The notes under the pieces are model-generated. The model was not told where the DNA came from, made no database searches, and was given only the letters and a program-made list of their open reading frames with translations. From contig NC_092678.1 of assembly GCF_964355755.1 (NCBI RefSeq), forward strand, positions 25,747,365 to 25,811,364: a stretch of 64,000 bases of DNA, given 5' to 3'. Below, piece by piece: positions 1-64,000 of this stretch. The translations under genes and the position numbers were made by a program. How positions within the stretch are numbered: position 1 is the first letter of the stretch; the number at the start of each line of letters is the position of its first letter. The stretch is from Antedon mediterranea. Taxonomy: Eukaryota > Animalia > Echinodermata.

Positions 1-731
1 TAGCGTGTTGTTCGGACCGAGGTCAACCCACCTTAACGTTTGCTGTTATACTAGAAATCACGATACCGTGTTGTACCGGAAGTTTCATCAACACGCAGTG
101 CATGCTAGGATAAAAGGTCAAATTGTTGATCGCTTGAATTGAATTGTTGGCTGGGTTGTTGTCAACAAATCATCGTCGCCTCCTCGCTGTCCGATGTATT
201 CGCGCGGTTTTTACCATTTTCATTATTGTATTCGTTCACGTTTGCATTGTTGTTTATTTTGTTCTCGGTTCATTTAAATTAATAAAAGTTATTTTAAGGG
301 TTTCATTGTTTCATCTATACACTATGGAAGAAGATGCCATTTTTGCGATGTTATTTTTTATTCTGTTTGGAGTGGGAAACGATAGTCTATAGAGGCCTAC
401 TACCACTACGAGTTGGCCCTACCAGGCTAGGCGTAAGACGTGGTAGGAGGATGATTGCTGGCAGCGAAGCAGCAATAAATGGGCCCAATCTTGTTAGACG
501 TCGCATGACATGATTGATATTACGACCTGTTTTAACGAGAGGTCAAAATATACCCTGAGGACACTTCCAACACGGTAACGGCGACCGGGAATCCACCAAA
601 TTTTAGGATTCAGCCAAGTAGCCTTTTTTGCAATTAAAATCTCATTACACGGAATCTCTTTGTTGTTATACAACACACTTCTCGTAGGCGTGTAGAATAT
701 GCGTGTAATAGCGTGTTGTATAAACGCGCCC
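1..731. mobile_element. Non-autonomous TIR DNA transposon, copy 1 (left end outside window), PIF/Harbinger-like
   Basis: Near-identical to 1073-1807; ends in TIR gtgttgtataaacgcgccc followed by TTA. Confidence 0.75.
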
Positions 732-1026
732 TTAAATGACATTGTTTACTTAAGAATAGCAGACTGCGTCCAGGGTAGTTGAGTCAGTTTCAATCACAAC
801 TAAGACTATTGTATACAAGAACAAAACTGGGATCCTTTCTCAGTGTTTGTATTCAATATGGGATTACAGGGTTAAGTCCTGGCAAAGTTTATGCTTACAA
901 TTGAGAATGCAAACTTGTTTACCTGAGAATTCTACAGTGCTGTTTGCATTGCAGTATTGCATAATTAATCCCCAAGGACAAAGCTATTTAACCCCTTGTT
1001 AAAGTAATTGGACATTTTAAATCTTA

Positions 1027-1807
1027 GGTCGTGTTTATACAACACCCTAAATTTGAACACGGCTTAAATTTTTAGCGTGTTGTTCGGACCGAGGTCAACC
1101 CACCTTAACGTTTGCTGTTATACTAGAAATCGCGATACCGTGTTGTACCGGAAGTTTCATCAACACGCAGTGCATGCTAGGATAAAAGGTCAAATCGTTG
1201 ATCGCTTGAATTGAATTGTTGGCTGGGTTGTTGTCAACAAATCATCGTCGCCTCCTCCTCGCTGTCCGATGATTCGCGCGGTTTTTACCATTTTCATTAT
1301 TGTATTCGTTCACGTTTGCATTGTTGTTTATTTTGTTCTCGGTTCATTTAAATTAATAAAAGTTATTTTAAGGGTTTCATTGTTTCATCTATACACTATG
1401 GAAGAAGATGCCATTTTTGCGATGTTATTTTTTATTCTGTTTGGAGTGGGAAACGATAGTCTATATAGAGGCCTACTACCACTACGAGTTGGCCCTACCA
1501 GGCTAGGCGTAAGACGTGGTAGGAGGATGATTGCTGGCAGCGAAGCAGCAATAAATGGGCCCAATCTTGTTAGACGTCGCATGACATGATTGATATTACG
1601 ACCTGTTTTAACGAGAGGTCAAAATATACCCTGAGGACACTTCCAACACGGTAACGGCGACCGGGAATCCACCAAATTTTAGGATTCAGCCAAGTAGCCT
1701 TTTTTGCAATTAAAATCTCATTACACGGAATCTCTTTGTTGTTATACAACACACTTCTCGTAGGCGTGTAGAATATGCGTGTAATAGCGTGTTGTATAAA
1801 CGCGCCC
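1027..1807. mobile_element. Non-autonomous TIR DNA transposon, copy 2 (about 780 bp), PIF/Harbinger-like
   Basis: Left end ggtcgtgtttatacaacac is the imperfect inverted repeat of right end gtgttgtataaacgcgccc; flanks TTA / TTG. Confidence 0.75.
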
Positions 1808-1864
1808 TTGGTTTTGAATGTGTTGAAAATTCAAACTTGAATTAAATCATGCAAGCATACCTCA

Positions 1865-1980
1865 AGCTCTGTCTACAATATCAAACATTATGTGACAAAA
1901 AAATGTGATGTGCTAATATATGGTAGTGATATGACATCATCATTTTTTGTCACATAAAGTTTGATATTGTAGACAGAGCT
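1865..1980. mobile_element. MITE family A (TIR agctctgtctacactatcaaac)
   Basis: TIRs agctctgtctacaatatcaaac...gtttgatattgtagacagagct; TTA on the right; six related copies in the window. Confidence 0.85.
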
Positions 1981-4749
1981 TTATAATTGTTATAGAACTT
2001 ATGCTACATTATTTTATGTGAACTATATTTCATAGAATTATTATCTTTATCATTATGATATCAAAGACTTTAAATGAGTTTTAATGGCAAAGATCGAAGA
2101 TTGTCGCGCATACCGTGAACCTTACTCGGAAAGAATGTAAAACTTGTAGAATTACAGTAATAAGGATGTGGTTTAAAGTGATTGATACGTGTCGTTTATT
2201 TTGATGTCCGGAGGGGAGGGGTTCAATCCCCTGTCAGTCATTCTTTGTGAATCATAGAATTAGCTGATTAGTGTTCTAATATCAAGTTTATTCACTCTTA
2301 AATGGTTTTGTCATATTGTGCTATTAGTACTGTACAAGTTAATACAGCCATAATAATCATTGCACATGTTGAAGGCTATCCTATTCTATACTTTTGGTGC
2401 TAAGACGTGTCCGATAAGAACTTAAACTAAAGGTCCGGTGAATACATAAATAAACCATTGCATCTTTTGAAAAGAGAGTAGGAGTTCAGTTAATTAATCA
2501 TTGCATCAGGTAATGACACTATCAGTTCAATCACTTTAATACGGACTCTCCCCCCCTCCCCTATGGTAGTAGTACAAAACAAGACTTTTCAGATAAGAAC
2601 TGAAGGTCCGGTATATACATCAATAAACCATTGAATTTTTTGAAAACTTAGGAGTTAATTAATTTCAGTCACTATAATCATTGCATCAGTTATTATCAGT
2701 TTAATCACTTTACCCTTCCACCCACCCCTCTCCCTCCTTCATTGAAGATGATCAATAACATTAACAAATTGTACAAAAGGCTCCCTGTTAGGTTTGTCAA
2801 CGCCCACCCAATGTCCACCATCATGGTTTTCAAACTGGAATAAATATCCAGGGATGTGACTCAAGACGCGTCCAGGTTAGTGATGTCACATGGTGTAACC
2901 ATGGTAACAATACTTACAGTTTTACCAACTGAGCTTATGAGTAGCTTCTTTGTTTTTTTTAAAGCATTAGTATCAGGTCAGCTTATGTTGTTGAGAATTG
3001 TCTGTGGTACTAAAGTACAGAACTTAATGTTAAGTACAGTACTACCGGTATTATAAAGAAAGATGATATATTTACTGTATGAAATTAAAAATGTAATGAT
3101 GTATACATACAGTATACATTACAGTTTCCTGTTTATACTGTATAATGATAGTTAAATATCATTAAACTACCTTTACCTCACCTTAAAGTAATTAGGTCAT
3201 TTTCCACAATAAGTATACAAGAGCTATCCAGTAAATGTACAGGCATAAATCATACAGTAAATCAACAGCCTGGTAATTAGGCTTTAATTGGTCAATACCC
3301 TAATAATCATTTTCCTTGTTATTATCACTGCCTGCCACAGTTTGTAGTAATCTTTGATTTTTTATTTGTTACTATATAACCAAATGCTGTGTATTTAAAT
3401 GTACACTGCGCTGTTTTCACTTGTATAGTGGGTTGGACGTCAACATTTACTTGTGTATATAGTGGGTTCGCTGGACGTCAGCATTTACATGTATATATAG
3501 TGTAGTCATTGCATCAAAATTTACTTGTGTATAGAGTGGGTTCATTGGACGTTAACATTTAATTAAGTGTACTGTATAGTGGGTCCAGTGCATTGCAAGT
3601 CAAAACAGATTTAATTAATAGGACATTTTATTACATATAGTAATAAATGAAGACAACATGGTTTAATTGATATGTATTTTTACCAGTGTAATTTTCGCAG
3701 TTTAGTTCCAAATTGCCTGTGATGTTATATACTGATTTCATACGAGCTATGAATAACTAGTACCATCATCCCCTTTTGATTAGTTATCATTTAAGATCTA
3801 GCAAAATGTGGGTCAGAGCGCGTCTGATCTACTTCCTTCACCGTCATTCACAGTCTATCCCTTGTTTTAACTTTCCCTCAAATGTCTACAGTACCTGGTA
3901 GTCATTTAGCCACACTCATCGGAAGTATATAAAATATACATGCAGTGCTGTACTGCAACTATTCCCATAGGGACATGTACATTATGAGTAGATATGTTAA
4001 GCTTGTCAAAATGTTGATTTATTGAAAAGATGTTTTCTGTTGCTGTAAAGTTAACTATGCTTTGTTGGATGGAGACTCTGTCAAAATGTTAGCAACAAGA
4101 TGTTTACCATCAAGCTGCTGATGTACTGTAACTAATAAACTGCTTCCTTTTTTAATATTGATTGAGATGGTTTAGATAATTTAGGCTGTTTTTAATTTAT
4201 CCTTTAAATTATTATTTCCTGTGGAATTTATTATTAACTCAAACTGTTTAAGGTTTTAATCAACATTTTATTTTTAATTTAGTAAGTAAGCAAAATAAGT
4301 TTGCTGAGACTGCAATACCCTGACAATAGCATTCATGGAGCTTAAATAGCTTTCCTGCATTTTGTTAACTTGGACCACACATTTACAAAGTTATTTGTTA
4401 CTCTGTTTTACCATGGTTTTACAAAAATTACAGATTAAATTTCATTGCATATCAATTTATATTCATGATAATGTATTCTAATTTATTTTAATGTCAAGTG
4501 GAATATGTCGGCGTGTACTCATTGATATAATCCACATGTTTAAACATGCTACTTAAACCTGCATGCTACTTACGTTCCTCACCTTTTTAATACCGACATC
4601 TATTCACTTCATAAATTACAATTGTTCAGCGCTTAGAATTGGCCTGCATTTTGCGTTATATAAATTGTACATTATTATTATTAATTACTTGAATTTTATT
4701 GTTAATATTCACTTGTATTAATATCAAATTTGTTGATTGTTTACTACAG

Positions 4750-7700
4750 ATAGTTCAGATATCGTGGATGGACGTCTGAAACTGATCCTAGGCCTAATAT
4801 GGACATTGATTCTACATTACTCAATCAGCATGCCAATGTGGGATGAGGAAGATGAAGGAGAAGATGACGGAACAAAGAAACGAAAGGAAACGCCAAAAGA
4901 AAAACTCCTTGGATGGATTCAGAGTAAAGTACCAGATTTACCAATCAAGAATTTCAACAAAGATTGGAATGATGGCCGTGCTGTCGGTGCATTGGTTGAT
5001 GCATGTGCTCCAGGTAAGCTTTAATGCATTACTATTACCCTGGATGAAAGAAAAATGTGTTAATGCATAGTTTAGCCTGTTTAAGAAGGATGGGGGAAAC
5101 TCTGACTCATTGTCTGGCCGTACTATACTGGTTTACTGTTAAGCTCTGTCTACACTATCAAACTTTTTGTGACAAAAAAATGTGATGTGCCCATATATGG
5201 ACATAATGATGTCATAGCACTACCATATTTTGGACACATCACATTTTTTTTGTGTAAAACTAGTTTAATAGTGTAGATAAAGCTTTACGTTTTCCTTGAG
5301 AGGTAACATGACCTAATTTCAGGCGTTTTTTGTGAACTTATTACTCGATCGACATTTTTAACGATTGACTTGTAAAAAATAAATAAGACTTTGGATATTG
5401 TATATAAATGTTGTAATATGAATCTTGTGATTTTGTATACTATTTTTAAAAACACATGTTTTCATTAATAGGTCTGTGTCCTGACTGGGAGGACTGGTCA
5501 CCTGAAAACAAACTTGCCAATGCCAAAGAAGCCATGCAACTTGCTGATGATTGGTTGAATGTACCACAGGTAAGTCTATGTAATGATTCTGATTGGTTGA
5601 ATGTACCAGTGTAGTATTGTGAGCTGTAATTTGAATAATAGGGCAAAGTATATCTTAGAAGGTTCTTAAGATCAAAGACTCATTTAGTAAATCTGGCCAT
5701 TGAAGGATGTTATGATTATAAATGTACTTAAAACTTACTTAGCCAATATTAACTACATTTGTGTTCAGGGTTGCAACTTATAAAAACTATACATATTTTA
5801 ATATACTAGATTTTTGGCAAGCTAGGCTATGTCTGTCATAGGGAATCCATTTAGTCTAAAGTACCTTCTCTCACTGCAAAAAGTTCCATAATGCATTTGC
5901 TTCAAACATATAATTTGGATTTAAATTGTAGATTCCTTTGTATATAAGGTTTGTAGTATGATTTTAAACTGATAAACTAGGCAACACATTACTCAATACG
6001 TTGAATTACAATTACAGTCATTGATAAAATGATAGATATGACGTCAACGTTTTATGTGGCTTTGACTGGCATTATCTGTATAACTGATTTTGACCCATTT
6101 TTTCAACCAAATAATCAGTTTGTGACGCTTGCATTATGCCAACATAATGGTATTATTCTGTGTTGTGTAAATCCTCCCTTTTAATGAAGTAAGCCGTATA
6201 TCACTGTGCTGCAGTGTACTAATGCACGATTCTATTCTGTTAAAATGTCCTCTTTAGACTTTTAGCTCTAAATTGAGAGCTCTTAACTTTTTTTTAATCC
6301 TACGATAAATACAAGAAGGGGCAATAGACTCTACAATACAATTGATGTTTAAAACCAAAATCCTACCAGGAACTAACTACTTATAATGGCCAATAAAAAC
6401 AAGTTTATGAATGAAATTCAATGTTTTTTAGTCCTTTAAATGAATTTTGTAAAGTCGGCCTTTGTATACAAAATGTTTGACATTCAGAACCAGATAATAA
6501 TCTAATAATAACAATCCATAAGATTTTTAAAAACATTACTACTGTACCAGAAAGTAATAAGACAAACTATAAGACATCACCTTTACCACCAACAGGTTAT
6601 CCTAGTACAGGCTGTATTTCCTTATTGCTATGCCATAGGGTGTGATAAGTTATTAACCTTGTTTTGTGGAAATAATGGATAAAATGTGACGTCAGTCCAG
6701 ACAAGCAATAAAGAAAATATTTAATGCTTTATGTAAACACTTTCCTATTTGTTTTGGAGTGAAATAATGAAATATTGTATGGAAGTTGAAAGAAAACCAC
6801 AAACCAGCCAAGAATTTAATTCATAAATAATCATGACCTTATAAGGAAGTCTATCAAAAGAAATCCTTGGAAAGTTATTAAGAGCAAACATAATGCGAAG
6901 AAAATGATTCCAGATTCTTTCAAATATTTTTGTATGCTTCAATATTTTTACAGAATTTAAGGAATTTCTAAAAGTACATACATAAATTACTGGGCATATA
7001 TAGTGTAATGTACCTGAGTAACATAATTAAAACATTAACTACTAAACATGAGTTGTTATTTAGTATTTTTCAAGATAAACTTAGTGGGTCGTAAGACTTG
7101 TCATTTTTACAGAATTTAAGGAATTTCTAAAAAAGTAAAATACATATAAATTACCAGGCACCTTATAGTGTAATGTACCTGAATAACATAATTAAAACAT
7201 TAACTACTAATCTTATTTAATATTTTTCAAGATAAACTTTAAAACATTAGTGGGTCGTAGGACGTGTCATCGTCAAGGACACGAGGAACGGATCAATTGA
7301 ACAATTTGGAAACAATCAGGTGGGAGCTAAAAGCCATACTTCCACATGAATTAATCAAACGCATTAACACATGAGTTACTATGACTATACATGGAATTTT
7401 GAATCTGAAATTAATTTGAGCAGTTATTTGGGCCAAACCAAAATGACATTTGTTGTTTGGTTGTCAAGGTTACAAGTCAAATTGATACTGTCTGCACCAT
7501 ATGGTGGATCTCATCGTTTTCTAATATTTCATGTTTTTGCCAAATTAACATTTTGTTGGAGTTATAGATCTTGTTGGAATCTAGGTTTGCTTCTTTGGTT
7601 TGGACTACAGGGTTAGGGTTAGGGTCAGGGTAGTCACTAAAAATAGAATTGTGAAACTATAGATATCAACATCATAAACATGGCATCATCATTTGTTGGT

Positions 7701-10700
7701 TTGAATGTGATTGATTAATAAATGTGAACTCATTAATGTTAAACCTGTATAGTTTTCAAAGAATGTGATACATTAGTTATTTTAGAGTTAGGATAAAAGC
7801 TAATTAATGTGTAACATACAATACATCATTAAAGGGATTTAAATAAGAACTTATATTGATGTATCATTGAAGTAATGTTGTTAATTAATCTATCATTAAT
7901 CATAATTAATGTTATTAATGTCCTATGATACGACATACAATGCATTTTAGTAGTATCACGGCCTAGAATATTGTTAGAGGTCACAATAATACATATAATG
8001 TGTATGAGAAATGATGTATGGCAGTGATAATGGTAATTGACAATGTGAAGGATGCTTCATGAAATTAAACAGATTCAAATTCCTAGGAATTCCTGATCAT
8101 GACATAAATAATGTTAAAATATTAATCGCATAATAATGCCATGATCCACTAATGACAACTTAGTAAAACATTCGGCGGACAATTTTTTTAACATTGCCGT
8201 ATAAATTGTATGATTCATTGTAGTTTAACCGCAATGATATATCCTGGGTTATCCCTTATTCATTGTAGTTTAACCGCAATGATATATCCTGGGTTATCCC
8301 TTATTTTTGTATAGAAATTCAGATTAATCATTGGTTTTATATTGTACTACAATAGAATTGTAACAAACAATAGGATGGTAATATTGGTTAAGAATTACTA
8401 TAAATTCATCATTTGTTTGTCTCTATTCTATTAAGTACGTATGTAAGTCGGTTGACAACTCCATTAAACTTGATCTAATAATGGTTATCATTTTCTTTAT
8501 AATTTTAGGTGTGACATATTTTAGTTGCTTTTTAAAATCACACTTTTAATTTTTAGTTTTTTCAACGCCATCAATACATATGCTAGATTTAGTTTTGAAT
8601 AATGGTTGTTGCTTATCTTTTAAAGTTAAAGAGATATAGAAGTGTAGTTAGAGAAGTAAGTTCACAATAATTAATCCTTAATCAAACGTTATCTAGTGGT
8701 AAAGGTAGATTACTGTGTCTAGACCGTCAACTTTATCCAACCAGTGCTTTGTAAAACTCTAGAGGGCAGTAGAAACTTTCTGAAAAAAAGTTCAATGGAT
8801 AAGAAAGGAATTTATTACTGAATACCATACAATTTATTATAGGTGTGGCAATTTTTTGTCGTTTGAATGAATTGTATAGTATAGTTTTATCCTTTTAAAA
8901 TTAACAACTATATATATTTATATTTAGAATTTTTTTCATTTGGTTAGATGATAAAATTTGAACATTTTTTTTTTAAAACTTTGTTTTTTAAAATCAATAT
9001 TTAATAATAATATTTAATTGGCCATTTTTCGAAAAAAAAATCTCTGACTAAAACCCTTTCTCTTTAAATGCTTTAGAAAGATTGATATGATGTAAATTAA
9101 ATGCATCCTTTAAATGCTTTAGAAAGATTGATATGATGTAAATTAAATGCATCTTCCACCGATATTGGGTATCGTGGGTTATGTCAACTTTACATACAAA
9201 AGGAGAAGGTGAAGTACTACCATATATGGTAGTCAAGGTCATAGCCTTTAGGCAATGTTATGTCTACCAAGTTTTTTGTTCATTCTTATTGGGTGAAAAA
9301 GTACCATAGAAATCTTACTGAAAAAAGTACCCTAGAAATCTCATTGTAAAAAGTACCATAGAAATCTCATTGTAAAAAGTACCCTAGAAGTTGTATTGTA
9401 AAAAGTACCCTCAGTTAAATCAAACAAGACTCCTACTCCGATGATGATGATCCACGCATTGACATTGTAAAAAAGGATCAGCCATTTTGGTTGCTAGACA
9501 GACAGTGTAGTCAGCTGTTGTTGGCATAATTTATATCGTGCATTCCTGGCATTTTTCTTCCCTGTGGGGTTGAGTTGCAAAAAGGGTGTTTCCTGGTTCA
9601 CCAAATATAATATAATGTATTGTAAACATTTAGCAAAAAGTAAATGTAGTTTGGGATACCTACCACAAATACCTTTGATTCCATTTATAGACCATTTGGT
9701 CCTCCTGTTTATTTCATTGTTTTGTGTTGACCTACAAAAGTATGGGTGATATTTCAATTGGTTTTAAAAAGTTAAAAAAATGAAAATTTGTAAAAAGTAA
9801 CTTTTAACAATGATTAAATATTCAAATTCAAATAGATTAAAAATTGAATAATTTATTATTATTATTATTAAAATCATAATCATATCAATTTCTACTTCAA
9901 TATGTAGCGCAGTTCATAATGTGTGATCATCTCCCTGGTGTGATTAAGTTAAATTTTGATTCAAGTATCTCTTTACTAGTTAATCTAGTTTACTATTATA
10001 AATTTCTCTATCTGTAGAGTAGTACAGAGTTGGACTAGAGTCTGTTGGAAAGGAGCTGGTCATCTCGCTGTAGTGCTTTCAAACATAGTAAATTTACACA
10101 GTTATGCAATTTTATTCAGAATAAAACTTTGTTTTCTTGCAGTTGTTGGCGCCAGAAGACATGGTCAACCCAAGGGTCGACGACCTCAGTATGATGACAT
10201 ATTTGTCAGAGTTTCCAAAAGCCAAGTTGAAGCCAGGCGCTCCATTGAGGCCAAGATCAAACTCAAAGAAAGTAAGTACAAACTGTATTGGTGGTATCTG
10301 TACATAGTTCTTTACATTAAATAATTCATGAATACGTACGTGAGTGACGTTTCGACTTGTTTTCAACAAATCTTCATGTATTGGTGGTGTTAATGTGAAA
10401 GGGACTTTATTTTGTAAACTTGTACACTAAACCTATTGTAACTTGTAAATTTAGATTACTTCATTTTTTTTACCAGACTCTGATACACCTTGTTTTATCT
10501 TTCAGGTACGTGCCTATGGACCAGGTATTGAGAAAGAGGGTAACGCCATCACAAGACCCACCCACTTCACTGTTGAGACATATGCAGCCGGTAGTGGAAA
10601 CGTCACCGTGAAGATCGTTGGCCCAAACGGTCAAGAAGTACCTAGTGAGATTAAATTTAACAAGGATAAGAATAAGACCTACACTGTAGAGTATACCCCT

Positions 10701-13700
10701 AAATTAGTCGGAGTACATACGGTAAGTAAATTCATTTTACAAAGATATATTTGACAGGAAAATAGGTACAGCAAGCATGTGGTATGATGTTAAATTTAAG
10801 GCCAATTTACACAGACAAGTGGTAATAGTGATAAAAATATAGAATCTATGTTATTCCTTATGACCATTTACAAACAACGCGGAGCGGACGGGCGGCTTAT
10901 GATATACAGATTCTATACTATGCAGTTTTTGTACGCTTACCGTTACCGCTCGTCTGTGTAAATTGGCCTTTAAGCTGTGAAAATTGTGTAAACATTTTTC
11001 TGAAATTGGTCAACAGGTAAACGTATCTTTCAACAATGCAGTCATTCCAAAGGCTCCATTCACAGTAGAAGTTGGTGAATTACTCACAGATCCCAGCAAA
11101 TGCTCAGCAGAAGGCCCAGGCCTACAACCCACCGGTGTCATGCTTGACAAATCCACTCATTTTGAAGTATTCACTGCTGGTAAATTAGTTTGTATTTATT
11201 TTAATTTCACCTTATTTATAGAGGGTGACCCGAAACAGCGTATGCTGACAATCAAGGGGCCCTCTTGATGAGTTTTTATAAGTGTCCGTGTGTGACAGTG
11301 ACTGTGTGTGTACTAGTACACCGAGGTAACCCCCCCCCCCCCCTACTCGTCTCAAAAGATGTACTGGTTTTTTAAAGTGCACATGAGCTAGATGTGTACA
11401 TCAACAAAAGGTGTATTACTCCGGTATAATTTTCTGTGACTTCAGAGAAGACATACTCAGTACACTGAAGTAGTTGAGTTATGTATATTCTGTAACTGAT
11501 TTTCTTCATTGGTTGCTTAGGTGCTGGACTTGGAGATGTTAGCATAACAGTAAAAGATCCAAATGGTGACACTACCACATCTAAGCTGACTGTTGAGGAT
11601 AAGGGCAAGGGTGTTTACTACTGCCAATACACCCCTACCATGATGGGAACATACATCATTGAGATCACATTCTCTGGTGCACCCATTCCAGGAAGTGCCT
11701 TCGAAGTTAAAGTTGTTCCAGGTAAGGTTTATTAATTTAATGTGGAATTTGGACAGTTTTTATGAATATTTATTGGCGTGGTATTTCACATTAAATACAC
11801 ATAATTCATTCATTATTCAACCATTTAAGCAAGCAGATTCACTTTTCACTTCACTACTTGGATTTTAATGTATTATTTATAATTATTTGTTTTTTCAGAA
11901 TTCAATTCTCAGAAAGCGTTTGCTTACGGTAGAGGCATACAACAAAAGGGATTACGTGCTAAGGAGAACTGTGTATTCTACGTGGATACAAAGAAAGCTG
12001 GAGAGGCTAATCTGAAAGTGCACATTATTGGACCTGGTGAGAACTAAGGGCCTAAGTACTAGTGCTCAATAAGGGCTGCAATAGAAATCATATAAAGGAA
12101 AAGACAGATATTGATGAGATGTATTGAGAAATAAAGAGTGGAAAAGAATGTAAAATGAAAAGATAAATGATAGTATTATATTGTTTTTAAAAAGTTTATC
12201 AATTTTCTTGTTGGTTCATTTTATTTTATTTTTTTTCTAAAATTTAAATTTCTGGTGGTGGTATTGGGATGATGGGAAATGGTTTCAAAAATAATTTATT
12301 AGCATAATTAATGTTGGTTTGCGACTAGTGAGAAATAAAAGTGTGTTTATTGTAGTTCATGTTTGGGTAGTTGGAGGATGATGTTGTAATGTTGTCATGT
12401 TGTCATGTCATTCTTTACTATTTGTTCATTCTTATCGTTCATCTTATGTCATCTTTCTCATCTAACTTTGTCCAAAAATGTATCAATGTTACCAATTCAA
12501 ATCCTGGATATGAAATTATTACCATATTTGGTAGTAGAAAATTCCCCAAAACAAGTGTTACTCATTTCACCAATCACCTGTGAAAAGAATGCCAACTTGA
12601 AATTACTGATGATAACAGCGTCTGATAAACATTACTCCTAGAGGGCACTCTTGTCGATAACATTATTAAACTATAATAATCTATTTCTATATGACAAACT
12701 ATATTGAATGAAGAATTGTATTGAAAAATGAATTGATTGTATACAGAATATGTATATAGAGCCGGTCATGTAAATTGCATTTGGTATTCCACTATAACAT
12801 AAACAAAGTTTCTTATTTGTTTACAATAATGTATAATATGACACTGATAGCAGCTAATTGAAAGGGCTCTTGATGGGTATTTCAAATATTTTTTTTTTAT
12901 GCACTAATGATATTAATTTAAATATTGCAATTCAATGTTAATTTTCCCAGAATTCATTTGATATTGTCACCTATTTTTGTTAGCAGCTCATAAACCCATC
13001 CAAATGTTACTAACTGAATCTAAACCTACCTTAAATTTTGTTTAGCTATTACTACTTATATGTTTATTTCAGTACTAACTTTGAGTTTGCTAATACTTCC
13101 ATAAAGATGTACTGTGTTTTGAAAACCAATGAATTTGATGTCTCTATTGATTACTGCAGTAACTCATAGTGATGTTAAATTTATTGTACATAATCTGTAC
13201 ATTTTTCTGTTTAATGTTTGTAATGATTTTCTTAATACTAACCTTATTTTGTGCACAGTAGTTGGTAGTGATGTTGATTTATGTATGACACAACAAGGTA
13301 GATAACCTGTCTTTTTCTTTTGTTATGGTTTGCTCATATTTAGTACTAACTTGGTGATCGAACCTTAGCCCTTACCAGAGCCAACAACGCGCCCTTCCAT
13401 GATTACCTTATCCATATTTAAATGGTTTTACTTATACAAGTGGTAGATGTGTTGTTAATTTTGTTTTTAACTTTATCCGTATAAAACCCAAAGTTATAGA
13501 ATGTTGTACAGAGTGTTTGGATGCACATCCAAGTTACATATTCACGCCGAGAAAAAAATATTTCCTCCACTAAATGTAAAATGAACGTTTTAGAAATGCA
13601 TTCACTCAGTTGTATTGATGGATGGTATATTGGTACTAATATTACTAAACTTATTTATTGGATATACAGTATTATTAATGATAAAAGCCTCGCATTTCCC

Positions 13701-16700
13701 AACTTATTACTTTAATTATCTCCATGTATCAATGTTTAATCATGTTACCAATACTTTGCCTAGGTGGAATTGACGAACCTGTGAAAGTGACCGACAACGG
13801 TGATGGTACATTCACTTGTACATACAGTCCATTCAAGCCTGGACGTTACATCGTCCACATTACCTACGGCAAGGAACACATTCCTAAGAGCCCCTTTACT
13901 GTCCACATTTCACCAGAAGCCCAAGGACAAATTAAGAATGTCCGTGCATTTGGCCCAGGGCTAGAAAGAGGTGTGGCTGGAAAGCCATGCACGTTTACAG
14001 TGGAGACAAATGGCGCCAACGGAGCTTTAGGTGAGACTTGATTTTTAAATAATGTTTAAAATAATACTGTACAACTGAATCCAATTGTTATGACAACAAA
14101 CATGTGTTGTCTTTATATGCTTACTGATTTTTATTTATTTAAAACAATAAGTAGTTTGAACCATGTAAACCAAACATGTGTTGTCTTTATATGCTTACTG
14201 ATTTTTATTTATTTAAAACAATAAGTAGTTTGAACCATGTAAACCAAACATGGGTTGTCTTTATATGCTTACTGATTTTTATTTATTTAAAACAATAAGT
14301 AGTTTGAACCATGTAAACCAAACATGGGTTGTCTTTATATGCTTACTGATTTTTATTTATTTAAAACAATAAGTAGTTTGGACCATGTAAACCATACTTT
14401 CTAAGAAATTAATCATCATCATGACCACAAAAATAAATAATTACGTGTCATGTCAAAAAGGTCACCACTCCTTCCAAGAAATGAACATTATCCGTCCATA
14501 AATGACTCCTTTGGGGTGGTAATAAATGTAGGGATTGTTATGGCATACTGATTTTAATCCAGGAAGTAACCTATGAATGTAACCACGTCATACCTGAGCC
14601 CTATCCTGTATACTAAAACCTACTTTATTGAAATTCCATTCCTATGACATCACAGGATTTATTGTTTCACAATGGTGTCACCTATAATAAGAACCCAGCC
14701 CATATCATGTTCCTTTTGGCTGTATGTACTTTACTTGGTAAAATGCTAGTAGCAAAAAGATGATTCATGGCGTCTGTATCTTTATCCCTAACCAACGCCC
14801 ACACGCCAAAAACAAGTTATGAGAATGTTATTCAATCTGGTTTGATTGATGGCCTAATAAAGTTGTATTGAATTCACCTATTTATCTCCTGACTGTCTTG
14901 AGAGGTACCGATTGGGAATTTCATTTCTGGGTTCAATGGTTTATGCTTAATTGTTCAAAGCTTGAGACATGAAAGAAGAGAAGATCATAAACCAAATACC
15001 TCACCCTCCTTCCTGTCTCGCATCACATTGTCACAATTTTGTAACAGTTATGAACATTTTTTATCAACTTTTAGGTTTTGCCATTGAGGGGCCTTCTGAG
15101 GCTGAAATCCAGTGCGTAGATAATGGAGATGGGTCATGCGAGGTCACCTACTACCCAAAAGTCCCTGGAGAATATGCCATCCATGTCACATTTGATGAGG
15201 AAGACATTGAAAACAGTCCATATATGGCAAAGATTACACCGGACACTAATGACTTTGATGCCGGAAAGGTAGGGACAATACAGCATTATTTAAAATTATA
15301 TTGTAGTTGGTAGAAACATGGCACATTGCAGTGATCTCTAAATAAATTAAGGCAGGGGCGCCGTTTACCTTACCTGTATTAGAAACATGGCATGTTGCAT
15401 TGAATTGATCTCTAAATAACACTAATTACATTCATGTGTACCCGTAGGTCACTGCTTCGGGACCCGGTATACAACCCGAAGGTCACGTAATGAACGAGAA
15501 GACCGAGTTTACAGTTGACGCTCGTGCTCCAGGATGCGGAAGAGCGGAACTTGAGATTATGATATTCGATCAGCTCGGTAACAAAGTTGAACCAATCGTG
15601 CGTGACAATAAGAACGGAACATGGACCGTGAGCTACACACCCACCAACCCACTCAAACACACTGTGTCTGTCACATGGGGCAAAGTGTCCATCCCCAAGA
15701 GTCCTTTCAGGGTAAGTCATTTCGTACATTGATTTCCCTGTTAAAATAAAACTTTCTGTATCTTTAGTATTAAATAAATCTGTAAAGCGCTACCTATTAG
15801 CCATTTAAACAACATAACTTTGTTATGCTCAATATTTTATCTCTATCTATATTTATTTTATTGTTTATTGATTTATTTTTCTTTTCATGTATTATACATA
15901 TATGTATTGTAGGGGCAGTCATGAGACAAGCTTTTGCTTCTAGTGCGGGCCCCAGTTATGTGTATGTATCCGAACAGTTTCTAATAATTTTTCTTGTATA
16001 GATTACAATTGGAGCAGGTGCTGGTGGTGTTAAGCTGTATGGACCTGGCCTGGAAAGCGGCAATGTGAAGTCAAAAGAACCAACTGAGTTTACTGTTGAT
16101 TGTGAAGAAGCAGGAAAAGGTACATTTAGAAAATAAAACAGTTTACGTTAATTTGAAATCTGTTACTGTTCTTGTAGCCGCCTTCTTAAGAGACATGGCT
16201 GTCATTTTGAAATCATAACAACTATGTTTGTATTGTTATTTTAGGACCGATCCAAGTAAAATGCACGTCTGCTAAGGGTGTAAATGCTAACACAGAAACA
16301 CCGATCAAATGCGATGTTATTGACAACAAGGATGGCACTTACACGGTTCACTACACACCACAGAAGCCGGGCAACTACATTGTAGAGGTCAAGTTTAAGG
16401 GCAAGGAGATCCCATTGAGTCCAATCAGTGTCCTTGTTGTACCTACAGTAGATGTTAGTAAGATTACAATCGACGGACTTCAAGAACGTAAGTATTGTTT
16501 TTATAGTATGCTAGTTTAAATATTTTGTACAATATTGTAATTGTTTTGAATTATTACATTGGAAATATAAATTTTATTTAAAAATATTTGAATAATTAAT
16601 GTCTTTTATTATGTGTAACTTGAATCTGTATTTGGAGTGTTCTCTTTTATGAATTTTATTAAACTAAAATTCTGAAGTGTTGTTTGTTTACAAAATATTG

Positions 16701-19700
16701 TCTAACTTTGAACTCTTTCCTTCTGTAAACAATATGGCTGCAGGCAGTTTCTATGGATACCATGACAAAATGGATGCGTGTGTGACATTTGCTGTGTTAC
16801 TGTAGTCCAGTAAAGCATGATAATCATTTTGAGATCCAAATTTTGAAATCCTAATTCATGACATCTAACTCAGAATGTGTTTGTGTTTCTAATGTTATTC
16901 TTTGACATTAATTATGTTGTTTTTTCTGCATGTTAATTTTTGTGTGATTTTTTTTTTATAATACATAGCAATACAAGTAGGAAAAGAACATACATTTATG
17001 GTGAATACTGCCCCAGCTGGTCCAGGGGATCTTGAGGGTGAAATGACAAGCCCATCCGGCAGGAAGTTGCCAATAACAATAACGCAAACACCTCGAGGTC
17101 ACGCTGTAAAATTCACACCAGAAGAAGAAGGCCAGCATGTTGTTGGTCTAACATACGCAGACGTTCCACTAACAAGACAAGCTTTCATAGTCCAACCTAA
17201 GACAGACGCTGGTAAAGTAATAGCTAAAGGAAAAGGACTAAAGGGTGGTCCAATCAACGAACCTGCTCGCTTTAGTATTGATACCAGAAAGGCTGGTATT
17301 GGAGGCTTAAACTTGACCGTAGAAGGACCAACAGAGGCGGTGATTAAGTGCGATGATAATGGTGACGGAACCTGCAAGGTAACGTACACCCCAAATTCTA
17401 TTGGAACTTACAAGATCAATGTACTCTACGCCGACAAACACATTCCAGGATCACCATTTGATGCAAAAGTGTTTGATCCCTCAAAGGTGAAAGCACATGG
17501 CCCTGGTCTAGAACCAGCCAAGACTTTTGCCACGTGCCCATGCACTTTCAAAGTGGATGCGCGTGATGCCGGAGAACCACCAATCAAAGCACAGAAGTTA
17601 TCTCCCGAAGAGTCATCCTATGGACCACTCAACGGAGATGATTTAGAAGTTAACGAACCAATGATTGGTGCGACCAAAAAAGGACCTGGAGAGTTTTCAA
17701 TTCAATGGCCAAATGAGCCTAATGCGGTGAATGAAGATCCAGTAAAAATGGACAGAGTTTTGCCGGCGCGATCCGCTCCAGGAAAAGAGAACGGCATCGG
17801 AGAAGATCCCTTTAATGACTTTCACACCCCTCATTCCAGTTCTCCACTAAACGATAAAGATAAAGCAGTGGCTGAAGACTTAATTGAATCTACCCAAATG
17901 AAACCTAAACAGTTTTCACACAAATGGGACGACGACGATAAACCAGTAACGGAAGAACCAATCTCAGCGGGTAAACAAAAACCAACTCTTTCACGAAAAC
18001 TAAGTCCTCTTGATGATTTCCCAGTGCTTGAGGATTCTTTAACTGCTGAAAGAGTTCTTCCAGTTGAATGTAACGCCGTCGGACCAGACGGTAAACCACT
18101 CGATGTCGACGTCAAAGACAACGGCGATGGAACATACGACGTCACATATGTGCCAACAGAAGAAGGTCCAGTTGATTTAGATGTCAAATTTGGCGACCAA
18201 TCTATTCCGAATTTTCCACGCAAATCTAAAGTTGGATCTCCACTTGATGTTAGTGACGTGGATGTATACGGCCACGGTGTTGAACCGGGTAAAGTACACG
18301 TATGATATTGTCATGCCTGACTAAACACCATGTCTTCTCAACTCTATCTCTATATTCTACTATTCTCTAATGCTTATTGGTGAAGGATCACACAAAGCAA
18401 CACATAGCTACATTTTATTCAATGTTTTGCACACTGCACTGAAGTACCAATTGTTTTACCAGCACACCCCACCCTCTTGCCTCCCAATAAACACGCTGCA
18501 CATTTTAATCAGAACTGTCCCTTTAACTTGTACTGTTACACTTGTGACTGTACAGTTAAACTTTAAAGCTATCCTATTGCAATGGTTCTCCCAGCTATAA
18601 CACACCAAACAAAAATAGCAAAGCAGGCTGCCTTTGCTGGAAGGAATAAATTATTCTGGCAAGCCTCAAAGTAAAACCAATGCTGCAACACATATCCACA
18701 GCTTATCATGCTTATAACATATTTAATTTTGAAATTTTTTGTTTATTAATCATAATTTTGTTTTTGTTATAGCCTAATTTCATTTTTGTTTCAAACACAC
18801 ATTAATAATTCATTTTTCATATTGTTTATGACACAAGTGTTCCACCAAATATCTATTTAACCATAAAATGCATCTGTAAAAATTTAAAATACTTAATCAA
18901 TTGTGTAGTACCACCATTAATGTATTAGCTTATTTCCCCAATCATGATTCTGTGTAATCTGTCTATATGCATGTTTAATGTAAATCCATTCATACCATGT
19001 GACCTAATCCAGTCTAACCAATCAGATGAATTAACATCATGAATATTCATTTTGCATGTTGCATATTTATGACATTAGTAAAAAGACATTGTTGATTGGC
19101 TGAATTGACATGGTAATCAATTATAGTAATACATGTTCAAACTTTCCAAAATCTGTTGTAGAATATTAATGTTTAATGCATAAAATATTGACTTGAATGT
19201 TGAATGTACTCTTCACTAAAACAAAATGTTATCAACACACCATTTTGACATCATCATTATTGTCAACTAATGTTGTGTTTTATTACAATATACAGAGGTG
19301 TTTGTAGGCTGCCCAACTGAATTCACAGTCAATGCAAAGCCAGTTGGACCACAGGCCAACCAGTTGAAGGATCTTATTGACTGTACTCTGCAATCACCCA
19401 GTGGAACTCCAATTAAACCTGTCATCACTGATAACAAAGATGGCACCTATAAAGCTGAATACACACCCGTGGAAGAAGGCCCTCACAAACTGGATGTGAA
19501 GGTTGCCGGGAAACCAGTTGGAAAGTCTCCATACAACATTGGTTCAAAGAAAGGATGTGATCCAAGCAAGGTGAAGGCCTACGGACCAGGTCTGGAGACT
19601 GGATTGACCGACAAGCCAGCTACGTTTACAATTGAAACCAAAGGAGCTGGTCAAGGTGGCCTAGGAATAGCAATTGAAGGTCCTTGCGAGGCAGAGATGA

Positions 19701-22700
19701 AATGTGTTGATAACAATGATGGTAGCTGTACAGTTGAGTACATGCCAACAAAACCAGGAGAATATGACGTACACGTTACCTTTGCTGATGCTCCTATTCC
19801 AGGTACTTTATCTGCCTCAACATTTGAATTAGGCTATACAGAAACTTATTAGGAATTGTCATTTTCCAAACATCATTAGTTTAATTGTTTTTAAATATTT
19901 GTGTTTTGTAAATTAGGAAGTCCATTCAAGCCTGTTATTAAGGATGTAGTTGACCCATCAAAGGTGGTAGTAAGTGGTCCTGGTGTTAGCCCAACTGGTG
20001 TGCGTGCCAACATCCCAGCACCCTTCCATGTTGATACCACTAAAGCAGGCCAAGCACCTTTGGAATGCACCATCTTACCAGAAAGAGGTAAATTTATACT
20101 TAATATGTATTAAGTATATAATAAGTCTGAATGTGCATGTTGATATCAAAGGTCCTGAATATTATGTTTGCACCTACTGTTTAGAATAGCATATTGTTTA
20201 TTATGTTGTGTATTATTGGTTGTACATTTAATTCTTTATCTGATATAAAAGGGCCAGTTAAAACTTATTTTAATCAGGTCAGTTGGTTCATGAGCGCTGA
20301 TTTTGGTTGGAAGGAACCAACTTAGCAGGTTAAATAACTCAACATGAACAGGCTCTTGGGCTCCCTAATCAATTATCAATGATGTTGCAAAATATTACCA
20401 ATAAATGTTAAGAAATGGTTCAAATTTTAGGTAAAATATTAAGTATACCTGTTACTAATGTCAGTGTTTGTTTCAGCTCCTAAAGAGAATGCTCAGGTGT
20501 GTGATAACCAGGATGGTACATTTGATTGTAGCTACGTTCCTAAGAATGAGGGATGTAAATGTGCTGTAGAAGTTAAATATGCTGGAAAGCATGTTCCTGG
20601 AAGGTTAGTTTAAATAACAACCAAAACATTTATTCATTATTTTTCACTAGATTATGTTTCTCATAATGCATTTAATTTTTTATCATGTCATTTACTGCTG
20701 TCGCATTAAGCTCTGTCCACACTATCATACTAGTTTGACCAACAAAAAATGTAATGTGCCCAAATATGATAGTGATATGTCCAAATATAGTAATGAAATG
20801 GCATAATTATGTCCATAATGGGCACATCACATTTGTTGTCGCATAAAGCTTAAAACTATTGATACTGCTGCACATACAGAGATAGATACGATCTACTTGT
20901 CAGTTCTGGATATGCTATTGTACAATGAATCTATCATTTCTTGCAGCCCATTCAACACCAAAGTGCTACCTCAATTTGATGCTAGCAAAGTGAAAGTAGG
21001 AGGAGCTGGTGTTCAGCCTACAGGGGTGTTGGCTAGCTTCCCTGTGGAGTTTGTCATTGACACCTCAGATGCAGGTGAAGCCCCATTAGCTATATCTATT
21101 GTTGTAAGTATACATCCGTTTTATTACACATTAACATGCAGAGCTTTTTATTTATTTATTTACCATCTTTAAAGGTGATCACCCGTTTCATTTAAAAGAA
21201 CTGATATTAAGATCCGCTGTTAAGAGAAGTCGTATGCATAAAAAGGTGCAACAACCTGTAATGTGAATTTTGTTTTGTTTTATTTATTTACAATCTTTAA
21301 AGGGGATCACCCGTTTCATTAAAAATGAACTGATATTAAGATTCTCTGTAAAGAGAGAGGATCTATTATATGTGACCCTTGATGGGGGAAAGAATTTGTA
21401 CAGCAATTAAGTTTGCTTCTGTTTAATCCTGTCGCCGTCTTGGGTTTTGTTTATTTGTTTTGTTTTATCATGTTTTAATTGACGAAATAAATGAAATGAG
21501 TTGTATGCATAGAAAGGTGCTGCCACCTGTAATGTAAATTTTGTATTGTTTAGGATCCTAATGGCAAGCCAGTAAAACCAACCATTGTTGACAATGGTGA
21601 TGGTACCTATTCAGTTTCCTACACACCAAAAGATATTGGTCCCTACACCATCCTCATCACCTTTGGTGGTAACAAGGTACCAGGAGCACCATTCAATGTA
21701 GCTGTGTCACCAACCGGTGATGCTTCTAAGTGTCGCATTGTGGGTAAGTCATCATTGCATTACATTTCTATTGCTGTCCCAAAAGTGGAATAGCCATTAG
21801 CAGAATAATATAATTATGTTGCCCTGAACCCTTGGCAAGGCGAGCTAACAGGAGCTGTAACCAGTAGATATGTACATCATTTTTAAGTGCAATAGCCTGG
21901 TCGCAAACTTTCGGCAACCTGACTAGAATTACGATATACTGTCAACTTGAATCCACATAGCCAGTAGGAGCTGTGACCAGTAGGTGACTCTGTAAAACAA
22001 TTGAAAGTGCTAAACTGGCCATCATTAGCACCCACATTCACCGTCACGACACCCGTCACGACACCCGTCTTGAAGCACTACGCAATGTATTAGTATGATA
22101 ATGTGTAATTTATTATTTAAAATTAAACAATGCAACAATTTATTGAATTAAGTCCTATATTCACAATGCTAATTCTTATATTTGATTATGACTACATTTG
22201 TGCATGAACCATTAACAAATGTTTCTTCCTTCAAAACCATTATCAATCACAAACAGGATGTAAAAGCGGTGGCCTTGATATTCCAGTTAAAAATGGTAAG
22301 AAATGGTTTTGTACACGTCACCCACTGCTTCATCAACTATGCTTGGAATATTCATATAAATAGCTTATGTATATTGTATATTGTGCAATATATATATTAT
22401 AGTAGTACTGTATGTAGAGAGAGGAGAATATTGTAGAGAAGTGCATACAACAGTTAGATGTCCATGTTTAAATTACATCTAGATAAACCAGTGTTGTATG
22501 TCATTATTATACAGTATAATCCTAATTCATCCATGGTATAATCATATACCTATTGTACTTAAAATTAGTACTTTCCAATATTCTCCTCTTTATATAATCA
22601 TTAAGCCTTGTCTACATTATCAAACTTTATGTGACAAAAAAATGTGATGTGCCCATATATGGACATGATGGATATGATGATGTCATATCACTACCATATT

Positions 22701-25700
22701 TGGGCACATCACACTTTTTTTGTCAAACTAGTTTGATAGTGTAGACAGAGCTTTGTTGTATAGCTTTAGTAAAATTCTGCTATCTTTCTCTTGCACTCTA
22801 CCACCACACCAGGTGTACAAAGTGGTCCATATGAGATACCTGTGCGACGCCAAAGCGTTAGCTCTGAGAGCACAACTACTACACGTACTACCACCACACG
22901 TACAACTACCACAAGTAAGGGGTGTGAAAACCTTTGCCATCCTCCCCTCTTAACTTTAATCATTTTGCAAGATTTATGTTGGTTGATGTGTTTTTTATTG
23001 TTAACTATATAAATTAAATTTTTTAAATCCAAATTTGTAAATTGTGTATCATAATGTTATTAAATCCTGAAGAACAATTTAATTTTGGGGAGGATTGGCT
23101 AGATAATGTTTTCCCTCTGCATGTCACATGATTGATTACAACCAATTGTCTTCTTTGAATTAATTACCCAATCATATGCATCCAATTTTGATATCCTTAT
23201 TTGGTCTTGTTTAAGTACATAATTACTTGTTTTTAATCATTCACAAACTTTCTTATAACTTTTTGTTTTCTAACTTTCATTTATGATTTAACATTTTAAA
23301 TATTTACTTTTTTTATGTTCATTATTCATTACTATAATTTCATGCTTGTTCTTCACTCCTAATATATAAATGTTTAAAACCGCTATAAACGCAATTTGTT
23401 TTTATGTAGTTGGTTTAGTTTTCGCCAACAAAGGCAGACTGCTTGGTTTGTTTGTGTCAGGTAAACATATGCATGCAATCTAGGATACGCTTGCTGCTGC
23501 ATTTAAAGTTATTGATTGCATTGTAGCTAAAAATTGACGGTGACTCACTTAATTTGTTCGTGCCAATTTGGGACTTGGTAGCTAAATGAATCTAAGATTG
23601 GAAAAGACAAAAGTCAATTGTACACTTGTATTTGCTTGTTGCATGATTGTATAATACATTTTATTTTCATTAATAATTGCACATTTCTGATGACTTGTTA
23701 AATTTTAAAATATTAAATATTATTATTATTATTTCCTGGAGTTTGCGTTTTATGTTTTTACATATTGCTAATAATGCAATGTATTTGAAACTTTTTAGTT
23801 GGTAAATGTAGTGGTTTTGTTGAGATGTTTGCACTAAATGCATATCAGGCTTGTTTTGTTTTACTGGTAATATTTCTTTGGGTTATTTGTCCTAAACCCC
23901 GAACAGTTTATTTCTGTACTTTCATTCTGAAAGACCGATTTTCAACCAACATCAGTTGATTATCATGATTTATCATTGTTGGCTGGTTTGATTAAATTAA
24001 AGAAATATTACCAAAGTTTATAATAATAATGTGGTTGAAATCAAAATGTTTATCAAGACTTGAATATTTTAATAGGAGAGACGATCACAAAGACTGTAGT
24101 AGTAGAAGAAGAAACAGTTATCAAGATCAACTCGGAAGATGCTGGACGTGGAATGGTCACTTGCGCCATCGTAGGACCAGATGATGCGGAAATTGAAGAT
24201 GTCCAAGTCATCGATAACGGAGACGGTACCTTTGACATCGTCTGGACATGTCCAATGCCTGGACGATACAACTTGGACATGAAGTTTGGCGGTATGCCAA
24301 TTACAGGAGGCCCATTGTCTGTCGGGGTAAGTCTTAAATCTTTTGTTTTAATGAAATTGATATTATTAATTGAATAAAGAATGCCCTGCAATGTAGTACG
24401 CATTAAACAAAATACAATAAATGACATAAATAAAACATTCATATTTGTCAGTGCAAATGTAATTTAGTTAAGTAGCATCAATACATTAATGTGCTGTGCA
24501 TGTACTACTATTATAACATTAATTCATGTTGAATGAAACCGAATGTAATTCATACACATAAATTGTGTCAAATTGCTTTTAAGTTGATATGTAAAACTAC
24601 ATTAATGAATTAACTAGATTTATGGAGTTGTTATAGCGGACTTTAATGGAACTAAAATGAGTATGCAACTTTAGTAGTGAAGAACTAATTAATAATCCAG
24701 TCTAATATGCCCTTAATTTGTTTCAGTAATTATTTTTTGTATCATAAAAAAAATAATTATTAATTATATCAAGGTTGTATTTTGTGTATGTAATTTTAAG
24801 TTAGTTCATGAATACAACATCCTTAATTTATTTCAGTCAATATTTTTAGTATTATAAAAAAAGAAATTATTAATTACAATATTCAATACAAATTATCAAA
24901 ATTATTCAATTCATTTGTTTCAACCAAATCAAATTGTAAGTTTAGTCCATGAATACAACATCAAAACAACAATGATAGTACAAAAGCTTGTATACTACAC
25001 CTCTCTCCATATATGGTAGTTGTGTAACATCTTGGTTGTCCATAGGGATATGTCTGATGTATTAGGTTCCAGTGTCTTGACATTATATTAACCTGATCTG
25101 TGTCATAATCAACACCTTAATTAAGTACCGATTAATCTTTAATTGGTCAAAGTTTGTTTAAGTCGAGTCAAAGCCCCTGGCACGTGCCTCCAGTACACAA
25201 AATTTGTTTTTCTAAGAAAGTGATAAAAAAAATGAACATTGATTTAATGAACTTAGAATAATGTTTAGTTTGCTGAGCTGTCTAGTTGAGTAACGAATAG
25301 CATTACTAATATTTAGTTTGCTGAGCTGTCTAGTTGAATAACGAATAGCATTACTAATGTTTAGTTTGCCGAGCTGTCTAGTTGAATAACGAATAGCATT
25401 ACTAATGTTTAGTTTGCTGAGCTGTCTAGTTGAATAACGAGTAGCATTACTAATGTTTAGTTTGCTGAGCTGTCTAGTTGAATAACGAATAGCATTACTA
25501 ATGTTTAGTTTTCTGAGATGTCTAGTTGAATAACGAATAGCATTACGATTTTGAACAAATGTCAAATTTTTTCAAAATGATGCTGGATTGTTATAATATA
25601 TTTTAGCACAAAATGTTTTGCTTTTACCTTTATAATATGAGCGAGTGATGTGAAATCAATTTTATAATAAACTTAATTCTTTGATATTTAACTGCTGCTG

Positions 25701-28700
25701 AGCAATGAACAATAATATTATATTCTTACATCAGCAGGCAAAACAAACCAGAAATGCGTTGTCAAATAATTGTTATTAGTTTAACAGCAGTGTGCTTGTT
25801 AGCATTACTCCCTCCTACCACACTCACCTCTTAATAGGTGTAAACAAGGTACTAGTAGTCTAGGGTTATCATACTCCTAATGTGTAAATTAACCGTGACA
25901 GATTGAAATTCTTTCTTGAAATTAGTAGTGGTGAACCATCATTAAGTCTGTCGTCCGTCAACATCTCTTTCAATAACTGTGCGTCTCCAATTATCGTTGT
26001 GTCGCAAACCTTATAGGGATCTCTGCCCTCTCTGTTTTATTTTCAGCGCTTATGAATTTATAAACTCCTCTTAGTGATTTATGTTCTTAGATATGTATAT
26101 GTTTTTATGACTATGGATATTGAGTAGCCTTTTGTAGATAGCAGCCACACAAATTTATACAGAAAATCGTATGCTAGTATTGGTACCTGGAAAGGTAAAT
26201 CACAAGATATAATGATGAAGGATCAGATAAAGTTAATAAATTCAAAATTTTACTTTCCTTGCAAATTTTTTTCTTTATTAGCAAAAAAATACAAATATAC
26301 ACAATCTGAGAAGGCAAGGAATAACCACAGTTTAAAATAAAACTTTGACCCACCGGCTGGTTACTCCATCACAGAGGGTTGTAAATATGCATGTAATTTG
26401 TTGAACAATAAACTTAATATGTAACATAAACTTTGTCAAATTAACCTTAATTAAAACAACTTGTTAAACTTCAATCAAATTAAATTACAGTCTATTACTT
26501 GTTTGATTAGCGCCACCCGCTAAAGCAACCGTAGGTTTTAACAGGCCAGGTACGGTACCAGTTAACTGCTTCCGGAATTTCCCCTTTAAAACCGCTAACT
26601 CTATACTGCTGGCATTCCATTGGCTATTAGAGTCTTTTAAACACATTTTGGCATTTGAGCTATGTCCAGGATGACTATACTACACCACCATTTAAGGCTA
26701 CAAGCCTAGAACTATGGAGCTAGGCCGCCAGGGGCTGATGAAAGCACGACATAGTCAGGGTGTAAACTGATATGCTAACTACATCATCTTCCAGTCATTA
26801 CAACCAGTAGGGGGCTAAACTTCTCAAATTTAATCTCAACTATTATGTTTTTTTTAATGTTTATTATTGTTTGATTATGCATTGTATGATGAAAACAAAG
26901 TACTTATATGAATGTGTATCTTAGTTATTATTGTGTTTATTAATTTGTCAATAATGATCAATCAAGCGTTTAATTTTAAATAAACATGATTGACGTTTAG
27001 ATTGACAGATAACCTGGTACAGGTGACTAATTGATGGTATCTCCACAATTATAATTGACAATCTGATAAGATAATTATGTCAATCATTGGTTGCTAAGTT
27101 ACAACCTGAATAACTATCCTCCCATTTGTTTCCTGAAATTTCCCAAGTACTGGACTTCATTTATAATTAGTTATAGCTAAGCCATAGCTCTTGTAAACAT
27201 AATTACAATGATGTAATTAAATTTTCCTAAAAACACAGTGCTCTTTAACTTATATAGTGATATTATACCAAATGTTGACCTCTTTCAATTACAGTTGAGG
27301 TGATATTTTTAATTGTTGGGATGTAATTGTAAGCGGTCTTTAATTTGACCTACAATTCCATGATGATTTATGTTGGAACAAAATCTAGTCCCCATGCAGT
27401 AATGATCCTACTTATAAATGTCTATAATTAGGATATCAGGACATTGCACAAATGCTGGACTATTAATTAACCATGGTTATTTTTAGCTTGTGCATGCAGG
27501 CCGTAAGATCACGAAGTACTTCAGGATCTTTACCGTTACAAACAAAACGCCCCGTGATTTATAGTCACCAATTTTTACCGCTTTGTCTACTATCATTTAT
27601 TATTAGTTATGCAACTGGTTATTTTCAACAAACTGAAAGTTTTTTATTGGGACTGTTCCATTATATATTAGGGGTTATTTAATTGAAGTTTTTTTGTGAT
27701 AAATAACTCCTTAGCATTAATGAAATACCGTGGTAGTATAGCGTTACAACAGAACTTGTGTATGCCCTTACCTGCTATGAAAAGACATAGGACATATTTG
27801 GCTTGACAAGTAAGCAAGCAGTTAGCGATGATGTCATAGAATTGACTTTCTCTGTTTATTGGTTGGATCTTGTCTCATCGTTCGAAACCTTCATCCGAAA
27901 AAACGCCATGCAGGTGTGGTGCCAGGTCAAGTCCTGTCTCTTTTCTGGGTAATTTATTGGAATTTATTCTTGTTGAAGATTTGCCCACAAGATTTTAAAA
28001 CTTGTCAACGGATTTCATTGTTGTGGACATTTTATTACGGATAAGTGAGAGATTATTAACCAAATCTTAAAAACAATTGAACAATAATTTGTTTATTTTG
28101 ACAGGTAAGATAATTTATGCTTATGTGATACAAGATAGAATTACTTTTTAAAATCATCTTTTTATGTTTTTTATGTTTTAGTCTTTTTAGAATTTATGTA
28201 ATTTTTTTTTTAATGTAGTGCGAAATATAATGCTTTAAATTTTAACATTAACATTTTAGCTTCCGATTTCTACCCTCTTTCCTGTTTAACATTACTGTAA
28301 ATTACAATACAAAGTTTTCTTAAAGATTGGAAAATTAAATTGCAATAGATTTTCACCCAAATAATTACATTTATTTATTTGTTATTTATTTATACTGGGT
28401 TCAATGTCAGTCAAATAAGTAATCAAAATTAAAAGATTGTAGTGCATTTTTTTAATCCAAACATTTCTATAAATACACGTCACGTTGTATTAATGGATAC
28501 GTGTGTACATCTGTAGTCATTTTAATGGTCTCTGCTGACAGCTACTTAATGTTGTCAACACATGTTGTATATTGTTTACTTTTTAGTTTTTAAGAGCAGA
28601 CTACCTTTATATTTATAGTACTGTACTTTTAGCTTTGAGTAACCAAAGCTATTCAGATTGTTTAGCATAATGAGACTGTTGGATATCTAGTTACTATAGC

Positions 28701-31700
28701 TAGTATTTTATTCTGGTTGTTATTTTGTTCTAGTAGTTTTTAATATTCCAGTGTAATTCTTTTTTAATTTGAATTTGAAATTAAAATTTGTTCCCATTAT
28801 GCATTCATGGTTACTCTGTAAATGATACCCACCAAAAGATGGTCGTATTTTTGTCTATTTTCGGCTCATTCCTAGGGTGCCTTAAGAATGAAATCTATAT
28901 CAATCAAATTTGATATCTGCCTTAATGAATGAATGAATGAATGAATGGGTTAATTTGAGATTTGTTGCATAGAATTTGTGTAGGATAGAATCGATGGTCT
29001 AGTTGTATGCTGTATTGAAATAATAATAGATGAATAGTTGTAATTTCTGTCAATAAATCTTATGGCCTAAGCCATCGGGTCACGCTACAAATCATGAGGT
29101 CACAATGTAAGTCAACCATTTATCATACATTACTATCATCATCACATTGGGGTCCCTTCCTCAACTAATTACTTAATTCTAAAACAGCTTTGGAATTTGT
29201 TAGTATAGCCGCATCATGCTCTGTGCATTAGCCTCAATATATTATGTTACAGTGGCAAGCGACTTGTAGTGTATCAGTTTCACTGGTCCAGGTGAAAAGA
29301 CTTAGAATCTGTGCCGTAATTGTTACTGTGTGTTGTCTGCAAATACCTATTCAGTTTATTCATTTAGTTTTAATTAAACTGCTTTTAAATTTTAAACCTG
29401 AGACTAGTTCTATTAAGAACACAAAGACCCATTGTGAGTTATTATGTAAATTAGTTGTCTGTTCTTAAAGTGCAATTACTTCTATCTATCCTATGGTTTT
29501 CATTTTTAAGTTGAAAATATTTTGATTGCTTGTTTACATATATCCCTGCCTTCTCCACATTTAATTGATATGAAGTTCATTTACACTCTACCTACGGTTT
29601 GTCTGTGGAATGTTAATTTGTCGCCTTTCAATTGCGGACATTGTATGTCTTCATTGACACTCATGTTACTAATGTTTGTGTCCACAATAACTGTAGGATA
29701 TTATGCTGCTTTTTATAGCTAAACCAGCCACGCTTCAGGCTACATTCTAAATATAGAATGATTGCAAACGTCAACAACATAATTGGAATTATGAATTTCA
29801 GTTCATATTTCTTGTACTCGGCCAACTTATTTATTTTTACATTGCAGTGACGTACATTACATAATCTCTGCTAATGTTGTGAATATATTTCATAGTTCCA
29901 AGAAACATAGAAAATACTTAAGGAAGAACTTAATATAATACCAAATATATTAATTAAGTACAGAAAAACAAAACCTTATTTAGTTTTTAGATGTCTCTTC
30001 AATGATTCATTTGGGGAATTTCTTTCATTTTCCTTTGACAATTGTATTCAAAATTGGGCCTTTAAATTTAACAAAACAAACTGCGTATTGATATTATCAA
30101 TCATAAGTTAACATTGTTTATTGAAACTACTTGAATGGTTTATTGATATGGTAGATATGTACACAATGCAGTCATCCAAAAGGTATTTTGTTATGCTCAC
30201 AAGTTGGTCCTAGCAACTGGTCAGCAATATATAACAAATGGTCAGACAACTGTCCAAAATTGATGCCATAGCTCGCATGAAATTTCTTTGGTCTGTTTTT
30301 ACAGCGATCCCTCTAACCTGGCAGTAGATTGTTTTGGCTGTTACCCCCTAATGTTAGATGTCCCATAAAACTGGGGCAACTTAGCAGAGGCTACCAGCGG
30401 TCAGTAAAGTTGCTGATATTGTAAACTGACTTCTCTGTTGCTTCTAATTGTTGGAATCTTTATTACTAAGTTAGTCTCCTTTATCAATCGTTTGGATTGC
30501 CAACCTTTATGAAAAATGTTTTTAAATGTTGATGTTATCACACCATTTGCAAAATAAAATATACTGTATGTAAAGAAAAAAGATTTGTTTGCTAGTTTAC
30601 AGATATTACTTAATTAAACATTTCTCCATCAAATTAATGTTTAATTTAATGCTTTTAATGTTTATTATCTGTAGAAACAAATTTATCCCCCAAATCAGTC
30701 TTAGAGGAACACTTTAGTTGACGCATGTGGTGTTATTACATCATAAACTTGAGTACTATTTTGCACCTGGTAAGGATTTCTTGACTGTGAAAGCTAAACC
30801 TTATTGTCAAGCTGCTCAAATTCCTCTCTTGGCTCCGTTTACTATCATACCTATCAACAACATCATTATACTATCTTATGTGTTAAAGGGATATTTACAG
30901 TTTTTTTTTACAGATGCGTGTATCACTTTAGTCTTAATCTTTAAAATTGTTATGATTTTATAGGCTGCTGAAGGACCGCCAGAAGAAGAGATCGTTCCAT
31001 TCCAAGTCGAAGGTGTTGATTCAGCCGCAGCGATGCCGCAGGAATGCCGTCCATTTGACCTGGTCATTCCAGTCTCCGGAGCTGGTTCCGGACATATACA
31101 CGGTATTAAGACAAACTTACTGATAACGATTTATATGTTTTTTTAAGGAAGATTTATGAGGACAATTTGTGATAACTGGTACTTAATATATGGCAGTAAT
31201 GAGAGATTTAATAGCATACTTTCAAACTCAAATACCGCTTGATAGCGAGCATAAACCAACGTGTAGATGATGGATGTCTCTGAATTGAAAATTCTTGATT
31301 TAATAAAATGATTTTTCTGTTTGATAGAAATTGAAACAAACTACACTTACACTTTGATTGACCAATAAACGTCAACCTAGACATGAAACATATGTTTTAT
31401 TACTTTTTGGTTGTGCATAATTATGGAGTTGTACATAATTTAAAATTGTAATACCATGTCCAAACTAAGTATTGTAATTGCTTGAATAAATTATTTAATT
31501 GTTTTTATTTCTGTAGGTGAGGTTACAACACCGTCGGGCAAGAAACACAAGCCACAAATTACAGAAAATAAAGATGGTACAATCACAGTCAAATATGCTC
31601 CAACAGAAACTGGTCTTCATCAGCTAACAATCAAATATAACAACCAATTTATCCCAGGTAAAGTCTCCCAGTTGGCCTCAACAAAAAATTAATATGATAT

Positions 31701-34700
31701 TCCAGGTTTATTATATCTACATCAACACATGTTGTCACTTTCATATACCATAATTCCTAACTTTTACTTCTTTCGGACACAGGAAGCCCATTCCAATTTC
31801 ATGTGGATGAAATTAAGAGTGGTCAAGCTACTGCATATGGACCTGGTTTGACCCATGGAATCTGTGGAGACTCGTGTAACTTCACCATTAACACCAAGGA
31901 TGCTGGACCAGGTGGAGTTGCTTTGGCAGTTGAAGGGCCGTCAAAAGCAGAGATTAAATGCAAAGACAACAAAGATGGAACTTGTGATGTCACTTACTTC
32001 CCTCTTAAACCTGGTGATTACGCCCTCACTGTTAAATTTGCTGATAAACATGTTCCCGGAAGTCCATTCACAGCTAAAATTGTTGGTAAGTAAGATTTTT
32101 ACTTTGCAATAGTTTAAGTGCTAGTGCCAAATGTCTTCTATCAAGTTAAAATTAAAATATTTCAGTATAGGTACATTTAATAATTGATGCTGCAACAAGT
32201 TTAGTTCTGTTTAATAGATTTCCAAAAGTGTGTTTCCTTGAGCTTGTCTTTTATTTAGAGAACTTAAATATGTTGTTACTTTCTTTTTGTAGATAAGACT
32301 GGTGCTTCTATGTCTGTGGGTACATGCAGTGATGTACCACTCAAAATAAATGAGTCTGATCTTAGCCTACTAACTGCCAGTATCAAAATGCCATCTGGCC
32401 TTGAAGAACCTTGCCAACTTAAACGACTACCAAACCAGAATATAGGTAAATTATAACTTTATTTTGTAGTGGATTGTCAACAATTAATATCATAAGGCAT
32501 TTAATGAAAATGCAGACAGTCTTAAAGTTATGTGTTTCGATATATACACAGTTTTATTTAAATGAAGCAATAATTAGCATAATAAAGAACGAGATAAGCG
32601 GACAACATAACAATTGCAAGTGTCGACATCATTATCATTATTATTTCTATTATTGTTGTATTTGTCATTATTATTTCTTGTTTAATTTCTAGGTATCACA
32701 TTCACACCAAAAGAAGTAGGTGAGCATGTGGTAACGGTCAAGAAGTTTGGCCGACACATTGCCAATAGTCCTTTCAAAATCATCGTGGGATCTCAAGAAG
32801 TCGGAGATGCTTCTAAAGTCAAGGTGTCTGGTCTTGGAATCGCAGAAGGCGATGCTGGAGAGATCGCGGAGTTCAAGGTGGATACATCAAAGGCTGGTAA
32901 GTAACTGCTTAATGTTATCATTGGATGCTTCATCAAATTGATTATTAGGGAACTAGAAGGCTTACTTTAAGTAGTGGCTGTGTGATCAATAACAAACACT
33001 GTTTATATTGTACAGATTAAGTAGCTACTTAATTGTTATCATTGAATGCTTCTGTTGATTGTTGATACCTCAATAACATACTTCAGGATCTTAAGTACAT
33101 GCTTAATTATTTCAACAGGATTTGGTGGTCTTGGCGTATCAATTGAAGGTCCCAGCAAAACTGAAATCAATTGTGAAGATAATGGAGACGGTACTTGTAT
33201 TGTAACATACAAACCGCATGAACCTGGCAATTATATACTAAATGTTAAATATGCTGACCAACATGTACCAGGTAAGTAAGGGTCAGGGGTCAAGCGGGGT
33301 CAACAAGTCTGACCTTCCTAGTCCTATGTATTGATAGTAATTAAAAGCAGACAAAATATTAATAGTCATTTTTGTCACCGTTTTTTTACAGGAAGTCCAT
33401 TTAAGGTTAAAGTTCACGGTAAAGAAGGTGAAATGGTAACCGAGACGCTAGTGAAGCCTCGTCATGCTTCACCGGTCTCGCACGTTGGAAACCAATGCGA
33501 TTTGGGACTTAAGATTCCAGGTATGTATATAAAATTATAGAAATAAATAATGTACTTCATTTCTAAAATTATATTAGATACGCATTATTTGTTATTGTTA
33601 TAAAAGTGTATCAGAAAATGACTGTAATCATTTAGGTTAATGTACTCAAAATTGTAGTTTTTATTTAGCTAATTTAAAAGATCAGTTTATTTACAACAAC
33701 AGTTTCACTGCATGTAGAAATAAGAAGACTTGTTTGTTATGATAATGTTATGAAAACAAATATAGTTAGGTCTGTCAGAGCACCAGCATGAATTAGTTAA
33801 GGCAATGCTAGGTTTATGGTTAGATGGCTTTGTATACAAAATAAAGTCAAGGAACAAAGAGCATGTTAAAATATCTGGATTGTTAGGACAGTCAGAATGA
33901 TAGATGCTCAGCTGAAATTGCATGAATACCAGAGCCGGCCAAAATTGCATGGAAAGACTAGAAGTTGAGGGCAGCCATTCAAGAGAACGTCTCAAGAACT
34001 GCATACTTGATGTAGATGACATTCAAATACTTGCACTCCTTAATATCCTTACGTCCGTCCACTATATTCACACACCAAATGTGCACAAGATTTCCTACGC
34101 ATGAAATGAGACCATTTGTTGTAAATAATACGATTCCATTAAATCAGACAAGAACCAATCAAAGGAAGCTGATCCTATGAAAGTACCTGGCAACCAATCT
34201 TGCGGCAAGATGGAACCCAAGAAGAATGGATTAGACGTGTCTGATAACAGTGCTTTTGCAAAGTTTGGAGTTAAGCTAAATAAAACAGCACCATCTTCAA
34301 AACCTGCAACGAAACCAATGAAGGAAGATACTTACTCCAATGAGCCACGTAAAGCTAGCCAACCGGAACCAAAGCCAGAGCCGGATCAGGTTAAACCGAG
34401 CCAACCTACTATACCAGAACCGCAAGACGTGTTTCCCACCAAAACCAAGATTACCAACTCGTACCGACAGACAAGGGTTACTACGGAAACCAGCGAACAG
34501 ACTATCACCCACACAATGGGAAGTCTTCCAGTTCGTAACACTGGCGCAGAATGCGACATAGCGGTGAAGATGCCAGGTTAGTTTGTAGGAAGGTTATGGT
34601 TCAAATCGTGTCGAGGTAAATTTTAGAGTTCAAATCGTAGCACAGTACAGTCAAAGATTATGTTATTATTTTAGGTTTTTCACACAAAAAAAATGATTAA

Positions 34701-37700
34701 TTTAACTAATTTATATTCTGTTTTATCAAAAAGGAACTGACCCACTGGACATGACCGCACAAGTTACCAATCCTGATGGAAAAACGGAAGATGCAGAAAT
34801 CATTGATGGGTCAGACTGCCGCTACACTGTGCGATTTGTACCCGTAATGAAGGGAGTGCATACAATTAGTGTAAAACACAAAGGAATGCATGTTCCAGGT
34901 ACAAACAAAAAAAGAGAAAAAAAATTAGATGAAAAAACAAAACTGTGTTTCATTTCGTTTAATTTCTACTTTTCAAATGAATTTAAACGGTTTTAACATA
35001 AGTATACAATGTATATGGGTGGATATAGGTGACAGTAAGTTCATTCAATTTTAAGTCGTGGAAAATAATGTCATATTTTTCTGTTTTATTTGTAGGATCA
35101 CCTTTCCAATTCACGGTTGGTCCATTCGGAGAAGGAGGAGCACACAAAGTACATGCTGGAGGTCTAGGCCTAGAACGAGGTGAAGTAAATGTACCAGCTG
35201 AATTCACCGTGTGGACTCGTGAAGCAGGGCCTGGGTCATTAGGCATAGCAGTAGAAGGCCCAGCTAAGGCAGACATCAACTTTGTCGACAACAAAGATGG
35301 ATCGTGTCAAGTATCTTATCTACCTACCGAACAGGGTACGTTTCAAATAAAGATTTACATGTTGAATATTAAATCACTAAATGTATGCAAGAAGAGAATG
35401 AATACAGAATTTATCATGACACTTTTAATGACTTTTGTCTTATTTAAAATAAAACTTTTTTAACAAATTTCTTTTTTTTGCAGGTGAATACTTAGTTAAA
35501 ATTACATACAATGATGAACCAATCCCAGATAGCCCATTCAAACCTTATATTCAAGCAGCTCTTGGTGAGGCTAGAAGAGTCAGTGTTACCAGCTTACAGG
35601 TAAGAACACATTAAAGTTGCTAATTTCATGTAGTCTTGGTGAAGCCTAGTATATTCTATGTTATTTGTTTCTATAGAGTTACAATTTATAATACAGTATA
35701 TATTTCTTTTTTAGGAGACTGGATTGAAGGCTAACCAACCAGCTTCTTTTGCTATTCAATTAAATGGAGCAAAAGGAGAAATAAGTGCAAAGGTCGTGTC
35801 ACCCACCGGTACAGAGGAAGATTGTGTTATTTCAGAGATTGATAGAGGTAAGTAGACAAGTTTTTTCCGTACTTTGTGATTATCAGAGTTTTGATTGAAA
35901 GTGACTAAAATTAAAAAGATTATTTTTCATATATTTCCTTTCAGATTAAAAATGTATTTGATTGTTAAACTTTTTATTGCGATTAATTTCAGATAACTTT
36001 GCTGTGAGGTTTATGCCTCATGAGAATGGTATTCACATGATCTATGTTAGCTTCCGTGATCATCCGATTGCTGGAAGCCCATTCCGTGTGCGAGTGGGAA
36101 CACAAGATGAGGTCGGTGACCCTGGAATGGTCCATGCAACTGGAGATGGCCTAGAGAAAGGAAAGACTGGTAAGTGCATACATTGCACAGACTGGTAAGT
36201 GCATACATTGCACAGACTGGTAAGTGCATACATTGCACAGACTGGTAAGTGCATACATTGCACAGACTGGTAAGTGCATACATTGCACAGACTGGTAAGT
36301 GCGTACATTGCACAGACTGGTAAGTGCGTACATTGCACAGACTGGTAAGTGCGTACATTGCACAGACTGGTAAGTGCATACATTGCACAGACTGGTAAGT
36401 GCACACATTGCACAGACTGGTAAGTGCACACATTGCACAGACTGGTAAGTGCACACATTGCACAGACTGGTAAGTGCACACATTGCACAGACTGGTAAGT
36501 GCGCACATTGCACAGACTGGTAAGTGCGTACATTGCACAGACTGGTAAGTGCGTACATTGCACAGACTGGTAAGTGCGTACATTGCACAGACTGGTAAGT
36601 GCGTACATTGCACAGACTGGTAAGTGCGTACATTGCACAGACTGGTAAGTGCGTACATTGCACAGACTGGTAAGTGCGTACATTGCACAGACTGGTAAGT
36701 GCGTACATTGCACAGACTGGTAAGTGCGTACATTGCACAGACTGGTAAGTGCATACATTGCACAGACTGGTAAGTGCATACATTGCACAGACTGGTAAGT
36801 GCATACATTGCACAGACTGGTAAGTGCATACATTGCACAGACTGGTAAGTGCATACATTGCACAGACTGGTAAGTGCATACATTGCACAGACTGGTAAGT
36901 GCATACATTGCACAGACTGGTAAGTGCATACATTGCACAAACTGGTAAGTGCATACATTGCAAAGACTGGTAAGTGCATACATTGCACAGACTGGTAAGT
37001 GCATACATTGCACAGACTGGTAAGTGCATACATTGCATCAACATCTTAAAATGCTAATCACTCGTTTGTGTACCATTGCATTGCATGCAATGGTTTAAAT
37101 ATTGTAGTATACTGAATTTAAAATTGTCATTACAAAATTGGAAAAACATAATTATTCATCTACCTGTTTTATTACTCAGGTCAGCCATGTGAGTTTGTGG
37201 TCAACACGTGCGGAGCTGGCACCGGTATCCTCGCAATCTCTGTAGATGGACCGTCTAAAGTTAAATTGGAAGTCACCGAAGTAGCAGAGGGCTACAAATG
37301 TACCTATGTCCCAACAGCACCGGGAGACTACTTGATTTCGATTAAATTTGCGGGCGCCCATCATATTGTTGGTAGTCCTTACAAGGCTAGAATTATAGGT
37401 TTGTGGTTGATTGGCTTCATTCTACATATCTGTAATACTAATTTTGAGGATTATCTTCAAATCCTTTGATTGCTGTCTGTTTTTCATCGACCCTTGCTTT
37501 CTTTTTGTCACCGTCGCTTCCTCTTTTCGTCATTTTATTTCTCGTCTTCAAATGTTTCTTTTGATTGCTTTCTATACATTGTGGGTCTGTTTATGTGTTT
37601 TCATCTTTTCTTTCTTTCTGTATTCTCCATCTTGTTATTTGTATTCATTCAGGTTTGTATCATCTTTCTGTCTTCTCTTTAAATCGTTGCATGTACAATT

Positions 37701-38391
37701 TATCTAAAATAAATGGTAGTTCTTTGTGCGATCATTGTATATTTTATCTGTCTTTATTTGCTGTTATCTGTTACTAATTAAAATATCTATTTAATTTATT
37801 TAATTTCATTTATATATCTATCTAAGATTGTAAATATAGCATATATGTAATTTTTTTTTTTAGGGCCAGCAAAAACACCTGTACTACAAACACATGAGAC
37901 AGCAAATGTTGTCATTGAAACGGTTTCCAAGACAACCACATCACAAATGCTTCATAGTATGCCCCACTTCCACTCGGATGCGTCAAAGGTCACATCAACG
38001 GGAATGGGTTTGAAGAAAGCGTTCCGCAACAAGAGGAGTCAGTTTACTGTGAATGCAGCCGATGCAGGTTAATATCCAATCAATGATCTCGTATTGGTCA
38101 TGTGATTTTATGAATTGATATAATTGGTTTAAATCTTTTAATATGAATGATATATTGGTACAAAAATAAGCACGCATTAATTGAGATGTTTTTCTTTTAG
38201 GGCATAACATGTTGATGGTGGGTATTGCCGGACCGAAGACACCGTGTGAAGAGATTCTTGTAAAACACAACGGACGCAATCGTTTCATTGTCAACTACAC
38301 ATTGAAAGACATAGGCGAATACATGTTAGTTGTCAAATGGGGCGATGAACACATACCAGGAAGCCCCTTCCACATCAAATGTAGTGTCTAA
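4750..38391 (+). CDS. FLN: Filamin (actin cross-linker; end of CH1, CH2, Ig repeats to the C-terminal dimerisation repeat); first exon(s) lie upstream of the window
   Basis: Calponin-homology motif [23 protein letters not shown] and repeated filamin Ig motifs (KV.A.GPGL, DN.DGT..V.Y.P, IPGSPF). GT-AG exons joined in consistent phase: 4750-5013, 5472-5569, 10143-10271, 10506-10721, 11017-11179, 11521-11721, 11899-12036, 13764-14030, 15075-15268, 15448-15711, 16002-16119, 16245-16487, 16969-18288, 19296-19802, 19917-20087, 20477-20603, 20947-21103, 21554-21743, 24076-24326, 30964-31102, 31517-31657, 31783-32085, 32293-32445, 32693-32896, 33119-33271, 33392-33520, 34734-34898, 35096-35335, 35484-35599, 35715-35847, 35993-36169, 37180-37398, 37864-38067, 38201-38391 (TAA). 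Confidence 0.97.
5142..5284. mobile_element. MITE family A
   Basis: Same TIRs, with a TTA target-site duplication on both sides (5139-5141 and 5285-5287). Confidence 0.88.
6945..7270. repeat. Two-copy tandem duplication, about 160-bp unit
   Basis: tttttacagaatttaaggaatttctaaaa ... ttagtgggtcgta.gac.tgtcat occurs twice with small indels. Confidence 0.85.
8213..8305. repeat. Perfect 45-bp tandem duplication
   Basis: attcattgtagtttaaccgcaatgatatatcctgggttatccctt at 8213 and 8258. Confidence 0.9.
9062..9153. repeat. Perfect 46-bp tandem duplication
   Basis: ctttaaatgctttagaaagattgatatgatgtaaattaaatgcatc x2. Confidence 0.9.
9296..9411. repeat. About 26-bp minisatellite, about 4.5 copies
   Basis: aaaaagtacc(a/c)tagaaatctcattgt repeated. 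Confidence 0.85.
10799..10969. mobile_element. MITE family B (171 bp), Harbinger-like
   Basis: TIR aggccaatttacacagac ... gtctgtgtaaattggcct, with TTA on both sides. Confidence 0.85.
13259..13297 (+). CDS. Candidate 39-nt filamin cassette microexon ([13 protein letters not shown]) in Ig3
   Basis: TACTAAC branch point at 13236, then gcacAG acceptor and AAG|gtagat donor; 39 nt, open, phase 1-1 matching the host intron. Confidence 0.6.
14097..14392. repeat. 74-bp minisatellite, 4 copies
   Basis: Units start at 14097, 14171, 14245 and 14319. Confidence 0.95.
20251..20355. mobile_element. Degenerate palindromic element (old MITE?)
   Basis: ttattttaatcaggtcagttggtt pairs imperfectly with aaccaacttagcaggttaaataa; weak outer inverted ends. 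Confidence 0.35.
20709..20850. mobile_element. MITE family A, opposite orientation, one end degraded
   Basis: TTA+agctctgtccacactatca start and the shared internal sequence; right TIR truncated. Confidence 0.7.
21147..21550. repeat. Diverged intronic duplication (about 130-bp unit, second copy interrupted)
   Basis: tttatttatttac.atctttaaagg.gatcacccgtttcatt occurs twice; gtatgcata.aaaggtgc...acctgtaatgt.aattttgt occurs near 21232 and 21503. Confidence 0.7.
22604..22752. mobile_element. MITE family A
   Basis: TTA+agccttgtctacattatcaaac ... gtttgatagtgtagacagagct. Confidence 0.85.
22813..22914 (+). CDS. Candidate 102-nt Thr-rich filamin cassette exon at the start of Ig15
   Basis: caccAG acceptor after a pyrimidine-rich stretch, A|gtaagg donor; 34 open codons ([34 protein letters not shown]); phase 1-1 matching flanking exons. 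Confidence 0.7.
25260..25546. repeat. 48-bp minisatellite, 6 copies
   Basis: Unit aatgtttagtttgctgagctgtctagttgaataacgaatagcattact. Confidence 0.95.
26138..26194 (+). CDS. Possible 57-nt cassette exon in the filamin hinge-1 intron ([19 protein letters not shown])
   Basis: cttttgtAG acceptor and AAG|gtaaat donor; open; phase 0-0 like the host intron. No homology support. Confidence 0.35.
34148..34576 (+). CDS. Filamin alternative exon (143 codons) inserted in Ig20
   Basis: Open frame, phase 1-1, CCAG|gttagt donor; ends in [14 protein letters not shown], which parallels [14 protein letters not shown] of the preceding exon. Confidence 0.8.
36164..37037 (+). repeat. 25-bp minisatellite, 35 copies, each containing the filamin exon end and 5' splice site
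   Basis: Unit agactg|gtaagtgcatacattgcac; the first copy overlaps the true junction at 36169/36170. Confidence 0.98.
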
Positions 38392-41161
38392 AATTACCAA
38401 AAAATTTAATAGTTTCTTGTTTGAAAGAATAACAACACGTGTATAAACAAATCGGATACCAGTTACTGGTGTTTCATTTTTATATAGCTTTATTTAAAAA
38501 ACAGACAATTATTTTTTCTGTTATGTTTCTTATTAGTGCAAACCATATGTTATGCTTTAGTGTATAATTCATTTCTGTTGTATCCTGTTAATATATGCCG
38601 TTTATTTTTACACCTTAATTTTATTGAAATTGCTTGATCACATTTTTTGGTAGCTTTCAATTCAAATAATATATCAAATTTAAATTTTCTATTTTGGCCT
38701 TGATTGAGGGAAATTTCCGACTTACCCTCGCTAGTTTAGGAAACCTATATTAAGAGTGTGCAATTAGGAACCACAACAAATATTTAAAAACAAAATAACG
38801 TTTTTCATGTTTTTAGATACTTTTTCAAAATACTGTTTGATCTAGTTTTTGTAAATTGATGTGCGAATGTAGAATTAGAAAAAAATATATAAACAGAAAA
38901 ATATATCGGGCTTACAAACAAAAACCGTCTTCCAGTTTTAATGAAGTGCTCTTAAGATTTAAGAGTTAAATTCATAAGCCTGTTACACCTGTGTTAAAAA
39001 ATATGCAAATTGAGTAAATTAACATTGTTACGGTTGAGTGCATTTTGTACTTTGTTTACCTTGTAGTTGTTACTTAATATAAATAAATTTGTCTAAATCT
39101 TGGTATAAATATATTTTAATTTTTTTCTGTTTATTAAAACTCAAAATCAACTTTAATCGTGAGAATAATTACGGTACTTACTAAAATAAATTAAAATCTT
39201 TCTAAATGTATGTGATGTTCTCGTATATTTTTCGACATCATAATTATTGTTATACTAAAATTGTTGAGATATACGGTAATTAACAAAGCAATTTTTTTAA
39301 AGCAGTATAACTAACAAATTATTAAAACTAGATTATTATAAGTAGGTCTTTGAAATGTGTAGGCTAGAAATTCTGCATTATGAATTCATGTATTAGCAAA
39401 CTATGTCTTGAAATAAAGCTAATTTTGCACTGAAAAATACTTTCTATTTGTTTGTTTGAAAATTATAAATACCTAAACATAGTAAAATAGATTTACTTTC
39501 CAGGTGCGTAAGTAATTTGCATAATTATCCATGGTGAACGTATTCGCTTCCGCTGACGTCATTCCTCTAGCGTGGACGACAAAGAAAGCAGAACGCGCGA
39601 CTGAATCGGTATTTTTGCAGTAAATATCGCAGTATCCCATATTGTTGTTGTCGGTAAATTGTTAGCTTAAATCTCATCAAAACGAATAAGCGAGACAGAG
39701 GTACACAGGGAGGTGACAATTTACCTCCCTCTGTTACATTTCTTGACCACTGTTTGTTGACCACCGTTTGTGAGACCGCTAAGCGGATTTTTTTTTGTGT
39801 CGCGGGTCGTTGTCGTCTACCATAAAACAGGTTAGCATAGAAATATATTATTTTGAGTAGTAATATTCATATAACATAACTGTATGCGTCTTGTATCCGT
39901 TAACCCCCCATTCCCCCTCCCCCTAAATAACCGTTGTACAAACATATTGCTCAGTTGTAACTACGGCATATTTCATGAACGTGTAGATAGTAAACAAGAC
40001 GAAAGTTACAGCCTGCCTGTGCTTTGACAACCATGTTAGGTCATTGACCTTGTGACGTCACGATCATCTTCAAATTCCTAGACCGTGAAATTAGTTACGT
40101 AACATTTGAAATAGGAGCCTTGTCTGATTGTGTGACGAGAGTGGCTATGCTAAAGGCTTCCATCATGATGTAATGAGTCCAGTATTGTAGACACTCATCT
40201 CTCATTTATCTTCTGAAAAAAATAATACTTCCGAAATTGATTGATAAATTCGTAAATATCCTGGGAAACTCTTGGAATTGTAGCACCCTGGGAAAATGCG
40301 CTATTTTCATGTCCTTTGTTTTATGTTATTTAGATATAACAATGTAATATATTTTATTCATGCACGTTACAATTGATATAATAATGTAATTAATATTTTT
40401 TAAAGCTGGCCGCAATGATATTCCATACATTCAATGGAGTAGGCCTAACTACTCTATGGGTATACACTACATGGGTATGCATACAATATTTTAAAATTAT
40501 CTTTAACTTGTTTTTCCATGATTTAAGCCTACCGCTTAAAGTGCTAACATGGAGTCATGGTGCTAACAATAACATGATTCGTATCACCACCACCAAATAT
40601 TTATTTCTTTTACTATTTATTTAATATAATAATAACTTATTTCTCTCCTGTGAATATATGGAAAATTAGTGTACAGCAATTAGTCCTAGTAATTTTACTT
40701 AAATAACCGCCTCAACCTAATACTCCAATTTGGTGCAATTGTTCCACTTCGCAGACTTTTAACCGTCCGTGTTCACACTTGGATTTTATTTAAAAAATTT
40801 AATTAAAAGTAAAACATAAGTTGCTTTTACTTTGAACGATTATCATTTCTAAATGTCTTTTAAAGAAAGTTTAGTGTAAACGCATTTCTATAGAAAGAAG
40901 TTTACCAATAGGATTAATCATTATCTACTTTTCGGATAAATGTTAGACCATGGGTGAATAATGGGGGTTAAGACGATTGTGTATTGATTAGACCACTGGA
41001 AGCCTGATCCAGTGATGCGTAACGGTTCGGACAATTCCCATTGTTTTACTGTAAGTTGACCACTTGCTGCTTTACCGGCTAAGATACGGACGGCATTGCA
41101 AGTTGATGTCTTGCGCCTGCTTATTTCATTATTTTATACCGTTTTAAAGGCTTATATTACG

Positions 41162-44100
41162 ATGCAGGATCAGGTATGTTTTTAATTCATGTTATAATTT
41201 ATGAATAAAATTGTATTATTAATTGTATAACATTTATTTATTTGCTGTGTAAATTGTCTTTCAGTTACTTTAAGTTTTGTTGAAATAATTGTTTGCCAAT
41301 GTGTAGGGGAGTGTAAAAGAGAACAATGTTTTTCAAAAACGATTTTTAGAATAGAATAATACCATTGACGTCATGAAATGTTACAATTCAATATTTATTT
41401 ACTATATAAGTATTTGATAACATTCAAGCGTGACTTCATGTGTTACCCTGAATTTAGCAGTGGCTGGACAGATCGTAAACGTTGTGCCTTAGGCAAACTT
41501 TGCCATTTCCGCTCTGTTGATGGATGTGCCTATTCGGTCTCATCTAGCTTTTCCAAAATAGGGAGTTTTCAGAAATGTCTTAATTTAGTAGCCCTTACAG
41601 TATGTATTTGAACATTAGTTGATGTGTGTTTACTGTTGTAAATAATGATAGTATTATTATTGTGATATTCGTTGAATAAGTTCAAGTTTATGAGTATATA
41701 ACTCCTTGTTTAGTGTCATAAAATTTATTTAAATCATTGTATTTTACAAACATGTTTTACATTAGTTTAGGTATATGTATCTTTTTCATTACTAGACACT
41801 ATCGGATAACATAACATTTATTTTAGTCATTTTATTTTACAAAAATGTTTCATATTAAGTATGTATATCTTTGTTTTACTAGACGCTATCGGATAACAGC
41901 GATAGACATAGAACATGTATCCAACGTGATTTTTACCAAGAAGTCGACCTGACTGGAACGCACGAACCAACTGACGCGTTTGTTCCTATGTCCAGTAGTA
42001 TAAATGTATCAGTGCGTGACGCATTAGTAACGCAACAATCACATACAAGTAAGTTTATTGAATAGTATTGTATATTCAGTGAGTACGTTGCGTTTCAAAC
42101 GACCACAATGCGTTTCACTTTATTTGATCATGGTGACATTGTCAAGATATGATTGACATAGTGTGCATCCACTAAATGATAATCCAACATAAGATTGACA
42201 TAGAGTGTGCGTCCACTAAACGATAATTGTCTTGGTGTTGTCTCCTGTGTATTGTTCACATAGTTTATGTAAAAAGACAAACCGGAAGATGACGTAACTA
42301 CAGCTGACAACACCATGTTAGTTTTATTTTGTTTAGCTACATTGTTGTATATTATTGTTATTCTGTGTAACTTTAATTTTCATCAGAAAATGGCGAAAGA
42401 ATGAACGAAAATTCGTCACACAGGTCAACTAGTAAAGGTGAATTCAGAATGAGAGGTCGATATTCAAAGGGATTTGCAGACGATAAAAATAAGCGTTCGC
42501 GTACAACTTTCAACACAGCTCAAATCAACGCGCTTGAAATCATTTTCGAAGAGCAGCAGTATCCAGACCAGTCGCTGAGGGAGAAGATTGCTGAGAGATT
42601 AGGAATGGAAGAACACAAAATTGTGGTATGTATATACTAAAATCCTACTCTCTTAAGCGTAATGGGTTAGGTTAGGGGCAGCTGGATCATTTGAGTTACA
42701 GCGATACATTCTGCCCAGCATCTTTATGTTGTATTGTATGTTATTGTACATAGATGCTGGTCGAATAAATAAACATTCATTTGCATCATGCAATTCAACA
42801 TGCAATTCAACATGCCAGGCACTGACGTGTGTAAAACAATTTAGTTCAACAATATTATTTTCTGAAACTAACACATTTATATTTATTTAGATTTGGTTCC
42901 AGAATCGTAGAGCAAAGTACAAACGTAACAATCGGACGGATTGTCACAATGGCAATGTGAACGGGGCTATAGAACGACGACAGCGGGGTGAATTTGCCGA
43001 GAGTTTTAAACGACGAGGTATGCACCATCTGAATCCAAACGGAATGTAAGTATATAATTTAAAATAATTCTTTTTGTCAATTTAGAGATTTTGTTGGCTT
43101 AGTTACTTAGGCCTGTAGCTTACAATGCATGTCTGTATTGTATTAAAACATTTTGATTGACGTTCTAACACTTATTAATTATACAGGTACAATAATGTTC
43201 AACAAAACACATTCCAAGATAACACAATACACAGCTCATACCACAATGGTATCGTAACGGGAAGCGTGGTATCTTCAACACAAAAGATTGACGGTAATAA
43301 TGACGCTGTACGGAAAGCCTATCGGCTAGATATGGATGGTTTTAATTCGTCACCAGATCAAGTATCCTCCTCGGTAGACGTAGAAGAAGTAACTTCGTGT
43401 TTAAAACCAGATAAACCTCTTGTTCAGGAACCACCTCCGAATCAGATTTGTACAAATGCAGGCAGTCAGGATGAGATGAGACAAGCTTTGAATCAATGGC
43501 GAGCAAGGCAAAACATGGCTTTTTCACAGCCACCAAACCACTCAGCAATATTCAATTCGTTCTCGTCAAATGTATCGAGTTCAGTGCCATGCAACGTACC
43601 ACCAACTAATAAAACAACACATCAGTCTCAATCGGACGATATTATTTACGATGATACGTACTTAAGTTCTTCATCGTCCTCTGAAGATGAGGACGAACGG
43701 TATCCAAGTAAACTAGGAAATACTCAATTTACACACAACAATTTCCAAACGGTGCAGAGGCAATTTCCTACTTCGATTTCTAAGGAATCCAGAACATTTA
43801 GTCACGTCCCACTATTAGATCCGTCCAACCAGTTGTACCTTGATATACCGTCAGTCTCTAGTGGCGACATTTCATCCCCAGCCCCTCATTCCACCACAAG
43901 TACAGCGTCGTGGCCTTCTTCAAGTGAACTATCTTCTATTGATCCATTGTCTCCGAGCCAAATCTCGTCAGCGAGTCAGCTAGAGCAAGAAATGCCGCGC
44001 TGTAATATTCCACCAACGTTTTCAGACACGTGTACTGCGCCAACAATGAACCATCCATATGCGTCACATTCGTACGTGAACGATTTACAACCGTTAGAAA

Positions 44101-44921
44101 AACAAAACAAACTTATACAGAATAATCTACGACGGGTAAAAAGAGTTCGACAAGACCAAAGACAAGAATATCTTAAGATGAGTCAACAAAATATCAACCA
44201 ATATCATCCTTATCCTCAAAACACGAATTTTAGACAAGTAAATAAGTCTAAGGAACGCATGTTCGCAGAAGACGTCTTCACTCCAGGTGATTTTAATTCG
44301 TATCCGAATTGCAGCAATGTTCGTGCGCCATTCGAGTCTACCCCACAATCGTTTCATATTGGAAACGAACCGTATCAACAACAACAATTTATACGACAAC
44401 ATGCCGATAATAGGCAACAGAATCTAGAAAGCAGTGAATATCACCAAATGAAAAGTCAAAATGGAACTACCAAAAACGGAGAAAGAGAAAATGCTAGGCA
44501 ACAACAATACGTAGATAGAAATGGAAATTTAAATGGAAGTAGATTCGGTGAGTTGTATTCGACTCCACCACGTGATTCACCTGATTATATGGTTAAGCAA
44601 AAATCAATAAATGGAAATAATTCTTCTAACTTTCCCAAACCACTTGATCAACAACAAAATGGTAATGGGTTCATACAACCAGACTGGATGCACGTTCATG
44701 TTCCAATTCCTCCCAGGCGTAAAAAACACCCACAACCAATGAGAGAAGAGACTGGAGCAACATCGGGCGTCGTACATCACTATGGTAACGACTTAAATGT
44801 ACCATCGGTTTCTGATTTGTCACATAGTTTGGACGCTGACCAATCAGCTACTCTGAATCATGTTTTGGAATCTGTCGTCAAAGATATATTTCCGTTCTCA
44901 GACAATTTTATATCAATCTGA
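41162..44921 (+). CDS. Divergent PRD-class (Q50 paired-like) homeobox protein, about 768 aa, with a long S/Q/N/P-rich C-terminus
   Basis: Exons 41162-41173 (MQDQ), 41883-42048, 42387-42625, 42891-43045 and 43187-44921 splice in frame. Homeodomain KRSRTTFNTAQINALEIIFEEQQYPDQSLREKIAERLGMEEHKIV|IWFQNRRAKYKR has a phase-0 intron between residues 46 and 47, the PRD-class hallmark. The first two exons are less certain. Confidence 0.9.
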
Positions 44922-45316
44922 TACGATAATTAGAATGTTTAATTGTTCTACTTAAAAAAAATAATTGTTTTGTTTCATTATTATGGATTATCCGCGTTTG
45001 GCAGTTGTTTTTAATGAATTGACTATTTAACTAATTCCCCATAACATTGCATTATAAATCAGAACAGTAGCTAGATTGTGACCTACTGAATATTCTGTTC
45101 ACCTAATTAACAAGCCAACTTAATTTTTTTAACAACTGTAAGTGTTTGAATGTACATGGCCGATATGATTTTTGTAAGACTTTCATGTTGTATTGTGTTA
45201 AATAAACAAGATTTTTTATTGCATTGTCTTTTCATATTGTAATTTTATTTTCGACGACTGCTGATTGATACAGTTGAATGAATGGATCAATTTACGAACA
45301 AACTCTCTTCCTTTAA

Positions 45317-45510
45317 AGCCTGTTTTCCTGTCGACGCTATCGTTAACAATAATCGGCGATCTTCTACGTAAACATTGAAATGTTAACAATATACAGAAAA
45401 AGGTACTCGCTATTGTCATCATTTCAACTTGATCGTTTTCAAACGATCGTCGTTGAACTGCTAACGATGAACGACGATAGCGTCGAATATCGTCGACAGG
45501 AAAACAGGCT
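45317..45510. mobile_element. MITE family C (about 194 bp), Harbinger-like
   Basis: Perfect 20-bp TIR agcctgttttcctgtcgacg ... cgtcgacaggaaaacaggct; flanks TAA / TTA. Confidence 0.82.
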
Positions 45511-45555
45511 TTATGAAGAACATGTTTTGTGTGACGATATAGAGGGCTCACTTTA

Positions 45556-45765
45556 GGGATTCCCCCTTACAAAAGTATGACGTCACATAAGCATTTTGCG
45601 AAAATCTGTTCCATTTCTGACGCGCGCCTCCATTCGTCGTCGTGTGGCATCAAAATACTGAAAAATTCATTTCGCGAAATTCTGATGGACGTTTTTAAAT
45701 TTAATTATTTCATTTATACATACAAGAATCACTTTGTATTTAAATTGCAATTACTATTATAAAAG
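45556..45765 (+). promoter_or_regulatory. Probable promoter and non-coding first exon of the exonuclease gene
   Basis: GGGATTCCCC at 45556, TGACGTCA at 45578, a CpG-rich patch, and donor aag|gtgagt at 45765/45766; acceptor(s) lie just upstream of ATG 46209. Confidence 0.55.
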
Positions 45766-46208
45766 GTGAGTAACCATACATAGTTAATTTGACTACCTGC
45801 CATACCGTAATAGGCCAATTCTAGAGGTAGATAATTAATTAATAAAATGAAGCCAAGCAAGCAACCCAGACCTTGGCTTGCTTATTAATTTGCCTAGCCT
45901 AGGGCCAGGCCGCCTAGCCTACCATATTACCTACTTTAAACCGGCCTGACTGGCTGGTTGGCCGGTGTAGCCTAGACAACCCAGTGATAGGGCCTAGGCT
46001 AGGCCGTAGCTTGCTAAGTGTATGATGGTGGATGTAGGCCTGTAGGAATGGTATAGCCTAGCTAGGCCCTAGCCTAGCTAGGCCTACCCTAGTACTAGTA
46101 AGACTTTTCAATTAAGGAAAATTTGCCAACTGCTTATTAAGTAATTATAGGCCTAAATCGTTTTGAATTTTTTTAATTTACAACAGGTTAACAGGTTTAC
46201 TTTTAACG

Positions 46209-48266
46209 ATGGCCGAGAGTCAAAACGAATCAAGAAATAAATATAAAGTCTACCGGCCAAATCGCATGAAAGACTTGACAGTAACTGGTAGAGAAGGCAC
46301 AATTATTAAAAACTCTATTGAATGGGCTATAATCGACATGGAAAATGATGGTTGGGCATTTTTTAATTCAATAACAGTAAACAAAACATGTAAATTTAAT
46401 GTTGATAACGTAAGCGAATGTTTCCCAATCGGAACAAAGGTACGATTTAATGCCAGAATGTGGCTGGAACCAGAAGGTAGCACTTACACGGATCAGGATG
46501 TTCGAAGTTGTCGTTGGATAGTAAACTCGGTACGAACAAGTCTATTTGTACCGATACCTGTTATGCACAATAGTGCATTTAACTTTGACAGCTACAATGT
46601 TCCCCCTGAAATTTTGCCATCCGATAAAATCGGAGAAGCAGTAATAGGACTTATGAAACGTTTAAAATCTATCAATGGATTACCAATAACACAACTTTTA
46701 AAGACTTACACTAGTGAATTTTCAAACATTCCGGTTAATATACGAACAGTTTTAAGTAACGCTGATAAATTACGAATTCTTGTGCGATGTCTACCTAGAT
46801 ATTTTATACTAACTGATCATGATACAGTGTTAGCTTATAATTGCCGGGAAAAAGACGATGTGGACCTTGAAATAGGAAAATTGATACCCGTTGGATGGAG
46901 GCCTAACGAACCAATTACAGTGAATGTTGGACAAAACACTCATATAATTGAACATCCTACTGACTGTGCTGCCGTAGTTGAAGAAATTCTTGCAGGACCA
47001 AAGCCGATAACGATAGCGTTAGATTGTGAAGGCGAGTCCTTAGGTAGGCGGATCATCTTTTAAAAATGTATTTTCTCAAAGTGTAGTAGTGCGTTCAGTA
47101 TGACAAATACTAATTTTTATATATATATAACTTTTTTATTTATTATTTAGGTAAGACAGGGAAACTAACACTGCTGCAGATGTCTACTTCCACTGGTCAG
47201 GCATATCTAGTTGATGTGCTTGCCGTTCCAAATCCTACTACATTTTTTGCTGAAGGAGGTTTGAAAAAACTGCTAGAAAATCCCAATGTAATCAAGGTAT
47301 CTTAAAGTTATATATCGTGTTGTTATATATTAAAAATTAAACTGCTTGTTTACTGTATTGAGTGAGTGCATAATCTTGCCTTTAGCCTATTCGCAATCCC
47401 TCTTATTATTTTTTTATATATACTATTAATTATTCATTATTAGTATTATTCATTATTATGATAAAGTATCATTTGATAAAATTTAGTTAACTGCTGAGTA
47501 TTGGTTATTAGCAAGACATTTGATTTATTGTCTTTTCAAAGGTCATCCATGATTGTCGTGCTGACAATGCTGCCCTCTTCCACCAGTTTGCCGTCACTTT
47601 GTCAAATGTTTTTGACACGGCTGTAAGTAATGATATATTGGAAATACAAGATGTCCTACTGATAGTAAACTTATAAACAGTAGTTTTATTGAGGGTTGTC
47701 AACATGAATATCTCACAATGATGGTGTATTTATTAGGCTTTAAACCATAACACTGTATCTGCATATTTATACTACTGTATAGCAATATTTCTTGTTATCA
47801 TTATAGGTGGCTTATACAGTAATTATGGAACAGTGTCAAGCAAATCGCTCAAATGGAGGTAGTCTCGAACATTTGTGCGACCTTTTTTCAAAACCGCTTG
47901 TTACGAAAACTAAACAAATGAAAAAGAAAATGGCGTATGTTAAAGGATTCTGGAGCCGACGACCTATGACCCCCGAGATGATAAAATATGCAGCAGTTGA
48001 TGCGCTGTCGTTAGTTCCACATGTGTATGACAACATGAAAAGGTATATTTGTGTAATTATGATTAAAAGCTATACTCCGCCACATAATCACAAAGTTTGT
48101 GTGTTAATTATATTTTGCTGTGGGTTCGTAGAGGGCCTAATCCGATTTTTCTCAGTCCGGTATAAACACCTTTACCTTTCTTTTCTTTCTTTGCAGGTTG
48201 ATACATACAAGTTGGCAATCGCGTTATGATACGCTGATTACCGAAAAACTCCTGAAGAGGAAATGA
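46209..48266 (+). CDS. Egalitarian/EXD1-like DEDDy 3'-5' exonuclease, about 455 aa
   Basis: Exons 46209-47043, 47151-47296, 47542-47622, 47807-48042 and 48197-48266 are in frame. Motifs IALDCEG (ExoI), LTLLQ, KVIHDCRAD (ExoII), NVFDT, FWSRRPMTPEMIKYAAVD (ExoIII) are typical of the Egl/EXD1 family. Confidence 0.88.
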
Positions 48267-48981
48267 ACATTCAACTTGGCCAGTTAAAATATTATTTTAA
48301 TTTTAATACCACGAATTTGGCTACTGTATTTTATTAACGCTAAATGAACAAATTTTAAAAACTAGACTTGTAATTTAACATTTGAATATTCAACCAAAGA
48401 TGTGCTTTTTATTTGTAAATTTAGCTTTTAAACAAATATTTTAAACTTGATAAAATACAAATGCTAAGGTTTTTTTTGTCTGTAGATATTTATTATATTA
48501 TAATATATAATTAGTGAATATTAATTTATGGTGTAAATTTGATTTATCGTTATAATAAATAATTTCTTTTATATTTGATTCATTTCTGCACTGTTTCAAA
48601 TACACCATTCCATTTAATTGATTATAATTTGATAAATTCATTTGATTACGAGTATTCCATGATACTAAAAGTAGTGTTAGGGGAGTCTATTGTGTATTTT
48701 ATAGGATTTAACAATCAATTTTACTGACAACAGTCAAATATAATAAAGCTATCTGCTTTTCATATGATTTTCTCTTTTTTTAAATGAATGCCATTTCATC
48801 AAAGCATATTTTTTACACAAAAAAAACTGCAATACAATTAACACACCATATTTAATTTTATTCAGACATTTATATCTTTATTTTCAATCCGTAAAATAAC
48901 ATAAGTTTTAAATTCCATTATTGCTATTGCTTCTCGAACATGATTGTTATTTTGATTGATGTAACGTCTCTGGAAGACCTT

Positions 48982-50152
48982 TTATTTGAAAATACTATAC
49001 AGTATTGGCAATGTCAAAGCAAATGCGCCATAGATAAATACAACGGTTGATAGTGCACTCATTTTAACCTCCCATTCCAGTTTCTGCTCGGCATTTGCTA
49101 CTAATTCCTCAAAGCCATCTCTTCCACCTATAGACACATTTTTTCTTAGTGCTAACAATTCTTTAGTTATTGCAGCTTCTTGGTTCATCAATAAAGATTT
49201 TATCTCTTCCCTTTGTTTCAAAAGATTCTGTTCTTGCTCTTTTCGGGTTCCTTTAATGTCCGATGATCCGTTGCTAATGTCAAACGAATCCACAACTGCT
49301 TTCATTGATGCAACGTCATCTTTTAACCGATTCAAACTTTTAGAAGTTTCAGAATCAATGTCGGTAATACCGGTTATTTTCTTTAGTTCGCGTCGCCATC
49401 GCCAATTCACAATACTAGTTCCAATGACGCCGATACACGTCCCTATAAGAGAAAACATTAAAGACCAGTATTTCACCCGATCTTCTTGCATCTGTTGTTT
49501 TTCTTTACTTTCACGAAATGCCGCAGAGAAGGCATCTAGAGCATCTCTTTCTTTAATGTCGACTTGATTCCACCAGTCTTTCACTTTTTTCTCAATTTGT
49601 AACAGTTGATGTTCTTCAGTGGCAATTTCCAGAAACCTAGGATCATCTCGTGGCGTTCTGTCCAACTTTCGACGTATATCTTTTAATTTGGCTTGTATTT
49701 CGTTTACTTCAATGTTAGCATTTTTGACATGACTCCTTGCTTCAATGTAATAATTTTCTGCCTGTAAATAAAAAAAACAATGAAACGGTTGATTAAATAA
49801 TTGTTAATCCATTCTCCCATCCAGTAATATTATGCTGAATATACTAATTAAATAATGTGTGGGCACAGAGGCCAGTTTACACTATACTATTATCTATGTC
49901 ACATCTTGCACACATACTTACCTCACTGACTTTTTCCTGAGATGCTTTGACTTCTCTGATTCCCATAAAATTTTCGTAAGCAGCAATAATTCGAGAAATG
50001 CGACCACCCGAGTCTAGGGCCTTTTCTAGTTGCACGACTGTAAATGATTTAGGCTTTGGTTTGACAGAGGTAAACATAAGTTTCTTCAAATCTAGTCTTC
50101 TCGACATTTTTGTTGTTGATGTGTCGATCGGTGGTCTGCTAAATAAATTCAT
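48982..50152 (-). CDS. CCDC51: Coiled-coil domain-containing protein 51 (mitochondrial potassium channel MITOK) homologue, about 336 aa
   Basis: Two exons, 50152-49922 and 49761-48982 (phase 0). Contains LDRTPRDDPRFLEIATEEH...FSAAFRESKEK...KYWSLMFSLIGTCIGVIGTSIVN and a C-terminal TM helix, as in CCDC51. Confidence 0.9.
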
Positions 50153-50645
50153 TCATTCCCAAACCAAAATATTGAGGGCGGTTTCTTTTACTAACGGACG
50201 TTTTTATTGGTTTAGCTGATCATTATCTTATTAAAACCACCAATCAGAAAACAGTACTCATACATGCTGAGTTATGAAGATAACATGGCTGCGCCCATTA
50301 TTAATGAAAATCCAGAATTATAGCCAAATACAGTTGATAAACGAACGGAAACAATAAAATAAGACATCGGTATTAAATCGAATAACTTCATGTTTTAGGT
50401 ATTATAACTATAATAACGATTTATGAAACGGAAATATGAATTACGTAATAATTATTATTATCAACGTATGGTCCCTGACCCTGCTGTGTTGTGTGTGGCG
50501 GCGCTGCAACAAAAACAAACATGAGTAAGAGAGAGCTAGGCCTAGCTTAATTTTTAGTGTATACTGTATGTTCCCAAATATAATTTTATATAATAGGCTT
50601 AGTCCTAGAGAGAAATAAAATGCAGTAATTATTACTATATTCCAG
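50153..50645. promoter_or_regulatory. Bidirectional promoter region of CCDC51 and the RCC1-repeat gene
   Basis: Divergent starts (50152 on - and 50943 on +); CCAAT boxes (attgg near 50206, ccaatcag near 50240); YY1-like aacatggctgc near 50282; probable non-coding exon donor cag|gtatgt at 50645/50646. Confidence 0.65.
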
Positions 50646-50942
50646 GTATGTTGTAAATCTGTGTTTACATTTTAATTCAGCTCTTGGAAATAATTAAATT
50701 TAAAAAGACAACAAACAAAGAAGTCAATTATCTATTGATAATTTGTGAGTGAGAGAGATGATGAAATGTGATTTTGTATTTTGTCTCTTTTCATATTGAT
50801 TTGTTGTGATTTTAGTGTATAGTGCATTGAGATGTAATGTGCTATATAATAATAAATTAAATAATTTAATTATTTTAATTGCTTAAAATGAATTTACTGA
50901 ATTTTAATTTGATTAAAGTACCCAGACTCTAAAACTGAAATC

Positions 50943-53900
50943 ATGTCTGGTTATGACCTTTTTGAAGTTGCATCCTTATTAAGAATTGAAGACAGTACTA
51001 TAAGATTGTCAGCCTTTCACCAAAATGATGTTTCTACGACAACGCTATTGGTATGTAAAAATGGTAAGTGACGCTTCGCACCCATTCAACAATCCGCTCT
51101 TAAACCAGATATGAACACTTTTCTTAGTACTCTTCTTAAGAATGCTTCTAATTCAAAATTTTAAACAAAATACAAAAAGGTCACCTGTATTCAAATTAAG
51201 TTTGCCGTATATAAAGCAGCGTCCTCAATGACACAAAATTCCATTACTTAATTGTTATTTAAACTTTAATCTAACTCCTTCAGGTTATCTTCTTGTTCGA
51301 TTTCATCTTTATGGACACAGCCCAGTTGTTAAACAAATTCCATGGTATGAAGTAAGTATATATTTAAAAAATTTTTTTGTTTTTAAAAGATGTTTATTAT
51401 TTTAAAATGTGCATTGAATACTGGAGAACAACCAATGTCTGAGACAGACATCATGGGTCAACCTCCCCTCCCCCAGTACCTCTTACTTCCACCTCACCAA
51501 TTCCATCAAATCAACTCAGCTTCCACCACCGTATCTTTTCCCTGAAATATGCCCCCAAAATGTCTCCTAACAACTTGACCCTACCTTATTTCTAAAACAC
51601 CAATTAAATTAATTAACATTAATATAGTAAAAGGATTTATTACTGCATTGTATTTTGAATGTACTGTGGTACTGGTTGATAATGCCTGTAATTTGTCAAT
51701 ATTATTTCTTTAAATTAGAACCCAAAGAAGGATATAATCTGTGCTACAATTGATCCAAGTGGAGAGTGGGGTTTGTTAGCATGTGCTGATAAGTCTCTCA
51801 ACATCCTGCCGTTAAGATCATTCTTTAAGTTCACGCCCACCACAACTTTTCTCTGGAAAACTCGGGATGTGACTGAAATCACACCGCAACATCAAAAAGG
51901 TATAGAAAACATTTTAAAAATTATATAAAATTATGCTTATTAATATTGTTGTTTTCCTCTATTTTGTGATTGATTCATAGTCACAGACTATTTCCAATCT
52001 TATAAGTTTAATATTATAAGGTTGGTTGATATAACACTAAAACTATTAAATGTTTCTTTATGTAGGAATTTTTGTAGGAATACCAACAGCTTTAGTTTGG
52101 TGGTCTCCTTCCGAGTTGGTTGATATAACACTAAAACTAGTAAATGTTTCTTTTTGTAGGAATACCAACAGCTTTAGTTTGGTGGTCTCCTTCCGAGTTG
52201 GTTGATATAACACTAAAACTATTAAGTGTTTCTTTTTGTAGGAATACCAACAGCTTTAGTTTGGTGGTCTCCTTCCGAGTTGGTTGATATAACACTAAAA
52301 CTATTAAGTGTTTCTTTTTGTAGGAATACCAACAGCTTTAGTTTGGTGGTCTCCTTCCGAGTTGGTTGATATAACACTAAAACTATTAAGTGTTTCTTTT
52401 TGTAGGAATACCAACAGCTTTAGTTTGGTGGTCTCCTTCCGAGTTGGTTGATATAACACTAAAACTATTAAGTGTTTCTTTTTGTAGGAATACCAACAGC
52501 TTTAGTTTGGTGGTCTCCTTCCGAGTTGGTTGATATAACACTAAAACTATTAAGTGTTTCTTTTTGTAGGAATACCAACAGCTTTAGTTTGGTTGCCTCC
52601 TTCCGAGTTGGTTGATATAACACTAAAACTATTAAATGTTTCTTTTTGTAGGAATACCAACAGCTTTAGTTTGGTGGTCTCCTTCCGAGTTGGTTGATAT
52701 AACACTAAAACTACTAAATGTTTCTTTTTGTAGGAATACCAACAGCTTTAGTTTGGTTGCCTCCTTCCGAGTTGGTTGATATAACACAAACTATTAAGTG
52801 TTTCTTTTTGTAGGAATACCAACAGCTTTAGTTTGGTTGCCTCCTTCCGAGTTGGTTGATATAACACTAAAACTATTAAGTGTTTCTTTTTGTAGGAATA
52901 CCAACAGCTTCAGTTTGGTGGTCTCCTTCCGAGTTGGTTGATATAACACTAAAACTAGTAAATGTTTCTTTTTGTAGGAATACCAACAGCTTTAGTTAGG
53001 TTGCCTCCTTCCGAGTTGGTTGATATAACACTAAAACTATTAAATGTTTCTTTTTGTAGGAATACCAACAGCTTTAGTTTGGTTGCCTCCTTCCGAGTTG
53101 GTTGATATAACACTAAAACTATTAAGTGTTTCTTTTTGTAGGAATACCAACAGCTTTAGTTTGGTGGTCTCCTTCCGAGTTGGTTGATATAACACTAAAA
53201 CTAGTAAATGTTTCTTTTTGTAGGAATACCAACAGCTTTAGTTTGGTGGTCTCCGTCCGAGAATAAACATATTTGTATTGTTGGAACAAATGTAAGTTAT
53301 TTATTTGAATAATAAGTTTAATCTTAATAATGAAATTCCAATTTTGAAGCAAACTCTTTTCTCTGTTTGTAATTGGAACTAAAAAGCTAAGCCTCAATGC
53401 ATCAAACCATGAAGCTATCTAAATTATAGCTCCATGATCAAACAGTGAATGCAAAGTGATGTGAACCAAAGCTTTAAGCGATAGTCTACAATTCTTTTAT
53501 ATATTTCAAGAAGCATTTTTAAGTATGTAACTGAATGTTTTTGTTATAGGCGGGTGAGATTGTGTTTGTTGATCTCTGTCTTCAACGTGACGTACGATCT
53601 GTTAGGATTAACAAGGATATTACAAACTTAAATATGGTGGAGGATTCATGCGGTCGCGTTACCTACCTTATTGTAAGTTAATTTTAGAAATTATGTGATT
53701 ATTTTTTTTTTTTTTTATGTCCATGTACAAAAATCATACATTACTTGCCAAATTGTTAATTCCCCTCATTAAAGCCCCTCATTTACAGTATACTGGTACC
53801 CTGGTACCCTGCATATGTATAAAACTAAACTGTATAAATATGACAGTACGTACAGTGTATACAGGAATAGGACGCCTTCACTGTGTAATTTATTTGTAAC

Positions 53901-56900
53901 CTTGTAAGAATCATTGTTGTAGATCCATACTAAATCGGGTCAGCCATGGAAACAGCTTCTAACGAGTGTTGGACATGTTGATGGTTCATCGTCAAGTACA
54001 ACTCTACACAATCTGGGATTTGAATATGTCGTGCGAGATTCTTTACCATCTCACAATATTTTACATGATGGTAAGTAATAGATAAGATTATGCAGGGGTG
54101 GATTCAAGGGGGTGCTCAGGCCGACCCATGCCCCCTCTAAATTTTGCAATTTGTAATGCAAAAGGTAGGACATCAAATTAAGCTTGGGCCTGTATTTCAC
54201 TACTTTTAGGCCCTGGTCCCCCTATTTCAAAATCCTGGATCTGCCACTGTTATGTCCTTTATGAACTTAGTGAGATCCAAGTTCACTGCCACTCAAGTAC
54301 AGTGTTGATACTAGCAGTCAATAGGCAATTCCTTTGATTCTTGTTTGTTTGATAGAAGAAGGTTCTGAACAGTTTAAACCTAAAGAGTTTCAGCAATTTA
54401 CTTCAAGTACCCTTCTTGACTGTCAGAATGCACGTGGAGGAAAGAAGCTTGTCACGTCCTACAACAAACAATCACGCATTTACAAGGTATGTTGTTAATT
54501 TCTTTAAAATCACTTGTTTTCGTTGCGTTTTGTTTAGCATTTAAAGTTTGTACCCGTTGCTTTGTTTATATTAAAATGAAATAAATGTATTTATATTTAG
54601 GACACTTGCACTGATGAAGGGCTAAGGTGTTGCCCGAAAGCTCTGCAAATTTTTCTGTGTGTTTTACTTTATTGTTTTGATTTAGCTGTTTGCTTATTTT
54701 ATTCTGTATCTCCATTGAGATCCAGCCACTGATACCTACAGCACAGTAATTTGATTTATCTTTTAGGTGTTTGACAGTAATATTGATAATTGGCTGCCAT
54801 TGTTTGTGTATCGACTGCCAGAAAGCTACGGTCATATTGTGCACACAAGCCGTTTGATGTTTGCTGTGTCGCACATCAATGATAAAGTAAGTACCTCTGT
54901 CTACACTATCAAACTTTATGTGATGTGCCCATATATAGACATGATGACGTCACATCACTACCATATTTGGGCACATCACACTTTTTTGTCAAACTAGTTT
55001 GATAGTGTAGACAGAGTTTAACAATGTTTCTCATGTACAAGCAATTGTTGATACTTACATTTGTATTAAAATTAAATTATTTTCAGACTGTATTAAACAT
55101 GTTGTCCACACAACTGCTTGAGGGATCGTCACACTCATATTTCGATCAAGATGCAATTCTCCAAACCTTTAGCTTCCATGGCAACCAGAGTGTTGTTGGT
55201 ATATATTCATGTAACAGCAATACTTCTTCACAAAATTCAGAATCGGAAATGTATGTACTAAATATATATAAAATGTTTGTCTAAATAGTGTTTTTTATTT
55301 TGCTTTTAATTTCAATTTTTAATTTTGTCTTTTTATATTTCTCTAGCAAACCTGATACAAAAGAAAAGAAAAAAGTGCAACTTCCTGAGAGTTGCATTGT
55401 GGTTACAAATAAAGGAGTCTATCACTGCCGACCAAGGTAAAACTACAATGACCATTGGCTACTCTGTACAAGTAAACATGAATAAACTACAATGACCATT
55501 GGCTACTCTGTACAAGTAAACATGAATAAACTACAATGACCATTGGCTACTCTGTACAAGTAAACATGAATAAACTACAATGACCATTGGCTACTCTGTA
55601 CAAGTAAACATGAATAAACTACAATGACCATTGGCTACTCTGTACAAGTAAACATGAATAAACTATTAACTTATTAACATCATGAATTGACTGCTTATTA
55701 TTTGTCTTTTTACAGGGTTATTCCTGAGGAATTATTTTTACAGCTAGTTTTGGACAATCTAGGCACTCTAGAATCAGCAGACAAGCTTGGCTTCATTCTT
55801 GGGTTGGATGTGAACCTGCTATATGAAAAAGCTGCCGATAAACGTCTGGCTGATGGAAACTACCAGCAAGCAATGAAACTATACAATATGTCAAAGGTAT
55901 TTTGAAATTAATATCTTACTTAAATGTAGGTTTTGCATTGCTTTAAACAAATGTCATGTATGTTTTTTAGTGTTCTAACAAATGTCATGTATGTTTTGCA
56001 GTGTCCTAACATGCAGCGTGTGACCCGCTTTGCTCAGTATGGCTGCATACACGAGGTCCTTGAACACTGCTTTGCAGCTTTGAGTAAACCAAAACAGCTG
56101 CAATGGGTTGAACGGAGGCAACTTGCTGATTTACTTATCAAATGCTCTGTTCATGAGTTGTTGCAGGGCAAGTTTGAGAATACTTTGAATAAGCTAAGGT
56201 GAGTTGATGTTTTCTGATAAAGTAAAATATACAGGTTTACTGTATAGTGGTATCATGATTAAGTTTGAGAACGAAATCTATAATATGTTTTTTTATTTGT
56301 TTTTAGACACTTTCTCAGTAGTAACTCTGACTACGATGAAGTTGCAACTCTTCGCTTATTATCAGATACTGGAATGCACACTTTGCTCGTTGAAGTAGCA
56401 AAGGTAAGTACCAAAACATCTACATGTACGCAAATAAAGTATGCTAAGTTAATGCTTTACTCATTTACATATTATTTCTATTCAGATGCGTGGATTGTTA
56501 CCATATGCAGTTGAGCTTCTCGTTGAACGAGGGCATTCTAACGGTGGTGCACTCAACTATGACCAGCTTGCCAATCAAGGGTTGTTTCATACACTTACAT
56601 CAATCAAAGAGGGCGTCCTTCTTCGATTGCTTACCACACAGGAACTTCTTAGCACGATTCTTGGCAAGGTAAATGTTTTTAATCATCGTCTACTTCATGC
56701 CTAGCTTACCTGGATAAACCGACAATAGCCCTTTTTCCTAGAAGAGCAAAATATAACTAAAAAAGTACACCCCTCTCTCTCTCAAACTACAATCCCTGAC
56801 TGTTTTTTATGTTCCTCTTGCAGCCAGACCTTGCCACCAGCTATCTATCATTGGTGATGCCTTGCCTGGACCAATTAGATCAGGTTAGACTTCTGCAACT

Positions 56901-59900
56901 AGCATGTATGCTTGATCCGTCTAAGGCCTCTATACACATGCTCCTCTCAACAGCCAATGACTTCTTCAAAAGACAAAGGTAATTGTATTCTGTGTTGTAT
57001 TAAGTTTACTGATTGTCAGAAAAGTAGCGTACTCAGCGGCCACATATGTAGCCACAAGTATTCATTATTAAGTACGTTTATTGATTTGTGAGAAAAGTAC
57101 ATTACTCAATATGGTTTGGTCATTGCCAAAAAAAAGGAGAACAATCCCCTGTGTGAGACAGAGCTGGCAAGACCTTTGTAAAAACCTTACTAACCAACTG
57201 CTGGCTATGGCCCTTTACAAAAACATGCAAAGATAAATACAAAACTGTGTTTTCTTATTTGTCAGGTCTGCTTCAACTTCATCAATGAGTTCTCAGGGAA
57301 GCTTAACAAGTGAATCAAACACACAGGTATTGTACTACCCTTAGTTTTGATAGGCATTATTTAACATGTTAAAATAGTAAATAGGGATGTTAATGCTTTT
57401 TTCATGTTTTTATTTTTAATACACTATAGGATGATGTGCTTGTTTTGTCTAGAAAATCTCTGATCCATAATTTTCTACGAGTCTTGTTGGTCCTGAATTA
57501 TAAAAGGCGTGAAGGATCCAGGTGAGGGTTTGTTTACTGTTGATTTATTTTCGTTTTCGGGCCTATAATGTTTAAATATGCATCAATGTACAGTAGACAA
57601 TGTAGCCCATCAGAACTGCTATTAAGAGATGCCATGTTAACAATAATTACCATATGGTGACAACCAGTAAGTAACTGCTATTAGGAGATGCCATGTTAAC
57701 AATAATTACCATATGGTGACAACCAGTAAGTAACTGCTATTAGGAGATGCCATGTTAACAATAATTACCATATGGTGACAACCAGTAAGTAACTGCTATT
57801 AGGAGATGCCATGTTAACAATAATTACCATATGGTGACAACCAGTAAGTAACTGCTATTAGGAGATGCCATGTTAACAATAATTACCATATGGTGACAAC
57901 CAGTAAGTAACTGCTATTAGGAGATGCCATGTTAACAATAATTACCATATGGTGACAACCAGTAAGTAACTGCTATTAGGAGATGCCATGTTAACAATAA
58001 TTACCATATGGTGACAACCAGTAAGTAACTGCTATTAGGAGATGCCATGTTAACAATAATTACCATATGGTGACAACCAGTAAGTAACTGCTATTAGGAG
58101 ATGCCATGTTAACAATAATTACCATATGGTGACAACCAGTAAGTAACTGCTATTAGGAGATGCCATGTTAACAATAATTACCATATGGTGACAACCAGTA
58201 AGTAACTGCTATTAGGAGATGCCATGTTAACAATAATTACCATATGGTGACAACCAGTAAGTAACTGCTATTAGGAGATGCCATATTAACAATAATTACC
58301 ATATGGTGACAACCAGTAAGTAAATAATTTTGGTCTCAAAATACTTAGAAGACCCATATTAAAAGTGACTGAAAATGCCTATTTTGACCTTTGACCATAA
58401 ACTTGAATTATCTCAATATCTCACTATTAATATTATATTTATTAATGTACATTAGGCTGTATAGCTCAGCAGAAGTACTTTTAGAAGAGGAGGCAGCAGC
58501 AAGCCAGTATGTAGCCTCTACGCAGCCTACAGCAAATTGGCAACCTGTTAGTAAGCTACTGGCAAGTGGTCAGGCACACTCTGCTGCTGTGGTTGGTGAA
58601 CAACTCTATGCATGGGGCCTAGATGAACATGGAAGGTATGTTTCCACTAACTGATTTCATAAATTATATATTATATAATGCTACTAGATGAACATGGAAG
58701 GTATGTTTTCACTAACTGATTTCATAAATTATACTGTATATTATATAATGCTACTAGATGAACATGGAAGGTACGTCTGCACTATCTGATTTCATAAATT
58801 ATATATTATATAATGTTACTAGATGAACATGGAAGATATGTTTTCACTAACTGATTTCATAAATTATACTGTATATTATATAATGTTACTAGATGAACAT
58901 GGAAGGTATGTTTTCACTAACTGATTTCATAAATTATATATTATATAATGTTATTTAACATAATTATATGCATCTTTATGTCTTGTCATGTTGTATATTT
59001 TTTAGGGTCCCTAATGATCAGCTTCGGCTGGATGGGTCACCCTTTTAAAATATTGTTGAAATAAAATAAACATAAAGATCAATCCTTGAATCTTAATGGT
59101 ATACTGTTATATAGTCTTTTACAATGATTTGTTGATGTGTTTTCAGGTTAGGAATGGGAAACACACAGCAAAATACGTTAACAAATCCACAATGCATACA
59201 AAGTCTACCATACAGAGTTGTGGCCGTTTCCTGTGGCAAACATCACACCATGGCATTGACGGACCATGGGGTAAGTTTATACATGTTTAATATACCGGTA
59301 CTTGATTGTATGCTTATGCTGCAATGCCTGGTGGTATATCTTAAGTTGATAATTTGTGCTTAAACTTAGTGTTGGTTTTTTTTATTAACTATGTTTAATT
59401 GTTTTACATGAAGGTGTTTAGTTGGGGTTCATCTCAATTTGGCCAGATAGGTCATGGTAACCGTGTGACATGTACAAGGCCAACGTTGGTGGCAGCATTA
59501 CAACATGAACTGTGTGTTAGCATCACTTGTGGCCAATACCATTCCTTAGCGTTGTCTTCTGATGAAAGGTAAGAGCAACATATTTTTTCACAAGCATGTT
59601 TTGAAGCCAAGCCAAGCGCTTTGTCAATACTGTATACTTATCATATTTTACTAATAATTAAGAAATCATTAAACTCACATTTATTCAAAATGGAAAATAG
59701 CAAAAAAATTAATTGTCAAATAAAGAACACAGAACATTTAATGTACATTTTCAGGGTTTACAGTTGGGGTTGGGGTGTACATGGTCAACTGGGATCTGGA
59801 CACATTGAAGATCGTTTGACCCCACAGCCGATATATGACCTGGATGACCATGGTGTGACCGTCATTGCTGCTGGTTACTGTCACAGCAGCGTGTTGGACC

Positions 59901-62383
59901 GTGACGGCCGTGTGTGGGTGTTTGGTAATGGGTCATTTGGTCAGCTGGGTCGTGCAATCACTAAAGTTATTCGTCCAATTGAACTGACCGCTTTGAGTAG
60001 GGAGAGAGTCCGGTTACTAGCGTCAGGAAGATTTCATATGGTGAGTTACTAAACAAAATTTTACATATTTATTATAATAATAGTATCTATTAATACATTT
60101 TTGTATCTTAAATTTAAACTGTACTGGTTCAGGTAACTGTCTACATAGAGACATCTAGTAGCCATTGACATCAAGTTGCCATTTAGATTAATGCTACAGT
60201 ACATTTAAGTATTTGTTTTTTCTTTGAGAGTGACATACCACAGACATTGCAATAAATTTGCAATATAAGTTTGATTATTAAAATGAAATTTTTTTTTAGG
60301 TTGCTGTTACTAGGACAGGAAAAGTATGTACCTGGGGAAGTGACCCTCAAAGCCTACGGCAAGTGATGCAGTTTTCACGCCGAAATCATCGTTCCAAGGG
60401 TAAAGCAGGTCCTTGTGTTATGGACACCAGTTACACATTTCCCAGACTTGTCGAATGTCCTAAAAGTGTACACTTTCAACAGGTAAGTACTGTACACAAA
60501 CTTAGCTTTCCATCGTAACAATATTAAATAAGAAAGCTGTACATTATTAATGAAAATGTCTCGCTATTCTCAGTTGGAATGTGGACAGAATCACTGTCTA
60601 ATGGTCACTTCAGCTGGTCAGTTGTATGTATGGGGTAGAAATGATAGTGGACAGTTGGGATTAGGACATAAATATGACCAGGTACATTTTTATTTATTAT
60701 CTTGTTTTATTTATTATAAATCATCTTACAGAAAGGTTGACTAACTCCACTTCCAAAGGTAATAATGCTTTGTTTATGTAGAGCATCTTGTGTATATGTT
60801 TTTGAACAAGATTGCTACCTTTAAAAATGATAGTAAATGAATTCGCTTATGGTTATCTTTGGCAATGTGCCTAACTTGAGAAGGTACATAAATTGTATTT
60901 TAATAATTGTTTTGTAATTGATAATAGTTTTCTTGTCCTTTAATTTAGCGTTCTCCGCAACAAGTTGTCAGTCTTTTTGACAAATACATCGTCGCAGTCA
61001 GCGCAGGTCAAGGATTCTCTGTTGCTATAGACAAACATGGACTTATTTTTGCATGGGGTTCTAATGACATACAACAGGTAAAACTGACCTTTTATTCATT
61101 TTACTGTATTATACCAGGATGGCCTGTCAGTCACAAAGACTAGTCCCAAAAGCAGTGGAGTAATGCACAGGGCAAAGGCCTCTGGTTTAGCACTTCTAAG
61201 GGGCCCTCCCAGGCTGGGTAGTTGCATTGCACTGCTCATGCTCTGGGGCCCTTTGAGCTCTGGGGATCCTGGGTTTAGCCAGTGAGAATTACGCCACATA
61301 CATTGTGTATGAAATTCTGAAAATGAAATAGATGGTAAATACCATCTTGACAGTTTCGTTCCTTTCACGAACAACTTCTTCATTCTTAATTACAAATCAG
61401 ATGAACATTTACAATCAACCTCATACATTGGTTGTCCACACTATCAAACTAGTTTGACAAAAAAATGTGATGCACCCAAATATGGTAGTAATATGACATC
61501 ACATAAAGTTTGTTAGTGTAGACAGAGCTTTAATAAAATAACTGATTTAGAAAATACATTTGGCGAATACAATGTTTGCACTTTCAGCTTGGTGTGAACC
61601 GGCAAGATGGGTCAAGTCCAAAGGGTATCACAGAAGCGTTTGTAAACATCCGCATCAGTAAGACCGCTCATTCCGGTGCCTGGGACGTTTTGCTTCCTAT
61701 CACTGTTCCTGGAATTCCAGTAATTCCAACGGCAGTAAATGATTGGATGACAGAAAGATCATGTGACAAAGAGGAGAATGATGATACAGAAGATACAACA
61801 TTTGTAAAATACATAAATTATCGTTTTGTAGTCTTAATACGTAAAAATGTTAGTTTTAAAATGTAAACATTGTAGTGAAGCTATAGCTTGCCATCCACTC
61901 CCAAGGTCCTGGGTTCAATAGCACAATAACTTATAAAATAGTTTATCCATCCTGTAATTGGCAAATTTGTGCTCGCTGTTGAATGCGTATGAAATAAATA
62001 AAAATATATATATAATTTGCAGAAAATATTACAGTTTTCATTTGTTTCATTACAACCCTCAATATAACCTTTCATTTTTGGTTTTTTGGTCAGATTTCCA
62101 ATGTAGACATTGCGCCTGAGATACCACCACTTTCTGGGAATGTCAAAACCGGTCCCCTTTATGGTCCACCATCTTTGTGTTTGACGCTGGAAAAACTGAG
62201 CGACTCATACGATCATAAACAGATTCTACAGGAATGTATAGATTGGGAATTTTGGCAAGGTGCTGCGATGATCAACGAAGCTGACCTCCGACATCCTCAA
62301 GCTTTGTATTATCAGTTATTAGTAATTCAGAGAGAAGGGGTAACCCAACAAGGTGTACACAAAGCATGTAATAAGTACATACG
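50943..62383 (+). CDS. Large protein with an N-terminal beta-propeller-like region, helical middle and RCC1 repeats (claret/GLO-4-like putative Rab GEF); continues beyond the window
   Basis: In-phase exons 50943-51063, 51284-51351, 51719-51899, 53224-53291, 53550-53672, 53923-54070, 54356-54486, 54767-54886, 55087-55250, 55347-55436, 55716-55896, 56002-56198, 56307-56403, 56486-56668, 56824-56978, 57266-57326, 57430-57521, 58456-58635, 59147-59270, 59414-59568, 59755-60040, 60300-60482, 60574-60681, 60949-61077, 61588-61803, 62094-62383. RCC1 motifs VSCGKHHTMAL, VYSWGWGVHGQLG, VWGRNDSGQLGLG. The claret assignment is inferred from architecture. Confidence 0.85.
52020..53261 (+). repeat. 82-bp minisatellite, 15 copies, each containing a 3' splice site and the exon start
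   Basis: tttctttttgtAG|gaataccaacagctttagtttgg recurs with exon-start positions 52078, 52160 ... 53142, 53224; the last copy is the real exon. Confidence 0.98.
54093..54249. mobile_element. MITE with CAG...CTG ends and a 5-bp TSD
   Basis: caggggtggattcaag ... cctggatctgccactg imperfect TIRs; TTATG directly repeated at 54088-54092 and 54250-54254. Confidence 0.75.
54893..55018. mobile_element. MITE family A inserted immediately after a splice donor
   Basis: ctctgtctacactatcaaact ... agtttgatagtgtagacagag; begins directly after GTAAGT at 54887. Confidence 0.85.
55440..55665. repeat. 44-bp minisatellite, 5 copies, starting 3 nt into an intron
   Basis: Unit aaactacaatgaccattggctactctgtacaagtaaacatgaat; donor GT at 55437. 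Confidence 0.95.
57614..58321. repeat. 59-bp minisatellite, 12 copies
   Basis: Unit aactgctattaggagatgccatgttaacaataattaccatatggtgacaaccagtaagt. Confidence 0.97.
58619..58952 (+). repeat. 65/70-bp minisatellite, 5 copies, containing the exon end and 5' splice site
   Basis: ctagatgaacatggaag|gtatg with GT at 58636, 58701, 58771 and 58906, and a mutated AT at 58836. Confidence 0.95.
61153..61297. mobile_element. Degenerate GC-rich MITE
   Basis: gtggagtaat ... attacgccac inverted ends and internal ggggccc motifs in an AT-rich intron. Confidence 0.45.
61433..61529. mobile_element. MITE family A, internally deleted
   Basis: tgtccacactatcaaact ... gtgtagacagagct+TTA. Confidence 0.75.
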
Positions 62384-62431
62384 GTGAGTTGAAATCAATA
62401 CATTAATTTGTGTTGGTTAGAAAGTTTATCA

Positions 62432-64000
62432 TGCACATACATTTGTATTCACATACTGTCCTGTGAATTAAAAGTATTTAGCACATACATTTGAATGCAC
62501 ATACTGTCCTGTGAATTAACAGTATTTAGCACATACATTTGTATGCACATACTGTCCTGTGAATTAACAGTATTTAGCACATACATTTGAATGCACATAC
62601 TGTCCTGTGAATTAACAGTATTTAGCACATACATTTGTATGCACATACTGTCCTGTGAATTAACAGTATTTAGCACATACATTTGAATGCACATACTGTC
62701 CTGTGAATTAAAAGTATTTAGCACATACATTTGAATGCACATACTGTCCTGTGAATTAACAGTATTTAGCACATACATTTGTATGCACATACTGTCCTGT
62801 CAATTAACAGTATTTAGCACATACATTTGTATGCACATACTGTCCTGTGAATTAACAGTATTTAGTACATACATTTGTATGCACATACTGTCCTGTGAAT
62901 TAACAGTATTTAGCACATACATTTGTATGCACATACTGTCCTGTGAATTAACAGTATTTAGCACATACATTTGTATGCACATACTGTCCTGTGAATTAAC
63001 AGTATTTAGCACATACATTTGTATGCACATACTGTCCTGTGAATTAACAGTATTTAGCACATACATTTGTATGCACATACTGTCCTGTGAATTAACAGTA
63101 TTTAGCACATACATTTGAATGCACATACTGTCCTGTGAATTAACAGTATTTAGCACATACATTTGTATGCACATACTGTCCTGTGAATTAACAGTATTTA
63201 GCACATACATTTGTATGCACATACTGTCCTGTGAATTAACAGTATTTAGCACATACATTTGTATGCACATACTGTCCTGTGAATTAACAGTATTTAGCAC
63301 ATACATTTGTATGCACATACTGTCCTGTGATTTAACAGTATTTAGCACATACATTTGTATGCACATACTGTCCTGTCAATTAACAGTATTTAGTACATAC
63401 ATTTGTATGCACATACTGTCCTGTGAATTAACAGTATTTAGCACATACATTTGTATGCACATACTGTCCTGTGAATTAACAGTATTTAGCACATACATTT
63501 GTATGCACATACTGTCCTGTGAATTAACAGTATTTAGCACATACATTTGTATGCACATACTGTCCTGTCAATTAACAGTATTTAGCACATACATTTGTAT
63601 GCACATACTGTCCTGTGAATTAAAAGTATTTAGCACATACATTTGTATGCACATACTGTCCTGTGAATTAACAGTATTTAGCACATACATTTGTATGCAC
63701 ATACTGTCCTGTGAATTAACAGTATTTAGCACATACATTTGTATGCACATACTGTCCTGTGAATTAACAGTATTTAGCACATACATTTGAATGCACATAC
63801 TGTCCTGTGAATTAACAGTATTTAGCACATACATTTGTATGCACATACTGTCCTGTGAATTAACAGTATTTAGCACATACATTTGAATGCACATACTGTC
63901 CTGTGAATTAACAGTATTTAGCACATACATTTGTATGCACATACTGTCCTGTGAATTAACAGTATTTAGCACATACATTTGAATGCACATACTGTCCTGT
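62432..64000. repeat. 48-bp minisatellite, more than 32 copies, running off the window end
   Basis: Unit gcacatactgtcctgtgaattaacagtatttagcacatacatttgtat. Confidence 0.98.

Follow-up and report, generated by a model that had tools for sequence, protein, structure and literature searches.

An acceptor-type mirage minisatellite at the intron 3/exon 4 boundary of a claret/GLO-4-like gene in the crinoid Antedon mediterranea

In the forward strand of the window, i.e. the whole stretch of 64,000 nt that was analysed, a unit of 82 nt is repeated 15 times head to tail (52021-53261) ahead of exon 4 of a claret-like RCC1 gene (Table 1). The array is an acceptor-type "mirage" minisatellite, a class that has already been described and that is now extended to a crinoid. 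Most probably it represents a tolerated neutral repeat of the intron 3/exon 4 boundary which arose as a by-product of repeat instability, with its 14 spare acceptors likely leaving together with the intron. Based on the reading frame, the conservation of the encoded peptide and the database model we infer that the last copy (copy 15) is the one used.

Table 1. Coordinates of the host gene, the array and the candidate exons in the window
Feature	Coordinates	Strand	Evidence
Host gene, first 26 coding exons, runs past the window; claret/GLO-4-like, RCC1-like domain, P0001	50943..62384	+	exact exon chain, Pfam RCC1/WD40_RLD, Atlas cluster
Exon 3, 181 nt, ends in phase 1, donor AAG/GTATAG	51719..51899	+	exon chain; spliced joints in X1
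Intron 3, 1324 nt; 166 nt minus the 14 extra units	51900..53223	+	
Minisatellite, 15 units of ~82 nt	52021..53261	+	TRF, unit listing, junction contig in DNA run X4
Decoy acceptors of units 1-14; reading any of them on to the real donor meets a stop	52021..53178	+	
Authentic intron end and acceptor (unit 15)	53179..53223	+	
Exon 4, 68 nt (GIPTALVWWSPSENKHICIVGTN), unique G at 53255, donor AAT/GTAAGT with 10.6 bits	53224..53291	+	
Candidate in-frame pseudo-exon, 62 nt, ends at CTA/GTAAAT	52078..52139	+	sequence
Candidate in-frame pseudo-exon, second, 62 nt	52896..52957	+	sequence
Candidate in-frame pseudo-exon, third, 62 nt; donor 20 nt before the real acceptor	53142..53203	+	sequence

The host gene was recognised by means of P0001, a database protein of 1525 aa with the source label Antedon mediterranea that matched the upstream exon at 100% (one of six candidates). 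A chain of 26 exons starting at 50943 reproduces P0001 exactly as far as the window extends and places exon 4 at 53224-53291; P0001 is a gene model, and its use of the last copy is a model's choice. The initial annotation had likewise taken the distal copy to be the real exon, and it is indeed the sole copy that yields the conserved protein. The exons of the host gene range from 61 to 286 nt and its introns (n = 25) from 82 to 1324 nt, intron 3 being the longest. At 61801-61809 the P0001 model needs the donor TTT/GTAAAA, which with -1.1 bits in the leave-one-out scoring is very weak.

P0001 contains RCC1 repeats (Pfam RCC1/WD40_RLD), and full-length homologues were detected in hemichordates, amphioxus, cnidarians and molluscs (nine matches including P0001 itself, from 5006 candidates). 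The Atlas cluster closest to P0001 bears the name "uncharacterized protein Ca" (score 0.98), in which we take "Ca" to stand for the Drosophila protein Claret. RCC1 domains and cluster name together point to a claret/GLO-4-like gene with a putative orthology to Claret. Claret is introduced as a putative Rab GEF related to GLO-4 in the excerpt of PMC4806438. Elsewhere in the window, a homeodomain gene (Pfam PF00046) with a long last exon is located at 42449-44920, and at least two more genes, recognised by eye at 46189-48266 (+) and about 48900-50110 (-), are packed close between it and the claret-like gene.

The initial annotation had described 15 near-identical 3' splice sites in series, and this was confirmed by TRF, which returned a period of 82, 14.6 copies, 97% matches and a score of 2211. 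The units start at 52021, 52115 and so on up to 53179 (n = 15); 13 of them comprise 82 nt, unit 1 comprises 94 nt and unit 10 comprises 80 nt. An internal 12-nt duplication in unit 1 creates an additional, 16th AG at 52064-52065, which was absent from the earlier description, as was the CTA/GTAAAT donor discussed below (a slash marks the splice site). Each unit consists of 45 nt of intron end, with a branch-like CACTAA, a T-tract and TAG, and of 37 nt of exon start; the earlier division into 44 and 38 nt is just as valid since one junction G is common to both parts. The TAG is retained in all 15 units, and the 15 acceptors (TAG/GAATACC) define exon starts from 52078 to 53224.

Within the repeat, the sole marker unique to the real exon is a G at 53255 (exon nt 32), which in copy 15 is followed by ...GAATAAAC, whereas the decoys carry a T followed by ...GTTGGTTG. 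Only the last 30 nt of exon 4 (53262-53291) are located outside the repeat. Units 2 and 12 share their intron part letter for letter with unit 15 (53179-53223). The tggttgcc variant is found in 5 of the 15 units (7, 9, 10, 12 and 13). The two exon variants are thus interspersed, as had been claimed, but they sort reads into classes and not to single copies, as 5 of the 13 regular (82-nt) units are identical. A search with the 14-mers of the unit gave zero matches outside the array in the 64-kb window, and within the window nothing supports the idea that the unit is of dispersed or mobile origin.

The mean divergence among the units amounts to 3.0%, with 7 variable columns of 82 and interleaved variants, which fits a young array that would still be turning over and would be free of coding constraint. 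The latter is suggested by changes in the decoys that break residues kept in the homologues. The exon-4 peptide is located within a conserved stretch W...I-I/V-G-T...GE, the second half of which is present in copy 15 only. In the alignment of eight of the nine matches (P0007 was left out) all eight proteins have W at the second position, and 5 of the 14 decoys show a change of WW to WL or RL.

Sequencing data from four runs cover parts of the locus. X1 is not recorded as RNA and was taken as such because its contigs behave as spliced; its sample differs from that of the DNA runs X2-X4, and its animal may carry another allele. X2-X4 come from one sample, which is possibly the assembly's own source. 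Three GT-AG joints in X1 agree with the gene model. One of them (record 3) connects 51899 to an array acceptor; the exon portion of this contig belongs to the tggtgg class and matches without any difference as far as exon nt 28, where the contig ends, so that it is compatible with 9 of the 15 copies. The initial annotation had named constitutive skipping of the exon as a possible objection, and the joint of exon 3 to an array acceptor speaks against such skipping. With regard to its proposal to follow junction reads from exon 3 to each acceptor, X1 thus provides a joined array acceptor, while nine copies fit it equally. Contigs drop rare forms, and coverage holes (in X1 past exon nt 28 and in the intron part of unit 1, in X2-X4 at 50900-52015) were not counted as evidence as the filter omits records.

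Two further X1 contigs deserve mention. The first runs from exon 2 into intron 2 (51322-51509) with a depth of 4.3 compared with 9.1 for the spliced form and represents intron retention, pre-mRNA or DNA. In the second (record 1), 97 nt ahead of 50917 form a loose end, the letters of which match near 50614-50643 by eye; this suggests a putative non-coding upstream exon in that place.

An assembly artefact or a wrong copy number appears hardly credible. The public DNA run X4 contains a 65-nt contig which crosses from the exon part of one unit to the intron part of the following one and thereby carries the head-to-tail junction. Furthermore, the units bear distinct, interleaved variants, and in X2-X4 the depth of the repeat contigs is 5.8-9.9 times that of a long contig taken as the single-copy distal flank, where nine assembly copies match the repeat contigs and depth is not copy number. 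An artefact would be favoured by the DNA runs sharing one sample that may be the assembly's source, and by the fact that none of the reads seen covers the array from end to end.

Splice sites were scored with weight matrices derived from the host gene's own sites, donors being scored leave-one-out. All 15 acceptors fall within 6.9-10.1 bits and the real one reaches 9.1 bits, so that the upstream acceptors are equally strong, as previously stated. Only the last acceptor gives an open frame as far as the real donor. When read to the donor at 53292, all 14 upstream acceptors meet a stop within 78-126 nt. The earlier statement that a TGA is met within two units therefore holds with respect to the stops but not to their kind, the first stop being TGA in 11 cases, TAG in two and TAA in one. 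Likewise, upstream use is unproductive with the real donor, but for three decoys a weak donor would offer an in-frame partner.

RNA structure was considered as a discriminator among the copies and rejected. The predicted accessibility of the T-tract and AG is 0.00-0.02 in all 15 copies, and the units fold no better than shuffled sequences with RNA parameters (z 0.10 to -1.12 in 4 of 4); with DNA parameters z was -2.28 in one of four and -0.92 to 0.92 in the others. Given equal acceptor scores and the same predicted structure, the choice must stem from the downstream context, which on the sequence evidence would comprise the donor at 53292, a strong one at 10.6 bits, together with the 30 unduplicated exon nt.

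The initial annotation had considered the array to be at odds with first-AG scanning and in agreement with exon definition. Scanning for AG starts from the branch point, and as each unit has its own branch-like site, the array does not contradict it. Exon definition by size is insufficient to single out copy 15, since copies 14 and 13 together with the real donor would define exons of 150 and 232 nt, which are within the range of 61-286 nt of this gene. Exon definition presumably has to be complemented by a preference for the nearest site or by enhancers within the part of the exon that was not duplicated. The weak donor GA/GTTGGT, which had been proposed to define 37-nt pseudo-exons separated by 45-nt mini-introns, was rejected on donor score and intron size: it scores -4.2 bits compared with -1.1 to 13.4 bits for the 25 real donors, and a 45-nt intron would be shorter than the shortest intron of the host gene (82 nt, n = 25).

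A tolerated neutral repeat would have originated from a single 82-nt tandem duplication with 1-nt microhomology at the junction, followed by unequal exchange or slippage leading to expansion and to the shuffling of variants. Copy 15 would be chosen as the acceptor nearest to the strong donor at 53292 and the sole one followed by the last 30 nt of the exon. Leaky use of other copies would introduce a premature stop as early as exon 4, in a gene with more than 26 exons, and the transcripts would be cleared by nonsense-mediated decay; the leak is predicted to be low and greatest at copy 14. Both nonsense-mediated decay and nearest-site choice are presumed here on general grounds. This reading is supported by an anatomy that matches that of the amphioxus globin gene BflGb6, by the silent donors of human F7 IVS7 and by the array-rich region (28 TRF rows in 64 kb). 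On the other side, the X1 joint fits 9 of the 15 copies and does not fix the copy used, copies 13 and 14 would likewise yield exons of acceptable size, and none of the 15 AGs has been lost, although no loss would be expected when 7 of 82 columns vary.

The array might instead act as an expression rheostat, in which the decoys divert part of the transcripts to stop-containing forms and the copy number tunes the claret-like protein via nonsense-mediated decay. We regard this as unlikely. The 14 decoys score like the real acceptor and all reach a stop with the real donor, copies 13 and 14 define exons of normal size, and an X1 contig break exactly 30 nt after the shared AG would fit a second path entering there. 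However, this second path may be unspliced RNA, as X1 also has the contig in intron 2, and no read-through into the array occurs among the three X1 records, which weighs little as contigs drop rare forms. Furthermore, the array is young at 3.0% divergence, and the excerpts of PMC3087553 and PMC3902484 report mirages without aberrant mRNA.

A donor CTA/GTAAAT (5.0 bits) is present in units 2, 12 and 15, and acceptors 1, 11 and 14 combined with it would define 62-nt exons which keep the reading frame open between exon 3 and exon 5 (joined at 53550). The extra AG of unit 1 and the same donor would give a 74-nt exon which is also open to exon 5. These decoys might thus represent a nascent alternative exon that replaces exon 4 in frame; the swap would end in LVDITLKL instead of the NKHICIVGTN of exon 4, with a frameshift if both were included. 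Such a role seems very improbable. The open frame is offered by 3 of the 14 decoys and by the extra AG, and the donor nearly reaches the lower end of the typical real donors (5.1 and 5.2 bits), one real donor even scoring -1.1 bits. However, 18 of the 304 non-annotated GTs in 5133 intronic nt of the gene score at least 5.0 bits, which makes the weak donor an ordinary one, and the real donor is far stronger with 10.6 bits. As such sites are commonplace and the product would lose the conserved I-I/V-G-T strand, we place little weight on the 62-nt exons predicted from the letters of the DNA.

Both ideas can be combined into a copy-number-tunable splicing switch at its birth, in which the decoys would send a real share of the transcripts to decay and three in-frame 62-nt exons would be mutually exclusive with exon 4 by frame; we consider this combination distinctly improbable. 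A tandem exon duplication or a cluster of mutually exclusive exons in the usual sense was rejected as the units hold 37 of the 68 exon nt and are devoid of the real donor, the junction donor scoring -4.2 bits; a frame-compatible, weak donor is available to only 3 of the 14 decoys.

Besides the main array, three further arrays, two in the host gene and one in a gene with filamin repeats, extend across splice sites, and both donor and acceptor types occur among them. At 36164-37037, after the Filamin-repeat exon 35993-36169, a donor-type mirage consists of 35 units of 25 nt, each with CTG/GTAAGT; its first copy opens the frame into the exon at 37180, and the units also read CAG-ACTG-GTAAGT. In the host gene, a donor-type mirage at 58619-58953 has five exon-end copies, of which the first is the real donor and four retain the GT. 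An older, degenerate acceptor-type repeat with a period of 31 nt (55924-56011) precedes the exon at 56002, and a decoy AG before 55971 scores 7.6 bits compared with 7.7 bits for the real acceptor of this exon.

Other arrays are intronic. The units of a 59-nt array with 12 copies (57614-58323) end in CCA/GTAAGT, the first after CAG, and resemble a 53-nt frame-shifting mini-exon; with an acceptor of -1.4 and a donor of 4.0 bits this is probably due to chance. The arrays at 55440-55665 (44 nt, 5 copies) and 62433-64000 (48 nt, 33 copies or more) begin 3 nt and about 48 nt past a donor, respectively, without spanning it.

An enrichment of arrays at exon boundaries of the host gene was not supported: 3 of its 6 arrays span a boundary compared with 2.4 expected (P = 0.455), under a null of random placement outside wholly exonic sequence that is limited to these six arrays and ignores selection. 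Thus, no special targeting of boundaries is needed, and boundary-spanning arrays are to be expected since the introns of the host gene are short.

The crinoid array shares several properties of the mirages described in amphioxus. Its unit spans the exon-intron boundary of a real gene, has 82 nt with 97% matches (the excerpt of PMC3087553 gives a range of 10-160 bp) and keeps the splice signals (TAG in 15 of 15, 6.9-10.1 bits). On comparison of the unit sequences, concerted turnover is indicated by the five identical units among the 13 regular ones and by edge copies outside the homogenisation, namely unit 15 with its G at 53255 and unit 1 with its 12-nt duplication. According to the excerpt of PMC3087553 (Ebner et al. 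2010), the amphioxus globin gene BflGb6 contains "mirages", tandem copies of an intron 3' end and the 5' part of the exon, with three and six units in two haplotypes, and RT-PCR suggested normal splicing. Further amphioxus mirages are named in the excerpts of PMC3087553 and PMC3902484 for BflGb9, Adh3, troponin C and PGBD5, and those of Adh and troponin C yield no aberrant mRNA (excerpt of PMC3902484).

As far as these excerpts go, the two systems agree in the tandem arrangement of intron 3' end and exon 5' part, in the kept splice signals, in a unit length within 10-160 bp and in an authentic edge copy that differs from the homogenised inner ones. In contrast to the amphioxus cases in these excerpts, the host is a crinoid and not a cephalochordate, 15 units are present compared with 3-6 in BflGb6, all copies keep the AG and a weak donor compatible in frame is available to three decoys. 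The amphioxus mirages in the excerpts are known to be unstable in length, whereas the crinoid array is known from one assembly. A report of a mirage in a crinoid or an echinoderm was not found in the literature searched, the coverage of which was partial.

Tandem duplications of globin splice sites were reportedly engineered by Reed and Maniatis in 1986. In such constructs one study found the proximal copy to be used and a similar study the opposite (discussion of PMC1557585, excerpt). As there, identical acceptors compete in the crinoid gene; unlike the constructs as far as they are covered by that excerpt, the crinoid array is natural, has 15 copies and its decoys carry only 37 nt of exon. 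The excerpts of PMC8724738 and PMC2115697 do not describe duplicated-acceptor experiments.

On the donor side, the human F7 IVS7 37-bp VNTR contains repeated donors that are functional but normally silent (excerpt of PMC1557585). In both systems, the edge unit spans the exon-intron boundary and thereby creates identical pseudo-sites, and according to the excerpt those of F7 are silent and the copy adjoining the intact exon is used. In contrast, F7 involves 5-9 donor sites examined by mutagenesis in that excerpt, and in the crinoid it is the acceptor side that is repeated and the last copy that is predicted to be used.

A new exon or intron could arise from splice signals and pieces of exon that have been duplicated. 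Such intron gain by tandem duplication is said to be the core of the Rogers model. A mirage version of this model is given in the legend of Fig. 7 of PMC3087553 (excerpt). Unlike in the model, the duplicated exon part has no usable AG/GT proto-splice site in the real exon, and with a junction donor of -4.2 bits there is no sign of a new intron.

A test of 3' splice-site choice on a natural acceptor array was not found in the literature searched; the donor-side counterpart of such a test has already been carried out with F7 (excerpt of PMC1557585). The 15 near-identical, tagged acceptors of the crinoid gene provide a natural substrate for the question of 3' splice-site choice, i.e. of proximity to the downstream donor as opposed to exon enhancers. 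If the improbable splicing switch were true, a mirage repeat would be turning into an alternative-exon cassette, and if the decoys were used at regulated levels, repeat copy number would act on gene dosage and exon birth.
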